Assembly (NCBI GenBank): GCA_965208325.1
Contig: OZ242326.1
Coordinates: 640,001 to 704,000 of the forward strand
DNA length: 64,000 bases
Reading direction: 5' to 3'
Origin: Candidatus Poribacteria bacterium
Lineage (GTDB): Bacteria; Poribacteria; WGA-4E; PCPOR2b
Below, in pieces: positions 1-64,000 of the stretch (within the stretch, counting starts at the first letter, position 1; every line of letters starts with the position of its first letter). The translations under genes and the position numbers were made by a program. Below the pieces are notes generated by a model. The model did not search any database. It was not told the origin of the DNA and was given only the letters and a program-made list of their open reading frames with translations.

Positions 1-1395
1 TTACGTTTTTCATGGAACCCGCTCTACCCAACCTACAAAACCATAAAGACTATCGCCTTCCCTATTCGGTCAGTTGATCCTCCTTGGTAAGGAGGGGAAT
101 AAAAACAAAAGAACTTCCCACAGCATACCACGTTGTCGTGAAGTCGAGAGGTTTGAAAAGCGTTGGGTTTCGCTGTAAGCATAAAAATCTCGAACTCAAT
201 CGGCAAACTATACTCATGCTGGATAGCTTACATTTTTCATGGAAACCGCTCTACCCAACCTACAAGAGCTATTGCGTACAAAATTATCGGGAATTGGCAT
301 TTCCTCCTACAGGCATAATTCGGTAGGAATTATCTCCGATTCTCGACACGCTAGGTCAATGGTTCCTCAATAATCGGGAAAGGGATTTCCCTCCCACAAG
401 GCTCATATTCTTCGGTATTTGTATGTTGGGAAGAGCCAACGACGAAACCCAACCTACATAATTACAATGACTATCGCCTTCCCTATTCGGTCAGTTGATC
501 CTCCTTGGTAAGGAGGGGGATAAAAACAAAAGAACTTCCCACAGCGTACAACGATGTCTGGAAGTCGAGAGTTTTGAAAAGCGTTGGGTTTCGCTGCGGG
601 TATACAAGTCGTGAACTCAATCGACAAACTATATTCATGCTGGATAGCTTACGTTTTTCATGGAACCCGCTCTACCCAACCTACAAGAGCTACTGCGTAC
701 AAAATTATCGGGAATTGGCATTTCCTCCTACAGTCGTAATGCGGTAGGAATGATTTCCGAATCTCGACACGCTAGGTCAATGGTTTCTCAATAATCGGGA
801 AAGGGATTTCCCTCCCACAGGGTTCGTGTTTTGCGGCTTTTGTAGGGTGGGTAGAGCCAACGGCGGAACCCAACCTACAAAATTACAAAGACTATCGCCT
901 TCCCTATTCGGTCAGTTGATCCTCCATAGTAAGGAGGGGAATAAAATCTCGCAATACCGAACGTGTTTTTGCCGTCGAGAGGTTTGAAAAGCGTTGGGTT
1001 TCGCTGTAAGCATAAAAATCTCGAACTCAATCGACAAACTATATTCATGCTGGATAGCTTACATGTTTCATAGAACCCGCTCGACGCAACCTACAAGAGC
1101 TACTGCGTACAAAATTATCGGGAATTGGCATTTCCTCCTACAGTCGTAATGCGGTAGGAATGATTTCCGAATCTTGACACGCTAGGTCAATGGTTCCTCA
1201 ATAATCGGGAAAGGGATTTCCCTCCCACAGGGTTCGTGTTTTGCGGCTTTTGTAGGGTGGGTAGAGCCAACGGCGAAACGCAACCTACAAAATTACAAAA
1301 TTTATTGCCATCTCTAATCGGTCTGTTGATTCTCCTTGGTAAGGAGGGGAAAAAATATGAAAATCCTCTCCTTTGACAAGGGGGAGGTTGAGATT
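1..1395. repeat. Tandem array of a ~421-bp composite REP-like unit (about 3.2 copies, running off the left edge)
   Basis: The module GACTATCGCCTTCCCTATTCGGTCAGTTGATC recurs at 48, 469, 890 and (degenerate) ~1300. Units contain GTAGGGTGGG..CCCAACCTAC, CCTCCTTGGTAAGGAGG and GGGAAAGGGATTTCCCTCCCAC palindromic modules. Confidence 0.95.
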
Positions 1396-1447
1396 GATAA
1401 ACGAAAGAGAGCGAACGCTACGAAAACGAATAAAGGAGGCTGTAACC

Positions 1448-2266
1448 ATGTTAAGAGCACCTGTATCATTAACTCTAATTCTTGTCATGTCGGCGGGATG
1501 GGTTGGTATCACAGCCGTTGTTGGAGAAGCGGCGATTGACGAAGACGTGGTGCTTGCCATGCCGTTTGATACAGAAGAAGCCAAAGACATTTCTTCTCTT
1601 GAACATACGGGCGTGCTAGAAGGGGACGTCAAGCTCGTAGAAGGAAAGATTAAAAAAGCCCTGAGTTTCGATGGTGATGGCGACAAGGTTGTGGTTGAGA
1701 GCAAGGGTGATGCGCTGGACATCGTCGATACTGACGCCACGATTGTGATGTGGGCGAAGTTCGCCAACTCCGGTGTAAAATTCGATGCCTTCTGTGCCAA
1801 AAACGAGGGCGGCGGCGAAAAACCGAAATGGGTATTCTACAATAGACCCGATGACAACGCTAGACCCGGACTCACCTTCCACATCAATTCCGGCGATCAC
1901 GATCCCCTCTGGTTTGGTAAAGTCCCTTTTGTCGCTGATAAGGGCAAATGGTATCAAATCGCCGTGGTCGTGGAAGGGCATGACTACATTTTTTATGTGG
2001 ATGGAAAAAATGTTGGCGAAGAGTCAGATGCTACGAAGGAGAAGATATCTTTGGTCGAACGTGCGCCCCTGACAATCGGGTGGTCTGAAGGCAACTTTTT
2101 CTTCAACGGCGTCCTGGATGAGTTCCTTATGGTCAAAAGGGCTTTGACCGCGGAGGAACTTAGCAGCCACTTTGACGGCGGTGTAGAGGGATTCTTGGCT
2201 GTTCAGCCCCGTGGGAAACTTAGCGCAGTCTGGGGCAAAATCAAGGCTGATGCATTCCGCCATTGA
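1448..2266 (+). CDS. Secreted LamG-like jellyroll (concanavalin A-like) domain protein
   Basis: ATG 1448 after AAGGAGG; signal-peptide-like N-terminus; GKIKKALSFDG, WYQIAVV, FYVDG and FNGVLDEF motifs; C-terminal AVQPRGKLSAVWGKIK. Confidence 0.85.
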   Translation: MLRAPVSLTLILVMSAGWVGITAVVGEAAIDEDVVLAMPFDTEEAKDISSLEHTGVLEGDVKLVEGKIKKALSFDGDGDKVVVESKGDALDIVDTDATIVMWAKFANSGVKFDAFCAKNEGGGEKPKWVFYNRPDDNARPGLTFHINSGDHDPLWFGKVPFVADKGKWYQIAVVVEGHDYIFYVDGKNVGEESDATKEKISLVERAPLTIGWSEGNFFFNGVLDEFLMVKRALTAEELSSHFDGGVEGFLAVQPRGKLSAVWGKIKADAFRH

Positions 2267-2362
2267 TTTAAGGTTTAGAGCCTGTTTGAACGTTAGATGG
2301 CAAAGCCATTTTTGGGCGTTTGAGTTGCTAAAACTGGTGGAACTTCTATCGCGCGGCATTTA

Positions 2363-2540
2363 ATATCGCCATCGCTATTCGCTCAGTTAAACCAATTCGG
2401 TTGCTTGATGCCACCAAATACCTTACTCCAGCATTGTGCGGGGCAAGATGCCCCGCCTACAGGGCGTGTTGACGTACGCCCGGCAAGGAAGATCTCTATC
2501 GCACTTCCTATGCAGTCGCTCGATCCCCGCCTACGGAGGG
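2363..2540. repeat. Intergenic REP-like cluster
   Basis: Degenerate copies of the CTATCGCC..GATC module plus a GCGGGGCAAGATGCCCCGCCTAC hairpin. Confidence 0.7.
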
Positions 2541-2694
2541 TAGTGGGGTACTATACACCTGTTGTCCGCCTGGGGCCGTATAAAATTAATTTTCAAACAA
2601 GTTCTTAAGGCAGGTACCGTCTGGAGAGAGTTTTCCGCTTGCCAAAATTGGAATTTAGTCCAGATAAAATTGTGGCTTTTAGGAGGATTGGGTC

Positions 2695-3534
2695 GTGGAA
2701 TTGACAGATGAGGAACGGTACAACATAGAGCAGCGTACGTATGACTGCAAGCCCACCCTGACAGACAGTCAGGTGCTGGAATTTTGCAAACAAGGGTTTC
2801 TCTTGCTAGAGGGTGTTGTTCCGGACGAGATTAATCGCAGGACATTCGAGTATCTTGAAAATAACACCTATTACGAACCGACCGAAATCCTCAGAGAAGA
2901 GTGGTTCGTCGAGGCTGTAATTCTCAACACGCAGGCGGCGGGTTCAATCCGGTCGTTGCTCGGGGCGAGTTTTGGCTTACCGATTCTTATGAGCCAGCAT
3001 CGGGTTGAGTGTCCGACTTCGGCGCAGGGCTGGCATCGCGATGCCAGCTCGAAATTCGGTCCTGAACTGACCTCCCTGCAGGTGTTTTATTACCCTCAAA
3101 ATACACCTGAGGAGTTGGGGCCGACCGAAATATTGCCGGGGTCACATCTTTCCTATGCGCGTCAAATAGGGCACTACGGCAGCATTCGCGGCGCGCACAA
3201 AACGACGGCGCCCGCGGGCAGCATCTTCATCACGGTCTATTCGATTTGGCACCGGCGCGCAGCTTCCACCGCGGACGGGATGCGCCATATGTTGAAATAC
3301 AACTACTGGCGGACGGTATCACCGGAACGTGATTGGATCCGCGAGCCGGACTTTGATTTTGACTCGGCTAATTATGGCCCGGATCGGCTGCAAAGCGCTC
3401 AGATGTTCTACTGGTTGTGCGGTAAGGCAAACCAATACCGCTGGGTAGGCGGCCAAGCGTGGCCCATGCGTTATAGCCGGGGAGCCAACTACAAGCCGTA
3501 CGGATCGCCATCTGCGCCGCCGAGACGCGGTTAG
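2695..3534 (+). CDS. Phytanoyl-CoA dioxygenase (PhyH) family Fe(II)/2OG dioxygenase
   Basis: GTG after AGGAGG; QGFLLLEGVV, WHRD, GPTEILPGSH and IWHRR motifs (HxD...H triad). Confidence 0.85.
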   Translation: MELTDEERYNIEQRTYDCKPTLTDSQVLEFCKQGFLLLEGVVPDEINRRTFEYLENNTYYEPTEILREEWFVEAVILNTQAAGSIRSLLGASFGLPILMSQHRVECPTSAQGWHRDASSKFGPELTSLQVFYYPQNTPEELGPTEILPGSHLSYARQIGHYGSIRGAHKTTAPAGSIFITVYSIWHRRAASTADGMRHMLKYNYWRTVSPERDWIREPDFDFDSANYGPDRLQSAQMFYWLCGKANQYRWVGGQAWPMRYSRGANYKPYGSPSAPPRRG

Positions 3535-3638
3535 GCGGCGGGCGGATCGTAAACGTCTGTTATTGTACCTTTTTATAGCAATTACAACTAAAAATTACAC
3601 ATCAGGTTCAATTCGGTCAAAAAGCGTGTAACCCCCAA

Positions 3639-3725
3639 AACTATCGCCTTCGCTATCCGCTCAGTTGATCGCTCCTTATTCGGTCGCTTGATTCTCGAAA
3701 ATCGGGAAAAGGATTTCCCTCCCAC
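3639..3725. repeat. Intergenic REP-like cluster
   Basis: CTATCGCCTTCGCTATCCGCTCAGTTGATC followed by ATCGGGAAAAGGATTTCCCTCCCAC. Confidence 0.8.
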
Positions 3726-3864
3726 TGCGTGGCTGCGTGCGAATTTCTGGACTTGTGGGTAATAGTAAAGTTATCAGGGGGGTGTATGGATGTGCGAAAT
3801 ATTAAGAAAAAATGGCTATGGGTCTCCATCTCGACCGAATGTTCATAACAGAAAGGAGAAGAAA

Positions 3865-4683
3865 ATGAGAATTGTATTATTTGTCCCGTGGATCGTTGGT
3901 TTGGTGTTCGCTTCCTCTTTTGGGGAAGCAGCGGTCATTGACCGAGACATTGCGCTCGCCATGTCGTTTGACGAAGCCGGTGTTAGAGACCTGTCCCCCC
4001 ACGGCAATGACGGCGTCCTAAAAGCGGGCGCCAGAAAGGTAGAAGGCAAGTTCGGAAAAGCCCTTAGCCTGAATGGTTCGAACCAGCATGTGGAGATAAA
4101 AAATCATGACAGTCTCATCCTATTTAGGTCCGACTTCACAATGGCGGTATGGTTGAATTTTGCTACAGCCCCGCCGAAGGGCACAAGAGGGGTGGAAGGG
4201 TTTTCAATAATGAGTCACGATGAAGGGCCCGGAAGTACGGACAAGTGGATTTGGTGGTATACCGGCGGCGCAATACACCTCCATATCCATATCAAAAATT
4301 GCTTTTGCGGTAAAGCTGCAACCGCTTGGATTAACTCTGACAGATGGGCCGCCGATTTAGATGAGTGGCATCAGGTAGCCCTGGTTAGGGTGGGTAACAA
4401 GTACGCTTATTACCTGAACGGCGAGCCATTTGGAGAATTCGATGATAACACCGATCCGACGCCGATGCCCAAAACAATTGACAGCGACTTCCTCATCGGA
4501 TGGTCAGAAGGCCCGTTTTTCTTCAGCGGCCTTCTTGATGAAATCCTGATTGTTAAAAGGCCTCTGAGCCAGGAGGAAATCCTCAGCCACTTCCAAGGCG
4601 GATTGAGCGGCTTTCTGTCTGTTCAACCTTATGATAAGCTCTCCACAACCTGGGCTAACCTTAAGGTGGATGCACTTCATTGA
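3865..4683 (+). CDS. Secreted LamG-like jellyroll domain protein (paralog of 1448..2266)
   Basis: ATG 3865 after AAAGGAG; GKFGKALSLNG, WHQVALV and IGWSEG..FSGLLDEI; tail SVQPYDKLSTTWANLK. Confidence 0.85.
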   Translation: MRIVLFVPWIVGLVFASSFGEAAVIDRDIALAMSFDEAGVRDLSPHGNDGVLKAGARKVEGKFGKALSLNGSNQHVEIKNHDSLILFRSDFTMAVWLNFATAPPKGTRGVEGFSIMSHDEGPGSTDKWIWWYTGGAIHLHIHIKNCFCGKAATAWINSDRWAADLDEWHQVALVRVGNKYAYYLNGEPFGEFDDNTDPTPMPKTIDSDFLIGWSEGPFFFSGLLDEILIVKRPLSQEEILSHFQGGLSGFLSVQPYDKLSTTWANLKVDALH

Positions 4684-4764
4684 AAAGTCTTCCTTGCGGG
4701 CGCTTGACAGCAATTGCCCCAAACAAGCGGCTGTAGGCAATGCCGTACGAAAATGGTACTGCGG

Positions 4765-5622
4765 ATGAAGGGTCTAAGTTGCGATTCAGGAATGCTTCAC
4801 ATGTTCAGTGTGGAACAAGCCATTGATGTGCTCGCAGCGCAAGGCTATCAAGCTATCGACATTAGCCTTGAGAAAGGGCGCCCCATCCTGCCGGTTCCAC
4901 AGGCGCACATGAGTCCGGATGCAGATGCGAACACACGCCGGCAGGTGCGAACGCATGCCGAGCAAGCCGGCGTAACCATCTTGGCATTGAATGCCACCAC
5001 AAATCTCATCTACAATGTGCCAGAGACGAGGCAAGCCAACCTGAAATTCGTGATGGGAGCGTTGGAACTCGCGTCGGATCTTGACGCAAGGTACGTGGTC
5101 ACCGGCGGCGGTTCGAAGAAATTCTATGGGCGGGAAAGCCAGTATTGGGAATGGTTGCTAGCCGCGCTGCGCGCACTGCTGTCCCGGGCTAACCAACTGG
5201 GAGTGACGCTAGCGTTCGAAGCAGCGGGACCATACGGCCGCTTTGTGCACAATCTAAGCCGGGTGAAGCATCTGCTGAGTTGTGAGGGACTGGAGGCTCT
5301 GCGGGTCGTGTTTGACCCGAGCCATTACCACCTCAGAGGAGATTCGGTAGTGATGGCGTACGAAGCGTTGAGCCGCCATATAGTACACGTGCACACCAAG
5401 GACGCTAAGGGCGACGCGGAGGATTTCGAGTTTCCGCCGCTGGGTGAGGGTGAGGTGGATTTCGACGGACTTCTAGGCGCAATCGTTGCGGACGCCTATG
5501 ACGGTTACATCTCGGTCGAGTACGAGGGTTTTGCCTGGGGTTATGAAAGCGACTGCCGGAAAGTGCTTGCTGACAGCAAATCCTTCATTAACCGCATCCT
5601 CGCCTCGAAGCAAAACCTTTGA
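4765..5622 (+). CDS. Sugar phosphate isomerase/epimerase (xylose isomerase-like TIM barrel)
   Basis: LAFE, FDPSH, HVHTKD, PLGEGEVDF and YISVEYE motifs; start chosen by alignment with the 8855 paralog (MKGLSC). Confidence 0.85.
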   Translation: MKGLSCDSGMLHMFSVEQAIDVLAAQGYQAIDISLEKGRPILPVPQAHMSPDADANTRRQVRTHAEQAGVTILALNATTNLIYNVPETRQANLKFVMGALELASDLDARYVVTGGGSKKFYGRESQYWEWLLAALRALLSRANQLGVTLAFEAAGPYGRFVHNLSRVKHLLSCEGLEALRVVFDPSHYHLRGDSVVMAYEALSRHIVHVHTKDAKGDAEDFEFPPLGEGEVDFDGLLGAIVADAYDGYISVEYEGFAWGYESDCRKVLADSKSFINRILASKQNL

Positions 5623-5684
5623 ACGGTTGGAGTCAACGCACTCTTTCAGAATCCAATTTAATGGTCAAATTGAGGAGGCCACCG

Positions 5685-6437
5685 ATGTCCGTTGAAGAAG
5701 CTATCCGCCATCTTGCAACCTATGGTTACTGCGTGCTTGAAGACCGCATTCCGGCGGAGCGTGCGCAACGCATGGCAAAGAAATATTTGGAACTGCACAA
5801 TGACCCAGCGGACAGCTCGTCAAGCGTCAGTAGCAGCCACTATCAGACGGTGTTTGGAATACTGAATCTTGATGATATGGCATGGGCGTGCGCGACATGC
5901 CCGGAGGTGCTAGCCGTCGCCCGACATTTCCTGGGTGAACGCATCCGCATTGTTTCAGGCGGTTGTTCAAAAGTGACCTATCCCGGTGCGCAGGATCAGT
6001 CTCTGCACGTGGATTCCGCCGGTTTTTTCCTTGAAGTGCCGAATATCCCGTGGCTGATTAACTCGATTTGGATGCTCACGGACTTCACGGTCGAGAACGG
6101 CGCCACGGGTGTTGTGCCGATGAGCCATTTGTCGCGCCGGAATCACCCGCCAAACGGGATGGGGCCAGAGCACCCTTTGGTAAAACCTGTGACGGGCCGG
6201 GCGGGTTCGGTCCTGATGTGGCATTCCGGGCTTTTTCATGCCGCACGTGCCAATCAAACCGATCAAATTCGTGTTGGACTCAACATGGGCTACTACCCGC
6301 GCTGGTTCAATAACTGGATGATGGGAGGCCACCAACCCATCTGGCCTGAGACATACAAGCGCATGCCCCCCGAAATGAAAGCCTTGTGTCCCGGCCGTTT
6401 GGCGAAGAACCGTGCTGACCTTTATGAAAATCCGTAA
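5685..6437 (+). CDS. PhyH family dioxygenase
   Basis: ATG after GAGGAGG; YGYCVLED, LHVD, WMLTDFTVENGATGVVPMSH and LFHAARAN. Confidence 0.88.
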   Translation: MSVEEAIRHLATYGYCVLEDRIPAERAQRMAKKYLELHNDPADSSSSVSSSHYQTVFGILNLDDMAWACATCPEVLAVARHFLGERIRIVSGGCSKVTYPGAQDQSLHVDSAGFFLEVPNIPWLINSIWMLTDFTVENGATGVVPMSHLSRRNHPPNGMGPEHPLVKPVTGRAGSVLMWHSGLFHAARANQTDQIRVGLNMGYYPRWFNNWMMGGHQPIWPETYKRMPPEMKALCPGRLAKNRADLYENP

Positions 6438-6625
6438 TCTGAGCGCTTGAGAAGTACGTACCTAGACAGAATTATATTGATAAGACAAAAGCGTATTGGG
6501 GCAGCGGAGCGTTGATGCTCCGTTACTTTAGTTTTCCATCTCCCTGCATCACACGAATTGCATGATTTTTTTATAAAGGAGCGAAACGGCGAATCACCAC
6601 CGCGACTCAGCAGTGAGGACAAATT

Positions 6626-8560
6626 GTGAATCAATTCGCCCTCATAGAAAACGACAGGGCAAGTGGAATTCCTCTCCGAGTGATGGTCATTGGGCTTATT
6701 TTGGTTGTCGTTAACGCCTATTGGATTTCAGTCAATGACCTCGTGAGGGGGCTATCCCATAACTACATGTCGCTCTTTAGCAATGCCGTTTTCACGTTTT
6801 TTGTGGTGATTCTCTTCAACCTGCTACTTAAGAAACTTGCTCCGAATCTTGCGCTCAGGGACTCCGACCTGCTGGTCATCTACGTGATGGTCGTCATCGT
6901 GACGACCATGTCCGGAAAGCGAACCAACAGGTTGATTTCGATTTTATCTCACCCTTTTTGGTTCGCCACGCCGGAAAACGACTGGCGGGATTTATTCTGG
7001 CGGCATATCCCCGCGTGGTTTACAGTCAAGGACGAAGATGTTCTCAGTGGGTTTTTTCTTGGCGAAACCTCCTTCTTTGCCCAGCCCTACATCAAAGCTT
7101 GGCTTGGACCGCTGTTCTATTGGTCCGCCTTTACGTTAGTGCTTTGCTTTGTCCTATTTTGCATCAACACCATTATCCGAAAGCAATTCACAGAGCATGA
7201 GAGGCTTACGTATCCGATTACCTGGCTGCCGCTGGAGATAGGCCGTGACACATCCGCATTCTTGAAGAACAAGTTGATGTGGGTAGGATTTGGCATCGCG
7301 GCTGGCGTGAGTCTGCTAAATGGTTTAAATGTCTTCTATCCTGTATTCCCTTCAATCCCTGTTGGGTGGACACGGATTGACTTCCCGGATAAGCCTTGGA
7401 GTTACATGGGCGGGACATTAGTTTCCTTCCAGTTGTTTTTCATCGGTCTCTCCTATTTCATGCCGCTAGACCTCGCCTTTTCAGCATGGTTCTTCTATCT
7501 CTTGCAAAAATTGATACGAATGTTGACAGGCATGATGGGCTGGCGGGAGCTCTACTTTCATGAACAGGCTCAAGGCGCGTGGATTGGATTGGGTTTTTTG
7601 GCGTTGTGGGTCGGACGCAGACACCTGAAACGGGTTTTCATCCAAGCAGCGACGGGAAAGGGGAAGATAGATGATGCTCAAGAACCGATGCGATATCGGA
7701 CTGCGCTTTGGGGTATTACGGCAGGCCTGTTGTTTCTCCTCTGGTTTGCTTATAAGGCCGGATTATCTTTTTGGGTACTGCTGCTGTTCTTTGGGATATA
7801 CTGTTGCAGCGCTATTGGTGTGACTAAAGTGAGGGCTGGTCTTGGACTCGGTTTTCATGAGATTCTACAACTCGATCCTGGCCGGACAATGGTGACGGCA
7901 GCCGGAACACGAGTGTACGGCTCACGAAATTTGACGGTTCTGACGTTTTTTTACTGGCTAAACCGGGATCAGCCCAATCATCCGATGCCCAATCAGCTCG
8001 AAGCTTTTCGTATTGGCGAACAAGCCAATATCAATAATCGGAAGCTATTGTGGGCGATGCTTATCACCTTGGCTGTCGGCATACCGGTGAGCTTTTTAAT
8101 ATACCTAAGCCTCTTGTATAGCCTGGGAGCCGATAATACGGGACCGTGGATCATCGGGATAGGAAGAGAAGGATTTGCACGGCGGCTTCAAATGTGGCTA
8201 AGTAATCCATTGGGGCGAGATTACGTGACCATGGGTTTTATGGGGTACGGTTTTTGTGTCACCGGTTTTCTGTTAGCCATGAAAGTGAGGTTTCTGTGGT
8301 GGCCGTTTCATCCGGTTGGCTACGTGCTTGCGATAAGCCCGGGTGAGATGGTCTATATTTGGTGTCCGCTTCTCATCAGTTGGGCAATTAAACTTGCTAT
8401 CCTCCGGTATGGGGGGTTGAAGGCGTACCGCAGGGCAATCCCGTTCTTTGCTGGCCTGATAATGGGCGACTACACCATGGGCGGCGTTTGGAGCGTCATT
8501 AGCGCGGTGTTCAAAATTACAACGTATCACATGGGATGGCACCCGCAGTTGCCTCAATGA
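6626..8560 (+). CDS. Polytopic membrane protein, DUF6785/DUF6784-like (OPT-related putative transporter)
   Basis: Many hydrophobic helices; ERLTYP, MPLDLAFSAWFFY, MPNQLE, WWPFHPVGY and PFFAGLIMGD motifs. Confidence 0.7.
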   Translation: MNQFALIENDRASGIPLRVMVIGLILVVVNAYWISVNDLVRGLSHNYMSLFSNAVFTFFVVILFNLLLKKLAPNLALRDSDLLVIYVMVVIVTTMSGKRTNRLISILSHPFWFATPENDWRDLFWRHIPAWFTVKDEDVLSGFFLGETSFFAQPYIKAWLGPLFYWSAFTLVLCFVLFCINTIIRKQFTEHERLTYPITWLPLEIGRDTSAFLKNKLMWVGFGIAAGVSLLNGLNVFYPVFPSIPVGWTRIDFPDKPWSYMGGTLVSFQLFFIGLSYFMPLDLAFSAWFFYLLQKLIRMLTGMMGWRELYFHEQAQGAWIGLGFLALWVGRRHLKRVFIQAATGKGKIDDAQEPMRYRTALWGITAGLLFLLWFAYKAGLSFWVLLLFFGIYCCSAIGVTKVRAGLGLGFHEILQLDPGRTMVTAAGTRVYGSRNLTVLTFFYWLNRDQPNHPMPNQLEAFRIGEQANINNRKLLWAMLITLAVGIPVSFLIYLSLLYSLGADNTGPWIIGIGREGFARRLQMWLSNPLGRDYVTMGFMGYGFCVTGFLLAMKVRFLWWPFHPVGYVLAISPGEMVYIWCPLLISWAIKLAILRYGGLKAYRRAIPFFAGLIMGDYTMGGVWSVISAVFKITTYHMGWHPQLPQ

Positions 8561-8683
8561 TAAAATGGGAGTTAATCTTTGATTCTTGGGAAATGTGCGC
8601 GCGCACCGAGCTTTGCATAGCTCGTGGGGCGAAAAACAAAAAATTTGTGACGCACGCAGGCATGCGAGTCTGTGTAAAATGGC

Positions 8684-8712
8684 TTGACAGAACTTTTGTC
8701 CCGTGATAAATT
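8684..8712 (+). promoter_or_regulatory. Putative sigma70 promoter for the isomerase-ADH-BKACE genes
   Basis: TTGACA-17 nt-TAAATT with TG extension. Confidence 0.5.
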
Positions 8713-8854
8713 CGCTGTCATAATGAGGCCTCGATGAGGTTATCAAGATGAACGTTAGCCAGTAATCGCCAATTTCTCAAATTCTGGCCGTGCTCGTAAT
8801 GACGCAATTCATCGCCAATAGGAATTGGCAGGACAGCGTAAGTGAAAACATGAG

Positions 8855-9706
8855 ATGAAAGGGCTGAGTTGCAATTCCGGTCTCTTGAGCCAGTTCCCTG
8901 TCGAACAGGCTATTGATGTTCTCGCAGAACATGATTATCAAGCCATTGACATCAGTCTTGAGAAGGCGCCGCCGTTCTTGCCGCCGCCTCCGCCGCACAT
9001 GAGTTCACAGGCGGGAGCAGAGGAAAGAAGCCGCGTGCGCAAGCATGCAGAACGCGCCGGCGTGGCCATCGCCGCATTGAACGCGCACACGAATCTGATC
9101 CACGCCGTACCCGAGGTTAGGCAAGCTAACCTAAAATTTGTGGAGGGTGCACTGGAACTCGCATCAGATCTTGGCGCCCGATATGTGGTATTCGGCGGGG
9201 GGCGGAAAGAGTTTTATGGGCGGGAAAGCCAATTTTGGGAATGGCTGGTCGCTGCACTATGGCATCTGATAGCCCATGCGTCCCGTTTGGGGGTGATTCT
9301 CGCCGTGGAAGCGGGTAGTTCTCCCGGTTCCCTCCTGCATAGTCTCAGCCGCATGCAGTATCTACTGAGTCACGATGGCCTGGAAAATTTGGGAGTTCTG
9401 TTCGACTCGGGCCACTATTTCGTACGGGGGGATTCTGTAACTGGAGCTTACAGGGCGTTGAGTCAGCGAGTAGTTCACGTACACGCCAAGGACGCGAAGG
9501 GAAATTTGGAAGATTATGAGTTTCCGCCGCTGGGGCAAGGCGATGTTGATTTCGACGGGTTGTTGGGTGCAATGGCCGCGGCCAGCTACGACGGTTACAT
9601 CTCGATTGAATACGAGGCGTTCGCATGGGGTTATGAAAGCGACCCTCACAAAGTGCTGTCCGAGAGCAAAAGCTTTCTAGACCGCACTTTCGCTTTGAAA
9701 ACATGA
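8855..9706 (+). CDS. Sugar phosphate isomerase/epimerase (close paralog of 4765..5622)
   Basis: Same motifs; long identical blocks with the paralog (YQAIDISLEK, FYGRESQ, EFPPLG, FAWGYESD). Confidence 0.85.
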   Translation: MKGLSCNSGLLSQFPVEQAIDVLAEHDYQAIDISLEKAPPFLPPPPPHMSSQAGAEERSRVRKHAERAGVAIAALNAHTNLIHAVPEVRQANLKFVEGALELASDLGARYVVFGGGRKEFYGRESQFWEWLVAALWHLIAHASRLGVILAVEAGSSPGSLLHSLSRMQYLLSHDGLENLGVLFDSGHYFVRGDSVTGAYRALSQRVVHVHAKDAKGNLEDYEFPPLGQGDVDFDGLLGAMAAASYDGYISIEYEAFAWGYESDPHKVLSESKSFLDRTFALKT

Positions 9707-9807
9707 AAACGACGCATACGCTGAACATACACTTCATCTAAATGTGACCGGGTCGTTTTCAGTATAGACCGCTTTTGGGCTGAGAATTTGATAATTACCC
9801 TAATGCT

Positions 9808-10842
9808 ATGGAGAACAAATCCATGCGAGCTGCACGGCTGCACACAATTGGCGGGTTGATACAGATAGATGAGGTGCCTACTCCTGAAATCGGCGACGAC
9901 GAGGTGCTGGTACAGACCAAAACGTGTGGGGTTTGCCGCACCGATCTCCACAAAATCGATGGCTTGGGGCACCTGCAGTCGCTGCCGCACACGCTTGGAC
10001 ATGAGGCCGCTGGTGTGGTAGCTAAAACAGGCCGAAACGTAACGAATTTGAATGTCGGGCAACCTGTTGTTCCACACGATTTTTTTACCTGCGGGCAATG
10101 CTACTATTGTCGGGTTGGACGCGATTCGCTCTGTGTCCAACCCAAGGTATTTGGATCAACCGTCAACGGCGGATTTGCCGACTATTTTGCGGCGCCTGCT
10201 AAGAATCTGTTTGAATTGCCTGAACACACGCCATTCGAGCAGGCGGGCCTGATTAGTTGCGCCGTAATCACTGCGCTACACGCCTTCCGCCGATCTGAAC
10301 TGTGCTTGAATGACACCGCGGTAGTGATGGGCGCCGGCAATGTTGGACAAAACCTAATTCAGATTCTTAAACTTGCCCGCGTACAGGTGATTGCAATTGA
10401 CCGTTCACAAGCTAAATTGCAAATCGCCAGCCAACTCGGCGCAGATTTTGTCCTGGACGCGGATGCTATTGATGCAACTCAACAAATTAAGGCATTCGCA
10501 GGCGGCGACGGCGTCCAAGGTGTTTTCGATATTGTCGGATTGTCTTCGACATCGAAAGCAGCCGCTGATTATGTCATGCGCGGCGGGCGAATTGTCTTAA
10601 TTGGAGAGGAACCAGAATTTCTTATGATTGACTCCACCCAAATCGCGCAGCGGGAGCTAGAGATTATTGGCTCACGCAATGGTTCGCGCCAGGATATCAT
10701 TGATGCCATTTCAATGGTGGGCGCCGGATTAATCTCGCCGCTGATTGCCCACCGGTTTCCGCTGGTGGACATCAACGAGGCACTGGCGCTCATGCGCAGT
10801 GGGGAGGCGGAAGGTAAAATTGTCATTGAAATTTCTGAATGA
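9808..10842 (+). CDS. Zinc-dependent alcohol dehydrogenase (MDR family)
   Basis: CGVCRTD, GHE, CGQCYYC..C structural Zn motif and GAGNVG Rossmann motif. Confidence 0.92.
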   Translation: MENKSMRAARLHTIGGLIQIDEVPTPEIGDDEVLVQTKTCGVCRTDLHKIDGLGHLQSLPHTLGHEAAGVVAKTGRNVTNLNVGQPVVPHDFFTCGQCYYCRVGRDSLCVQPKVFGSTVNGGFADYFAAPAKNLFELPEHTPFEQAGLISCAVITALHAFRRSELCLNDTAVVMGAGNVGQNLIQILKLARVQVIAIDRSQAKLQIASQLGADFVLDADAIDATQQIKAFAGGDGVQGVFDIVGLSSTSKAAADYVMRGGRIVLIGEEPEFLMIDSTQIAQRELEIIGSRNGSRQDIIDAISMVGAGLISPLIAHRFPLVDINEALALMRSGEAEGKIVIEISE

Positions 10843-10912
10843 ATTCAAGCTGAACCGAAGTTACCCAAAAATTTCTCGGTTTTTCGTTGTGAGAATTTGA
10901 AAGGAGAGTCGA

Positions 10913-11791
10913 ATGGACAAGCTCATTATCACAGTCACTGTCGACTCGACTGTGTCATATCCTGGCAACTACTTGTGTCCACCACAGCGGGAGCTAGACA
11001 AGGTCGCGTCAGAATATATCCGCGCCGTTAACGCCGGGGCAAGTATCACCCACATTCACGGTGTGCGTTCCCTTGAGCGAGAGATTCAAGCTGACGGACG
11101 CCAAGTATCAAAGCTTGATTTTGAGGGTTGGCGGGGATTGCAGGAACGAATCAAAGCTAGCTGTAATCCAGTCATGCAATTTGGCGTGGCGAGCGCCAGG
11201 ATTGAAGAGAAGGTCAACCTAATGAACCTCAAGCCTGATATGATGTCGATTGCCTTCAACGCGCACGATGAATTCTTCCAGCCTGACCCCAGCTACCCGC
11301 CCAACGAGATGTACGCGTCCCATCCCAGAGATGAGCTAGCTGCCTACGGCCGAGCGGCGATTGAACACGGGGTAAAGATTGAAGTCGAGTCGTTTCAAAC
11401 GGGAGCGTTTTGGAACATAAACTTCATTGCGGACCAAGGGCTGCTTCCAGAGCCAATCTGGACAACGCTGTTGGTTGGTTGGAAAGGGGGTTGCTGGACG
11501 CCTCCCACACCGAAGGCGTTGATAAACATGGTGGACCATCTGCCTACGAATTTCAAGGTTAACTGGAATCTCAGTGTGATGGATGCACCAACACACTGGC
11601 AACTGTTAACCTTGGCAATCATGCTTGGGGGGCACGTCCGCGTAGGCTGGGAAGACAATCCATACTTGCCGGATGGATCGCTGGCTAAGACCAATGCCGT
11701 GTTGGTCGAGAAGATTGTACGCATCGCCCGTGAACTTGGGCGGGAGATTGCTACGCCAGACGAGGCGCGCCACATTATCGGTATTGCCTAA
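10913..11791 (+). CDS. Beta-keto acid cleavage enzyme (BKACE / 3-keto-5-aminohexanoate cleavage family, DUF849)
   Basis: KLIITV, AGASITHIH, GGHVRVGWEDN and GREIATPDEAR. Confidence 0.92.
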   Translation: MDKLIITVTVDSTVSYPGNYLCPPQRELDKVASEYIRAVNAGASITHIHGVRSLEREIQADGRQVSKLDFEGWRGLQERIKASCNPVMQFGVASARIEEKVNLMNLKPDMMSIAFNAHDEFFQPDPSYPPNEMYASHPRDELAAYGRAAIEHGVKIEVESFQTGAFWNINFIADQGLLPEPIWTTLLVGWKGGCWTPPTPKALINMVDHLPTNFKVNWNLSVMDAPTHWQLLTLAIMLGGHVRVGWEDNPYLPDGSLAKTNAVLVEKIVRIARELGREIATPDEARHIIGIA

Positions 11792-11869
11792 CTATGACCT
11801 AGCCATAATATTCTAATGAGTGTTCATGGTCTAGCCGCTTCTTGGCGGGGCGGAGGACAGGTCAGAAAA

Positions 11870-12010
11870 TCCTCCCCTTTGGCAAGGGGGAGTTAGAGGC
11901 GGTCGGTTAATCCGCAGTTTCAACCTGTACAAAAACTATCGCCTTCCCTATTCGGTCAGTTGATCCTCCTTGGTAAGGAGGGGGATAAAAGAAAAGAACT
12001 TCCCACAGCG
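11870..12010. repeat. REP-like cluster between convergent genes; partial copy of the 421-bp unit
   Basis: CCTCCCCTTTGGCAAGGGGGAG, then ACTATCGCCTTCCCTATTCGGTCAGTTGATCCTCCTTGGTAAGGAGGGG..AGAACTTCCCACAGC nearly identical to 49-124. Confidence 0.9.
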
Positions 12011-12032
12011 CGCAGGATTGTCGGAATTTCGC

Positions 12033-15000
12033 CTACAGGTTTGCCGCGGGTAAGGTCTCAAAGTTTATCTCACCAACCGGATGTTTGTATTTTATGAAGA
12101 TGATATCTTTCTCTTCACGATATAGCCAACCGGACTCGACTGATTCAAGGTTTTCAACAACGGTTATTTCATGATCTTGCGCGCGAATTGCGGCAGGATT
12201 TCCGCCGTAACCCGAAATTATGGCATAACTTGTTTCATATTGAACATACCTCAGCTTAAAATTCAACTTCGCAGATTCATCGCATTCAACTTGCTCGATT
12301 TTAGCTCCAGTGCTGAGGTGGATTCGCCCATTTTCACCGCGAATGATAGCCGTTGAAATGTCGGGATCCAATCCGCGGAGCGCGTACAAGTTTGCCATGA
12401 TATTCTCAGGGTTAAGGTGCGGACCGCGCCTTTCGGTGCAGAAGCCGTAAAAGCCGTCAGGATATGTGCCTTTGAATTCACCCTCAGTCCACTGCTGATG
12501 CATGGCGCTCACTGTAATCCCCTCTGCAATTTTCGACCAAGGTTCCCGACTGCTATGCCGCGCAAGCCGTTGGAGATAATAGGCGTAGACCAATCCATTC
12601 CACTGGACAGGAACGCCGAACCAAGGGTGAGTGTGGAATGTGGTTCCGAAAACGGGTATAGAGGCGAACCGCATTCCGGGGCGACTTGGCAAATTCCAAT
12701 GGTAGAGAAATGGCAATCCTGTTGCAGCCCAGTATTCGGCGGGCGTCAATTCGTTCTTTTCGCCGGTTATCTCATAGCCCTCAACATACGCCCCCACAGC
12801 ATAGGCAGCGGCAAGAAGATCGGGTTGGTAGATAGGACACTCCCACACCTGCGCGCCGCGCGGGATTCGAAACCGTTCCATGAACCTCAGCGCTTTGAGG
12901 CCAGAGGCCAATGACCGTTCGTCCCCCGTGACCCTTGCATGTTTTAACAACATCAATGCAGAATGTGCACAAACGCCCAAAACCGTATCGCCTGCTTCTC
13001 CCAGTGTTCTTGTCCGATCAGTGGTGGGGTTGAACTGCCAGCTTCCATTGCTTTCCTGAGAATCTATCAATGCTTTCGTTACCGAATTGAGTTGTTCCAA
13101 GTTTGCTTCGAGGTGCCCGTAGTAGAAGGGGAATTCCCACTTCAATATGTGGCATAACGCGGGGGAGGTTAAACTTCCCACTCCCGATTCACGGATTGTA
13201 TTTTCCGCAATCTCAATTACGCGCCGCCTAACCGATTCATCTCTTGATGCGAGGTAATCATACCACAATAAGGTTGCAAATCCTGGCGCATTCGCCGGCT
13301 GCCAATCGACGCAATGCCGCGATTTTGCCGTTTCGTTGTCCCAGACAGTCTTCATGAACCCGTGCCGAGAAAGCATAAGTTCATCTTCGTCGCTGCGCGG
13401 CGCATCTAAGGGCCCAGGCATACCGTAGGCCGCGCTCCAGAGGGAAATTGCGTCCAAGATAGAGGCATTGCCATCAAGGATTATCTGCGCCTTGAGCGTA
13501 ATCGCATGTTTTGGCTCCATGACGTATGGTGTAGATGCTTCCATGCAATTCTCGTCTACCCAATCCGGCGGCGTTGGCAAGAACAGTCCCATTAAGTGGT
13601 TCTTCTGGTGCATATACCAATTTGGGGAAGCAAATGCCGCTGATAATGTGTTGTGTTCACCATCCCATGTTTCTAGCGGGTTCCAAATTAAGCCCACAAG
13701 AGATTTATCATGTTCAACCGCCATTAGCGGGATGGTTACTTTGTACGGGTGCGGTACAAGGCGGTTGTTCAGCGGCGGCAAGGCGTCACGCGTGTTTGAC
13801 GATGTTTCACCGTTCTCCAAGAATTCTAAGCCCGGAAAGAGGGCGGCGTTTTTTCCATTGCCAAACGTCCCGTCCCCGGCAAAAAGCATAGGGCCGCTGA
13901 ACACAATCAATTCCCGTTTTTCATTAACCGTGAGCCGATTTTCGATTTTCAGGAACTTGGAATCGGCTCGCAATGAATACCGCCCTTCATAGGACCACAA
14001 CACACCGTCAACGTCCTTTTCTTCCCAAGTCAGCAAGACTGTTGAATCGCCGCGGTTATTTCCGGACAAGCGATAGGCAGCCGGAGATACTCGGATGTGC
14101 TCAGTATTCCCGTTTGAAACCCGATAGCGAATTTCCGCGACGGCATTACAGACCGCAACTTGCCGGTAATTCCCGTTTTTGGCTACGAAAAACATGCAAT
14201 ATTCAAAACCCTCGTATCCTCTTACGAAGAGTGCGCGTAGGTTTCGGTTCTCGGTGATTACGTGTCCATCTAATTCAAAAGTGTGTAATTCTGAAGAAAT
14301 TTCCGTGGGTAATTTGGGGATTCCTGGCCGTACTTCAAACGCTTTCTCTACGGTGTGTTGCATTTCGCTTTGCAGAGTTTGGTATTTAAGCGAAGCGGAC
14401 ATTGATGCTGTCGTACGCCGGGAGAAACTCCGAATTTGCCACACCAGCGTGGATTCTTCACCGGGATTGAGCAGTTTGATGGATCGGCTGTGATGCCCAC
14501 GTCTCAGTTTAATTCGATTAAGTGAAATACTCGCCCGATTGGCCGTTACGAGGGGAACTAAACCGTTATTTCGAACCGTACATTGGACTTCAAAATCGTC
14601 ACCGGCCGTAATTAACGCCGTAGTTGGACCGATATCTACAATGTCCAATTTTGCTTGCTCAGCATAAAGCTGAAGTGCTGCAATCTGTGCGTCGGCATTA
14701 TAACCCTGCACCCTTTGGCCAACGATTTTCACAATCTCGGAAATTGGCGTGAATGCATCCAAGACAAATTCCGATGCCGATAACGCAGGGGTTTCCCGAG
14801 CTGATGAGCTTAAAGCAATCCCACGAATCATTTCGGGTTCTGATCCACCTGCTTCAGGCAATAAAGTCGTACGAGTCAGTTTAAGTAGCCGTGGATTTCC
14901 CCATACAGCCCAATCGTAGTTCGTGTTGCCCGCCCCGTTGCAATTGGTTAAAAATACAACTTGGATTGTGCTGCCGGATTCTTTGGTCACATTGAGACCA

Positions 15001-15752
15001 TGTTCTTCCCAACGGCAAGCATTTGAAAAACCTTCAAAGCGTTGTTCCCCTGAAATCTCGATTGTAAACCGAACTCCGTCGGGCTTTGCCGCTGGATTGT
15101 CAAAATCGACACCGTCCCTTAAGCCGATGCTGAAATGCAGCATGAGTTGTTCATTGGGGGCTGAATCCGGCAGTCTCAGTTCATATTCAATTCTTGCATT
15201 ACCGTCAGCGCGGGGGTGCTCAAATATCGCAGCCTTCTTTACTCCGCCAGCACAGTCTTCGGTGTTTACGGCGGCTTGCTCGACATTACTTACTCGGCTG
15301 TTCGGAAATTCGTTGACAAAGTTGTAGATTTCGTCGAGAACGCCGATTTCTACCGGCATCTCAACCACCGGCTCAGCTTCAACGCTATGCGTGTCTTCAC
15401 CGGTTTCTAAATTGGCGGCGTGCCGTTCAGCATCCATTTCTGCTTCATCTAATCTCCCACGGTTTGCATCGTGGGAAGGTAGTTCCTGATTGACTTGGGC
15501 TCTAGATTCTACCGCCGCTTGCTCGCCAGTTGTTTCTTCAGCTTCCGCAAGCTGATCGAGCGAATCAACCTTCTCGGTACTCTGGGTATGTCCGTCTTCT
15601 GATTTCCTATCAAAAAATTCATCTCTATCGTCCGTCCTTGTTTCCGTCAATTCATCCAAGTGGTCACCTTCGTCAGCAGGAGTTTTCGCACCCGCTTCGG
15701 TATTATCAGTATGCGTCAATAGCGCCATAAGCATTTGAAAGGTTATACTCAT
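12033..15752 (-). CDS. Large hypothetical protein: acidic disordered N-terminus, beta-sandwich/CARDB-like middle, probable alpha/alpha-barrel C-terminus
   Basis: 1239-codon ORF; ATG 15752 with GGAGG upstream; the domain guess is tentative. Confidence 0.75.
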   Translation of the reverse strand: MSITFQMLMALLTHTDNTEAGAKTPADEGDHLDELTETRTDDRDEFFDRKSEDGHTQSTEKVDSLDQLAEAEETTGEQAAVESRAQVNQELPSHDANRGRLDEAEMDAERHAANLETGEDTHSVEAEPVVEMPVEIGVLDEIYNFVNEFPNSRVSNVEQAAVNTEDCAGGVKKAAIFEHPRADGNARIEYELRLPDSAPNEQLMLHFSIGLRDGVDFDNPAAKPDGVRFTIEISGEQRFEGFSNACRWEEHGLNVTKESGSTIQVVFLTNCNGAGNTNYDWAVWGNPRLLKLTRTTLLPEAGGSEPEMIRGIALSSSARETPALSASEFVLDAFTPISEIVKIVGQRVQGYNADAQIAALQLYAEQAKLDIVDIGPTTALITAGDDFEVQCTVRNNGLVPLVTANRASISLNRIKLRRGHHSRSIKLLNPGEESTLVWQIRSFSRRTTASMSASLKYQTLQSEMQHTVEKAFEVRPGIPKLPTEISSELHTFELDGHVITENRNLRALFVRGYEGFEYCMFFVAKNGNYRQVAVCNAVAEIRYRVSNGNTEHIRVSPAAYRLSGNNRGDSTVLLTWEEKDVDGVLWSYEGRYSLRADSKFLKIENRLTVNEKRELIVFSGPMLFAGDGTFGNGKNAALFPGLEFLENGETSSNTRDALPPLNNRLVPHPYKVTIPLMAVEHDKSLVGLIWNPLETWDGEHNTLSAAFASPNWYMHQKNHLMGLFLPTPPDWVDENCMEASTPYVMEPKHAITLKAQIILDGNASILDAISLWSAAYGMPGPLDAPRSDEDELMLSRHGFMKTVWDNETAKSRHCVDWQPANAPGFATLLWYDYLASRDESVRRRVIEIAENTIRESGVGSLTSPALCHILKWEFPFYYGHLEANLEQLNSVTKALIDSQESNGSWQFNPTTDRTRTLGEAGDTVLGVCAHSALMLLKHARVTGDERSLASGLKALRFMERFRIPRGAQVWECPIYQPDLLAAAYAVGAYVEGYEITGEKNELTPAEYWAATGLPFLYHWNLPSRPGMRFASIPVFGTTFHTHPWFGVPVQWNGLVYAYYLQRLARHSSREPWSKIAEGITVSAMHQQWTEGEFKGTYPDGFYGFCTERRGPHLNPENIMANLYALRGLDPDISTAIIRGENGRIHLSTGAKIEQVECDESAKLNFKLRYVQYETSYAIISGYGGNPAAIRAQDHEITVVENLESVESGWLYREEKDIIFIKYKHPVGEINFETLPAANL

Positions 15753-16254
15753 CCACAATCCTCCAAAACAATTATTACATTTCTACATTACATTTCAAAT
15801 TTTGACATCGTATAAATTTTCTATTTGTATCTATACTTTGAAAATTGTATTAGGAGACTTTATTCAATCCTACACCCATAAGTATAACATAGATGAAGCG
15901 GAGATTAAAACAAAGAGTATGAGAGATTGAAAATGCGGAATTGGTGAATCAATCTGGCGGTGTAATCTAGGAATTTTGGTGAATCCTTTAATTTGCTGTC
16001 CCAAATTCTTTTATGCTTTTAAGTTTCTATTTTGTATGCTATAATGGATTTATTGAGAATCCAGAGCGGTCTGCGTATGCATGTCATGCAGTCAGCGAAA
16101 TCTTGCGAGAGGTTCTATGATAACTGGAGAACCCCCGCAAAATTGTGTGTTATTGACAGGAAACTAATTTCCTTTAAAACGTCCTGTTGCTACTGGCCGA
16201 TTTTTGCGCAGCGGCGGTTTCATGGTTATATAGCGAAATCAAGGAGAAATGATA

Positions 16255-16695
16255 ATGGCAGGAATTATTCCTACAATCAGTTCAGGCGTTGCGGGGCCCT
16301 TAGGTGTGATTCACCTTCCACGACTGTGGTCTAAGGTCATCTTGAGCGCCACGGGTCAACTTGCAGATGACTATGACGAATGCGGTATGGGATTCGATCA
16401 GATGGTTCTTGATGGGTTGGGGATTGATCGCGAAGCGGCACTCCAATACCTTAAGGACAACGTTCCGACATACCCCCAATTTGAGAATTGGGTAATCGAA
16501 CAAAACGGCGGGAGCATCGATCAGGCGACTATTGATAGTCTGAATGCGGATATCAGAGGATACAACCACGCTGATGAGACACGCGAATCAATCCTCGGTG
16601 CAGCGGGTATTGAAGACGATGGTTCTATCCCAGACGCAGTGAATCTCAACAATCTCGACGATTGGACTGAGTTTCACGCTTCATTAACGAGTTAG
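16255..16695 (+). CDS. DUF5069-like protein
   Basis: AGGAG RBS; ISSGVAGPLGVIHLPRLWSK and LNNLDDWTEFH motifs. Confidence 0.7.
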   Translation: MAGIIPTISSGVAGPLGVIHLPRLWSKVILSATGQLADDYDECGMGFDQMVLDGLGIDREAALQYLKDNVPTYPQFENWVIEQNGGSIDQATIDSLNADIRGYNHADETRESILGAAGIEDDGSIPDAVNLNNLDDWTEFHASLTS

Positions 16696-16710
16696 CCACC
16701 GTTCAACGAA

Positions 16711-16736
16711 TCGGGGTTCAGTACGCTGTACCCCGA
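16711..16736 (+). terminator. Hairpin after the DUF5069-like gene
   Basis: TCGGGGT..ACCCCGA stem; no U-tract. Confidence 0.35.
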
Positions 16737-17071
16737 CACCCGGCTCATCTATTGTTAGTCGGGTGTCTACCGCACGAAGTTACGAGACTAATCTGGCAGC
16801 TTTAATTCCCTCGGATTGTTGTGTATTATTGATGGTTCTTAACCACTCACATTTTCAGAACGGCGGCACCATTTGGGGACAACAGTCGATACCGGGAAAG
16901 GAGGTACCCGCATTTTTCAGGTCCTGCCATAAGATGACAACAATGCATTTCAACTTCGGATTTAACCAATAAGGATAATGTTGCCATTTTTGGTTCAAAA
17001 CATTGATTTTCCTGCGGGCAAATTTGACTTAACTGAATGGCTCGATTAGGTGGGACCAATGCGGAGTTTTT

Positions 17072-17518
17072 ATGAAATGGAATTTCATCTCGAAAATCTT
17101 TGATGGTGCAATAGGTATTGAAAGAACATATAACGATTGCGACAAAGCGCTCAAAGAGTTGGGCAAATACAACGAGCGAATTGAGGAAATGCAGGAAAAC
17201 AGTGAGGATATAAATAGTATTCCTGAATCTGAAAAAGCTGCACTAGACGAAGTTGTTGACTACGCCATTGAGCGAGCAAAAAAGTTACTTAGCAAAGAAT
17301 CCGATCGCAATTGGCCCGGGGTTTTCAGGGAAATGCACAAAAACCTGGCAAATATGTATTTTGAGCGGGGTGATTACGACAAAGTGCCGGAAGAATGTGA
17401 ACAGCTCAAAAATTACGGTGAAGTCGGTCGTCAAGATGCGCAGGAAATAATGCAAAAACTGCAAGATAAACAAGCCGAAAAATCCGGCAACGCTGAAGAA
17501 CAGGTTTCATCAGTGTAG
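17072..17518 (+). CDS. Hypothetical helical (TPR-like) protein
   Basis: GGAG RBS; charged helical ORF; HKNLANMYFERGDYDK resembles a TPR helix. Confidence 0.7.
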   Translation: MKWNFISKIFDGAIGIERTYNDCDKALKELGKYNERIEEMQENSEDINSIPESEKAALDEVVDYAIERAKKLLSKESDRNWPGVFREMHKNLANMYFERGDYDKVPEECEQLKNYGEVGRQDAQEIMQKLQDKQAEKSGNAEEQVSSV

Positions 17519-17521
17519 AAA

Positions 17522-19450
17522 ATGCATTTCCTGAATCCTTCCGCCTTTTATCTCTTGGCGTTCATTCCCATCGTGGCATTTCTGCATTACCTCAAGCTTC
17601 GCCGCCAACGACTCATCGTGCCGAGCGTGATGCTTTGGCTTGAGGCCGTTGAGGATATGAAGGCTAATGTCCCTTTCCAAAAGTTGCAAAACTCGTTTTT
17701 ACTACCGTTACAGATTTTATTTCTATTAATTGTCATTGCTGGTGTTGCGCGTCCCGCACTGCGCCAACCCGGTGCCCTGACCGATCAATCGATTGTAATC
17801 ATTGATACGTCCACCAGTATGCTGGCAACTGATTCCGGAAAAAGCCGGCTTGATGCAGCAAAGGCGGAGGCTCTGAAACGCATAAATCAGCTTGATGCGA
17901 ACGGTAATATGATGATTATGGACACTTCCCCGCCATCAAGCAATGTGCTTCAGGCTTTTACGTCAGATAAGGAAAAACTTCGCCTCGCCGTCAAAAATCT
18001 GTCCGTGCGGCATGGCCCGCCAAGCTTAAAAGCTGCATTTGACTCCGCCCAGATTTACGGGAATCTGCCGAACACTCGTGTATTCTTTATCAGTGACAAC
18101 TGCCGAGACTTGCCCTTTACTGCACAACAAATATCGCTGCATTGCCAAGAAATTGCGTTGGGCAACTCGATTGATAACGTCGGAATCGTACGATTTAGCG
18201 CGGCACGGGACACACACCAATCGAGTTTATACCGGATTCTTGTAGTGTTGCAAAATTTTGCAGAATCTCCAAGGCAGGTACAAGTGAGACTTGAAATCGA
18301 AGGACGATGGGTCGATGATGAAACGGTTACTATTGAGCCGAGGGCAACGAAATCGATTGTTTTTGTTGAAGAAGACGAGGGGTTTGACGGCCAGACAATC
18401 AGCGCTCGCCTCGTTAATGTTGACGATGACCTTGCGGTTGATGACGCAGCATACGCGATTTTGCAGCCGCCGCCAGAATGGAAAATCCTACTCGTAAGCG
18501 ACAGGGAACAACCGTTGCTGACGACTATGCTGGAAACAAACCCATACGTGGTGTTTTCGCAGATTCGAACTGAGGAATACCATGGAACAGCAGATCGAGA
18601 TTTTGTGATTTTCGATGGGTTCGTACCTAAACTTCCTCTCAACGGGAACGCTATTTTCCTGAACCCTGTTGTGGGGTTGCCCTTTATGCCGGCGCAATCT
18701 AGTGCGCAATCGCAAAGCGTAATATATCAAAACCAAACCCACCCAGTGATGCGTAATGTCTCGCTGCTTGGCTTGAATGTTAGGAAATCGTTAATTTGCG
18801 AAATGCCAATTTGGGGCATCCCGCTTGCAGAGACGGCAAAGTCCCCGCTGATTTGGCTTGGCACACAAATCATTCGAAGTGAGCTTCCGCACGGGAACAA
18901 CACAAAAAAGGTAATCGTTTTTACTTTTGATCCGTTCGATCTTGATGTCTCACGTTTTGCTTTGTTTGACCGGTCAATCGCTTCCGCTCCGATTCTACTG
19001 GCTCAGTGTTTTGAGTGGCTTGATGCGGCAACGGCGCCGATTCAACCCGATGTTGTCAAGGCAGGCGAGCCCGTAAAATTCCACCTCGACCATCCGGAAA
19101 ACGTGGTGAGCGCGACGCTTTTAATGCCTGATAACACATCGAAAGATTTAGCGATAGACGATTCAACATTTTTGTTTACCGAAACCTTCCAGATTGGTGT
19201 TTATTCACTATATATCAATGGTCGGCCATTGGGAAAATTTGCTGTAAATCTTCTTGATGCAGCGGAATCAGATTTATCCTTGGGAGGACAACATCAGGCG
19301 GCTGAAGGCGTTGAGGATGGTGGAACGGCTACTGTGAGCCAATATGAAATGCAGGGCGTCAATCAGGAACTTTGGGGCTTTGCGGCAATTGCCGCGCTGC
19401 TGCTGCTCGTCGTGGAATGGTGGTTTTATCACCGAAACTTGCGGCGGTAG
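17522..19450 (+). CDS. BatA N-terminal + VWA domain membrane-anchored protein
   Basis: MHFLNP..LAFIPIVAFLHYLK, ARP, IIDTSTSM (MIDAS), FISD; C-terminal LLVVEWW helix. Confidence 0.88.
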   Translation: MHFLNPSAFYLLAFIPIVAFLHYLKLRRQRLIVPSVMLWLEAVEDMKANVPFQKLQNSFLLPLQILFLLIVIAGVARPALRQPGALTDQSIVIIDTSTSMLATDSGKSRLDAAKAEALKRINQLDANGNMMIMDTSPPSSNVLQAFTSDKEKLRLAVKNLSVRHGPPSLKAAFDSAQIYGNLPNTRVFFISDNCRDLPFTAQQISLHCQEIALGNSIDNVGIVRFSAARDTHQSSLYRILVVLQNFAESPRQVQVRLEIEGRWVDDETVTIEPRATKSIVFVEEDEGFDGQTISARLVNVDDDLAVDDAAYAILQPPPEWKILLVSDREQPLLTTMLETNPYVVFSQIRTEEYHGTADRDFVIFDGFVPKLPLNGNAIFLNPVVGLPFMPAQSSAQSQSVIYQNQTHPVMRNVSLLGLNVRKSLICEMPIWGIPLAETAKSPLIWLGTQIIRSELPHGNNTKKVIVFTFDPFDLDVSRFALFDRSIASAPILLAQCFEWLDAATAPIQPDVVKAGEPVKFHLDHPENVVSATLLMPDNTSKDLAIDDSTFLFTETFQIGVYSLYINGRPLGKFAVNLLDAAESDLSLGGQHQAAEGVEDGGTATVSQYEMQGVNQELWGFAAIAALLLLVVEWWFYHRNLRR

Positions 19451-19545
19451 CCCCACTTGTCCTTCCGTTGGATGTTGGTATTCATCTTAGTTTATTCGAC
19501 ATTGGAATTCTAGTAATAGAGGCAGCACTAGGTAAATCACGACTA

Positions 19546-20181
19546 ATGAAATCCAAGGAATCAAACCGCGGGCTCATTGTTGGTGTCACGGGGGGTATCG
19601 CTTGCGGCAAATCGACGGTCTCTCAACTGCTTGGTGAAAAAGGCGCCATCCCCATCAACGTGGATGAGATTGGACACCGATTGCTCAGGCGCGGCAGCCC
19701 AATCATAAACGAACTCATTGAGAATTTTGGGGCTGGCATTCTGGACGAATCTGGTAATGTCAGCCGAAAAAAACTAGGCGCTATCGTTTTCAACGATACG
19801 CGCGCACGTGAGCGGTTGAACGGCATCTTACACCCGCTAATCATTCAGCAATCTCGCGCTGAAGCGAGACGGCTTGCAGCAGAATCTCCGAGTTGTGTTG
19901 TCGTAATTGACGCACCCCTACTCATTGAGGCGGGTGCGCAAGACACAGTAGACTTTATTGTTGTGGTCACAGTTTCCCCGGAAATCCAGCTCCAACGACT
20001 GTTGAATCGAAGCGCGGCCGAAAACAGATTGCTTAGCCGAGCTGACGCACAGGCGAGAATTGATGCACAGATGCCCTTATCCGAGAAAATAAAATTTGCC
20101 GATTTTGTTATTGAGAATAACTGCACCATCGACGCGTTGCGGCGCACGGTAAATGCACTGTGGACGATGCTCAATAAATAA
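19546..20181 (+). CDS. coaE: Dephospho-CoA kinase
   Basis: GVTGGIACGKSTV, RKKLGAIVF, HPLI, DAPLLIE and RIDAQMP; the true start is likely ATG 19546. Confidence 0.95.
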   Translation: MKSKESNRGLIVGVTGGIACGKSTVSQLLGEKGAIPINVDEIGHRLLRRGSPIINELIENFGAGILDESGNVSRKKLGAIVFNDTRARERLNGILHPLIIQQSRAEARRLAAESPSCVVVIDAPLLIEAGAQDTVDFIVVVTVSPEIQLQRLLNRSAAENRLLSRADAQARIDAQMPLSEKIKFADFVIENNCTIDALRRTVNALWTMLNK

Positions 20182-20418
20182 CCTCCTCATTTTTCAGCAC
20201 GGCTAAGTACGCTCTCCAGTTTTACTCTGCCAAAACTACGCCAACACCTTCATCGAATGGGATTCATCGGTTAGAAACACCGCATTTTCTGGTCGGGCAC
20301 CGTGTTCAGTTTATGCTAGAATATTTCGGACATAGCGTCCCTTTTCGTGCGGGAAAATTTACGTTGGCGAAGGTCCATTTGGGCGCACTTCGCATTAAGT
20401 GACAAGCGGAGGTTAAAC

Positions 20419-21987
20419 ATGCCGCATCAGTCTGCGAATATGACTTATGACGCAATTGTCATCGGGAGCGGTTTTGGCGGATCGATGGTTGCGCACAGTT
20501 TAGTTCATGCCGGATTAAATGTGCTGATGCTTGAGCGCGGCGATTGGGTACCGCGCGGCCCGCAAAATTGGGAGCCCAACGGCACTGTGGATTTAACGCC
20601 ATTCTACACCGACGAGACGCCATATCGTATTTTAGCCGGCGGCACCAGCGATGTGATGGGTGCGTATAGTTGCGTTGGCGGACCATCCGTGTTCTATGGC
20701 GGTGTATCGATGCGCTTTCGCGAGGCGGACTTCGACGCATCCCCTGAAATCGTCGGCAACTCGGATGCGCGGTGGCCATACTCTTATGCAGACTTGGAAC
20801 CCTATTACACACGCGCCGAACAGATATTAGACGTTGCCGGTGAAGTTGGGCGTGATCCAACCGAACCGGCGCGAAGCGCTCCATTTCCGCAGGCGCTTGA
20901 TAAGCTATCGTACACCTCGCGTCTCATTGAACACGCAGCGACCGATCTTAGATTGAACCCGTTTCGCCTCGCATTAGCCATTAACTACTCCTCCAACGGC
21001 AATCGAGCGCGGTGTATCTCTTGCACCACTTGCGACACGTTTGCCTGCGCAATTCAAGCGAAAAATGACTTGGCAACCTGTGTCCTCCCAAATTTGATAG
21101 AAAACGGGCTCCACCTTAAGCCGAACATGGTTGTGACTCGGTTGGTTCGTGATGGAAATCGGCTAGTCTCACTTGAATGCCACGACAAGCAGACGGATGA
21201 AAAACACGATTACCGCGCTCGGTTTTTCGTTCTTTCGGCGGGCGCGTTAGGGTCGCCGCATTTACTACTCTCGTCCGAACTAAACAGTGTTAATCCTGGC
21301 GGCCACACCATTGGCCGTTATCTGATGCGCCATTGCAGCGCCATTGTGTTTGGGTTCTTTCCGATCCGCCCCAACAAGGCGGGGCAGTTCCACAAACAGA
21401 TTGGCATTCACGATTTCTATTTTGGGCACCCGAACATAAAAAGCCCCAACGGCAAATTGGGGAGTATCCAGCAGTTGCAAACACCGCCCGTGGGATTGGT
21501 TAAAGAGGCTTTGCCAACACCACTCGGCCACATTCTAAGCATAGGTGTTAAGCATCTGACCGGGCTTTTAGTCATGGCTGAGGATAAACCCCAGTACAAG
21601 AACCGCGTCACTATCAACCGGCGTCGAATGGATCGCTTTGGCCTCCCGCAGTTACTTGTTACCCACGGCTATGCTAGCAGGGATAGCGCTGCGCGTGATA
21701 CACTTATCCAGAGCGCGAAGCGAATTTTCCGAAAAGCCGGCGCGTGGTTCTGTTACGTTCACAAAATCAAAACCTTCTCTCACGCCGTGGGCACTGTCCG
21801 CATGGGAAATGCGCCTCATGTATCTGCCCTTGGCCCGTACTGCCAATTTCGTGGGGTTAATAATCTATTCGTAGTGGACGGCAGTTTCATGCCTACGTCG
21901 GCGGGCTTGAACCCGAGCTTGACAATAGCCGCTAATGCCTTACGCGTTGGCGATCGCATCGCAGGCATTTCTTCCGAGACAAATTGA
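20419..21987 (+). CDS. GMC family oxidoreductase
   Basis: IGSGFGG, LERG, VGGPSVFYGG, CISCTTC, HAVGTVRMG, VVDGSFMP and NPSLTI. Confidence 0.9.
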   Translation: MPHQSANMTYDAIVIGSGFGGSMVAHSLVHAGLNVLMLERGDWVPRGPQNWEPNGTVDLTPFYTDETPYRILAGGTSDVMGAYSCVGGPSVFYGGVSMRFREADFDASPEIVGNSDARWPYSYADLEPYYTRAEQILDVAGEVGRDPTEPARSAPFPQALDKLSYTSRLIEHAATDLRLNPFRLALAINYSSNGNRARCISCTTCDTFACAIQAKNDLATCVLPNLIENGLHLKPNMVVTRLVRDGNRLVSLECHDKQTDEKHDYRARFFVLSAGALGSPHLLLSSELNSVNPGGHTIGRYLMRHCSAIVFGFFPIRPNKAGQFHKQIGIHDFYFGHPNIKSPNGKLGSIQQLQTPPVGLVKEALPTPLGHILSIGVKHLTGLLVMAEDKPQYKNRVTINRRRMDRFGLPQLLVTHGYASRDSAARDTLIQSAKRIFRKAGAWFCYVHKIKTFSHAVGTVRMGNAPHVSALGPYCQFRGVNNLFVVDGSFMPTSAGLNPSLTIAANALRVGDRIAGISSETN

Positions 21988-21991
21988 CACC

Positions 21992-22963
21992 ATGGCATCA
22001 GATAATAATTCTTCGTCGCGACTCAACCTCGTTTTTTTGGGCTGCGGTTTTGCAACGCGGCTTCATAGCAAGACTCTATTGGGCTTCAAACACGATTTTC
22101 GACGGTTTTACGCCAGCCGGGATGGCAAAAAGGCAGATTTGTACAACCGGCGATTCAAAGGACACGGGTTCTTTGATTCGTATGAAGCAGCCATCGCAAA
22201 TGACAGGATTGAGGTAGTGCTTGTTGCAACCCCACCGGCGTTACACCTGGACCTTGCGTTAGCAGCCTTGCGTGCAGGAAAACATGTCATTGTGGAAAAA
22301 CCGGCCTTTCTGCGCGCCGGTGATTTTACGGACATCCGCCAGGCACAAGCCGCAACCGGACGATGCGTCTTTGTTGCGGAGAATTACTTTTACAAGCCGC
22401 TCGCCGTCAAGCTTCGAGAACTAATCTTATCCGGGATTATCGGTGATGCGCTTTTCGTCCACGTTAATGCGCTCAAACACCAAGCGGCCAACGGGTGGCG
22501 CAGCGATGCTCAATTAGCCGGAGGCGGAGCTATGTTCGAAGGGGGAATCCACTGGATTAACTTTGCCGCCAATTTAGGGTTAACCGTGGAGGCCGTTCGC
22601 GGATTTCGTGCAGGGGAGCGAGAAGGGTTGGACAAGAGTATGCTTGTTGCCATTAAATACGCCGAAGGAGCGGTTGGAGCGTTGCATTATTCTTGGGAAA
22701 TTCCGTCGTTATTTAAAGGGTTGCGAATATCTAGGATATTTGGCCGTAAAGGTTCTATCACGTTCGAATCCAACGGGTTATTCATTATTGTCAACGGCGC
22801 GCGAAAACGTTTTATCATTCCCAACCTCACCGATGTCGCGGGCTACAAGGCCATGTTCCGGGATTTTTCCTACGCCATAATAAACGGGAAGGAAGCTCAA
22901 ATGAATCTTGACTTGGCGGAGAGAGATGTCGCCCTAATTGATACAATCTGCAAATCAATATGA
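21992..22963 (+). CDS. Gfo/Idh/MocA family oxidoreductase
   Basis: LGCG, VATPPALH, GKHVIVEKP and GGGAMFEGGIHW. Confidence 0.9.
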   Translation: MASDNNSSSRLNLVFLGCGFATRLHSKTLLGFKHDFRRFYASRDGKKADLYNRRFKGHGFFDSYEAAIANDRIEVVLVATPPALHLDLALAALRAGKHVIVEKPAFLRAGDFTDIRQAQAATGRCVFVAENYFYKPLAVKLRELILSGIIGDALFVHVNALKHQAANGWRSDAQLAGGGAMFEGGIHWINFAANLGLTVEAVRGFRAGEREGLDKSMLVAIKYAEGAVGALHYSWEIPSLFKGLRISRIFGRKGSITFESNGLFIIVNGARKRFIIPNLTDVAGYKAMFRDFSYAIINGKEAQMNLDLAERDVALIDTICKSI

Positions 22964-23071
22964 TGCGTACATTTTACATTGTTTGTGTTTTACTACAAAT
23001 GGCACGTTAGAAACAACGACTACACTTGCCAATTGAGTTTGGTTTAAAAATCGGAGGCAAATTAACTGACT

Positions 23072-23893
23072 ATGAATTTACTAATCGCGCTGGTAATCGG
23101 CTTGATGGCAGGTGCGCATTCCGCAACTTGGGGAATGTATAAGGATGCCATCTACGAGGGTTTCACATGCAGGAAATATTTCCGAAGTATCATATTGAGC
23201 GGCCTCATCGCCATCGTTTTTGAGCGCGTTACAAATCTCGACGTAATGCAGCCGGCGAATATGGTTATTTTCTACGGCATGACCTATGTCATCGAACGCG
23301 GAATGCTCGAGTTCTACAAGACGTTTCTGCGAGAAGAGGACCAATCCAAGTATTTCATTCCGATGCAGTTTCATGTGGGGGGGAAAGTTGTACATAGCCA
23401 GTGGCGGCGATGGTTGACTGGTGGGGCTTACGCAATTGGTGTTGCTTTAGCTATTATGGGTATCATGGCTTTGCGGAATGTGAGTTTAAACCTTCCTGAC
23501 GTGATTATCGTCCTATTAATTGGCAGTGTCGGCGGGTGGATTTCAGCCTTTGGCGGCGCCTGGAAAGATGCGCCGTTGGAGGGTTTTGAATGGCTTAAAT
23601 TTTTCCGCAGCCCAGTAATTGCATCTATTTACGCGCTGCTCATCGCTTGTTTTACCAACGACTACCTGTATATCTCTATGGGCGCGCTCGGTTATACGGT
23701 CGGTACTATCGAAACTTACAAGACGTTCTTTTTCCCAAACAAGCCCCGCGGAAAATTTGCGGGAAAAGCAATACAATTCCCTGAGATGCTTAAAAAGAGA
23801 TATAATTTTGTGCCCCTATTCGTGACTATCTGGTTAGCCGTAATCACAACCTGTATTATTGCGTTAATCCAGCCCAGAACAGGACTCATTTGA
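23072..23893 (+). CDS. Hypothetical integral membrane protein with a two-fold internal repeat
   Basis: GGAGG RBS; WGMYKDAIYEGF..KYFRS repeated as GGAWKDAPLEGF..KFFRS. Confidence 0.8.
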   Translation: MNLLIALVIGLMAGAHSATWGMYKDAIYEGFTCRKYFRSIILSGLIAIVFERVTNLDVMQPANMVIFYGMTYVIERGMLEFYKTFLREEDQSKYFIPMQFHVGGKVVHSQWRRWLTGGAYAIGVALAIMGIMALRNVSLNLPDVIIVLLIGSVGGWISAFGGAWKDAPLEGFEWLKFFRSPVIASIYALLIACFTNDYLYISMGALGYTVGTIETYKTFFFPNKPRGKFAGKAIQFPEMLKKRYNFVPLFVTIWLAVITTCIIALIQPRTGLI

Positions 23894-24031
23894 GTCAAGC
23901 GATACCTATCAGAATTCGCACGTTGCGCGGGTGATTCAGAATTGTTTACGTCCTCCTGAAAAAAACGCCTAATTCTACCAAGTCTACTGCAAATGACAAT
24001 TTGGAATCAAGGTGTGCGGCGGTGTATGCAG

Positions 24032-25450
24032 TTACTTGGCTATAGACGGAATGCGTTTCCAAATCCCTGTAGCTTGTTCAAAGGCGTGAGCCATTTGCAG
24101 CACGCCGAAGTCATCTTGATGCCGCCCTACAATCTGCACGCCCACTGGCAAGCCTTCCGGTGTGAATCCGCATGGAACTGAGATGGCGGGCAGACCCGTA
24201 ACGGTTACATAGTAGCAAGATTTCATCCAGTCAATGTAGGTCTCCATTTTTACACTGCCAATTTCCGTTACATATCGTTGTGTCACGTCAAAAGGCGGTA
24301 CCTGGTTCACAGGAAGAATTAGAAACTCGTAGGTATCCATGAATTTCCGAACACGGTGAAAAATTTCAGTCTGTTTGAGTTCAGCCCATCCGATTTGCGG
24401 CCCGCTTAACTTCTTCCCCTCTTCGATATTCCAGACGATTGTGTCCTTCAATTGGCCGCGGTGGGTCTTCAGCAAGCCGTTAAATGCAAGTTCAAAGCGC
24501 CACGCCCGCCATATCTTGAAGACTTCATCCGCATCAGTAAAATCGGGTTCACCATCCTCGACTACGCAGCCCAAGTCTTCGAACACGCGCCGCTGGCTAT
24601 TGATGGTGTTTGTTACGCGCGCATCCATCGGCAGCCCCCCCAAATCATGTCCCCAAGCGATGCGCGCACCTGTAAAATCACGTTCGAGAGGACGAGCGAA
24701 TCGACCGCCCGGCTCAGCGATGGCGATAGGCGAACGCGAATCCGGCCCGGCGATAGCGCTCAATACGAGTGCGGCATCTTGGACTGTTCTTGCCATTGGC
24801 CCCTGTACTGTAATTGGAAACCAACCTGTTAAGTTCGGCCATATCGGCACTCTGCCATGGGACGTGCGAAAACCAACGACATTACAGAAGTTGCCGGGAA
24901 TACGCAACGAGCCGCCCATGTCGCTTCCGTCCGCGATTGGCAGCATCCTACACGCTAAGGCCGCTGCTGCACCGCCGCTGCTGCCGCCGCAGGTTTTTGA
25001 GGTGTCGTAGGGGTTCAGCGTTTCTCCGAATACCGCGTTAAAAGTCTGTGCCCCCGCGCCGAATTCGGGTGTATTGGTTTTACCGATGGTGATTGCTCCG
25101 GCTGTCTTCAGCCGCTCTACAATGAGTGCGTCTTCGTCCGGTACAAAATCCTTGTAAATCGGAGATCCGAATGTGGTGCGGATTCCTTGAGTTTCAAACA
25201 AATCTTTGTGCGCTATCGGCAGTCCATGCAAAGCGGCCGTCGATTCACCGCGTGCCAGTGCCTCGTCGGCGGCGGCAGCTTGTTCAATCGCTAGCTCGGG
25301 TAACAAAGTAACTATGGCGTTTACTTTAGGGTTAACACGCTCGATTTGCGCTAAATGGGCTTCCATCACCTCTTTGACCGATACATCTCTTGCCCGAATG
25401 CGTCGGCTCAACTCGGAAGCTGTCATATAGCAAATTTCTTGGTGGGACAT
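24032..25450 (-). CDS. Amidase (amidase signature family)
   Basis: GLPIAHKD, GKTNTPEFG, GGSSGG and GSDMGGSLRIP. Confidence 0.95.
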   Translation of the reverse strand: MSHQEICYMTASELSRRIRARDVSVKEVMEAHLAQIERVNPKVNAIVTLLPELAIEQAAAADEALARGESTAALHGLPIAHKDLFETQGIRTTFGSPIYKDFVPDEDALIVERLKTAGAITIGKTNTPEFGAGAQTFNAVFGETLNPYDTSKTCGGSSGGAAAALACRMLPIADGSDMGGSLRIPGNFCNVVGFRTSHGRVPIWPNLTGWFPITVQGPMARTVQDAALVLSAIAGPDSRSPIAIAEPGGRFARPLERDFTGARIAWGHDLGGLPMDARVTNTINSQRRVFEDLGCVVEDGEPDFTDADEVFKIWRAWRFELAFNGLLKTHRGQLKDTIVWNIEEGKKLSGPQIGWAELKQTEIFHRVRKFMDTYEFLILPVNQVPPFDVTQRYVTEIGSVKMETYIDWMKSCYYVTVTGLPAISVPCGFTPEGLPVGVQIVGRHQDDFGVLQMAHAFEQATGIWKRIPSIAK

Positions 25451-25583
25451 GGCGAATTCATCTCACTCTCACGATTGTTCAATTCACAGAATTCAAGACT
25501 TAAACCTCGCAGCATTGGGTGCGGCAGGTTCGAAACATCCTCAGTAAGCTGCTAGCTGTCCGGCTCAAAATTAGTTCTGCGGT

Positions 25584-25612
25584 AGCTTAACAGAAGGCCA
25601 AATAAGCGTCAA
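25584..25612 (-). promoter_or_regulatory. Putative sigma70 promoter for the amidase
   Basis: Minus strand TTGACG-17 nt-TAAGCT with TG extension. Confidence 0.45.
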
Positions 25613-25682
25613 CACAAATCCCTCCGATCACCGTGACACTGAGCAGATTGTCAATAATACCACTTCGGCCGTTAAAATTGTC

Positions 25683-25711
25683 TTGATATACATTGGGCAT
25701 TGTGATAAAAT
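25683..25711 (+). promoter_or_regulatory. Putative sigma70 promoter of the metG leader
   Basis: TTGATA-17 nt-TAAAAT with extended TGn. Confidence 0.6.
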
Positions 25712-25788
25712 AGCAAGGTTAAGGTAAATCATTAATTTACAGGTTGGTAAATAAGTTAATCACGCAATCTCAATCCGGATTATTCTCA

Positions 25789-25842
25789 ATGAAGCGCTTT
25801 GCCATTCTTTCCAATATGGGCATGTCCATGTGTTCAAGTTAA
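25789..25842 (+). CDS. Putative Met-rich leader peptide MKRFAILSNMGMSMCSS
   Basis: ATG 25789 to TAA 25840-42; ATG codons at 25816, 25822 and 25828; sits within an attenuator-like structure before metG; RBS weak (GGA). Confidence 0.7.
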   Translation: MKRFAILSNMGMSMCSS

Positions 25843-25938
25843 AGTGATAACGGGCGTGCCACAATCAGACTTGGGATTAGCTGTAACATTTTCTTTGTAG
25901 AATCGCCTATTATCACCGCGGTGATAATAGGTTTTTTT
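25819..25938 (+). promoter_or_regulatory. Putative transcription attenuator (1:2 protector, 2:3 antiterminator, 3:4 terminator)
   Basis: GGCATGTCC (25819-27) pairs with GGGCGTGCC (25852-60); GTGATAACGGGCG (25844-56) pairs with CGCCTATTATCAC (25904-16). Confidence 0.75.
25906..25938 (+). terminator. Intrinsic terminator inside the metG leader
   Basis: CCTATTATCAC-CGCG-GTGATAATAGG perfect stem followed by T7, ending 26 nt before the metG ATG. Confidence 0.88.
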
Positions 25939-25964
25939 GTTTCAGTCTAAAGGGACTCAGGTTC

Positions 25965-27857
25965 ATGGGTAAATTCTACATCACAACGCCAATTTACTAC
26001 GTTAATGCGGAGCCGCATGTCGGTCATGCGTACACAAGTATTGCCGCCGATGCGCTAGCACGGTATCATAGCCTCAAAGGGGACGATGTGTTCTTTTTAA
26101 CGGGTGTGGATGAACACGGTGCAAACATTGAAAAAATCGCGGCTGAAAATGGAGTGTCGCCGCAGCAATATTGCGATCAGATAGCGCCGGCCTTCACAAA
26201 TCTCTGGAAGAAGCTAAATATTTCCTACAATATTTTTCTCAGGACGACCAGTGATTTACACAAACGCGGCGTGGCGAAACTCCTCACTAGTCTTCATGAA
26301 TCCGGCGATATATATAAAGACAAGTATGAGGGATATTATTGCCGCCCCTGCGAAAGTTTTTACATGGATAAAGAACTCGGCGAAGCAAAGGCATGTCCGG
26401 TACACCGGTTGCCCGTGGAATGGGTGGAAGAAGAGAACTACTTTTTCGCATTGTCGAAATACGAAAATCGGTTGCTCGATCATATTAACGCCAACCCAGA
26501 ATTTATTCAACCGGACAGCCGGCGTAATGAAATCCTTAGCGCAATCGAGTCAGGATTGAAAGATGTTAGCATTTCAAGAGCATCCGTGTCGTGGGGAATT
26601 CCATTGCCGTTCGATCCTACCCACAATATTTATGTTTGGATTGAGGCATTGTGCAACTATATCACAGCGCTCGATTATCATGAGACCGGCGAAAAATACC
26701 GCAAGTATTGGCCGGCCGATTTACATCTGATGGGGAAAGAGATTACCCGCTTTCACGCTATAATTTGGCCCGCAATGTTAATGTCTGTCGACCTGCCGCT
26801 GCCCAAGCAGGTTTTCGGACACGGGTGGTTGACCAAGGACGGAAAACGGATTAGCAAAACAACAGGTAACATTATTGATATGGATGCGCTGATTGACGAG
26901 TTTGGTTTAGAAGCATTTCGCTACTATATGATGCGTGAATTCAGTTTTGGCAATGACGGCGACTTTCGGCGCGATCGCTTTGTGTTGAGGTATAACGCTG
27001 ATCTGGCAAACGATCTTGGCAACCTGCTCAATCGCACGCTAGGACTTGTCGCAAAGCACTTCGGCGTCGTTCCTGATCCTTCGACGCCCGGCGAATTCGA
27101 CAGCGAAGTCAAACAGGCGGCATGCGAGACAGTAAACGAGGTCTATTCGCTTATGAGCCGGCGCGCGTTTGATGCAGCGTTGGAAGCTATCTGGGAGTTT
27201 GTGCGTCGTGTCAATCGCTATGTTCAGCAGACACAGGTTTGGACGCTGGCGAAATCGGAGGAAGACAAGAGGCGCATGGGAACTATCCTATATAACAGCA
27301 TGGAAGCCCTGAGAACGGTTGCCGTTCTGATTTCACCGTTTATGCCTGACACCGCAAACCGCATCCGCCAGCAGATGGGGCTCGATGAGAGTTTCAACGC
27401 GCAGGGATTAGACACGGTCGCGCAGTGGGGCGGATTACCATCGGACATTCCAATTCGGAAACCTGAGCCAATATTCCCGCGAAAGGATACGAAATCGGTG
27501 CAAAGCATGAATGCAGAAGGAACTGAAGACGCTAACCTTGTTTCGTTCAAAGATTTCCAGTCGTTAGACTTGCGTGTTGCGGAAGTTATTGCTGCCGAAC
27601 GCGTGCCTAATGCGGACCGGCTGCTGAAACTACGCGTCAGTATCGGTGATACAGAGCGGCAAATCGTTGCTGGCATCGCCGAGAATTACACGCCGGAGGA
27701 TTTAATCGGGAAACGGGTGATACTCGTTGCAAACTTAGAACCTGCCACAATCCGAGGGATTAAATCTCAAGGGATGTTGCTCGCGGCCGCCGACGGAAAT
27801 GACCTCGCAGTCGCGACGATTGAAAAGGCGTTGCCGGCGGGAACACGGGTAAGCTAA
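25965..27857 (+). CDS. metG: Methionine--tRNA ligase with C-terminal tRNA-binding (Trbp111-like) domain
   Basis: FYITTPIYYVN..HVGH, TGVDEHG, Zn knuckle (CRPC..CPVH), RISKT (KMSKS-like) and LDLRVA..RQIVAGI. Confidence 0.97.
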   Translation: MGKFYITTPIYYVNAEPHVGHAYTSIAADALARYHSLKGDDVFFLTGVDEHGANIEKIAAENGVSPQQYCDQIAPAFTNLWKKLNISYNIFLRTTSDLHKRGVAKLLTSLHESGDIYKDKYEGYYCRPCESFYMDKELGEAKACPVHRLPVEWVEEENYFFALSKYENRLLDHINANPEFIQPDSRRNEILSAIESGLKDVSISRASVSWGIPLPFDPTHNIYVWIEALCNYITALDYHETGEKYRKYWPADLHLMGKEITRFHAIIWPAMLMSVDLPLPKQVFGHGWLTKDGKRISKTTGNIIDMDALIDEFGLEAFRYYMMREFSFGNDGDFRRDRFVLRYNADLANDLGNLLNRTLGLVAKHFGVVPDPSTPGEFDSEVKQAACETVNEVYSLMSRRAFDAALEAIWEFVRRVNRYVQQTQVWTLAKSEEDKRRMGTILYNSMEALRTVAVLISPFMPDTANRIRQQMGLDESFNAQGLDTVAQWGGLPSDIPIRKPEPIFPRKDTKSVQSMNAEGTEDANLVSFKDFQSLDLRVAEVIAAERVPNADRLLKLRVSIGDTERQIVAGIAENYTPEDLIGKRVILVANLEPATIRGIKSQGMLLAAADGNDLAVATIEKALPAGTRVS

Positions 27858-27944
27858 AACGCCGCGGCTAATGTGTATTGCGAAGAGGTTGAGAATGGCA
27901 AACGGCCTCACGCGGGCAGTCTAGAGATTGGAAAACTGTTAGGA

Positions 27945-28307
27945 TTATCTCTTTTCTCTCAGGGCGGCATCGTAAATCAGAAATTCGATAATCTGTTCGG
28001 CAGTTTTGGGAGTTAATCCTGAACCTGGTTTTCTCATCATTTTGTAGACATATTTCCGCCACTCCTCCCCGATGAATCTTGAGTTAATTGGACGAGCGAG
28101 TGTATGACACCGGCTGCATTTCTGCGCAAAGAGATGGTAGTATTCCTGCATCTTTAAAGAATAGTTAGAAACATCAATGAAATTTGGCCCGTTATCCGAT
28201 GCGAAAGTCCTCGGAGTTGTGTTGGACATATTCACAACAACCACTGCGATCGCGCCGAGTAAACCCAAAATAATCAGTACGGAGATCCAAACGATCGGTT
28301 CGCGCAT
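27945..28307 (-). CDS. Membrane-anchored monoheme c-type cytochrome
   Basis: N-terminal TM helix; CSRCH heme motif; downstream KMMRKPGSG Met ligand candidate. Confidence 0.8.
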   Translation of the reverse strand: MREPIVWISVLIILGLLGAIAVVVVNMSNTTPRTFASDNGPNFIDVSNYSLKMQEYYHLFAQKCSRCHTLARPINSRFIGEEWRKYVYKMMRKPGSGLTPKTAEQIIEFLIYDAALREKR

Positions 28308-28516
28308 CAGCCTTGATCGCCCAAATAGTCAGACAAGGGTTGGGTTAATTGGCTTAATACCAACAACTGTTGTTTTGGCTTGAAATGTGGGGGATTATGG
28401 CAGGTAAATTCTAAACTGTATTCTTGAAGTCTACTACGTAAATCGTCACCTCGCAATTTACTCGAGCAACATTGGGACCATTTCGTTCACGCCGCCCGTG
28501 CTGCGCTAAACGGGTC

Positions 28517-29215
28517 TTATATGGAAGTCGCATCATGCCGTTCTGAGGATTCGTGTAACTGACGATTTTCCAATTCTAACTGCCTGATTTGGTCGTTCAT
28601 AGCACTAATACGTGATTCTTGGTCTTGCAACGTATTCTTTATTGTCAGGAATTCTTGCTGCAGTTGCTCAACATAGGATACCAAGTTAGCGACTATGTTG
28701 CTGAGTTCTTGAGGGGTCTGATTGTTTGGGGGTTGCGTGGCTGGCTCAACGCTGCGAGCGGCCGATTTGGGCACTTCAGCCTTAGCGTCGATAAGTAGTT
28801 GCTTCGTCCTACCAACCGGTTTGGGCACCGGCGTAATCGTTGAGCCATCGTGTTGACGCGCTGGCGGACGGGTTGATGGGGAAAAATATTCGGACGAGGA
28901 TTGAGAGTTTAGGCTTTTGTTTGGGAAAACCCGTGGAAAAACACCTTGAGACAGAATTTCATAAGCGCCCGACTGCAATTCCTTATCTTCAAAGTAGGTT
29001 ACACTCACTTTTATCTGTTGTTCAATCTGTAATTGAAGAAGCCGAGTCGTGATATTCCATATCACAGTATCGTTGTTTCCCGTGGTTTGACCGCTTCTCC
29101 AACGGTTCAATTGACGCAGGTAACTTGTTATGACATGCGGATCGGCGACCTCCTTTACGATTGGTTCTGCTGCCAACACACCATCGCCTTTTGACATCGG
29201 TTCAACAATCGACAT
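28517..29215 (-). CDS. Hypothetical protein with Pro/Ser linker and C-terminal coiled coil
   Basis: ORF; likely start ATG 29215 after AGGGG; heptad-like C-terminus. Confidence 0.6.
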   Translation of the reverse strand: MSIVEPMSKGDGVLAAEPIVKEVADPHVITSYLRQLNRWRSGQTTGNNDTVIWNITTRLLQLQIEQQIKVSVTYFEDKELQSGAYEILSQGVFPRVFPNKSLNSQSSSEYFSPSTRPPARQHDGSTITPVPKPVGRTKQLLIDAKAEVPKSAARSVEPATQPPNNQTPQELSNIVANLVSYVEQLQQEFLTIKNTLQDQESRISAMNDQIRQLELENRQLHESSERHDATSI

Positions 29216-29458
29216 CGGGATATCCCCTGTGTCGGATTGAATCTTGAATATCCATTTTGTTTCTGCCGCTCGCTTACAAGAAACGATAAATTGGTAACGA
29301 ATTGCCATCGCGAATATTCCAATTAAGTAAGAGAGGAGGCTACCTGTCAGATTCGACGCAATCAACCCCCGAGTGCCGTACCCTATCAAGTTGCAACAGA
29401 GTCTTTACCAAAGCAATTTAAATCTAGGCTTGCACGAAATTTTCGGGTGATCATTACG

Positions 29459-30862
29459 TTATCGTCTAACTGATGATTTCGCGCAAAGCTCATACACGAG
29501 TTGTTCGATAATTGATTCCGAATCCAATTGGCTGCTTTTGAGGTGGATATCCGCTTCAAGTACCTTTTCCATCGCTGTAGTTAACTCTTTAATTCCGAAG
29601 TAAGGACTTGACTGAATCACTTTATAAGCCGCATAAGGGTTTTGCTTGAAGAGGTTGAGTTGTGCAGATTGAGGCAGCAGATCTGCCAATTTCGCTGTCG
29701 GTGCCTTGAAAACCGTATCCACAAAACCTTGAAAATTCATCCGTACCACAGTTGACTTCAGGTTTCCGTTCTCAATAAGCAATTTTGCTTGAAGCATGAG
29801 CCGTATTTGTCGGGCAATTAATGCGTTAACCTTGATTGGAGGTTCACCGCTATTCAATACACTGTGCAAGCTGGACAATGCTTGGCTAGTCGATTTCTTC
29901 CCAATCGCATCCATCAGGGCAAAGATACTATCAAAGCTGCTGTTAACTACAAGGGTCTGGATATCCCTTTCGTCAATTTGTGTTTTCTCTCCAACAAAAG
30001 CGATGAGTTTATCAAGTTCTTCAAAAATTAACCCCATATCGTTGCTGGTGCGCTTTCGCAGGAGATGAAAGGCGCCCGGAGTCATCTTCTTACCAAACCC
30101 ATCAAGTTTTCGTTGGACCCCTTGAAACAGTTTATCCTCTCTCAGAGATTGCCCCGATTCCAACCGTGTGAATGAAACATGCCGCCCCACACGTTTTATC
30201 GCTTTTACAAGCCGGCTCCGCCCATCAACGCTGCCGCTATAGATAAATATGAGCACACAAGACTTGGGCAATTCACCTTCAAGCCATTCAATCAATAACT
30301 CAGCATCATTCGTGGCTTCCGGTATGACATGCAACTCATCAATCTGGGAGGCGGCTTGGGGTAAATCCTGAAATAATTCGAGGTCATCCGCGCTCAAGCT
30401 ATTCTTGTTTTGTTCAATGAAATGCTTCATCGCGCTCTCGAATTCGCTGCTTCGAACCGCGATTTCCGGTGCTGAAACCTCCAGCGCTTTGGCAATCAAC
30501 CCGATACCCTTACGAGAATCCACGTCGAACGCATCAATGGCTTTCCGTACCAAATCCAGTTGGGGCGGCGACTTCTGAGCGTTGAAAACGGCGGCTTCCC
30601 GCACGACCACGACCCGCCAATCCGACATCACAGGATAGACATCCGCTGCGCTCAAAATGTCTCGGGCTGAGGCCTCTAGTCCATCAAGAAGATTCAGGTT
30701 GAAATCGCGTGTCGTTGGTTCAAGGAGGCTTTCGAGCATTTGCTTGAGCGTGTTCTCAATTAGAAAACTCTCTTCTCCGCATAGCAGATAAACCGGATGG
30801 ATCTTCCCGCCCTCAATTTCCTTTAGGATGTTTGGTGTTGACTGTTGTGATTGCTGTTTCAT
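29459..30862 (-). CDS. holA: DNA polymerase III delta subunit (long form)
   Basis: PVYLLCGEE, DFNLNLLDG, RVVVVRE, ELDKL, IFALMDAI and DIHLKSS. Confidence 0.85.
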   Translation of the reverse strand: MKQQSQQSTPNILKEIEGGKIHPVYLLCGEESFLIENTLKQMLESLLEPTTRDFNLNLLDGLEASARDILSAADVYPVMSDWRVVVVREAAVFNAQKSPPQLDLVRKAIDAFDVDSRKGIGLIAKALEVSAPEIAVRSSEFESAMKHFIEQNKNSLSADDLELFQDLPQAASQIDELHVIPEATNDAELLIEWLEGELPKSCVLIFIYSGSVDGRSRLVKAIKRVGRHVSFTRLESGQSLREDKLFQGVQRKLDGFGKKMTPGAFHLLRKRTSNDMGLIFEELDKLIAFVGEKTQIDERDIQTLVVNSSFDSIFALMDAIGKKSTSQALSSLHSVLNSGEPPIKVNALIARQIRLMLQAKLLIENGNLKSTVVRMNFQGFVDTVFKAPTAKLADLLPQSAQLNLFKQNPYAAYKVIQSSPYFGIKELTTAMEKVLEADIHLKSSQLDSESIIEQLVYELCAKSSVRR

Positions 30863-31128
30863 AATAACACTGGCTCATGCAAGAAAATTTTGAGCATACT
30901 TACAAAAACATGTGCTTTTACGGCGCACCATAAAGACTAGAGTGCGTTGAGAATGTCGCGTTGCAAATGCAACAAACGACCGACTAATGTGCCAAATACC
31001 CAAGTTGGGCGAGACATCCAATCCATAAGGGCAGCCACGAGGGTAGCCTTTATGTAGGGACAGGTCTTGCGCCCGGCAATAAACTCTCGGATCATAGATG
31101 GTTCAATTTGTCAAAAAGTCAACGGTAC

Positions 31129-32166
31129 TTAGTGGGTCGGCACCTCAACAATTCCCAGTAACCGATCGATGATATCAAGGCTCGTGATGCCATCAGCTTC
31201 GGCGTTAAAATTTGTTAAAATGCGGTGCCGCAAAACAGGTTTAGCAACGGATTTTATATCGTCTTGAGAGACATGATAACGGCCGTGCATGATTGCCCGT
31301 GCTTTTGCGCCTAACACGAGAAATTGGGACGCTCTCGGTCCTGAACCCCAGTTCACCCAATCTTTAATAAAATCGGGTGCATCGGGATTATTTGGACGCG
31401 AAACACGGCTCAATGCAACTGCGTATTCAACCATAGATTCCGCAATTGGCACTTTTCTCACGATTTTTTGCAGCCGCAAAATTTCCTCGCCCGAGATAAC
31501 CGGTTGCAACGACGGGTCATAAGCAGAAGTTGTTGTCATGACAATCTGCTTTTCAGCGGCGGAATCCGGATAGTCAATGTAAATATTGAACATAAACCTA
31601 TCCAACTGGGCTTCCGGTAATGGATAGGTGCCTTCCTGTTCAATCGGGTTTTGGGTTGCAAGTACGAAAAAGGGCAAGTCTAGCGGATAGGTCACGCCGC
31701 CTGCCGAAACTTTGTACTCCTGCATGGACTGCAATAGCGCCGCTTGCGTCTTGGGCGGTGTACGGTTAATTTCGTCAGCAAGAAGAATGTTTGAAAAAAC
31801 AGGACCCTTGATGAATCTGAAAAACCGGCTGCCTTTATCCGTGTCCTCCTGAATAATGTCTGTTCCAATGATATCCGACGGCATGAGATCCGGCGTGAAC
31901 TGAATGCGGTTAAACTGAAGGTCCAAAATCTCGGCGAGGCTGTTAATGAGAAGCGTTTTGGCGAGTCCGGGTACGCCAACTAACAGACAATGCCCCTGGG
32001 AAAAAAGAGCTATCAATAACTCATCAATTACCTCTTCCTGGCCGACAATCCGTTTTTTGAATTCACTCAATATGGATTCCCGCGCCTTTCTCAAGAACGC
32101 CGCCGCTTCTAAATTTGCATCTGGTACGTCTTGAGTGTTAGATGTATTCAAATAATTGTGCTCCAT
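31129..32166 (-). CDS. moxR: MoxR family AAA+ ATPase
   Basis: [34 protein letters not shown] and [22 protein letters not shown]. Confidence 0.95.
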
Positions 32167-32557
32167 TGAATGACCGGCTTGTGATGTCTTGCTGTGTTCA
32201 TCGCAGAATAGTCAAGGCAAATCTCTACGCAAGACGCGTAGATAAGGAGATTTCTCTCCGGCTTCTTTATGTTGTTTTGCTATTCGGTAAATCACAACTT
32301 AATAAAAATCGAAATTACTCTTACCTGATACCTACTGGAAGGTTTCTCTAACGAAACAAATTTTGGAGCGCCTTGAAAATGCTAGGATTAGATATATCGA
32401 AAGGCTTCATTTGAAATGGAATAATAATGGAAGGGAATGTAAGAAACTAATGAGGTGGGCAACAATCACCAAATCCAACTACGTTCATTAGGCTGCTGCG
32501 AATAATTTGAAACTTCGGGGTGACTGTTGCCAACCTAAGGGGGCAATGCTAGCTAAA

Positions 32558-32842
32558 TTAGGAACAAGCGTCCTTCAGTCCTTTGCCGGCCTTGAAACGC
32601 GGCACTGTTTTTTCCGGAATGTCAATTATCTCGTCTCGATTTCGAGGATTGCGGCCTTGGCGGGGGGCTCTGGTTGCAACATCGAAGGTGCCGAAGCCAA
32701 TCAGCCCAACGGAATCCCCATTTGATAGGGCATTTTGAATTGCTTCCAAAGCAGCATCAACGGCTGTAGTCGCATCCCTTTTGCTTAATCCGGTACTTTC
32801 TGCAACGCTGCTCGCAACATCTTGCTTTGATAATCTAGCCAT
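32558..32842 (-). CDS. hup: HU DNA-binding protein
   Basis: LIGFGTF, RQGRNPR and PRFKAGKGLKD; ATG 32842 after AGGAG. Confidence 0.93.
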   Translation of the reverse strand: MARLSKQDVASSVAESTGLSKRDATTAVDAALEAIQNALSNGDSVGLIGFGTFDVATRAPRQGRNPRNRDEIIDIPEKTVPRFKAGKGLKDACS

Positions 32843-32910
32843 ATGAGCATCTCCTGTGAAATTTGAGTTAAAAATAATCAAAAATCTTCAGTAATGACTG
32901 AATTTCGCCC

Positions 32911-32939
32911 ATTATACTGTGAATCAAATTTCCTGTCAA
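32911..32939 (-). promoter_or_regulatory. Consensus sigma70 promoter for hup
   Basis: Minus strand TTGACA-17 nt-TATAAT. Confidence 0.8.
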
Positions 32940-33103
32940 GAAAAAACACAATGATGATTCGGCTTAACAACCGTTTAAGAAAAAAAACGTAGAAACCGTG
33001 GAATTTTTGTTGACTGGATACCAGAAAACGGGTAAAATGACGCCCTGATGCATCTAGGTTAAAGACGGCAATACTGTTCACTGAAGAGGCAATAGAGACC
33101 ACT

Positions 33104-33946
33104 ATGATGATTGGTGCTCACGTTTCCACCGCAGGCGGCATACACAATGCGATTTCCAATGGAACAGACTTAGGGTGCGACTCTATCCAAATCTTCCTTA
33201 AAAACCCGAACCAGTGGGCTGGCAAGTCACCTTCCGAAAGCGACATAGACCAGTTTATCGAGCGCTGGCGGGAATCTCCCATCCAAGAGATATTGATTCA
33301 CGACATCCATCTCACCAACCTCGCCTCCCCAAAGAAGGATGTGCTTGAAAATTCGCGCGAACAGTTCAATGTACAAATGCAACTCGCGGCTCGCCTCAAT
33401 ATCCGATACATCGTGACACATCTTGGCGCGCACCTTGACTCGGGCGAAACCGAAGGATTGCAGGTGTTAAGCGATAGCCTCAATTTAGCGCTGGAACAAA
33501 TCACCGGCGGAGACGTAGAAATCTTGTTGGAAACCACGGCCGGGCAAGGGACTAATCTAGGCTACTGTTTTGAACATTTGCGTCAGATTATCGATATGTC
33601 TGAAAATCCAGAAAGGATGGGGGTCTGCTTCGATACGTGCCACGTCTTTGCAGCCGGCTACAACCTGTGTACGGACGCCGACTATGATGAGACATTCGAA
33701 CGCTTTGACCAGATTATCGGCTTGGATCGGTTGGTTGCATTCCACCTCAACGACGCCAAATCGGCGTTTAACAGCCGTGTGGATCGCCACGATCACATCG
33801 GCGAAGGAAATCTCGGAATTCCTCCCTTTCAACGCCTCGTAAACGACCCTCGATTTGAGCACACCCCCGCAATTATCGAAACGCCCAAGATGAAAGAGAT
33901 GCACGCAACCAATCTTGCAGTGTTGAGGGATTTAGTAGCGGGTTGA
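33104..33946 (+). CDS. nfo: Endonuclease IV
   Basis: IGAHVS, LLETTAGQGT, CFDTCHVFAAGY, HLNDAK, DRHDHIGEG and IETP. Confidence 0.95.
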   Translation: MMIGAHVSTAGGIHNAISNGTDLGCDSIQIFLKNPNQWAGKSPSESDIDQFIERWRESPIQEILIHDIHLTNLASPKKDVLENSREQFNVQMQLAARLNIRYIVTHLGAHLDSGETEGLQVLSDSLNLALEQITGGDVEILLETTAGQGTNLGYCFEHLRQIIDMSENPERMGVCFDTCHVFAAGYNLCTDADYDETFERFDQIIGLDRLVAFHLNDAKSAFNSRVDRHDHIGEGNLGIPPFQRLVNDPRFEHTPAIIETPKMKEMHATNLAVLRDLVAG

Positions 33947-33957
33947 AAGGGTTGAGC

Positions 33958-34143
33958 ATGTCCATCGGGTTCTGGGAAGTCGCAATCTTACTTACGGTTT
34001 TTCTAGGCATCGTATTAATTTCTCGCTATCAAACCAAGCGCATTTGCCGACAGTGCGGCTTTGCCATCCGCTCTTATACCTCCCATTGTCCGGAATGCGG
34101 GATGGTGTTTCCCAGGAAGAAAAGGCTGCAGGAGCGTGGATGA
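33958..34143 (+). CDS. Small membrane protein with zinc-ribbon motif
   Basis: TM helix then CRQC..CPECG; stop overlaps the next ATG (ATGA). Confidence 0.6.
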   Translation: MSIGFWEVAILLTVFLGIVLISRYQTKRICRQCGFAIRSYTSHCPECGMVFPRKKRLQERG

Positions 34144-34901
34144 GAATTACGTTTCTAGGAACGGGCACATCGCACGGTGTGCCAGTGATTGCATGCCGTT
34201 GCAGCGTATGCACATCAACTGACACGAAAAATCAACGCACTCGACCTTCCATCGTCATCACGCTCAACGGTAAAAACATCCTGGTTGACACCTCACCTGA
34301 ACTTCGAATCCAAGCACTCCGCTGCGGGGTAGAACGTGTCGACGCTATCTTATTCACGCACACCCACGCGGATCATCTGCACGGGCTTGATGACGTCCGT
34401 GCATTTACGGCGTTGCAAGACTCAGCCATCCCTTGTTACGGCAGCCCCCAAACGCTCGAGCGCATTCGTACTGTCTTTCATTACGCGTTCAAATTTCAGC
34501 ATCTCGGCGTCCTTATCCCGCAAATAGAATTGGTGCAAATTGAAGGAAAGTTCCAGCTATTTGGCGTTGAGGTGATTCCACTCGTTCTGCTGCATGGGAA
34601 GGCGGAGGTACTAGGGTTTCGTATTGGCAATTTTGCGTATGCAACAGATTGCAACCATATTCCGCCCGAGTCCATGGAACTGATGCGTGGTCTCGACCTT
34701 CTAGTGCTCGACGCACTGCGCTGGTCACCGCCTAACCCCACGCATTTCACCATTCCGGAGTCATTAGATATCGTAGAGCAGCTCAGACCGAAACGAACCT
34801 ACTTCGTTCACATGAGCCACGATGTCGAACATCACGATACTAATTCGAAACTTCCTGAAGGTGTTGAACTCGCTTACGACGGGTTGATTGTGGAAGTCTA
34901 A
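34140..34901 (+). CDS. MBL-fold metallo-hydrolase (PhnP-like)
   Basis: FLGTGTSHGVP, CRCSVC, THTHADHLHG, YATD and LAYDGL. Confidence 0.92.
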   Translation: MRITFLGTGTSHGVPVIACRCSVCTSTDTKNQRTRPSIVITLNGKNILVDTSPELRIQALRCGVERVDAILFTHTHADHLHGLDDVRAFTALQDSAIPCYGSPQTLERIRTVFHYAFKFQHLGVLIPQIELVQIEGKFQLFGVEVIPLVLLHGKAEVLGFRIGNFAYATDCNHIPPESMELMRGLDLLVLDALRWSPPNPTHFTIPESLDIVEQLRPKRTYFVHMSHDVEHHDTNSKLPEGVELAYDGLIVEV

Positions 34902-34936
34902 TAGCCTTTAGTTATTGAAACCATCAATTTTGCATG

Positions 34937-37377
<2,441 letters not shown>

Positions 37378-37999
37378 TTATATTGTTTTCCAACCTATTC
37401 TTCGAGTTACACTCACCAATATAACGGAGTAATCTTCAAAACCTCTCGCCGATTGCACTCAATGGTACAACGGTAAAGAAAATTTCCGGCATCACTATAT
37501 AAACCGAACTTCTGTTAGTCATAAGATTCAATAATTCAAATCAATGGTTCCAAACGCCAAACCCTAACTCCTTCACAACGAAAAACGAAGGGTGTTGGGC
37601 AACACGAAAACATTGCAAGTTTCAGAAAGCAACAACCACCAAAATCCATATTCCCAAAGACCGCTGTTTCGGTGAGTTGTCCTTTTCACAGTTTCAATTA
37701 TCTCGCTTTATTTTTCAGTATTATAACATAATCAGGCAATTTTGTGCACGCGGTTCTACGGGTGAAACCGTCTCGGCGATTGACCGCAACCATCGTCTTG
37801 GTTTGACAGCTTGCTGGGCAACGACTCGCACAACTAGAATTCAAATTTAGCGTATGTTATGTTAGATTTATTGCGTGTGATACTGCACTAGTTTTATCGG
37901 AATTAGAATGATTTGTAAAACTGACCATACTGGAAGTGTTGGCATAGTCGGACACCCCAATCAACCGTCTAGTTTTTGGGGAAATTTCACCAAATCAGA

Positions 38000-38953
38000 T
38001 TAATGTCTGAGTATCTTCTTACGATGCCAAGCCATAGCATCTTGTGCGGGGTAAAGATGTGCTCTGACCGGCAGTAGAATTGGTTTATCTTTGAGTTCGG
38101 AAAGCCTCTGCCCTGTTGGACCTCGATCTGTCATCAGATCGGAAACAACGATTTTATGGGTCTCACCTAACGAAAACAACCCTTTATCGAACGCCCAGTG
38201 ATGAAGTTTGCAGAAGGAAATGCCATTCCGAACATCATCATTCTTGGATATACGAAACGGAACGATGTGGGCTGCGTCCGTGGCGCTTTCACCGTCCATA
38301 GTGAGGATACGCAACTCGCATGCCGCACAAGTATAATCATACAATCGCATAATGGCTTGCCGGAAACCCGCGCTACGAATCTTTGAGTCTATTTGACTAG
38401 GTTTTTCCAGTTTCTTGGTTGAAAACGGGAGTTCAATGTGGTCAATAAGAGATTTTCCGTACGCTCCAATATGTTGAGTCTCAGTAATAAGACGTTCAAT
38501 CGATTCTTTACACTCTGAGAAATAGGTGTGGATAATCGTCTGGCGAATAGTCTCTCTATCACGGGCATCAGTGAGTAAAAGAAATAGGTCTTGCTCTAAA
38601 CTCGCGTTGGCAACGATTTCGCGAAGCCGAGAGACACTTTTGATTTGGGTCGCGACCTTTAACGCCGTTTCGTACCCTGAGTTTGGGTGCAGGTGCCAAA
38701 ATCCTTCGCTTTTCAAGTGGAAAAATGGCATGGCAAGATCAGGCTTCCGACGGGTTACTTTTGGCCAATATCTCAGGAAAATCTCCGCCAACTCTGGGGA
38801 GACAGGGATACTATTTTCAGTAACCTGCCCACCCTCAATCAGTTCGATGACCGCCAACATTAGGATTGGCTTGTGCGGCGCGGGACCACGTGCCTTGTCT
38901 ATATTCAAGCGTCTCATCTTGCGGACATATTTGTGAAGGATTTCGGTGGACAT
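38000..38953 (-). CDS. HNH endonuclease with N-terminal SBD-like domain (putative phosphorothioate-dependent type IV restriction nuclease)
   Basis: APHKPILMLAVI and PFFHLKSEGFW (N-domain); CAAC, AAHIVP and NGISFCKLHHWAFDKG (HNH). Confidence 0.8.
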   Translation of the reverse strand: MSTEILHKYVRKMRRLNIDKARGPAPHKPILMLAVIELIEGGQVTENSIPVSPELAEIFLRYWPKVTRRKPDLAMPFFHLKSEGFWHLHPNSGYETALKVATQIKSVSRLREIVANASLEQDLFLLLTDARDRETIRQTIIHTYFSECKESIERLITETQHIGAYGKSLIDHIELPFSTKKLEKPSQIDSKIRSAGFRQAIMRLYDYTCAACELRILTMDGESATDAAHIVPFRISKNDDVRNGISFCKLHHWAFDKGLFSLGETHKIVVSDLMTDRGPTGQRLSELKDKPILLPVRAHLYPAQDAMAWHRKKILRH

Positions 38954-39331
38954 ATTATATTTGTGGCAATTTAGTCATGGTTTTAGGGACATTAGCGAAG
39001 AGTCCGAATCTGCATCCGAGAAATGCTACTCTGGGGATTCCCTTTAGATAACCTACGATTGATCCTCTCGAATGACCAAACAATGTAATATTCGTCCGGT
39101 AGAAAAAACCTAACGGAAAGCAAACCGTCCATATGGCAATCGAGATTGCTTTAATACTTGCTCTAAATAGTTTACCACATTCGATAAATGGACAGTCACT
39201 TTTTTGCAAAGGTGTCATTAAATGGCTAAACACAGGGGCTGTCGAATAAATTTGGCCGTTGGATTCTAATAGCTGCGGAGGACTTGAATCGGAGGTGCCG
39301 GGATTCGCAGCACGCCGTAGAAAGACCAATG

Positions 39332-39358
39332 TCCATTATGCTATACTAGCATAATGGA
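39332..39358. promoter_or_regulatory. Perfect 12-bp inverted repeat, operator-like, between divergent genes
   Basis: TCCATTATGCTA-TAC-TAGCATAATGGA, overlapping a TGnTATACT extended -10-like motif. Confidence 0.55.
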
Positions 39359-39486
39359 GTTGTGAAGCAGTCATATGTAGGCAAAAAAAAAATAGGAGGC
39401 TATTTTGGGTTAAATTGTGCCAAATCGTTGACCGAAAATTTTACGTTTAAATTTTCGCGTACGTTTCAGACCGGAGGCACTAATTC

Positions 39487-39924
39487 TTGACGTCATGGGA
39501 TGAGTTGTTCGCTGATGAAAAATGTTGTGAGCTGATCCCTGAGACCGCAGTCTATCGGTTTTGCAGTATGGTGGAGGGTGCATTTGAGGAACGACCGCTG
39601 AGGTTCTGGAATCTCAGCTGCGGTGTGGGCAGACACTCCGTGGCGCTAGCCCGGCTCGGTCATGATGTCTACGCAATTGATGACGCACAGTGCGCAGTTG
39701 ATTTGGCAAAACAACGGTTGGCGGACATGACAGAATGCACCCCGCAGCCTCGCTATTTTCACGGCGTGGTCAGTTGGAACGTTTTGCACCACAACAGAAT
39801 TGCAGCCATTCGCGAGGCTGTATCGCACATTTATGAATCGCTGATTCCCGGCGGGATGTTGATTGTCACTCTCAAATCGGACAAAGCTGAATATGCCGGA
39901 CAGGGGAGTAGCTCTTGTAGGTAG
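39487..39924 (+). pseudogene. Degenerate, truncated class I SAM-dependent methyltransferase
   Basis: NLSCGVGRHS (eroded DLGCGxGRH), VYAID and LIPGGMLIV; short; its stop lies inside a REP end (GTAGGTAG). Confidence 0.55.
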
Positions 39925-40112
39925 GGTAAAGCGGGTTGAATGAAAAATGTGATTTTTGCGGCATGAGTATAGTTTGTAGATTGAGTTCGAGATTAGTTTG
40001 TGTGGAGCGAAACCCAACCTACAAGAGTTAATGCTTCGTTTTAAAAACCGAGTTGTGAAGAAAAAACTCGGTTTTAAATGAAGGTTGCGATTTGGAAATC
40101 GGTCCTACCGAG
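39917..40112. repeat. ~105-bp REPIN/MITE-like element plus two further palindromic modules
   Basis: GTAGGTAGGG..GGCATGAGTATAGTTTGTAGATTGAGTTCGAGAT..CCCAACCTAC; AAACCGAGTT..AACTCGGTTT; GCGATTTGGAAATCGGTCCTAC. Confidence 0.88.
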
Positions 40113-40789
40113 GGCAATTTGATTAGCTGCGATAAGGAGGCGATTCTGTAACCGGTGTACCCGGTATATCTGTTTCTTCGATCGATTAGAACTGCCTTAA
40201 TTCCTGCTCGCTCCGCTCCGTGAATGTCGTCTTCAATTGAGTCGCCGACCATCAATACTTCAGAGTTGGCAGCGCCAAGATCGCTTAAAACATACTCAAA
40301 TGCCTCGCGGTTGGGTTTGAAGAAACCAATCTCCTCCCCGATGTAGATGTTTTGAATATATCGGGATAATCCAACAGTCTTAAATTTGGCTCTTTGACTA
40401 TCGGATGGGCCGTTCGTTAGTATGACTGCTTCAATTTCCTTTTCTCCTAAAATCTTTAACATAGGAATTGCATCCGCGAATAGCTCTATCTTTTGCGTGA
40501 TTTCCTGGATGTAAGTATGATTCAATTCCGAGGTGAGTTCGCAAATCCTCCCGTGAGTGCCTTTTAGGACATCGGCAAACCGGTGAAATCTGTATTGCTC
40601 TCTGGTAATAGTCTTGTCGGCGAACTGACGGAATAGCGCAGGCGCTACGCGGTTGAATCGATTCCAAAATGCGTTTAAGTCTAGCGCATGCGTTTGCAAG
40701 ACCTCGTTTATGCGGGACTTTGCATTTCCTTCGGCACTCTGAAAATCGAACAGCGTATCATCTGCATCGAAAATTATGTATTTGATCAT
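40028..40789 (-). CDS. HAD-superfamily hydrolase (YjjG-like)
   Basis: IFDADDTL, LTNG, KP and MVGDSIEDDIHGA. Confidence 0.9.
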   Translation of the reverse strand: MIKYIIFDADDTLFDFQSAEGNAKSRINEVLQTHALDLNAFWNRFNRVAPALFRQFADKTITREQYRFHRFADVLKGTHGRICELTSELNHTYIQEITQKIELFADAIPMLKILGEKEIEAVILTNGPSDSQRAKFKTVGLSRYIQNIYIGEEIGFFKPNREAFEYVLSDLGAANSEVLMVGDSIEDDIHGAERAGIKAVLIDRRNRYTGYTGYRIASLSQLIKLPSVGPISKSQPSFKTEFFLHNSVFKTKH

Positions 40790-40799
40790 ATCCGCGACG

Positions 40800-41400
40800 T
40801 CAAGAAACCAAGTTTTGAAGAAAAAAACTTGGTTACAAAAATTCTAAAGGAAGGAAAGTAGGCAAGCGCTGTGTGCTCTAAATCGTAAATTAAGCTTTGA
40901 AGCCCGATGACAGCATCGGGACTGGTTTTTGTAGGTTGGGTTAAGCGGGTTTGAGGAGAAATGTGAGCTATGCGGCATGAGTATAGTTTGTAGATTGAGT
41001 TCGAGATGTGTGTGTGATGCGATACCCAAGGATCGAACAGCAGGATATGGCGTGCGATAGTTTAAGTGACAGTGAAGACTATCGCCTTCGCTATTCGCTC
41101 AGTTGATCGTTGGGTTACGCTCCGTTTTTTTCCGAACCAAGTCCTACGGGAATCGGTACGAATCTTTTCGCATGACTGCTATTGGGATTACCCGCTTAAC
41201 CCAACCTACGAGATCTGAAAACGGCACACGGAGTGTGCCTACTACTTTAACGCGGCTGGAAGCCGCTCCCACAGGAAGTGTGTTGAGGTGAAGGTTATGG
41301 GAAGACTATCGCCCTCGCTATTCACTCGGTTGATCCCACCCTATTCAGTCGGTTGATCCCTCGCTATCCGCTCGGTTGATCGCTCTACCCAACCTACAAG
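40800..41400. repeat. Composite REP cluster
   Basis: AAACCAAGTTTT..AAAACTTGGTT; GTAGGTTGGG element; inverted pair of the GATC module; CGGCACACGGAGTGTGCCTACTAC; CGCGGCTGGAAGCCGCTCCCACA; 23-bp triplication. Confidence 0.9.
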
Positions 41401-41411
41401 AACTTGTTATC

Positions 41412-41930
41412 TTAATCGAGTGAGGGTTCGAATCCCGGTGAATCGTGCATTAGGGCGTCAACGCTATCGGCGGCGCTTTGCAATTCACGCCGAACTCTGA
41501 AGTTCAATTCCCACAACGCGCATTTGTTACTATCCCAATGCAGTAATTCCATGGCACGGGTATAATCCAGCCATTTATACTCCGAATGTTCATAGGATAG
41601 TTGCAACTGTTCCTCTTTGACCTTGACCCCAAAGCAATATTCGGGAATAACCAAGACATCGCTGCCCCATCTGAAGCCGCAAACGTTTACCACGGGAACC
41701 ATCGCGAACGAATCGAGTTTTAGGAATTCATTACTTGGGTCAATGCCAGCCTCTTCGTGAGTCTCCCGTTTTGCGGATTCCAATGGAGATTCACCGTTTT
41801 CTCCACCACCGGCAATTCCCTGCCAATAACCGCCTGTCGAGGATTCGCGCCTAAAGAGCGCGTAATGAATCGTGTTGTCCGGCGCGATTCTGTAAGGAAG
41901 TACTAGGACTTGAAAAGGCGCGCGGCTCAT
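41412..41930 (-). CDS. NUDIX hydrolase (NudB-like)
   Basis: WQGIAGGGENGESPLESAKRETHEEAGI Nudix box; LSYEHSEYKW; ATG 41930 after GGAG. Confidence 0.9.
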   Translation of the reverse strand: MSRAPFQVLVLPYRIAPDNTIHYALFRRESSTGGYWQGIAGGGENGESPLESAKRETHEEAGIDPSNEFLKLDSFAMVPVVNVCGFRWGSDVLVIPEYCFGVKVKEEQLQLSYEHSEYKWLDYTRAMELLHWDSNKCALWELNFRVRRELQSAADSVDALMHDSPGFEPSLD

Positions 41931-41965
41931 ACTTTTTCTCCATGTTTTGTTAGATATTGAAGAGG

Positions 41966-42011
41966 TCAAGAAACCAAGTTTTCAAGAAAAAAACTCGGTT
42001 TTCAAAAATTC
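41966..42011. repeat. Palindromic module, near-identical to 40800-40844
   Basis: TCAAGAAACCAAGTTTTCAAGAAAAAAACTCGGTTTTCAAAAATTC. Confidence 0.85.
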
Positions 42012-42154
42012 GGCGAAGCTTTCAATACTCATTATTTTACATCAGACCTAGTCCGATGTAAAGTAACAACCATATTGTCATGGAATTGCGGGGTGCCGTT
42101 GAATGCGCACGGTCAGATGTGCTATACTAGCTAATCTTCAGGGGCGAAAATGAT

Positions 42155-42892
42155 ATGATTGGGAAAACGGCAACCGCATGGCTCGAAGCGAAAAAGCAAA
42201 AATACCTACGCGGGGTAGATCGGCAGACGTCGATTGTTATGCTCGGATCGGCGTTGCTTTTGATATTGTACCGCACCTACAGCCGCCGCAGTTTTTTTCA
42301 CACTCACTTTGCAGACAACTTCGGGGACCATGCGCTTTGGGAACTATACCCCTACTACTACTGGTTTTTTTCGACCACGGTTACGCTGCTGCTGATACCG
42401 GCGCTGGTCGCGATATTGGGAACAAATCAGAAAATTAGAGACTACGGCTTTCGATTGTGCAATGGCAAGTTAGGTTGGGGGCTGGCAGCGGGTGTTTGGG
42501 TGCTTATGGTTCCTTGTGTTATCCTCGCCTTACAGCTATTTCCGGCCTTCCAGAGTAAATATCCGCTATGCAAGTTAGCTGGGAGCCGCTGGCAGCTTTT
42601 TGTCCCGTACGAATTTGCTTACGGCATCTATATGTTCGCTTGGGAATTTTTCTTCCGCGGTTTTATGCTTTTCGGTTTGGAGCGGAAGTTTGGGAACAAT
42701 AGCATCCTGATTCAGACCATTCCATTTGCTGTGATGCACTACAACAAACCGTTACCGGAAGCGATCGGGTCGATATTTGCGGGGGTGTTTCTTGGTGTTT
42801 TCGCATTGGAAACCCGGTCTTTTATTTACGGTGCGGCAATTCACTGGTTTGTGGCGATGACGATGGATGTGTTGGCGGTTGTGTGGAGGTAA
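42155..42892 (+). CDS. CPBP (CAAX protease / Abi) family intramembrane glutamic endopeptidase
   Basis: WEFFFRGF, FAVMH and IHW motifs; multiple TM helices. Confidence 0.88.
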   Translation: MIGKTATAWLEAKKQKYLRGVDRQTSIVMLGSALLLILYRTYSRRSFFHTHFADNFGDHALWELYPYYYWFFSTTVTLLLIPALVAILGTNQKIRDYGFRLCNGKLGWGLAAGVWVLMVPCVILALQLFPAFQSKYPLCKLAGSRWQLFVPYEFAYGIYMFAWEFFFRGFMLFGLERKFGNNSILIQTIPFAVMHYNKPLPEAIGSIFAGVFLGVFALETRSFIYGAAIHWFVAMTMDVLAVVWR

Positions 42893-42897
42893 TTTAA

Positions 42898-43325
42898 GTA
42901 GGTTGGGTAGAGCGGGTTTTATCAAACATGTAAACAATGCGGCAAGAGTTTAGTTTGTCGATTAAGTTTAAAGCATGGAGGTGCAAAGCGAAACCCAACC
43001 TACAAAAACTTTACAGACCGGAGTGTGCTTACTACATCGCGGCTGGAAGCCGCTCCCACAGGAGGTGTGTTGGGGCGAAGACTATGGGAAGACTATCGCC
43101 CTTGCTACTCACTCGGTTGATCCCTCGCTGTTCGGTCGGTTGATCGCTCTACCCAACCTACAAAAACTTTACAGACCGGAGTGTGCCTGCTACTTTATCG
43201 CGGCTGGAAGCCGCTCCCACAGGAGGTGTGTTGAGGCGAAGTCTACTGCGTTTAAAAAACCGAGTTTTGAAGAAAAAACTCGGTTTGAATTGAACGTCGC
43301 GATGCGGAGATCGGTCCCACAGGGG
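42898..43325. repeat. Composite REP cluster with an internal ~158-bp-period duplication
   Basis: ACCCAACCTACAAAAACTTTACAGACCGGAGTGTGC..CGCGGCTGGAAGCCGCTCCCACAGGAGGTGTGTTG occurs twice (~42993 and ~43151). Confidence 0.9.
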
Positions 43326-43336
43326 GAGGATTTCAA

Positions 43337-43364
43337 TTGACAATGGCATGATTTACCTTATAAT
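43337..43364 (+). promoter_or_regulatory. Consensus sigma70 promoter for acs
   Basis: TTGACA-16 nt-TATAAT. Confidence 0.7.
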
Positions 43365-43438
43365 ACGCAACCGTGAAAATTATCTATAAAATCTGATAGA
43401 AATATACATTCGAAACGAAATTCAACTTGGAGGAAATA

Positions 43439-45382
43439 ATGAGCAGCAAAGTCATTCCCCCGGAAAATACGAGTTATCCAATTGCGGATGCCCATATAAG
43501 CAATTTGGAGCAATATCATGAAACGTATGCGGAATCGGTGACAGATCCAGACGGGTTTTGGTCGGAAATCGCCGAACGGATAACATGGTTTAAGAAATGG
43601 GATAAAGTTAGCGAGTACGACTTTGTTAAAGCGGATATCAAGTGGTTTGACGGCGGGAAGCTGAACGCATCGTATAACTGTCTTGACCGGCACGTTGAAT
43701 CCGGGCACGGCGATGCGATTGCGCTCATCTGGGAGGGTAACAATCCGGAGGAAGACAAGACATTTACTTACAGCGAGTTATTGAGCGAGGTAAAGCGATT
43801 CGCGAATGCACTCAAAACGATGGGTGTACGCAAGGGCGATCGGGTCTGCATCTATTTACAGATGATTCCAGAACTGCCGATTGCTATGTTGGCTTGCGCC
43901 CGCATCGGCGCGGTGCATTCGGTGGTGTTTGGCGCGTTTTCGGCGGAAGCGCTGCGCGATCGAATCAACGATTCGGCGTGCAAGATGTTGATTACGCAGG
44001 ATACCGCGGTACGCGGCGGGCGCGGCGGACTTCCGATGAAAGCGAACGCCGACCGTGCGGTTGCTGAATGTCCTTCGATTGAACGCATAGTCGTTGTACG
44101 CCGAACCGGCGATCGCGTCGACTTCGATTCTTCACGTGACCTCTGGTGGCACGACGTCATGGAGAACGCAATCGAAGCGTGCAAGCCGGAGGCAATGAAT
44201 GCCGAAGACCCGCTGTTCATCCTTTACACTTCCGGGTCAACCGGCCAACCGAAAGGTGTACTTCACACCACGGCTGGTTACCTACTTTATACCTCCTACA
44301 CCCACGAGACAATTTTTGATTACCGCGAGGGTGATGTCTACTGGTGTACGGCTGACATCGGCTGGATTACCGGACACTCCTACATCGTGTACGGTCCGCT
44401 TGCGAATGGAGCGATTAGCGTGATGTTTGAAGGCGTTCCGAACTATCCAGATTTTGGGCGGTTCTGGCAAGTTGTGGAAAAGCATGGCGTCAACCTATTC
44501 TACACGGCACCGACGGCGCTGCGCGCTTTGATGAAGGAAGGGGATGCGTGGGTCGAGAAATTTAACCGATCAACACTGAGGCTGCTTGGGACGGTGGGTG
44601 AACCGATTAAGGAACCGGAGTGGCTCTGGTACTACAACGTTGTCGGGGAGGGACGATGCCCAATCGTCGATACGTGGTGGCAAACCGAGACGGGCGGCAT
44701 AATGATCACACCGTTGCCAGCGGCAACGCCGCTCAAACCGGGCTCTGCAACCTTGCCGTTCTTCGGTGTCGTGCCTGTGATTTTGGATGAGGCGGGCAAC
44801 GAGGTCGAAGGCAATTCCGCAAGCGGATACTTGTGTATCAAAACGGCATGGCCAAGCTTGATGCGGACGGTTTACGGCGATCACGAACGCTTCCGGCAAA
44901 CTTATTTCGACCGATTTCCCGGTTACTACATGACTGGGGACGGCGCACTGCGCGACGAAGACGGGTATTATTGGATCACTGGACGTGTGGACGATGTGCT
45001 GAACGTCTCCGGCCACCGATTGGGCACCGCCGAAATCGAGGGAGCAATCGGCCAGCATGCGACTGTGGCTGAAGCGGCTGTTGTTGGATTCCCGCACGAG
45101 ATAAAGGGGCAGGGAGTGTATGCGTATGTCACACTGATGACCGGCGAAACGCCAACTGACGAGATTGAAAGCGGCATTATTGGTGCGGTCCGCCAGCATA
45201 TCGGACCGCACGCTACACCGGATAAAATCCAGTTTACACCGGCGTTGCCGAAAACGCGGTCAGGCAAGATTATGCGGCGTATCCTTCGAAAGATTGCTGA
45301 AGGCGACCTCTCCAATCTCGGCGACACCTCCACGCTCGCCGATCCGGCGGTGGTCGAATCGCTCGTTGAAGGGCGGAAGTAA
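43439..45382 (+). CDS. acs: Acetyl-CoA synthetase
   Basis: [34 protein letters not shown] and [15 protein letters not shown] after GGAGG. Confidence 0.97.
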
Positions 45383-45431
45383 CTGTAGTCATCACAACGG
45401 TAAGCTAGCTAAACATTGTGGAGGTACCCAT

Positions 45432-45926
45432 TTGCCCTCAGCGGAAAAGATTGTGGACGAACTAAAGAAATGGGATGTGACGCATGTGATTGGCCTGCCC
45501 GACAATGGGAGTGCAGAAATTTATCGCCGGTTTGACCGAGATGCGGAGGTGGATGTCATCACCGTGAGCCGCGAGGGAGAAGCCTTCGCCATTGCATCAG
45601 GCTTGTACGTCGGCGGAAAGCGTCCCGTCGTCTTAATTCAAAATACGGGGTTTCTGGAGTCCGGGGACGCCTTCCGCGGGACAGCCTTCAACATGAAAAT
45701 TCCGTTGGTGACGCTAATCGGATATCGGGGGTATCATTCGATGGGTGCAGATGACGATTTCGTCGATACGGCGGCGACGTTCCTCGAACCGACGCTTAAA
45801 GCGTGGGGGCTTCCGTACAAAACGATTAAAACGGACGATGATGTTGGGTATATCAGCGACGCCTTTCGGGAAGCAGGTGCGGCATCTATGCCGAGCGCGG
45901 TGTTGATAGTTGGTATTTGTACGTAA
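45432..45926 (+). CDS. TPP-enzyme N-terminal (PYR) domain protein, ComD/phosphonopyruvate decarboxylase alpha-like
   Basis: TTG after GGAGG; IGLPD, SREGEAFAIASG, IQNTG and IGYRG. Confidence 0.75.
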   Translation: MPSAEKIVDELKKWDVTHVIGLPDNGSAEIYRRFDRDAEVDVITVSREGEAFAIASGLYVGGKRPVVLIQNTGFLESGDAFRGTAFNMKIPLVTLIGYRGYHSMGADDDFVDTAATFLEPTLKAWGLPYKTIKTDDDVGYISDAFREAGAASMPSAVLIVGICT

Positions 45927-45932
45927 AATAAA

Positions 45933-46372
45933 ACCCCTCTAGCTCCTCCTTGGTAAGGGGGAGGACATTTCGCGTAGGTCGAGATTCGGAGATCGCTCCT
46001 TCACGAGGGAGAATAAAGTCGTTGGGTTGCGCTTGAAGGAATTGTCTGAACTGTGATTCGTGTGATTAAATGATGGGCTATGATTAAGAGCGCGAATATC
46101 CTTTGGGTGTCGACATGATTTTGCACGTAGGTTAGCGCGGGATTGTTGCACATAAAATTGGTATGTTGATTGAGTGCAAGAAATGCGTGCCTGCATCGAA
46201 ACCCAACGCTTTTTTGTCGTCGAGAGGTTTGAAAAGCGTTGGGATTCGCTACATGTAATTTGCAATTGGCAATTTTTTTTCGGTTCTGTACTGTCAACTC
46301 ACTCGGAACGGTTTTGGCATTACCCGCTCTACCCAACCTACAAGAACTCCTTAATAAGGGGGGTTAGGGGAG
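45933..46372. repeat. Degenerate composite REP cluster
   Basis: CCCCTCTAGCTCCTCCTTGGTAAGGGGGAGG; GTCGAGAGGTTTGAAAAGCGTTGGG (shared with the 421-bp unit); CTCTACCCAACCTACAAG. Confidence 0.85.
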
Positions 46373-46482
46373 GTAACCCGCCAAAACTTTTTCATTTACC
46401 TGATATTTCAGAGTGTGATAAAATGTAAGCGATTGCAATTCCATCCTGTGAAATTAACTCATTTACTTAGGAGGAAAAATTT

Positions 46483-47286
46483 ATGTCAAGATTAACCTTG
46501 TTGTGCACGATTGTCATGGCTGTCGCGCTGGTGCATTCGGGCATCAGCGACGCGGCGATAGATCCCTCGACTGCAATGGGAATATGGCTGTTGGACGAGG
46601 GAAAGGGCGATATAGCGGTCGATTCGTCTGGCAACGACCATCACGGGACAATTAACGGCGCCCAATGGGTAGACGGAAAGTTCGGCGGCGCATTGAGTTT
46701 TGACGGTCAGGACGATTTCGTCGATTGCGGCAATTCTGAACTATTGAGAATCAGCGCCGGTTCCATGGCTGCATGGATAAGCATTAACGTCAGCGACGAC
46801 AGCGGTTTATCCGCGGTGACACTTCCTTATGATGACGGGGACGCGTGGGACGATCCTTGGCGGAGTTTGGGATTGGGTTCATGGCGAGGTTCGTTGCGCT
46901 ATTGGCTGGCAATTGACGGGAATAACGCCGAAATGCAACCGGGCGACATCAATACGAATCAATGGTATCATCTGGTTGCGACGTTTGATGGGACTAGCCG
47001 GAAAGCATATCTTGACGGCGAGCTCAAGTTTGAAGCTGAAACGCCGGGTACGATTATTTACGGCGATCCGAAGCCTTCGTTTGTCATTGGGGACCGTAAT
47101 GTAAACCGTGCCGCGTCCGGAGAGCGCATGAACGGCCTCGTCGACGATGTCGGTGTGTTTAATGTTGCGCTAAGCGACAGCGATGTTTCGGACATTATGA
47201 ACAATGGCTTGCAAGGCGTTGTTGCGGTAGAACCGTCCGGCAAACTGGCTACGACTTGGGCGACAGTAAAAAACCGGCGTGATTAA
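46483..47286 (+). CDS. Secreted LamG-like jellyroll domain protein
   Basis: AGGAGG RBS; signal peptide; WLLDEGKG, DGKFGGALSFDG and WYHLVATFDG; tail AVEPSGKLATTWATVK. Confidence 0.88.
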   Translation: MSRLTLLCTIVMAVALVHSGISDAAIDPSTAMGIWLLDEGKGDIAVDSSGNDHHGTINGAQWVDGKFGGALSFDGQDDFVDCGNSELLRISAGSMAAWISINVSDDSGLSAVTLPYDDGDAWDDPWRSLGLGSWRGSLRYWLAIDGNNAEMQPGDINTNQWYHLVATFDGTSRKAYLDGELKFEAETPGTIIYGDPKPSFVIGDRNVNRAASGERMNGLVDDVGVFNVALSDSDVSDIMNNGLQGVVAVEPSGKLATTWATVKNRRD

Positions 47287-47292
47287 GGTCTG

Positions 47293-47325
47293 AACCTTCG
47301 GAAGGCGTCTCGCCTTCCGAAGGTT
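47293..47325. repeat. Perfect 15-bp hairpin between tandem LamG genes
   Basis: AACCTTCGGAAGGCG-TCT-CGCCTTCCGAAGGTT. Confidence 0.75.
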
Positions 47326-47356
47326 ATTCAAATTCGGGTGTGGGAGGTGACGACCT

Positions 47357-48151
47357 ATGGGGCGGTTAATTCAAACATGCGTGATGTGCGCGGTAGCCGC
47401 ACTGATGTTTAACGGTGCCGGTGACACAAAAATTGACCCGGAAACGGCTGTGGGTGTTTGGTTGCTAGATGAGGGCAGCGGAAATACCGTTTCGGACATC
47501 TCCGGCAACGGGAATGACGGGGAATTCGTCGGCGAACCCAAATGGATTGACGGGGTGTTCGGCAAGGCGCTGCATTTTGACGGTAAAGACGACATGGTTC
47601 CGGTCGGTCAAAACGAAGTTTTACGCGTGAGTGAAGGAACGATGATGAATTGGATCAATACGCAGACCGCCAACGACATCGGTTTATCTTCGATGACCAT
47701 TCCTTATGACGATGGACCGGCGTGGGATGCGCCGTGGCGGAGTTTGGGACTCGGCACATGGCAGGGTCAACTTCGATATTGGATTGCGATTAACGACCAG
47801 AATCGGGAAATACAGCCGGGCAACATTGAGGCAGATCGCTGGTATCACGAAACGATTACTTTTGACGGCGAGACACGTAAAGCGTACCTTGACGGCGAAC
47901 TTGTACAAGCGGTCGATGGGCCGGGCGAAATTACCTATGGGAAACCTACACCAACTGCTGTAATTGGCAGCGCAAGCATCGCGGTTCCCAGAGAAATGTT
48001 TAATGGTTACGTAGATGAAATCGCGATTTTTAACGTCGCACTTAGTGAAGAGGACATTAACGACATTATCGAAAACGGACTTAATGACATCTTAGCGGTC
48101 AATCCCAAACGGAAGGTAACCACGACTTGGGCAGCTATCAAAAGCGAATGA
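47357..48151 (+). CDS. Secreted LamG-like jellyroll domain protein (tandem paralog)
   Basis: GGAGG RBS; shares PYDDG.AWD.PWRSLGLG with the upstream gene; tail AVNPKRKVTTTWAAIK. Confidence 0.88.
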   Translation: MGRLIQTCVMCAVAALMFNGAGDTKIDPETAVGVWLLDEGSGNTVSDISGNGNDGEFVGEPKWIDGVFGKALHFDGKDDMVPVGQNEVLRVSEGTMMNWINTQTANDIGLSSMTIPYDDGPAWDAPWRSLGLGTWQGQLRYWIAINDQNREIQPGNIEADRWYHETITFDGETRKAYLDGELVQAVDGPGEITYGKPTPTAVIGSASIAVPREMFNGYVDEIAIFNVALSEEDINDIIENGLNDILAVNPKRKVTTTWAAIKSE

Positions 48152-48274
48152 AGTAACGCAAACCTAGGGATTGCATCTGTGCAAATGGCAGCCCAAAATC
48201 CCCCTGAAGAATTGCATTGGCATAGCGTGGACTGTTACTGCACGACATGCACACGCGCGCTTTGTAGTTGAACT

Positions 48275-48510
48275 GAAACCGAGTTTTGGGGAAAAACTGT
48301 ATTAGTCAAAGAGAAGGTTGACACTGACGACCCTTTCTAATTTGATCTAAATTTCCAAATTCAGACTTGGATCTCGGTCTTGGCGCGAGTGCAAAGCACT
48401 TGACCCCCTCTAGCTCCCCCTTAGCAAGGGGGAGGATTTTCGGATGCTGGCGGCAACGTGCGCAAACGATCCTCTTGGCCATTACAGTTTTGGGGAAAAA
48501 CTCGGTTTCT
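48275..48510. repeat. REP-like cluster
   Basis: AAACCGAGTTTTGGGGAAAAACT, CCCCCTCTAGCTCCCCCTTAGCAAGGGGG and TTTTGGGGAAAAAACTCGGTTT. Confidence 0.75.
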
Positions 48511-48546
48511 TAGCGCGTATCCGTTGAAACCCGTGAAAAAGTTATG

Positions 48547-48589
48547 AAAGCCAGAGAGTGAGTGAACCCTTTCTGGCTTTTTGATTTTT
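48547..48589 (+). terminator. Putative intrinsic terminator
   Basis: AAAGCCAGAGAG..CTTTCTGGCTTT stem followed by TTGATTTTT. Confidence 0.55.
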
Positions 48590-48882
48590 ATGCCTGAATA
48601 TTCGTACCTCGTTTAACAGCTTCTGTCAAGGGAAATGAGACCTTTAATCCAGGTGGACACGAAGACTAGCGCAATTGCAGCGGGTAAACCGGGCGCAATA
48701 AACTCTCTGCGTACTGATCGTTCAACGCTAGCCAAAATCCGTTGAAATTGTTTATGGGAATCATTGGGGCACGCCGCGGAATGGAAGTTACGGGCATCGT
48801 TGCGCACGGGACGCACCGGGCGGCATTCGGATATAGTCTGGAGAAGCCGATGTGACGATTCATGTTGGAGATTGGCTAAAGG

Positions 48883-48911
48883 TTGACGTTAATTTCGGGC
48901 TATGTTATAAT
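48883..48911 (+). promoter_or_regulatory. sigma70 promoter for the SDR-glycosidase operon
   Basis: TTGACG-17 nt-TATAAT with TGn extension. Confidence 0.75.
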
Positions 48912-48962
48912 CCCAACCGGATACAGGACCAAAAAAAATGTGTTTTCGGAAGGGTAACCTTG

Positions 48963-49754
48963 ATGGCGGATCGATTAAAAAATAAGGTGGCGTTGATTAC
49001 CGGCGGCGGGACGGGTATCGGCAAGGCGATTGCCACTGTTTTTGCGCGGGAGGGCGCAAAAGTGGCTGTATCGGGTAGGACTGCCAGCACTTTATCTGAA
49101 ACCGTCTCGCAAATCAACAATGAAGGAAATGATGCGATTTACGTGCAGGGCGACGTGTCTATCGCAGCAGATGCCGACCGCATGGTTGAGGAGACCGTCA
49201 GGCAATACGGCAAACTTGACGTGTTGGTCAACAATGCGGGGGTTCGGGCAAGTATTTTGACGGTATTGGAATTGACGGAAGATGAATGGCAGCGAACCTT
49301 TGACATTGATGCAAAAGGGACGTGGCTCTGCTCGAAAGCGGCAATTCCTGAAATGCAAAAGGCGGGCGGCGGTTCCATTATCATGATTTCATCTAATTGC
49401 GCTTATATCGGACTCCGCAAACAGGGGGCGTATAATGCCGCCAAAGCAGCTCAAGAGCTCCTGATGAAGTGCATGGCTCTAGACTTCGCACCCGACAAGA
49501 TTCGCGTCAATTCGATTTGTCCGGCGTGGGTTAAAACGGAGATGAACCGCGAACAGTTAGCCGAGATGGAAGCCAATCCGGATCAGGAGTTTCCGCCCGG
49601 CTTTAAGTATACCGATGTTGTTGACCTGCATCCCATCGGGCGCATCGGTGAACCGGAGGATGTGGCTTGGGCGGCTGTCTATTTTGCGTCCGACGAATCT
49701 ACTTGGGCTACCGGCTCCTCGCTTGCACTCGACGGCGGATATACGTGCCAGTAA
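48963..49754 (+). CDS. Short-chain dehydrogenase/reductase
   Basis: TGGGTGIG, NNAG, YNAAK and IRVNSICP. Confidence 0.93.
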   Translation: MADRLKNKVALITGGGTGIGKAIATVFAREGAKVAVSGRTASTLSETVSQINNEGNDAIYVQGDVSIAADADRMVEETVRQYGKLDVLVNNAGVRASILTVLELTEDEWQRTFDIDAKGTWLCSKAAIPEMQKAGGGSIIMISSNCAYIGLRKQGAYNAAKAAQELLMKCMALDFAPDKIRVNSICPAWVKTEMNREQLAEMEANPDQEFPPGFKYTDVVDLHPIGRIGEPEDVAWAAVYFASDESTWATGSSLALDGGYTCQ

Positions 49755-49819
49755 CTAGTAATTTACGTCCTCGAATCGAGGCAGGTCGCTATATTTAACA
49801 GAACTGGTAAACAAGAATT

Positions 49820-52144
49820 ATGGAGCATCATTCAGTGAAATTCACAGAAGATGTGTTACAGCGCAACGATTTAGTGTATAAGGTGCTTCCGCCCCGGTGG
49901 GTATTTGGGTTGCCTATCGGCAACGGCCAGGTCGGCGGCATGATTTGGGTGGAGGACGAAACGAAAATTGTCGTCACACTTGACAGCGTTTGGGCATGGG
50001 ATTACCGGCAAACGCCGATACAGCAACCTGAGAAGAATAACTACGCGCGATTTCGAGAACTCATGGCAGCCGGCGAGGAAGAGGAAGCCCAGCAGGTTTT
50101 GAGGCCCGGAGGCATACAACCCACCAAGACCTACGTGGGCCGGCTCGTGGTTGATGTGGGGCGAAAAATTACGGGCGAAGCGCGTTTACGCTTAGCCGAT
50201 GCTGAGGTTGAACTTGAAGCACTGGCGGACAATGGGGAGACGATTCACCTAAAGTTCGCCGCCTATGCGAGTTTGGCCGCCATCGCGGTACAGCACAAAC
50301 CTCGCTCGGCGATAAAGGAGATTCGGCTTGAGCGGCTTCCGGCAGACAGCGTCGGGCTCCATAGCGTCCCGGACCTTGTAACCGGTACATCGAATTCCGT
50401 TGAATGGATACGTCAGGACATTCCGAGTAGTCCGTCGATTGTGATAGCGTTGCTTTCGGAGGAAACACAATCCTTTGCAACCGTCCAAGTCGCGCGGAAT
50501 GGCTTAGATCCCGTAGAAGAGGCGGTAAAAATACTTGAGTCGGCGGCGGTTAACGCTAGCGCGCACCGCGAAGAACACCGTTCTTGGTGGGCGAGGTTCT
50601 GGGAGAGATCGGCGGTTCAGATGCCCGACGAAAAAATTGAGTCGGTCTGGTATATGGGATTGTATATGCTAGCTTCAGCGAGCCGCGAGGGCGGTTGCGC
50701 GGCGAGCCTGCACGGTCTCTGGTCGCCTGACAGTTGCATCCCTCCGGCGCTCGGTTTTTATATTTGGGACTTTTATTCGCAGCATTGGGGGCTTTACACA
50801 GCGAATCAGTTAGAAATCGGGGAGGTTTTTTGCGATCATTTCTTGTCGATTCTTCCGCGCCTTAAAGAAGAGACGCAGCGTTTTTATGGATGGGACGGAG
50901 TTTTCGTCCCCGGATTCATGATAGTCGATGGATCATGGATTTATCTCGGCCACAGCCAATTATTGATTTGGCCCGGAACCAGTGCATGGGTGGCGCAGGC
51001 GTTCTGGTGGCAATATCTGTACAGTAACGATGTCAATTTTCTGCAACAGAAAGTCTATCCGTTTATGCGAGAATGTATGTTGTTCTATGAAGGATTGCTT
51101 GAGAAAGAGGACGACGGCAAATACCATTTGAACGTGAGCTACGCTCCCGAATTTAAGAGCTGGATCCGCGACGACACACTTAGCTTAGCCGTGATTCGAT
51201 ACCTCGTTGATGGGCTGTTGCGAGCAGTAGAGATACTTCAGAACAATGAACCTCATCTCGCCGTCTGGCAAGACATAGCTGAGAATCTCCAAACCTACCA
51301 CGTAAACGATTCGGGATTGATGTTCGGAGAAGAGTTGCCGTACACAGAATCGCACCGCCACATGTCGCATCTTGGACCGGTCTACCCGTGCGATAGCATG
51401 AACATTGACGGGTCTTCGGAAGATCGCCAACTCATCGACCGGACGATAAACCACGTCATCCTTAATGGTTACGGAACATTCGTCGGGTGGGCGTTCGTAT
51501 GGCTGTCAGCGATTGCTGCTCGAGCCGGGCGCGGGCAGATGGCGTGGTGGACGCTCAAGCAGTTTGCAGACGCTTTCGTGCCCTGTAACACGTACAATCT
51601 CAACCTTGATTGGGAGCGGAACGGCATCTCTATCCAGCCAGACACCTTGTGTGTCGATGGAAATATGGGCGCCGTAGATTCGGTCAACCAGATGCTCTTG
51701 CAGAGTTGGGGCGGCCGTATTCGTGTGTTTCCCGCGTGTCCCAGCCATTGGCGCGACGTCCGGTTCGACAACCTTCGCTGCGAGGGCGGCATACTGGTAT
51801 CGGCGGTGCGTTCAAAGGGACAGACACTAGGCGTTCGGCTGGAATCTGCGTCAGAAGCACGAGTTCGACTGAGAAACCCATTTAGTGATGCCGGCGGTTA
51901 TCTCGACGGAGCGCCGATTCAACCCGATGCGGACGGAGATTTAGTCGTCAGTCTTAGCGCCAGACAAGCGGTATGGTTGACCATCACATCCGAAATCGCA
52001 GAAATAGACTTGTGTGAGTTCACCGTCGCACGGCCAGAAGCGATGCGGAACCCGTATGGGCTGAAATACCTTGAAGATGCGTGGTTGACTGATAATCCGG
52101 ACATTCCAAACGTACACCCCCACTTTCGAGATACTTTCATCTGA
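49820..52144 (+). CDS. GH95-like glycoside hydrolase (alpha-L-fucosidase/galactosidase-like)
   Basis: GLPIGNG, LHGLW, YAPE, HRHMSHL, DGNMG, MLLQS and RVFPACP..W. Confidence 0.75.
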   Translation: MEHHSVKFTEDVLQRNDLVYKVLPPRWVFGLPIGNGQVGGMIWVEDETKIVVTLDSVWAWDYRQTPIQQPEKNNYARFRELMAAGEEEEAQQVLRPGGIQPTKTYVGRLVVDVGRKITGEARLRLADAEVELEALADNGETIHLKFAAYASLAAIAVQHKPRSAIKEIRLERLPADSVGLHSVPDLVTGTSNSVEWIRQDIPSSPSIVIALLSEETQSFATVQVARNGLDPVEEAVKILESAAVNASAHREEHRSWWARFWERSAVQMPDEKIESVWYMGLYMLASASREGGCAASLHGLWSPDSCIPPALGFYIWDFYSQHWGLYTANQLEIGEVFCDHFLSILPRLKEETQRFYGWDGVFVPGFMIVDGSWIYLGHSQLLIWPGTSAWVAQAFWWQYLYSNDVNFLQQKVYPFMRECMLFYEGLLEKEDDGKYHLNVSYAPEFKSWIRDDTLSLAVIRYLVDGLLRAVEILQNNEPHLAVWQDIAENLQTYHVNDSGLMFGEELPYTESHRHMSHLGPVYPCDSMNIDGSSEDRQLIDRTINHVILNGYGTFVGWAFVWLSAIAARAGRGQMAWWTLKQFADAFVPCNTYNLNLDWERNGISIQPDTLCVDGNMGAVDSVNQMLLQSWGGRIRVFPACPSHWRDVRFDNLRCEGGILVSAVRSKGQTLGVRLESASEARVRLRNPFSDAGGYLDGAPIQPDADGDLVVSLSARQAVWLTITSEIAEIDLCEFTVARPEAMRNPYGLKYLEDAWLTDNPDIPNVHPHFRDTFI

Positions 52145-52208
52145 TAGGGTGTCAGCCTTGAGCGGGTAGCGTCTCGAAAATACTTATCTGAGGAGATGCC
52201 TTAGCCTA

Positions 52209-54647
52209 ATGCCCTCCACCCGGGAGATGCTTGATAGAAACGATTTGGTTTACAACGTACTGCCGCCTCGTTGGGTTTTTGGGTTGCCGATTGGTAACGG
52301 ACAGATTGGCGGGATGGTATGGGTAGAGGATGGAACGAAGGTCGTGATTACGCTCGATCATGTTTGGGCATGGGACCTGCGCGAGCATCCCCGGAATGAC
52401 CATGAAAAGCTTCGTTTCGACAATTTCGTTGAACGTAACGGGCACTTACTCCGAAAAGACCGCCTCGCGGACATTGAAGCCGGCCGCCTCCCTACCGAAG
52501 CCGGTTTCTTGACGGACATTCTTTGCTCGGTTGACTGGAGCCTGTCACTGCCTTCAAAAACGCACGTGGGGCGCTTCGTCATTGAATTCGACCAGAAAAT
52601 TACGGGATCTGCCCGCCTATGTCTTTGGGATGCGGAGGCGGTATTAGAACTCCGTACTGAAGCCGGCGAGGTAGTACGCCTTGAAATTCGCGCCGATGCG
52701 CATGTGCCCGTAATCGCGGTATCATACAACCGCCGGGATATCATAACGGACTTTCGCCTCGAAAGAGTCGCGTCCGACGATTTGATTCCGCATCGACCAG
52801 CGGGGGAAGCCACTCCGGCGTGGTATAGACTACCGGATTGTGAATGCGGGAAAAGAGGGGAAATCAGATGGATGCACCAAAAAATCCCGCAAAGCCCGTC
52901 GTTGGTACTCGCGTTCCTTCCGGGTGACGAGCAGACTGTCGTCACTGTGCAGGCTTCTCATGACGGCAACGATTCTGTGGAATCCGCCGTAAGTGCGCTT
53001 AAACAGGCGATGTCCACGCCTGAGCGGCATCTCGCGGAACACCGCACGTGGTGGCAACGGTTTTGGGGGCGTTCTAGCGTCCAACTGCCAGATGCGAAGA
53101 TTGGGTCCTTATGGTACATGGGACTGTATCTATTAGCGTCCTCCAGCCGCGAAGGCGGCGCTTCGGTGAGTTTGCACGGGCTCTGGCAACCAGATAGCCG
53201 AATGCCGCCGTCCTTGGGCCTCTACATCTGGGACTTCTATCCCCAATACTGGGGGATTTATGGCGCAAACCATCTGGAGTTGGGAACAGCCTACTACGAG
53301 CACTTTCTCTCAATCCTGCCTCGCCTGAAAGAAGAGACTGTGAAATTCTACGGTTGGGATGGCGTTTTTGTGCCTGGCCAAATGGCGATTGACGGATCTT
53401 GGCTACTCGCTCCGTGGCCGCATGTCCTTTTTTGGCCGGGAACTAGCGCTTGGATAGCGCAAGCGTTTTGGCAGCACTATCTCTATAGCGGAGATGAAGC
53501 GTTCCTCAGGGACAAGGCGTACCCCTTCATGCGTGAGTGCATGTTGTTTTACGAGGGTTTTCTGAAAAAAGGCGAGGACGGCAAGTATCACATTCATCCC
53601 ACTCAATCGCCAGAGACGGGTGGCTGGGGAAGGGACGATACCCTTTCACTTTCGTTGCTGCGCAATCTCATCAGCGGGCTGTTAGAAGCGGTCAATACAA
53701 TTGGATTGAATGAACCGCATAGAGAGATTTGGACGGAGATACTGGATAACCTGCCCGACTACCATCAGGGCGATTCCGGTTTGCATTTGAAAGAGGACGC
53801 GGCCTATACCCGGTGTCATCGCCACCTGTCCCATCTTGCGCCAATCTATCCCGTTGGCGACATCAATATTGACGGGTCAAAGCAGGAGTCGCAACTCATT
53901 GAGAGATCGCTCAATACGGTGGTTTCCAAGGGATATGGAATCTGGGTGGGTTGGTCATTCGCGTGGGCTTCACTTATCGCCGCGCGGGCTGGACGAAAGC
54001 AGATGGCGTGGTGGACGCTCAAGCAACTCGCGGATGCGTACGTCTCATGCAACACATTCAACCTGAATCTCGATTGGGAACGGAACGGCATCGCATCGGA
54101 TACAGACGCCTACTGCCAGGACGGAAACATGGCGGCTGTGGCAGCCGTCAACGAGATGCTTTTACAGAGTTGGGGAGGACGCATCCGTGTTTTTCCCGCG
54201 TGTCCCCCGCATTGGCGAGATTGCCGGTTTGACAGACTGCTTTGTGAAGGCGGTATTGAGGTGTCTGCCATTCGTTCAAACGGACAAACTTTGGCGGTTC
54301 ATTTGGCATCTGCATCGGATCAACGTGTACGGCTTTTCGATCCATTTGAGGCTGGGGGCGGTTATCACGATGGATTTCGAATTCAACCCGATTCAGACGG
54401 CGATTTGGTATTGGACTTAATGTCCGGAAAGGGGCTGTGGATAACCGCGACGGCAGAAATTCAGCCTTCCGACGTCGATGCGTTCGCCGTCGACGGATTA
54501 GCAGCGATGGTGAACCCCTACGGATTGAAATACCTCGACGATGCATGGTTCACTGAGAATCCGGATATTCCGGCGGTACACCCCTATTTCTGCGACTCTT
54601 TCGTGAAAGCATCCCCGGTACATTATATTTCGATCGGCGTGTCATGA
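52209..54647 (+). CDS. GH95-like glycoside hydrolase (tandem paralog)
   Basis: Same motifs (QSPE, HRHLSHL, DGNMA); long identical peptide blocks with the upstream gene. Confidence 0.75.
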   Translation: MPSTREMLDRNDLVYNVLPPRWVFGLPIGNGQIGGMVWVEDGTKVVITLDHVWAWDLREHPRNDHEKLRFDNFVERNGHLLRKDRLADIEAGRLPTEAGFLTDILCSVDWSLSLPSKTHVGRFVIEFDQKITGSARLCLWDAEAVLELRTEAGEVVRLEIRADAHVPVIAVSYNRRDIITDFRLERVASDDLIPHRPAGEATPAWYRLPDCECGKRGEIRWMHQKIPQSPSLVLAFLPGDEQTVVTVQASHDGNDSVESAVSALKQAMSTPERHLAEHRTWWQRFWGRSSVQLPDAKIGSLWYMGLYLLASSSREGGASVSLHGLWQPDSRMPPSLGLYIWDFYPQYWGIYGANHLELGTAYYEHFLSILPRLKEETVKFYGWDGVFVPGQMAIDGSWLLAPWPHVLFWPGTSAWIAQAFWQHYLYSGDEAFLRDKAYPFMRECMLFYEGFLKKGEDGKYHIHPTQSPETGGWGRDDTLSLSLLRNLISGLLEAVNTIGLNEPHREIWTEILDNLPDYHQGDSGLHLKEDAAYTRCHRHLSHLAPIYPVGDINIDGSKQESQLIERSLNTVVSKGYGIWVGWSFAWASLIAARAGRKQMAWWTLKQLADAYVSCNTFNLNLDWERNGIASDTDAYCQDGNMAAVAAVNEMLLQSWGGRIRVFPACPPHWRDCRFDRLLCEGGIEVSAIRSNGQTLAVHLASASDQRVRLFDPFEAGGGYHDGFRIQPDSDGDLVLDLMSGKGLWITATAEIQPSDVDAFAVDGLAAMVNPYGLKYLDDAWFTENPDIPAVHPYFCDSFVKASPVHYISIGVS

Positions 54648-54774
54648 GGTTAAATGCATCTCGTGGACGGCGCAGTAGACTCCTGTTGTTTTATAACATA
54701 CGAACACATACCGATTCTTACCGCTCAACACCGTTCTCGGCTTGAGCGGTTCAAAACGCTACGGTAAACACACC

Positions 54775-56736
54775 ATGGATGAAAAATTTCCCAAGAGAGC
54801 GGTGCACCTCGATTTCCACACGATGCCGAGGGTAGAGGACGTTGGCATTGAATTTAACGCAGACGAATTTGCGCAAACGCTTAGCGACGCACATGTGGAT
54901 TTCATCACAGTCTTCGCGCGATGCAACCTTGGTTTTGCCTATTATCCAACAGAGGTTGGTATAGTTCATCCGGGAATCCAGACGGATGACATGCTTGGTC
55001 CTATGATTGAGGCGTGTCACGGTCAAAACATCCGGGTAGCGGCGTATATTAACGCCGGACTCGACCATGAACATGCGCTGCGGCACCGGGAATGGTGTAA
55101 ACTAAACAAAGCCGGACAGGTTTACAATGTTTCGGAGATGGGGCATTATTTCAGAAGCATGTGTTTGAATACCGGCTATGCGGAACACCTCATGCGCATG
55201 GTGGACGAACTCTTGACGAACTACCCCGTTGATGGACTTTTTCTGGACTGCTTCGATCTTTCACCCTGTTACGGCGTAGAATGCCTTTCCGATATGGACG
55301 CATCAGGTCTGGACAAACTCGACGACCATCAGGTCGGCGAATTTTGTGTGCGAATGACGGACGCGTTTCTCGAAAAGGTCAAAAACCGAGCGCGTCAACT
55401 GGCGCCGGGAATTTTTCTTTACTTCAACGGTATTCGCTACAGGAACCAGCCAACCCATATTGAGTTGGAGGTTCTTCCGCCTGCGTGGGGCTACGACTAT
55501 CTGCCATTCGCCATCAGATATGCGCGTACTTTGGGCAAACCCTACTTCACGATGACCGGCAGATTTCATAAGAGTTGGGGGGATTTTGGCGGGATTAGGA
55601 CGGCGCATTCTCTAAGGTTCGACTGTTATTATTCGATTATCAATGGAGGAACCTGCTCCATCGGTGACCACATGCATCCGCGCGGCAAGCTGGATCCGGA
55701 GGTGTATCGGCTGATTGGAAATACTTATGCAGAAATTGAAGCGTTGGAGCCGTGGACGGCGGGGGCGAGCGCTTTATCCGAAATTGTGGTTCTCGATCCG
55801 CGTCTGAGCCGGGTTCCGGGTGAATACCGAATTCGACAGGGACACAGTCTCCAAGGTGCTGCAAGAATGCTGCCGGAATTGAATTGCCAGTTTGACATGA
55901 GCGACGGGGATATAGATCTCTCCGGTTACCGAGTGGTGATTCTACCGGATGATGTCCCATTGGACGAAAAACTTGCGGCGTCGTTAACCCAGTACCTTGA
56001 GAATGGCGGTGCGATAATTAGCTCTGCCTATGCAGGATTAAAGCCGGACAAGAGTGGATTTGCGTTAGATGCTTACAAGGTGAATTACGAAGGGCCAGAG
56101 CCGTATGATTTTACCTTCTTTGAGGCACAGCCCGGCATCGATTTCGAACTGCCCGATATGCTGACAACGATATACGAACCGGGAATTGCCATGACTGCTG
56201 CGGAAGGATCGGAAGTCTTAGCCAAGCTGCACAAACCGTATTTCAACCACGAAGAATGGGATTTGTACCACGAACATCTTTACATTCCGCCCAAAGCGGA
56301 CACGGGCCGGCCGGCGCTGGTGAATTGTGGAAATTTATTCCATTTCAGCTTCCCGATTTTTAAAAACTATATCAACCACGCCGTCGTTCCGCACAGAACA
56401 CTCTTCCGAAACTGTCTGGCGCGCCTACTTCCCAATCCTATCGTAAAGGTTGAAAACCTTCCTTCCTTTGGCCAGGTTACTGTGACAGCGGCGGAAAACC
56501 GGCGGATGGTACACCTGCTCACATACGTGCCGGAACTGCGGGGCAAGGCGCAGATTATTGAAGAGCCGATTTCTGTGCGAGATATTTGCGTATCACTAAG
56601 AATTGATGAGATTTTTCCCAAATCGGTCTACCGTGCGCCTACCGGTGAAAAGCTCGACTTCACGGTGTCGGAAGGGTATGTGCACGTTTCAGCTCTTGAA
56701 ATCTGCGGCTACGAATTGCTAGTGTTTGAGGCGTAA
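54775..56736 (+). CDS. GH151-like alpha-L-fucosidase with beta-galactosidase trimerisation-like domain
   Basis: RAVHLDFHT, MTGRFHKSWGDFGG and CSIGDHMHPRG motifs. Confidence 0.75.
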   Translation: MDEKFPKRAVHLDFHTMPRVEDVGIEFNADEFAQTLSDAHVDFITVFARCNLGFAYYPTEVGIVHPGIQTDDMLGPMIEACHGQNIRVAAYINAGLDHEHALRHREWCKLNKAGQVYNVSEMGHYFRSMCLNTGYAEHLMRMVDELLTNYPVDGLFLDCFDLSPCYGVECLSDMDASGLDKLDDHQVGEFCVRMTDAFLEKVKNRARQLAPGIFLYFNGIRYRNQPTHIELEVLPPAWGYDYLPFAIRYARTLGKPYFTMTGRFHKSWGDFGGIRTAHSLRFDCYYSIINGGTCSIGDHMHPRGKLDPEVYRLIGNTYAEIEALEPWTAGASALSEIVVLDPRLSRVPGEYRIRQGHSLQGAARMLPELNCQFDMSDGDIDLSGYRVVILPDDVPLDEKLAASLTQYLENGGAIISSAYAGLKPDKSGFALDAYKVNYEGPEPYDFTFFEAQPGIDFELPDMLTTIYEPGIAMTAAEGSEVLAKLHKPYFNHEEWDLYHEHLYIPPKADTGRPALVNCGNLFHFSFPIFKNYINHAVVPHRTLFRNCLARLLPNPIVKVENLPSFGQVTVTAAENRRMVHLLTYVPELRGKAQIIEEPISVRDICVSLRIDEIFPKSVYRAPTGEKLDFTVSEGYVHVSALEICGYELLVFEA

Positions 56737-56824
56737 GCGTGACGTTGTCCTACATCTTGACAAATTTCAGTTATTGACTTAGTTTTAAAATTTCGTGCAC
56801 CAATTTAGATATGGAGGAATTACT

Positions 56825-57682
56825 ATGTTCAAGAATTTAGCGCCGGGCGGCATCGGCATCCAGGCGAACATACAGGAATCATTAGAGTTGGCGAAGTCCG
56901 CAGGATTTGGTGGGACGGATCTCAACATCGTCGAAGCAAGCACGTTAGCTGAGACGCACTCAATCCAGTATGTCAAAGACCTTTGGTCGGATGCTGGTTT
57001 GCAGATGGGCGCATGGGGACTAGAAATCGACTGGCGCGCGAGCGGCGCAGCATATTACGAAAGCCTATCGCGTTTCGCCAAATTTGCGCAACTCGCAGCT
57101 GACCTCGGCTGTTTCCGCTGCACCAGTGCTCTACCGGGGTGGTCGGATGAACTCACATTTACCGAGAACTGGGATTTCCACGTTAAACGTCTTCGTCCTG
57201 CCGCGGAGATCCTAAAAGATTACGGTCATGCGCTCGGTTTAGAGTATATTGCGCCCAGCACAAGCCGCGCATCGTCTAAGTATGGATTCGTCCATAGCAT
57301 GGACGGTATGTTGGCGCTCGGAGCGGGCATAGGCACGGGCAACGTTCGCTTATTGCTGGATGCATGGCACTGGTATGTTGCGCACGAAACTATTGCGGAT
57401 TTAAAGAAACTAAACGTGGATGATATAGTGTCCGTCCACATTTGCGATGCCCCGGCGGGCGTTGATGTGGACGATCAGGTCGATGGCGTGCGCGCAATGC
57501 CAGCCGAAACGGGGGTTGTGCCGCTGGGTGAATTCATCAGAATTGTCAGCGACCTCGGTTACGACGGGCCGGTTGCGGCTGAACCCCTGAGGAAACCGGC
57601 AGATCACATGTCGCCGATGGAAGCCGCACAAGCCACATCCGAATCATTGGATACGGTTTGGAGGCAAGCCGGTATATCGTAA
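56825..57682 (+). CDS. Sugar phosphate isomerase/epimerase family protein
   Basis: GGAGG RBS; LGLEY, LLDAWHW, VHICDA and GYDGPVAAEP. Confidence 0.85.
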   Translation: MFKNLAPGGIGIQANIQESLELAKSAGFGGTDLNIVEASTLAETHSIQYVKDLWSDAGLQMGAWGLEIDWRASGAAYYESLSRFAKFAQLAADLGCFRCTSALPGWSDELTFTENWDFHVKRLRPAAEILKDYGHALGLEYIAPSTSRASSKYGFVHSMDGMLALGAGIGTGNVRLLLDAWHWYVAHETIADLKKLNVDDIVSVHICDAPAGVDVDDQVDGVRAMPAETGVVPLGEFIRIVSDLGYDGPVAAEPLRKPADHMSPMEAAQATSESLDTVWRQAGIS

Positions 57683-57812
57683 GTATGCGCGCGGCGGTTC
57701 TTCGGTGTTTTCAAAATTGCCTCGCACAAACGGGGCGTTGCGTGGTCTAATCACACGGTCTATACGAAACGCAGAAGACTTTTCGCTTAACTATCTGAAA
57801 GGATTTGGATCT

Positions 57813-58226
57813 ATGCCGGTTTTTCAGACTGCGGCTGAACTCTACACTTGTTTTGGCGGCTTGTTGAAGCAGATGGAATCTCAGACGGAAGCGGAGAAGG
57901 GGCTGAAGTCGCTGGATTTAACCATCAGATTTACCTTCACGGAACCGGCAGCTTCCATGTCACTGATTCTGAATCACGGCGAGCAATCCATCTTTTACGG
58001 CGAATGTGAGCAAAACCCTGATTTAAAACTTGCTATGACAGGAGATGTAGCCCATCGTTTCTGGATGGGTGAAATCAACGTGATGGAGGCGATTACAAAG
58101 CGGCAGATTGTGTTCGTTGGCTCGTTGTCAAAGATGCTAAATCTTGCGCCCCTGATTAAGGCCGCAATCAAGGTTTACCCGCGGTATTTTCAAGAATACC
58201 GCACACGGTGTTTGGCGGAGTCTTAA
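57813..58226 (+). CDS. SCP2 sterol-binding-like domain protein
   Basis: PDLKLAMTGD.AHRFWMGEIN..AI..RQI..GS pattern. Confidence 0.65.
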   Translation: MPVFQTAAELYTCFGGLLKQMESQTEAEKGLKSLDLTIRFTFTEPAASMSLILNHGEQSIFYGECEQNPDLKLAMTGDVAHRFWMGEINVMEAITKRQIVFVGSLSKMLNLAPLIKAAIKVYPRYFQEYRTRCLAES

Positions 58227-58383
58227 GTCTAAAATGCTCCACTTGGAGCGAGCACGGTGAAACCTGCGCTCAGTCTACTCGTTTCTATCGTTAGTACACT
58301 TTAACAGAGTCACGCCGGCGACATGCTCGCCACATTTCTAAATTGCTATGTGACTCTGAAACCCACTCCCAGATTGGACGAAA

Positions 58384-59127
58384 ATGAAATTTGCCGCCCA
58401 AACAGACAGGGGAATCCGCCGCGGACGCAACGAGGATTGTTACTATGTCAATCCCGAAAACAATTTGTTCGTGATTGCAGATGGGATGGGCGGCCACAGC
58501 GCAGGCGAAATTGCTAGTCAGATGGCTGTAGCAGTATTTCAGAATTGGGTGGAACAACTAGACGATGAACCAGCATTCAACCATAACACTGACCCTTCTG
58601 AAAAAATCAGTATACTGACGGAACTTACCATGGAATCGAACCGCCGTATTTACGCTCAATCGCAGCAACTCGGTATCCCGGACGGTATGGGCACAACACT
58701 GACAAACGGTTTCCTAGATTGCACGCACCTTTGCTATGTTCACGTTGGTGACAGCCGGCTCTACATATTGAGGGATGGCGCGTTAACGCAGATTACGAAA
58801 GATCATTCTCTCGTTCAAGAGATGGTAGATGCGGGCAAAATATCGCCCGAAACAGCACGTGTGCACCCACAACGAAACATTATCCGTAACGCAGTTGGCT
58901 TGGAACCGACATTAAAAATTGATTCCGGCTGTTATCCGCTCAAACAAGGCGATCTCGTTCTTGCATGTACCGATGGGCTGCACGACATGATTGTTGACGA
59001 TGCTGAAATAGCAAGACTCATCGCCCCCGCACCAAACCTTGATGCCGCCTGCCATAACCTACTTGACGCCTCGCTTGACTACGGCGGCGAGGATAACGTC
59101 ACGCTGATTCTCGCTAAGCCAGATTGA
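58384..59127 (+). CDS. PP2C-family Ser/Thr phosphatase (Stp1/PrpC-like)
   Basis: RGRNED, ADGMGGHSAGEIAS, GMGTT, HVGDSRLY, TDGL and GGEDNVT. Confidence 0.95.
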   Translation: MKFAAQTDRGIRRGRNEDCYYVNPENNLFVIADGMGGHSAGEIASQMAVAVFQNWVEQLDDEPAFNHNTDPSEKISILTELTMESNRRIYAQSQQLGIPDGMGTTLTNGFLDCTHLCYVHVGDSRLYILRDGALTQITKDHSLVQEMVDAGKISPETARVHPQRNIIRNAVGLEPTLKIDSGCYPLKQGDLVLACTDGLHDMIVDDAEIARLIAPAPNLDAACHNLLDASLDYGGEDNVTLILAKPD

Positions 59128-59251
59128 GTTCAGCGGTAGGAAGGCGAGGCTTTACAGCGATTCCGGCTTAGAAGCGCCCGTTTGCATCTGGCAACGGCTG
59201 CCCGCTAAACGCCGATGTCACCAGGATATTATTACACCGTTTGATACACCT

Positions 59252-59659
59252 TTAGAGTGTAACGCCGCGCCATTCATCTTCAGCACAAGTGATGTCGATT
59301 ACATTTCCGTCCGGATCCGCCACCTTGAAAGATCGCACTGGCGGCGCTTCCATGTCAATTTCATCCCGAATTTTGACATCATCTCGCAACAACCGCGCGC
59401 CTGTTTCACGAAGTGTTTTGTAAGTACACTCTAAATCAGCCACAATCAACCCAAAGTGTACAAATTCTGTACCCTCCTCTAGCGGCAGACGTTCTTCTCT
59501 GTCATACTGTATGATTGTCATGTTGAGGGTACCGTCGGTGAGGTCGATTCCCTTGCCGCTTGGACGATGGCCGATATATTTCAATCCGAGAATCTCGTAA
59601 AACCTTCTTGACGCTTCCATATCGCCCGCTCGAATTGCAATATGCCTCAATGAAGCCAT
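59252..59659 (-). CDS. VOC/glyoxalase family protein
   Basis: LRHIAI, RRFY..LGL, HFGL and DPDGNVID. Confidence 0.85.
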   Translation of the reverse strand: MASLRHIAIRAGDMEASRRFYEILGLKYIGHRPSGKGIDLTDGTLNMTIIQYDREERLPLEEGTEFVHFGLIVADLECTYKTLRETGARLLRDDVKIRDEIDMEAPPVRSFKVADPDGNVIDITCAEDEWRGVTL

Positions 59660-59721
59660 TAGAAAGTCCTCCCACTACCTAATTTTCGAGTCGGAAGGCA
59701 GTAGTATTTAACACCGTTAAC

Positions 59722-61431
59722 TCATACTAACGACGACTTCAATTCTTCAAAGTAGTCAGATGCAAGCCTGTTTTCTGCGGCATGGGTCATCTCGTAGCGC
59801 TGACACAACGTGATGTAACGGTGGATGAGTTGTGTGCGCTCCGGAGGCGGGATTTCATCACCAGTGGCAATAATCGCCCTATACGCACAAATGGAAGCCT
59901 TCTCCACACGTGCTCGAACTATATCATCATCCGCTATGGCGAGTGCCCGTTCAAAGTATTCAAATATTTCTCGTGCGAACTCGGCATCCAACCCAACGTC
60001 GTGCGGTAATGGAAAGCAACCCGGATGGAGTCCGCGGGCATCGGCATTATCGTGGAGCCGATTTATATAGTCCAAAATGGGTTGTGCTGCGCGTCCGTAG
60101 TGCAATCTAACAAATTCGTCGCAGAGCGCTTCGTCATCAAGCTCAGGGTCCCAAATCAGGCGGGCGATGATGTAGTTCCGCAGGTCGCATAGCTCGCCGG
60201 TCGTGCTGCTGCCGTTCGCCTGCATGAACACACCCTTTGCGTTATTGCGCAAAAAGTAACGGACATTGGGACCAATAACGCGCAGGTTCGGAAAGGGCAA
60301 ATCATAGGCATGGAAATTCGTGTTGTAGTTCCAAATCCAGATGTCATTGCAGATCTTCCCCCACTCGTCCGCATCCCGGCAGAAAGCACGGTTCTTTTCG
60401 CATTTTGAATCGTCAATTGGGTGTAATGTGCAACACTCGATGCTGCACAATTGGATCTGGACATTGTGCCTCGGGCGGATGGTTATCGGGGCTTTCCGTG
60501 TGTACCAATACGCGAGCGTCCCAATTTTCACGTCTGGATGCACATTCTCGACTTTTTCTGCAACAGCGTTCACGAATGTAAGCTGAGCGCCCATTGGCGT
60601 GTCTTCACGCCCGTTGATTTCTTCACATGAATCACAACGGCAGTATGCGTTGGTATCAGCTTGGCTAACACTGATATTTCGCGATAAGGGTTTGTCGTTC
60701 AATCTTTTTATCGCGGCTGCTGCCGCAGTTTCAACGACCTCCGGATTAGTGACACACAATTGCGGCCCTCCGCCGCGCGTGCGAGTATCGCGCTCACCGT
60801 CCACCAACGCATAAAATTCTGGATTGGATTCCCCGTATTCGTTGTATGGCACCAGTAGGTGGAAGGAGTGGTTGATAAGCGATTGACCGGTGTTGCCGCC
60901 AAGCCGGTCCTCGCCTGTGACGGTGTTGACGCGGAGTTTTGCGGCAAATTCAGGATGCTCCGCGTTCTCCCGGTAGAAGCTCCACCGAAACGAAAATGGT
61001 GGGGTGTAGGTACGAGTGCCGCACGGAATCTTTAGCGCAGTTGCATCAGGAACGTGGGTATGATCGAATGTAAGAAAACGCACGCCCAAGTAATCTTCGA
61101 GAAATTGGTACACGCCGTAAAGCGTGCCGCGCGGACGACCGCCGGCGATTGCCACCCGATCCTTTTCGATGCTAATTTGCAGTTCTTCCTCCTGCATCGC
61201 GGAGGCATCTAGGTTTGCAGCGTCTGCGCCAATAAATACATAACACGGCGTCCCTTCAGCCGCTGAACGCAGCGGCAGTTGGATTCCAGTGCTTCGAGCA
61301 AACCACCGCTGAAATTCTTCCGCCGCATATTTTTCCGAAGGAATTGCCTCATCAGCGACCACAATATCCCATGCGTGCATTCGGGAGCAATCTAGGTAAT
61401 CCCCGCAGTCTACAGCTTTCGAGGCTGGCAT
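59722..61431 (-). CDS. DUF4838-like protein (putative carbohydrate-active, GH67/GH20-type N-domain)
   Basis: AAEEFQ, GGRPRGTLYGVYQFLE, QLCVTNP, CRCDSC, TLAY and LIWDP. Confidence 0.75.
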   Translation of the reverse strand: MPASKAVDCGDYLDCSRMHAWDIVVADEAIPSEKYAAEEFQRWFARSTGIQLPLRSAAEGTPCYVFIGADAANLDASAMQEEELQISIEKDRVAIAGGRPRGTLYGVYQFLEDYLGVRFLTFDHTHVPDATALKIPCGTRTYTPPFSFRWSFYRENAEHPEFAAKLRVNTVTGEDRLGGNTGQSLINHSFHLLVPYNEYGESNPEFYALVDGERDTRTRGGGPQLCVTNPEVVETAAAAAIKRLNDKPLSRNISVSQADTNAYCRCDSCEEINGREDTPMGAQLTFVNAVAEKVENVHPDVKIGTLAYWYTRKAPITIRPRHNVQIQLCSIECCTLHPIDDSKCEKNRAFCRDADEWGKICNDIWIWNYNTNFHAYDLPFPNLRVIGPNVRYFLRNNAKGVFMQANGSSTTGELCDLRNYIIARLIWDPELDDEALCDEFVRLHYGRAAQPILDYINRLHDNADARGLHPGCFPLPHDVGLDAEFAREIFEYFERALAIADDDIVRARVEKASICAYRAIIATGDEIPPPERTQLIHRYITLCQRYEMTHAAENRLASDYFEELKSSLV

Positions 61432-61556
61432 TTACCTCACCATTCTTGCAAGTGTTGCAGATCGACCACTTGAAATTATCGGAGCACGTACTACGTACAG
61501 CGAACGTCACGTCTGGTGTTACCGAGTGTGGAGGTTATCTCCATCACGACGTCACC

Positions 61557-61961
61557 TCATTCGGTCGGGCAACTGTCGGATTCACATTTTGTGCCTCCCA
61601 AACGCGAGCGGTTTTTTGAGATAATCAAATATATCCCTTTCAGCAGCGTTTTAATCACGGGCACGAGGTAGATCCATGTGATATAGCGAAACTTGCCAAT
61701 TCGCCGGTAAATCTGATATAAAGCGTCTGCTCCGCAATGAACCGTTCCGGCGTGGTCAATTAACCGCATCCCAGACTTTGACTCGATCTGGAGGAGCTGC
61801 GGATAAAGCGCGTGGAGATCTTGCGTCTGCTTTGGGGTATAGAGAAACTGATCGGCGTTATCTCTGTCGCGAATGCGCTGAATTCCGCTATCACAAAAAT
61901 TACACTCAGCATCGTAGATAATCACAGGTCTGGCCGGTTCGGTTACGTTGTTCGTATTCAT
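61557..61961 (-). CDS. DCC1-like thiol-disulfide oxidoreductase (DUF393)
   Basis: IYDAECNFC N-terminal motif; ISKNR near the C-terminus. Confidence 0.85.
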   Translation of the reverse strand: MNTNNVTEPARPVIIYDAECNFCDSGIQRIRDRDNADQFLYTPKQTQDLHALYPQLLQIESKSGMRLIDHAGTVHCGADALYQIYRRIGKFRYITWIYLVPVIKTLLKGIYLIISKNRSRLGGTKCESDSCPTE

Positions 61962-61991
61962 AGGGAAAAACCTCCTTCAATGTTTCGCTCC

Positions 61992-63755
61992 TCACATCTC
62001 CTCAAGCGCTTCAATTCCCAATAACGCCAGGGAATTTCTGATGACAATCGCCGAGGCGCTTACTAACGCCAATCGGGCTGCCGCCAACGCAGCAGGTTCG
62101 GCGGCAAGTACAGGATGCCGGTGATAAAATTGATTCACGGCCCGCGCGGCGGTGAACACATGATTGCAGATACGAGCTAGGGTAAGCTCACCTGCGGCTT
62201 CTGCTACTACGTCCGGAAACTGAATTAACCCGCGAAGGAGTTCCAACTCTTCAGCGTTCCCGAGCAGCGAGAAATCCGGCTCAATAGCAGCGATGCCTCG
62301 ACCCTCTGACTTTCGCAGAATACTGGCACAGCGCGCATAGGCGTATTGACAATAGGGGCCCGTAAATCCGTCAAAGGAGATTGATTCTTTCGGCTCAAAG
62401 TTGATATCAAGTTCAGGGCGCGTGCGTAAAAGGTAGAATTTAATTGCAGCAAGGCCAATGGCATGCGCACGCTTGTGGATTTCTTCATGAGACAGTGTGC
62501 GGTCGGTATCACGCTTCCGAATCTCATCTTCTGCGAGTTGCCGCATCTCTTCAATCAAGTCGTCGGCATCGACCACCGTTCCTTCCCGCGATTTCATCTT
62601 GCCTTCCGGCAGATTAACCATACCGTAGGAGAGATGATAGCATCCATCCGCCCATTCAAAACCGAGCATATTGAGCAGCTTGAAAAGACATTGGAAGTGG
62701 TAATTTTGCTCAGTAGCAACGACGTAGATTGAGCGGTCCGGTTGATGGTCGTCGAACTTTAGCTTCGCTGTCCCCAAGTCCTGCGTGATGTAGACGCTTG
62801 TGCCGTCGTCACGCAGCAGCGTTACGACCTTCTGGCTCCCATCCTTCTCGGCGCCAAACTCATCAATAGGAAGTGGGGCTATGACTGCACCGCTTGCAGC
62901 TTCGTTGAACACGCCATCGTCCAATCCTACCTGAACGAGGTCTTTGCCAAGCGTGTAGGTGTTGGATTCGTAGTAGAATACGTCGAACGCAAAGCCTAGT
63001 TTTCGATAGGTATCCTCGTAACCGCTATACACCCATTGGTTCATCATCTCCCATAGATTAACGGTCGCAGGGTCGCCTGATTCCCATTTTAATAGCATCG
63101 CCTGCACTTCTTCTTGCAGCTGTGGATTCTGTTTGGCTTCCTGATCGTAGCGCACGTACCAATCGCCGACGAAGTGATCACCCTTCATGTTGGCAGATTC
63201 CGGCGTGTCTCCGTTCGCCCACTTACTCCACGCCAGCATGGATTTGCAGATATGCACCCCCCTATCGTTCACAAGGTTTGCTTTAATCACCGTGTGCCCT
63301 GCGGCTTCAAGCAGGTTGGAAACGCCCATACCGAGGACACCGTTTCGAATGTGCCCTAAATGCAACGGTTTGTTGGTGTTAGGCGACAGGTACTCGACCA
63401 TTACCCGACGACCGTTTCCCAAGTTGTTGTTGCCGAAGGCTTTTTTCTTTCGGATTTCAGTACACACGTCCCCAAACAGTAGGCTGTTGTGAAGTTTAAA
63501 ATTCACATACGGCCCATCGGCAGTTACGCTTTGAATTGATTCATTCGGCAGAATTTCCGCGGCAATGGATTGGGCAATGTTTGCAGGATTCTGCCGAAAC
63601 TGCTTCGCCAAGGGGAAACACTCGACCGCAAAATCTCCGAATTCGACGTTCGGGGGATAACTTAGATTTAGATTCTGGGGGCGCTGACCAAACACGGTTT
63701 TACAAGCGGCCTCTATCGCCGATAAAATCTCGGCTTTAATGTTGGCGATCGGCAT
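61992..63755 (-). CDS. argS: Arginine--tRNA ligase
   Basis: EYLSPNTNKPLHLGH, NDRG, GKMKSREG and GPYCQYAYAR. Confidence 0.97.
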   Translation of the reverse strand: MPIANIKAEILSAIEAACKTVFGQRPQNLNLSYPPNVEFGDFAVECFPLAKQFRQNPANIAQSIAAEILPNESIQSVTADGPYVNFKLHNSLLFGDVCTEIRKKKAFGNNNLGNGRRVMVEYLSPNTNKPLHLGHIRNGVLGMGVSNLLEAAGHTVIKANLVNDRGVHICKSMLAWSKWANGDTPESANMKGDHFVGDWYVRYDQEAKQNPQLQEEVQAMLLKWESGDPATVNLWEMMNQWVYSGYEDTYRKLGFAFDVFYYESNTYTLGKDLVQVGLDDGVFNEAASGAVIAPLPIDEFGAEKDGSQKVVTLLRDDGTSVYITQDLGTAKLKFDDHQPDRSIYVVATEQNYHFQCLFKLLNMLGFEWADGCYHLSYGMVNLPEGKMKSREGTVVDADDLIEEMRQLAEDEIRKRDTDRTLSHEEIHKRAHAIGLAAIKFYLLRTRPELDINFEPKESISFDGFTGPYCQYAYARCASILRKSEGRGIAAIEPDFSLLGNAEELELLRGLIQFPDVVAEAAGELTLARICNHVFTAARAVNQFYHRHPVLAAEPAALAAARLALVSASAIVIRNSLALLGIEALEEM

Positions 63756-64000
63756 CAGCCCTCACTTTCGTTTGTTGTATCAGTAGAAACAGGGTTTACG
63801 TCCTCGCCAAAATCGATATCGTTGTCCGCAAACGCATCAAAATCTTCATCGTACTCATCATAATCAACTTCGACCTCTACATCGGGTACTTCAATTGTAG
63901 GAGCTTCGCGCCAGAGTCGTTCAAGATTGTAATACTCACGCTTTTCATCCAAAAAGATGTGCACAACAAAATCGACATAGTCCAACAAAATCCAATCTGA
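63755..64000 (-). CDS. rsfS: Ribosome silencing factor (iojap), 5' part outside the window
   Basis: WILLDY.D.VVHIF...REYYNLERLW; TGATG overlap with the argS start. Confidence 0.9.
   Translation of the reverse strand, partial: SDWILLDYVDFVVHIFLDEKREYYNLERLWREAPTIEVPDVEVEVDYDEYDEDFDAFADNDIDFGEDVNPVSTDTTNESEG

Follow-up and report, generated by a model that had tools for sequence, protein, structure and literature searches.

Background

The E. coli trpL leader has a four-segment geometry, in which regions pair as 1:2, 2:3, or 3:4 and a few regulatory codons lie inside region 1. The E. coli pheM leader controls the matching synthetase genes, pheST, through a leader peptide rich in cognate codons, alternative hairpins, and a terminator. 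In the T-box leaders of Firmicutes (RF00230), which precede methionyl-tRNA synthetase and methionine genes, uncharged tRNA favors the antiterminator over the terminator. Methionine is an odd case for leader-peptide attenuation, since it is also the first residue of every peptide.

In Streptomyces lividans TK24, a leader called 'metL' in front of metNIQ has been proposed as a methionine-dependent attenuator (PMC8079986). Its frame has two internal Met codons in 29, and the passage of that paper dealing with 'metL' calls termination unclear and reports no typical terminator. In the searchable literature, we found no methionine-specific attenuator of a synthetase gene, and the weakly supported Streptomyces 'metL' was the sole related item. 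The mechanism is a textbook one, and its methionine specificity is hardly documented.

In the present study, we examined the region upstream of metG, the methionyl-tRNA synthetase (MetRS) gene, in a 64 kb window (the whole stretch of DNA that was analyzed) from a genome of Candidatus Poribacteria, an uncultivated sponge symbiont. An earlier note on this DNA had proposed that metG is preceded by a trp-type 1:2 / 2:3 / 3:4 device read at Met codons. That proposal is supported by the conservation of the frame and its Met codons, by the pairing, by the folding of the nascent transcript, and by the lack of a matching Rfam family. We consider it probable that the leader is a ribosome-mediated transcription attenuator, which couples metG to the supply of charged elongator tRNA-Met.

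Methods

The comparative set consisted of 28 homologous leaders from six genera. Leaders that precede a threonine-synthase-family gene are called thrC-type below. Four thrC-type leaders from the genus of the window genome (own genus) and four leaders from Poribacteria family f3 were analyzed separately. L126 (genus g7), which lies on a short contig, was left out of the leader sets because no more than its terminator part could be aligned. A hidden Markov model (HMM) was built from 10 thrC-type leaders and aligned to the metG leaders (L001 to L004). A covariance model of the core, from region 2 to the terminator, was used to search 151 genomes of the phylum.

Folding was computed on the nascent window transcript (25718-25917) with the ribosome footprint masked, and P(2:3), the probability of pairing between regions 2 and 3, was recorded. 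Equilibrium folding of the complete leader was rejected as a test; it always gave the terminator, with or without the ribosome mask, and was thus uninformative. The measure 'region 3 paired with anything' lacked specificity, and P(2:3) took its place.

Results

The features of the locus are listed in Table 1. The MetRS encoded in the window has a C-terminal tRNA-binding domain. Because metG begins only 26 bases beyond the T tail, every metG transcript has to cross the terminator, and there is no space for a second promoter between the two. The promoter proposed in the earlier note (TTGATA and TAAAAT, 17 bases apart) was found in place. It has 10 of 12 matches as well as a TG before the -10 hexamer, and it is the best of three promoter-like sites in 25300-26100, where shuffled sequences gave a mean of 1.7. 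Both hexamers are kept in all four species of the genus, and a homologous promoter likewise precedes the thrC-type leaders. The transcript likely starts near 25718. A -10-like hexamer near 25898, within the leader, was rejected as a promoter because it is not kept in L003 or L004.

Table 1. Coordinates of genes and of observed or predicted leader elements at the metG locus (window positions)
Feature	Positions	Strand	Remarks
Amidase gene, upstream of the metG leader	24032-25450	opposite to metG (divergent)	
Sigma-70-type promoter (predicted)	25683-25711	+	-35 at 25683-88, 17-base spacer, TG, -10 at 25706-11
Ancestral start-codon position of leader frame	25761-25763	+	from alignments and in-frame translations
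Long-range helix, 5' strand	25766-25773	+	pairs with 25871-25878
Leader reading frame, 17 codons	25789-25842	+	ATG at 25789, stop TAA at 25840-42
Met codons 10, 12, and 14 of leader frame	25816-18, 25822-24, 25828-30	+	
Region 1 (anti-antiterminator with 25852-25860)	25819-25827	+	9/9 pairs, two G-U; overlaps Met codons 12 and 14
Region 2 (5' arm of antiterminator)	25844-25856	+	12/13 pairs with 25904-16; mimics 3' arm of terminator
Long-range helix, 3' strand	25871-25878	+	in the spacer separating regions 2 and 3
Region 3 (arm common to antiterminator and terminator)	25904-25916	+	most invariant stretch of the leader (alignment columns)
Intrinsic terminator (predicted)	25905-25938	+	12-pair stem 25905-32, 4-base loop, T7 tail 25932-38
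metG, methionyl-tRNA synthetase, 630 aa	25965-27857	+	ATG at 25965; Pfam tRNA-synt_1g, E 4e-104

The remaining elements that had been described from the letters of the window, namely the small open reading frame (ORF) with its three Met codons, the pairings of regions 1 and 2 with their partners, and the terminator with its T7 tail just before metG, were all recovered as listed in Table 1. Region 2 begins 2 bases 3' of the leader stop, and the terminator is the sole terminator-like site in the scan of 25300-26100. The duplex energies were -17.7 kcal/mol for the region 1 helix, -16.9 for the antiterminator, -16.8 for the terminator, and -10.7 for the long-range helix. The region 1 helix was also seen in the centroid fold of the leader.

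The earlier note had seen neither a T-box nor a SAM riboswitch, and the Rfam search agrees, as it found no family at the leader. No match at the gathering score was obtained in the 64 kb window. When 25450-26050 was searched at E up to 10 with 4227 models, among them the enterobacterial leader families, the matches were all to microRNAs and small RNAs at chance level, and four thrC-type leaders had no meaningful match. SAM-I matched nowhere in the genome. The genome contains two T-boxes, before ilvB and pheS (103 bits each), and none before metG. The 5' strand of the long-range helix has an anticodon-like motif that suggested a tRNA mimic; this reading was rejected, as the motif is not kept in the aligned leaders.

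Among the internal codons of the 2744 long ORFs of the genome, 1.93% are Met; a run of 16 codons would contain at least 3 Met with a binomial probability of 3.3e-3. Three Met within five codons occur in 90 of the 49155 small ORFs across the genome. A terminator-like hairpin follows 7 of these 90, and that of metG is the strongest (-16.6 kcal/mol).

The ribosome-binding site at ATG 25789 is weak. Its energy of -3.3 kcal/mol equals the random median, with 47% of random sites equally good, versus a median of -5.6 kcal/mol for the long ORFs. The evidence for translation comes from the lengths and the start codons of the frame. A homologous frame is present in all four metG leaders and in all 24 thrC-type leaders of family f1. 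Across these 24, the length differences within the frame are all multiples of 3. One landmark interval inside the frame measures 57, 45, 48, or 54 bases (0 mod 3 in 20 of the 20 measurable cases), and a second measures 58, 55, 49, or 52 bases (1 mod 3 in 24 of 24), whereas the non-coding spacer, with lengths of 63, 64, 65, 61, 66, and 56, obeys no frame rule. The start codon itself has turned over. The codon at the ancestral start position is ATC in the window genome and L002 and ATG in L003 and L004; the thrC-type leaders have ATG or GTG there. L001 and L002 have only the downstream ATG, L003 has both, and L004 has only the upstream ATG; all start codons across the genus are in frame with the Met codons. 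From these patterns, we infer that the leader frame is translated.

The four Met codons were the most conserved codons of the frame in the 24 thrC-type leaders, according to per-codon counts on the nucleotide alignment. Met was found at codons 22, 24, and 35 in 24 of 24 and at codon 27 in 23 of 24, and the residues beside the Met codons differ among genera. In the Met block of the thrC-type leaders, all three codon positions are conserved (24, 24, and 27 variable columns), with no third-position excess. A constraint on the CAUG-rich block at the RNA level is possible, and in these alignments it is inseparable from a constraint on the codons.

The same leader precedes metG in all four species of the genus, and the frame with at least two Met codons is retained in each of them. 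Altogether, 30 metG loci were fetched from 41 genomes, and the remaining 26 lack the leader. The sequences indicate that the metG leader arose when an entire promoter-leader unit was duplicated; in two Poribacteria families, this unit stands before a threonine-synthase-family gene. The two types share a homologous promoter, frame, region 2, long-range helix, and terminator. The thrC-type leader differs in its longer frame (about 45 codons with 4-6 Met codons), in a stop that lies after region 2, and in the gene downstream. The HMM matched the metG leaders over nearly their full length, with E-values of 1.8e-26 (L003), 4.1e-20 (L004), 3.9e-17 (L001), and 7.3e-14 (L002). Relative to the thrC type, the metG leaders have a 36-base in-frame deletion.

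The core model matched 35 of the 151 genomes: all 25 of family f1 together with the window genome, 9 of the 10 of family f3, none of the 100 of family f2, and none of 15 others. Two leader copies per genome were found in the own genus only. In this genus, the thrC-type leader has lost its Met codons, and in three of the four copies the ATG start is lost or a stop has been gained. The f3 leaders (four of the nine f3 matches were fetched) have a frame across region 2 and no Met enrichment. In two species of another Poribacteria genus (g10), metG is preceded by an unrelated frame with three Met in five codons and by a terminator-like hairpin. A metagenome scan with the terminator pattern gave no stretches, and a scan with MetRS gave 80 loci, the best with 72-76% identity and none of them from the own genus.

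The pairing is well conserved. In the terminator, 276 of 276 cells (23 leaders) are paired, against 26-59% in slid controls; changes are seen in 8 of its 12 pairs, all of them one-sided and all giving G-U, with no double changes. In the antiterminator, 95.6% of 295 cells are paired, against 31-56% in slid controls, and one pair has a compensatory change (A-U to G-C) in three metG leaders. RNAalifold on the 28 leaders also predicted the long-range helix, in which three sequences have G-C in place of A-U at one pair. The compensatory pairs of the antiterminator and of the long-range helix (one each) probably represent a single event each. According to the alignment, the region 1 helix is weaker in L003 and L004, with three of the nine pairs broken in L004. 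Both leaders retain two of the three Met codons, and L004 has no stop before region 2. The earlier note had suggested checking relatives for conservation of the small ORF and its Met codons and for covariation of the helices; the frame, the Met codons, and the pairing are conserved, and the covariation is thin.

The long-range helix is an addition that the textbook attenuation model does not require.

In the folding model of the window transcript, P(2:3) was 0.05 when no ribosome was present and 0.96-0.99 when the A site was at Met codon 10, 12, or 14; with the ribosome at the stop, it was 0.00. This result was robust to the footprint size. When the ribosome was moved codon by codon, P(2:3) reached at least 0.67 only at codons 7-15. 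The probability of the region 1 helix was 0.92 without a ribosome; the long-range helix had a probability of 0.75-0.79 in the terminating states, against 0.00 when the ribosome stood at the Met codons. In this co-transcriptional check, which the earlier note had suggested, only a ribosome at or next to the Met codons permitted 2:3 pairing. Across the 28 leaders, the median P(2:3) with the ribosome at the stop was 0.00 (zero in 27 of 28). At the best Met codon the median was 0.85; the value was at least 0.5 in 20 of 28 and stayed below 0.5 at every Met codon in the other 8. Among the other metG leaders, the model gave no antiterminator in L004 and values of 0.24 in L002 and 0.45 in L003.

Discussion

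The case for an attenuator rests on 28 leaders from six genera, on a clean signal of frame preservation, and on a folding prediction that is specific to ribosome position. Like trpL, the metG leader has its stop just before region 2 and is predicted to terminate when the leader is untranslated (P(2:3) of 0.05 in the model). It differs from trpL in controlling a synthetase gene instead of a biosynthetic operon, in having alternating Met codons instead of tandem Trp codons, and in that initiation and sensing both rely on the same amino acid. As in pheM-pheST, a synthetase gene would be under feedback from its own product. In contrast to pheM, the amino acid is Met and not Phe, the phylum is another one, an additional long-range helix is conserved, and the sequences are unrelated (a search at E up to 10 matched no Rfam leader family). 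Unlike E. coli pheST, pheS in the window genome sits behind a T-box. The T-box has the same logic and output as the metG leader; it senses tRNA by direct binding, without the need for a reading frame. The Streptomyces 'metL' leader also has a short frame with Met codons, but it controls a transporter, and no comparative or experimental support is given in the passage that describes it (PMC8079986).

We propose the following course of events. Transcription would begin near 25718, and a ribosome would then translate the 17-codon frame. When Met-tRNA is plentiful, the ribosome would reach the stop at 25840 and cover region 2. After its departure, region 1 would pair with region 2 and the long-range helix would close. 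Region 3 would then pair with region 4, and RNA polymerase would terminate at the T7 tail, before metG. When Met-tRNA is scarce, the ribosome would stall at Met codon 10, 12, or 14 and mask region 1. Region 2 would then pair with region 3 as soon as the latter is made, so that the terminator would be blocked and metG transcribed. Because MetRS makes the molecule that would be sensed, the device would form a homeostatic feedback loop. Stalling, the coupling of transcription to translation, and the response to methionine are parts of the model that we infer.

Other explanations have to be weighed. The leader might be an RNA-only switch that binds a small molecule, tRNA, or a protein (e.g. MetRS), with the frame incidental and the CAUG repeats as the sensor. 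Conservation of the Met block at all three codon positions would fit this, as would the capacity of its CAUG motifs to form hairpins, the enclosure of the Met block and region 2 by a conserved long-range helix, the weak ribosome-binding site, and the retention of the core without Met codons in the f3 and own-genus thrC-type leaders. We nevertheless regard such a switch as quite improbable, since the indels within the frame are all multiples of 3 and those in the spacer are not, and since the turnover of start codons has preserved the frame. Moreover, the 36-base deletion removed most of the block, including the CAUG hairpin loop, while Met codons and the frame were kept. There was also no Rfam match, the T-box and all SAM classes included, and no conserved anticodon-like loop was seen when the alignment was read by eye. 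An attenuator that depends on translation, and yet senses general translation capacity or nascent-peptide arrest and not Met, seems very doubtful to us. The good conservation of the peptide block around the Met codons in the thrC-type leaders speaks for it, together with the f3 leaders, whose frame crosses region 2 without Met enrichment; but the residues between the Met codons vary among genera while the Met codons stay, and Met codons survived in the metG leaders when 12 codons of the block were lost. Furthermore, these codons lie exactly where stalling would free region 2, and of the genes under control, one is metG and the other plausibly takes part in methionine synthesis.

It is barely credible that the promoter and terminator belong to a small gene or small RNA in its own right, with metG expressed by constitutive leak-through and no switch at all. 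With promoter and terminator about 220 bases apart, a discrete RNA would be released anyway, and in other bacteria, attenuator RNAs that have been terminated can have functions in trans (PMC6614838). However, metG is an essential gene without another promoter, only 26 bases beyond the T tail, and the peptide lacks protein-like constraint. The mimicry of the 3' arm of the terminator by region 2, with its conserved pairing, would be useless to an unregulated terminator.

A wider form of the attenuator reading can also be stated, which we think rather unlikely as a whole. Here the leader would be a Poribacteria-specific device of a methionine regulon that reads the balance between initiator and elongator charging; it would mark the threonine-synthase paralogue as the O-phosphohomoserine-dependent homocysteine synthase (MetM type) that these symbionts otherwise lack, and it would have moved to metG with decay of the original copy. 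Without an initiating ribosome, the 1:2 pairing and the long-range helix would lock the terminating form, and only a ribosome that has initiated and then stalls at the elongator Met codons would open the lock. A ribosome can initiate only if charged initiator tRNA is present and would stall only if charged elongator tRNA is lacking; the output would hence depend on the balance of the two.

As for the enzyme, which is encoded at 960633-961868 of the window genome, we found no MetX, MetA, or any full Cys/Met-PLP enzyme when the genome was searched; ThrB is present, as is a threonine synthase of the plant type (547 bits to 1E5X). Because of these gaps together with the presence of ThrB and threonine synthase, the leader-controlled paralogue could be of the MetM type. 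It is plausibly a MetM-like homocysteine synthase, a reading that is based on the pathway gaps only. MetM is listed in Table 2 of PMC13759103, in entries that cite Hasebe 2024. The neighborhood of the thrC-type gene contained no methionine gene or sulfur-carrier gene in genome G021 or in the window genome.

If the metG leader is an attenuator of this kind, a single genome would combine varied regulation, with T-boxes for pheS and ilvB and a leader peptide for metG. The comparison shows that the whole promoter-leader unit has moved between genes within one genus, which would be an example of an attenuator changing its target. The leader would also provide a regulatory clue to methionine synthesis in uncultivated sponge symbionts.

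Organization of the metG leader

Reading of positions 25400-26200 confirmed each of the elements that the earlier note had described before metG, namely the promoter, the 17-codon frame with its Met codons, the pairings of regions 1 and 2, and the terminator (see the table). As the gene upstream lies on the other strand and the metG start follows the T tail after just 26 bases, all metG transcripts have to cross the terminator. One point speaks against translation of the frame: the predicted ribosome-binding site of ATG 25789, with an energy of -3.3 kcal/mol, is no better than random; the median for long ORFs is -5.6 kcal/mol, and one quarter of them have values no better than -2.6 kcal/mol.

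Features of the metG leader (window positions) and related loci in the genome holding the window (G000)
Feature	Position	Remarks
Promoter-like site	25683-25711	10/12 matches, TG before -10
Leader frame, 17 codons	ATG 25789 to TAA 25840-25842	Met codons at 25816, 25822 and 25828
Region 1	25819-25827	9/9 pairs with 25852-25860
Region 2	25844-25856	12/13 pairs with 25904-25916
Long helix	25766-25773 with 25871-25878	Predicted by RNAalifold from 28 leaders
Terminator	25905-25932	12-pair stem and T7 tail
metG	Start 25965	630 aa; class I Met synthetase family match, E 4e-104
Gene upstream of the leader		Amidase, other strand relative to metG
thrC-type leader	G000:C1:960380-960632	Outside the window; L135 1227-1500
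T-box leaders	G000:C1:4312758-4313013 (+) and 4489061-4489327 (-)	Above Rfam cut-off; upstream of acetolactate synthase (ilvB) and pheS
Plant-like threonine synthase	G000:C1:956736-958070	547 bits to 1E5X
Leader-controlled paralogue	G000:C1:960633-961868	177 bits to solved threonine synthases

A chance origin of these features is unlikely. In 2744 long ORFs of the genome, Met accounts for 1.93% of internal codons, three Met codons within five codons occur in 90 of 49155 small ORFs genome-wide, and a terminator-like hairpin follows 7 of these 90, the strongest being that of the metG leader. The leader is neither a T-box nor a SAM riboswitch, nor does it belong to any Rfam leader family. The Rfam search gave no meaningful match: the entire window had none at the gathering score, and the metG leader had only chance-level microRNA matches at E values up to 10. 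This bears out the statement in the earlier note that neither a T-box nor a SAM motif is visible. The genome has no SAM-I riboswitch, and its two genuine T-boxes (103 bits each) precede ilvB and pheS, not metG; therefore, one genome would mix T-box with leader-peptide control of synthetase genes.

Modelled folding of the nascent transcript

When the full leader was folded at equilibrium, the terminator (helix 3:4) won every time, so that the choice between states must be kinetic. We folded the nascent transcript from 25718 to 25917, in which region 3 has been made and region 4 has not yet. In the model without a ribosome, the antiterminator (helix 2:3) had a probability of 0.05, helix 1:2 of 0.92, and the additional long helix of 0.75. 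With a ribosome footprint of 30 bases and the A site at Met codon 10, 12 or 14, the antiterminator probability rose to 0.96-0.99, and with the A site at the stop codon it was 0.00; footprints from 24 to 33 bases gave the same outcome. A scan of all 18 ribosome positions gave values of at least 0.67 at codons 7-15 only, with the peak at codons 10-14. The helices have comparable energies (-16.8 kcal/mol for the terminator, -16.9 for 2:3, -17.7 for 1:2, and -10.7 for the long helix). The antiterminator thus forms in the window model with the ribosome at the Met codons and not with the ribosome at the stop, as the proposed mechanism would have it.

Among 28 leaders, the modelled antiterminator probability had a median of 0.00 with the ribosome at the stop (zero in 27 leaders) and of 0.85 at the best Met codon (at least 0.5 in 20 leaders); without a ribosome it ranged from 0 to 1, with a median of 0.06. 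Of the metG leaders in the other three species of the genus, L004 does not follow the model, and L002 and L003 follow it weakly.

Relatives of the leader and its origin by duplication

We compared 30 metG loci drawn from 41 related genomes. This leader was present at only 4 of the 30, one in each of the four species of the genus of the window. Their alignment retains the promoter hexamers, the Met-Ser-Met codons, regions 2 and 3, and the terminator. The start codon has turned over within the genus: in the window leader and in L002, the ATG at 25789 is the sole one, L003 has its equivalent plus another in-frame ATG 28 bases upstream, and L004 has only the upstream ATG, at whose position (25761-25763) the window reads ATC. 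The leader stop of L002 is two codons earlier than that of the window, and a 2-base insertion in L004 moves the stop to after region 2.

Other hairpins and frames were observed before metG elsewhere in the phylum (Candidatus Poribacteria). Upstream of metG, many loci of genus g5 and the single g4 locus (L008, L009, L011, L014, L015, L021, L023, and L024) have a conserved, perfect G+C-rich hairpin that lacks a T tail and lies some 40-60 bases from the gene start; it may represent either a repeat element or a further hairpin of regulatory function. Two species of genus g10 (family f4; L030 and L177) have a non-homologous frame with three Met codons in five, then a terminator-like hairpin (-14.9 and -20.2 kcal/mol) and a T run, some 100-180 bases ahead of metG; this may be an independent second invention within the phylum.

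When 176 genomes of the phylum were searched at the DNA level, the terminator part matched another locus in sister genera. The gene at this locus belongs to the threonine synthase family (410 aa; TIGR00260, 282 bits) and has a homologous promoter-leader unit before it. An HMM built from ten of these thrC-type leaders aligns to the metG leaders almost over their full length (E 1.8e-26 to 7.3e-14). A covariance model of the core from region 2 to the terminator, built from 23 sequences, matched 35 of 151 genomes: all 25 of family f1 and the genome of the window, 9 of 10 in f3, none of 100 in f2, and none of the 15 others. Each has one copy, except for the four genomes of the window's genus, which have two. 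The homology, together with a second copy in this genus only, identifies the metG leader by sequence comparison as a copy that arose from the thrC-type leader through a duplication specific to this genus.

In this genus, the thrC-type leader has lost the Met codons, whereas region 2 and the terminator remain. Of its four copies, L138 alone has a frame across the region that starts with ATG; the frame of L137 is broken by an in-frame stop, and an ATG is missing from L135 and L136. This copy, the original one, seems to be in decay or to have been re-wired since its duplication to metG. In f3, the frame runs across region 2 and is not Met-rich. The switch core can thus outlast the proposed sensor, by decay or with another input, which counts against the proposed reading. 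Four f3 leaders before the thrC-family gene (L169-L172, genera g9 and g11) have the terminator, a shorter region 2, a different frame, and repeated complementary motifs. The g5 thrC-type leaders have about 100 more bases between the terminator and the gene start, with a conserved inverted repeat (for example, L119 1545-1647) that gave no Rfam match.

Reading frame and helices

In f1, we examined 24 thrC-type leaders (20 from g5 and one each from g2, g3, g4, and g6). Counted from the homologous start position (ATG in 23 and GTG in one), all 24 have a frame of about 40-46 codons with 4-7 internal Met codons. All indels within the frame are multiples of three: the first in-frame interval is 57, 45, 48 or 54 bases long wherever its landmark could be located (20 leaders) and the second is 58, 55, 49 or 52 bases (24 of 24). 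Between regions 2 and 3, the non-coding spacer measures 63, 64, 65, 61, 66 or 56 bases. Relative to the thrC-type leaders, the metG leaders lack 36 bases, and this deletion leaves the frame intact. Met is conserved at codons 22, 24 and 35 in 24 of 24 leaders and at codon 27 in 23, and the residues between them vary among genera. These patterns speak for a genuine leader reading frame. Variable columns in g5 (24, 24 and 27 by codon position) show no third-position excess; therefore, the peptide is not under ordinary protein selection, as expected of a regulatory leader and equally compatible with RNA-level constraint on the CAUG-rich block.

All 276 cells of the terminator are paired (26-59% in slid controls), and its variation, at 8 of 12 pairs, is one-sided and to G-U every time. 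The antiterminator is paired in 95.6% of 295 cells (31-56% in slid controls), with one A-U to G-C change in three metG leaders. Region 3, common to both helices, is the most invariant stretch. The long helix, in which the 5' portion of the ancestral frame pairs with the spacer that follows region 2, has one A-U to G-C change in three sequences. Covariation is thin for all helices, and the excess over slid controls would be compatible with shared ancestry.

Threonine synthase paralogues

The genome has three threonine synthase paralogues. One very closely resembles the chloroplast enzyme of plants and sits 2.5 kb upstream of the leader-controlled paralogue, which has only moderate likeness to solved threonine synthases. 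Homoserine kinase, split-MetH pieces, and a short MetE-like protein are present; no MetX, MetA, or full-length Cys/Met-PLP enzyme was found. Because of these absences and the plant-like threonine synthase, O-phosphohomoserine is suggested to be the branch point, as in plants. According to PMC13759103 (Table 2 and its reference 14), MetM, a threonine synthase homolog, yields homocysteine from O-phosphohomoserine in Streptomyces. From the pathway gaps and this precedent, we infer that the leader-controlled paralogue is a candidate MetM; its neighbors give no support for this identity.

Discussion

The finding itself is real, and the metG leader is most probably a ribosome-mediated, Met-codon-reading attenuator of metG. 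At the sequence level, it has the features that define leader-peptide attenuators, and its proposed working would be that of trpL and pheM-pheST, which are such attenuators. The trp-type reading in the earlier note is consistent with these features and with the folding model of the window leader.

The earlier note left open whether such a device had been described. Our full-text searches found no methionine leader-peptide attenuator for metG, the available part of a broad attenuator survey (PMC2965389) mentions none, and no literature linking Poribacteria with an attenuator was found. The one related claim (PMC8079986) concerns Streptomyces lividans, where a 'metL' leader that has two internal Met codons lies before metNIQ; its termination is unclear according to the authors. 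While this kind of attenuator is already known, what is new here is the proposed amino-acid specificity, the phylum, the added long-range helix, and the documented jump between target genes.
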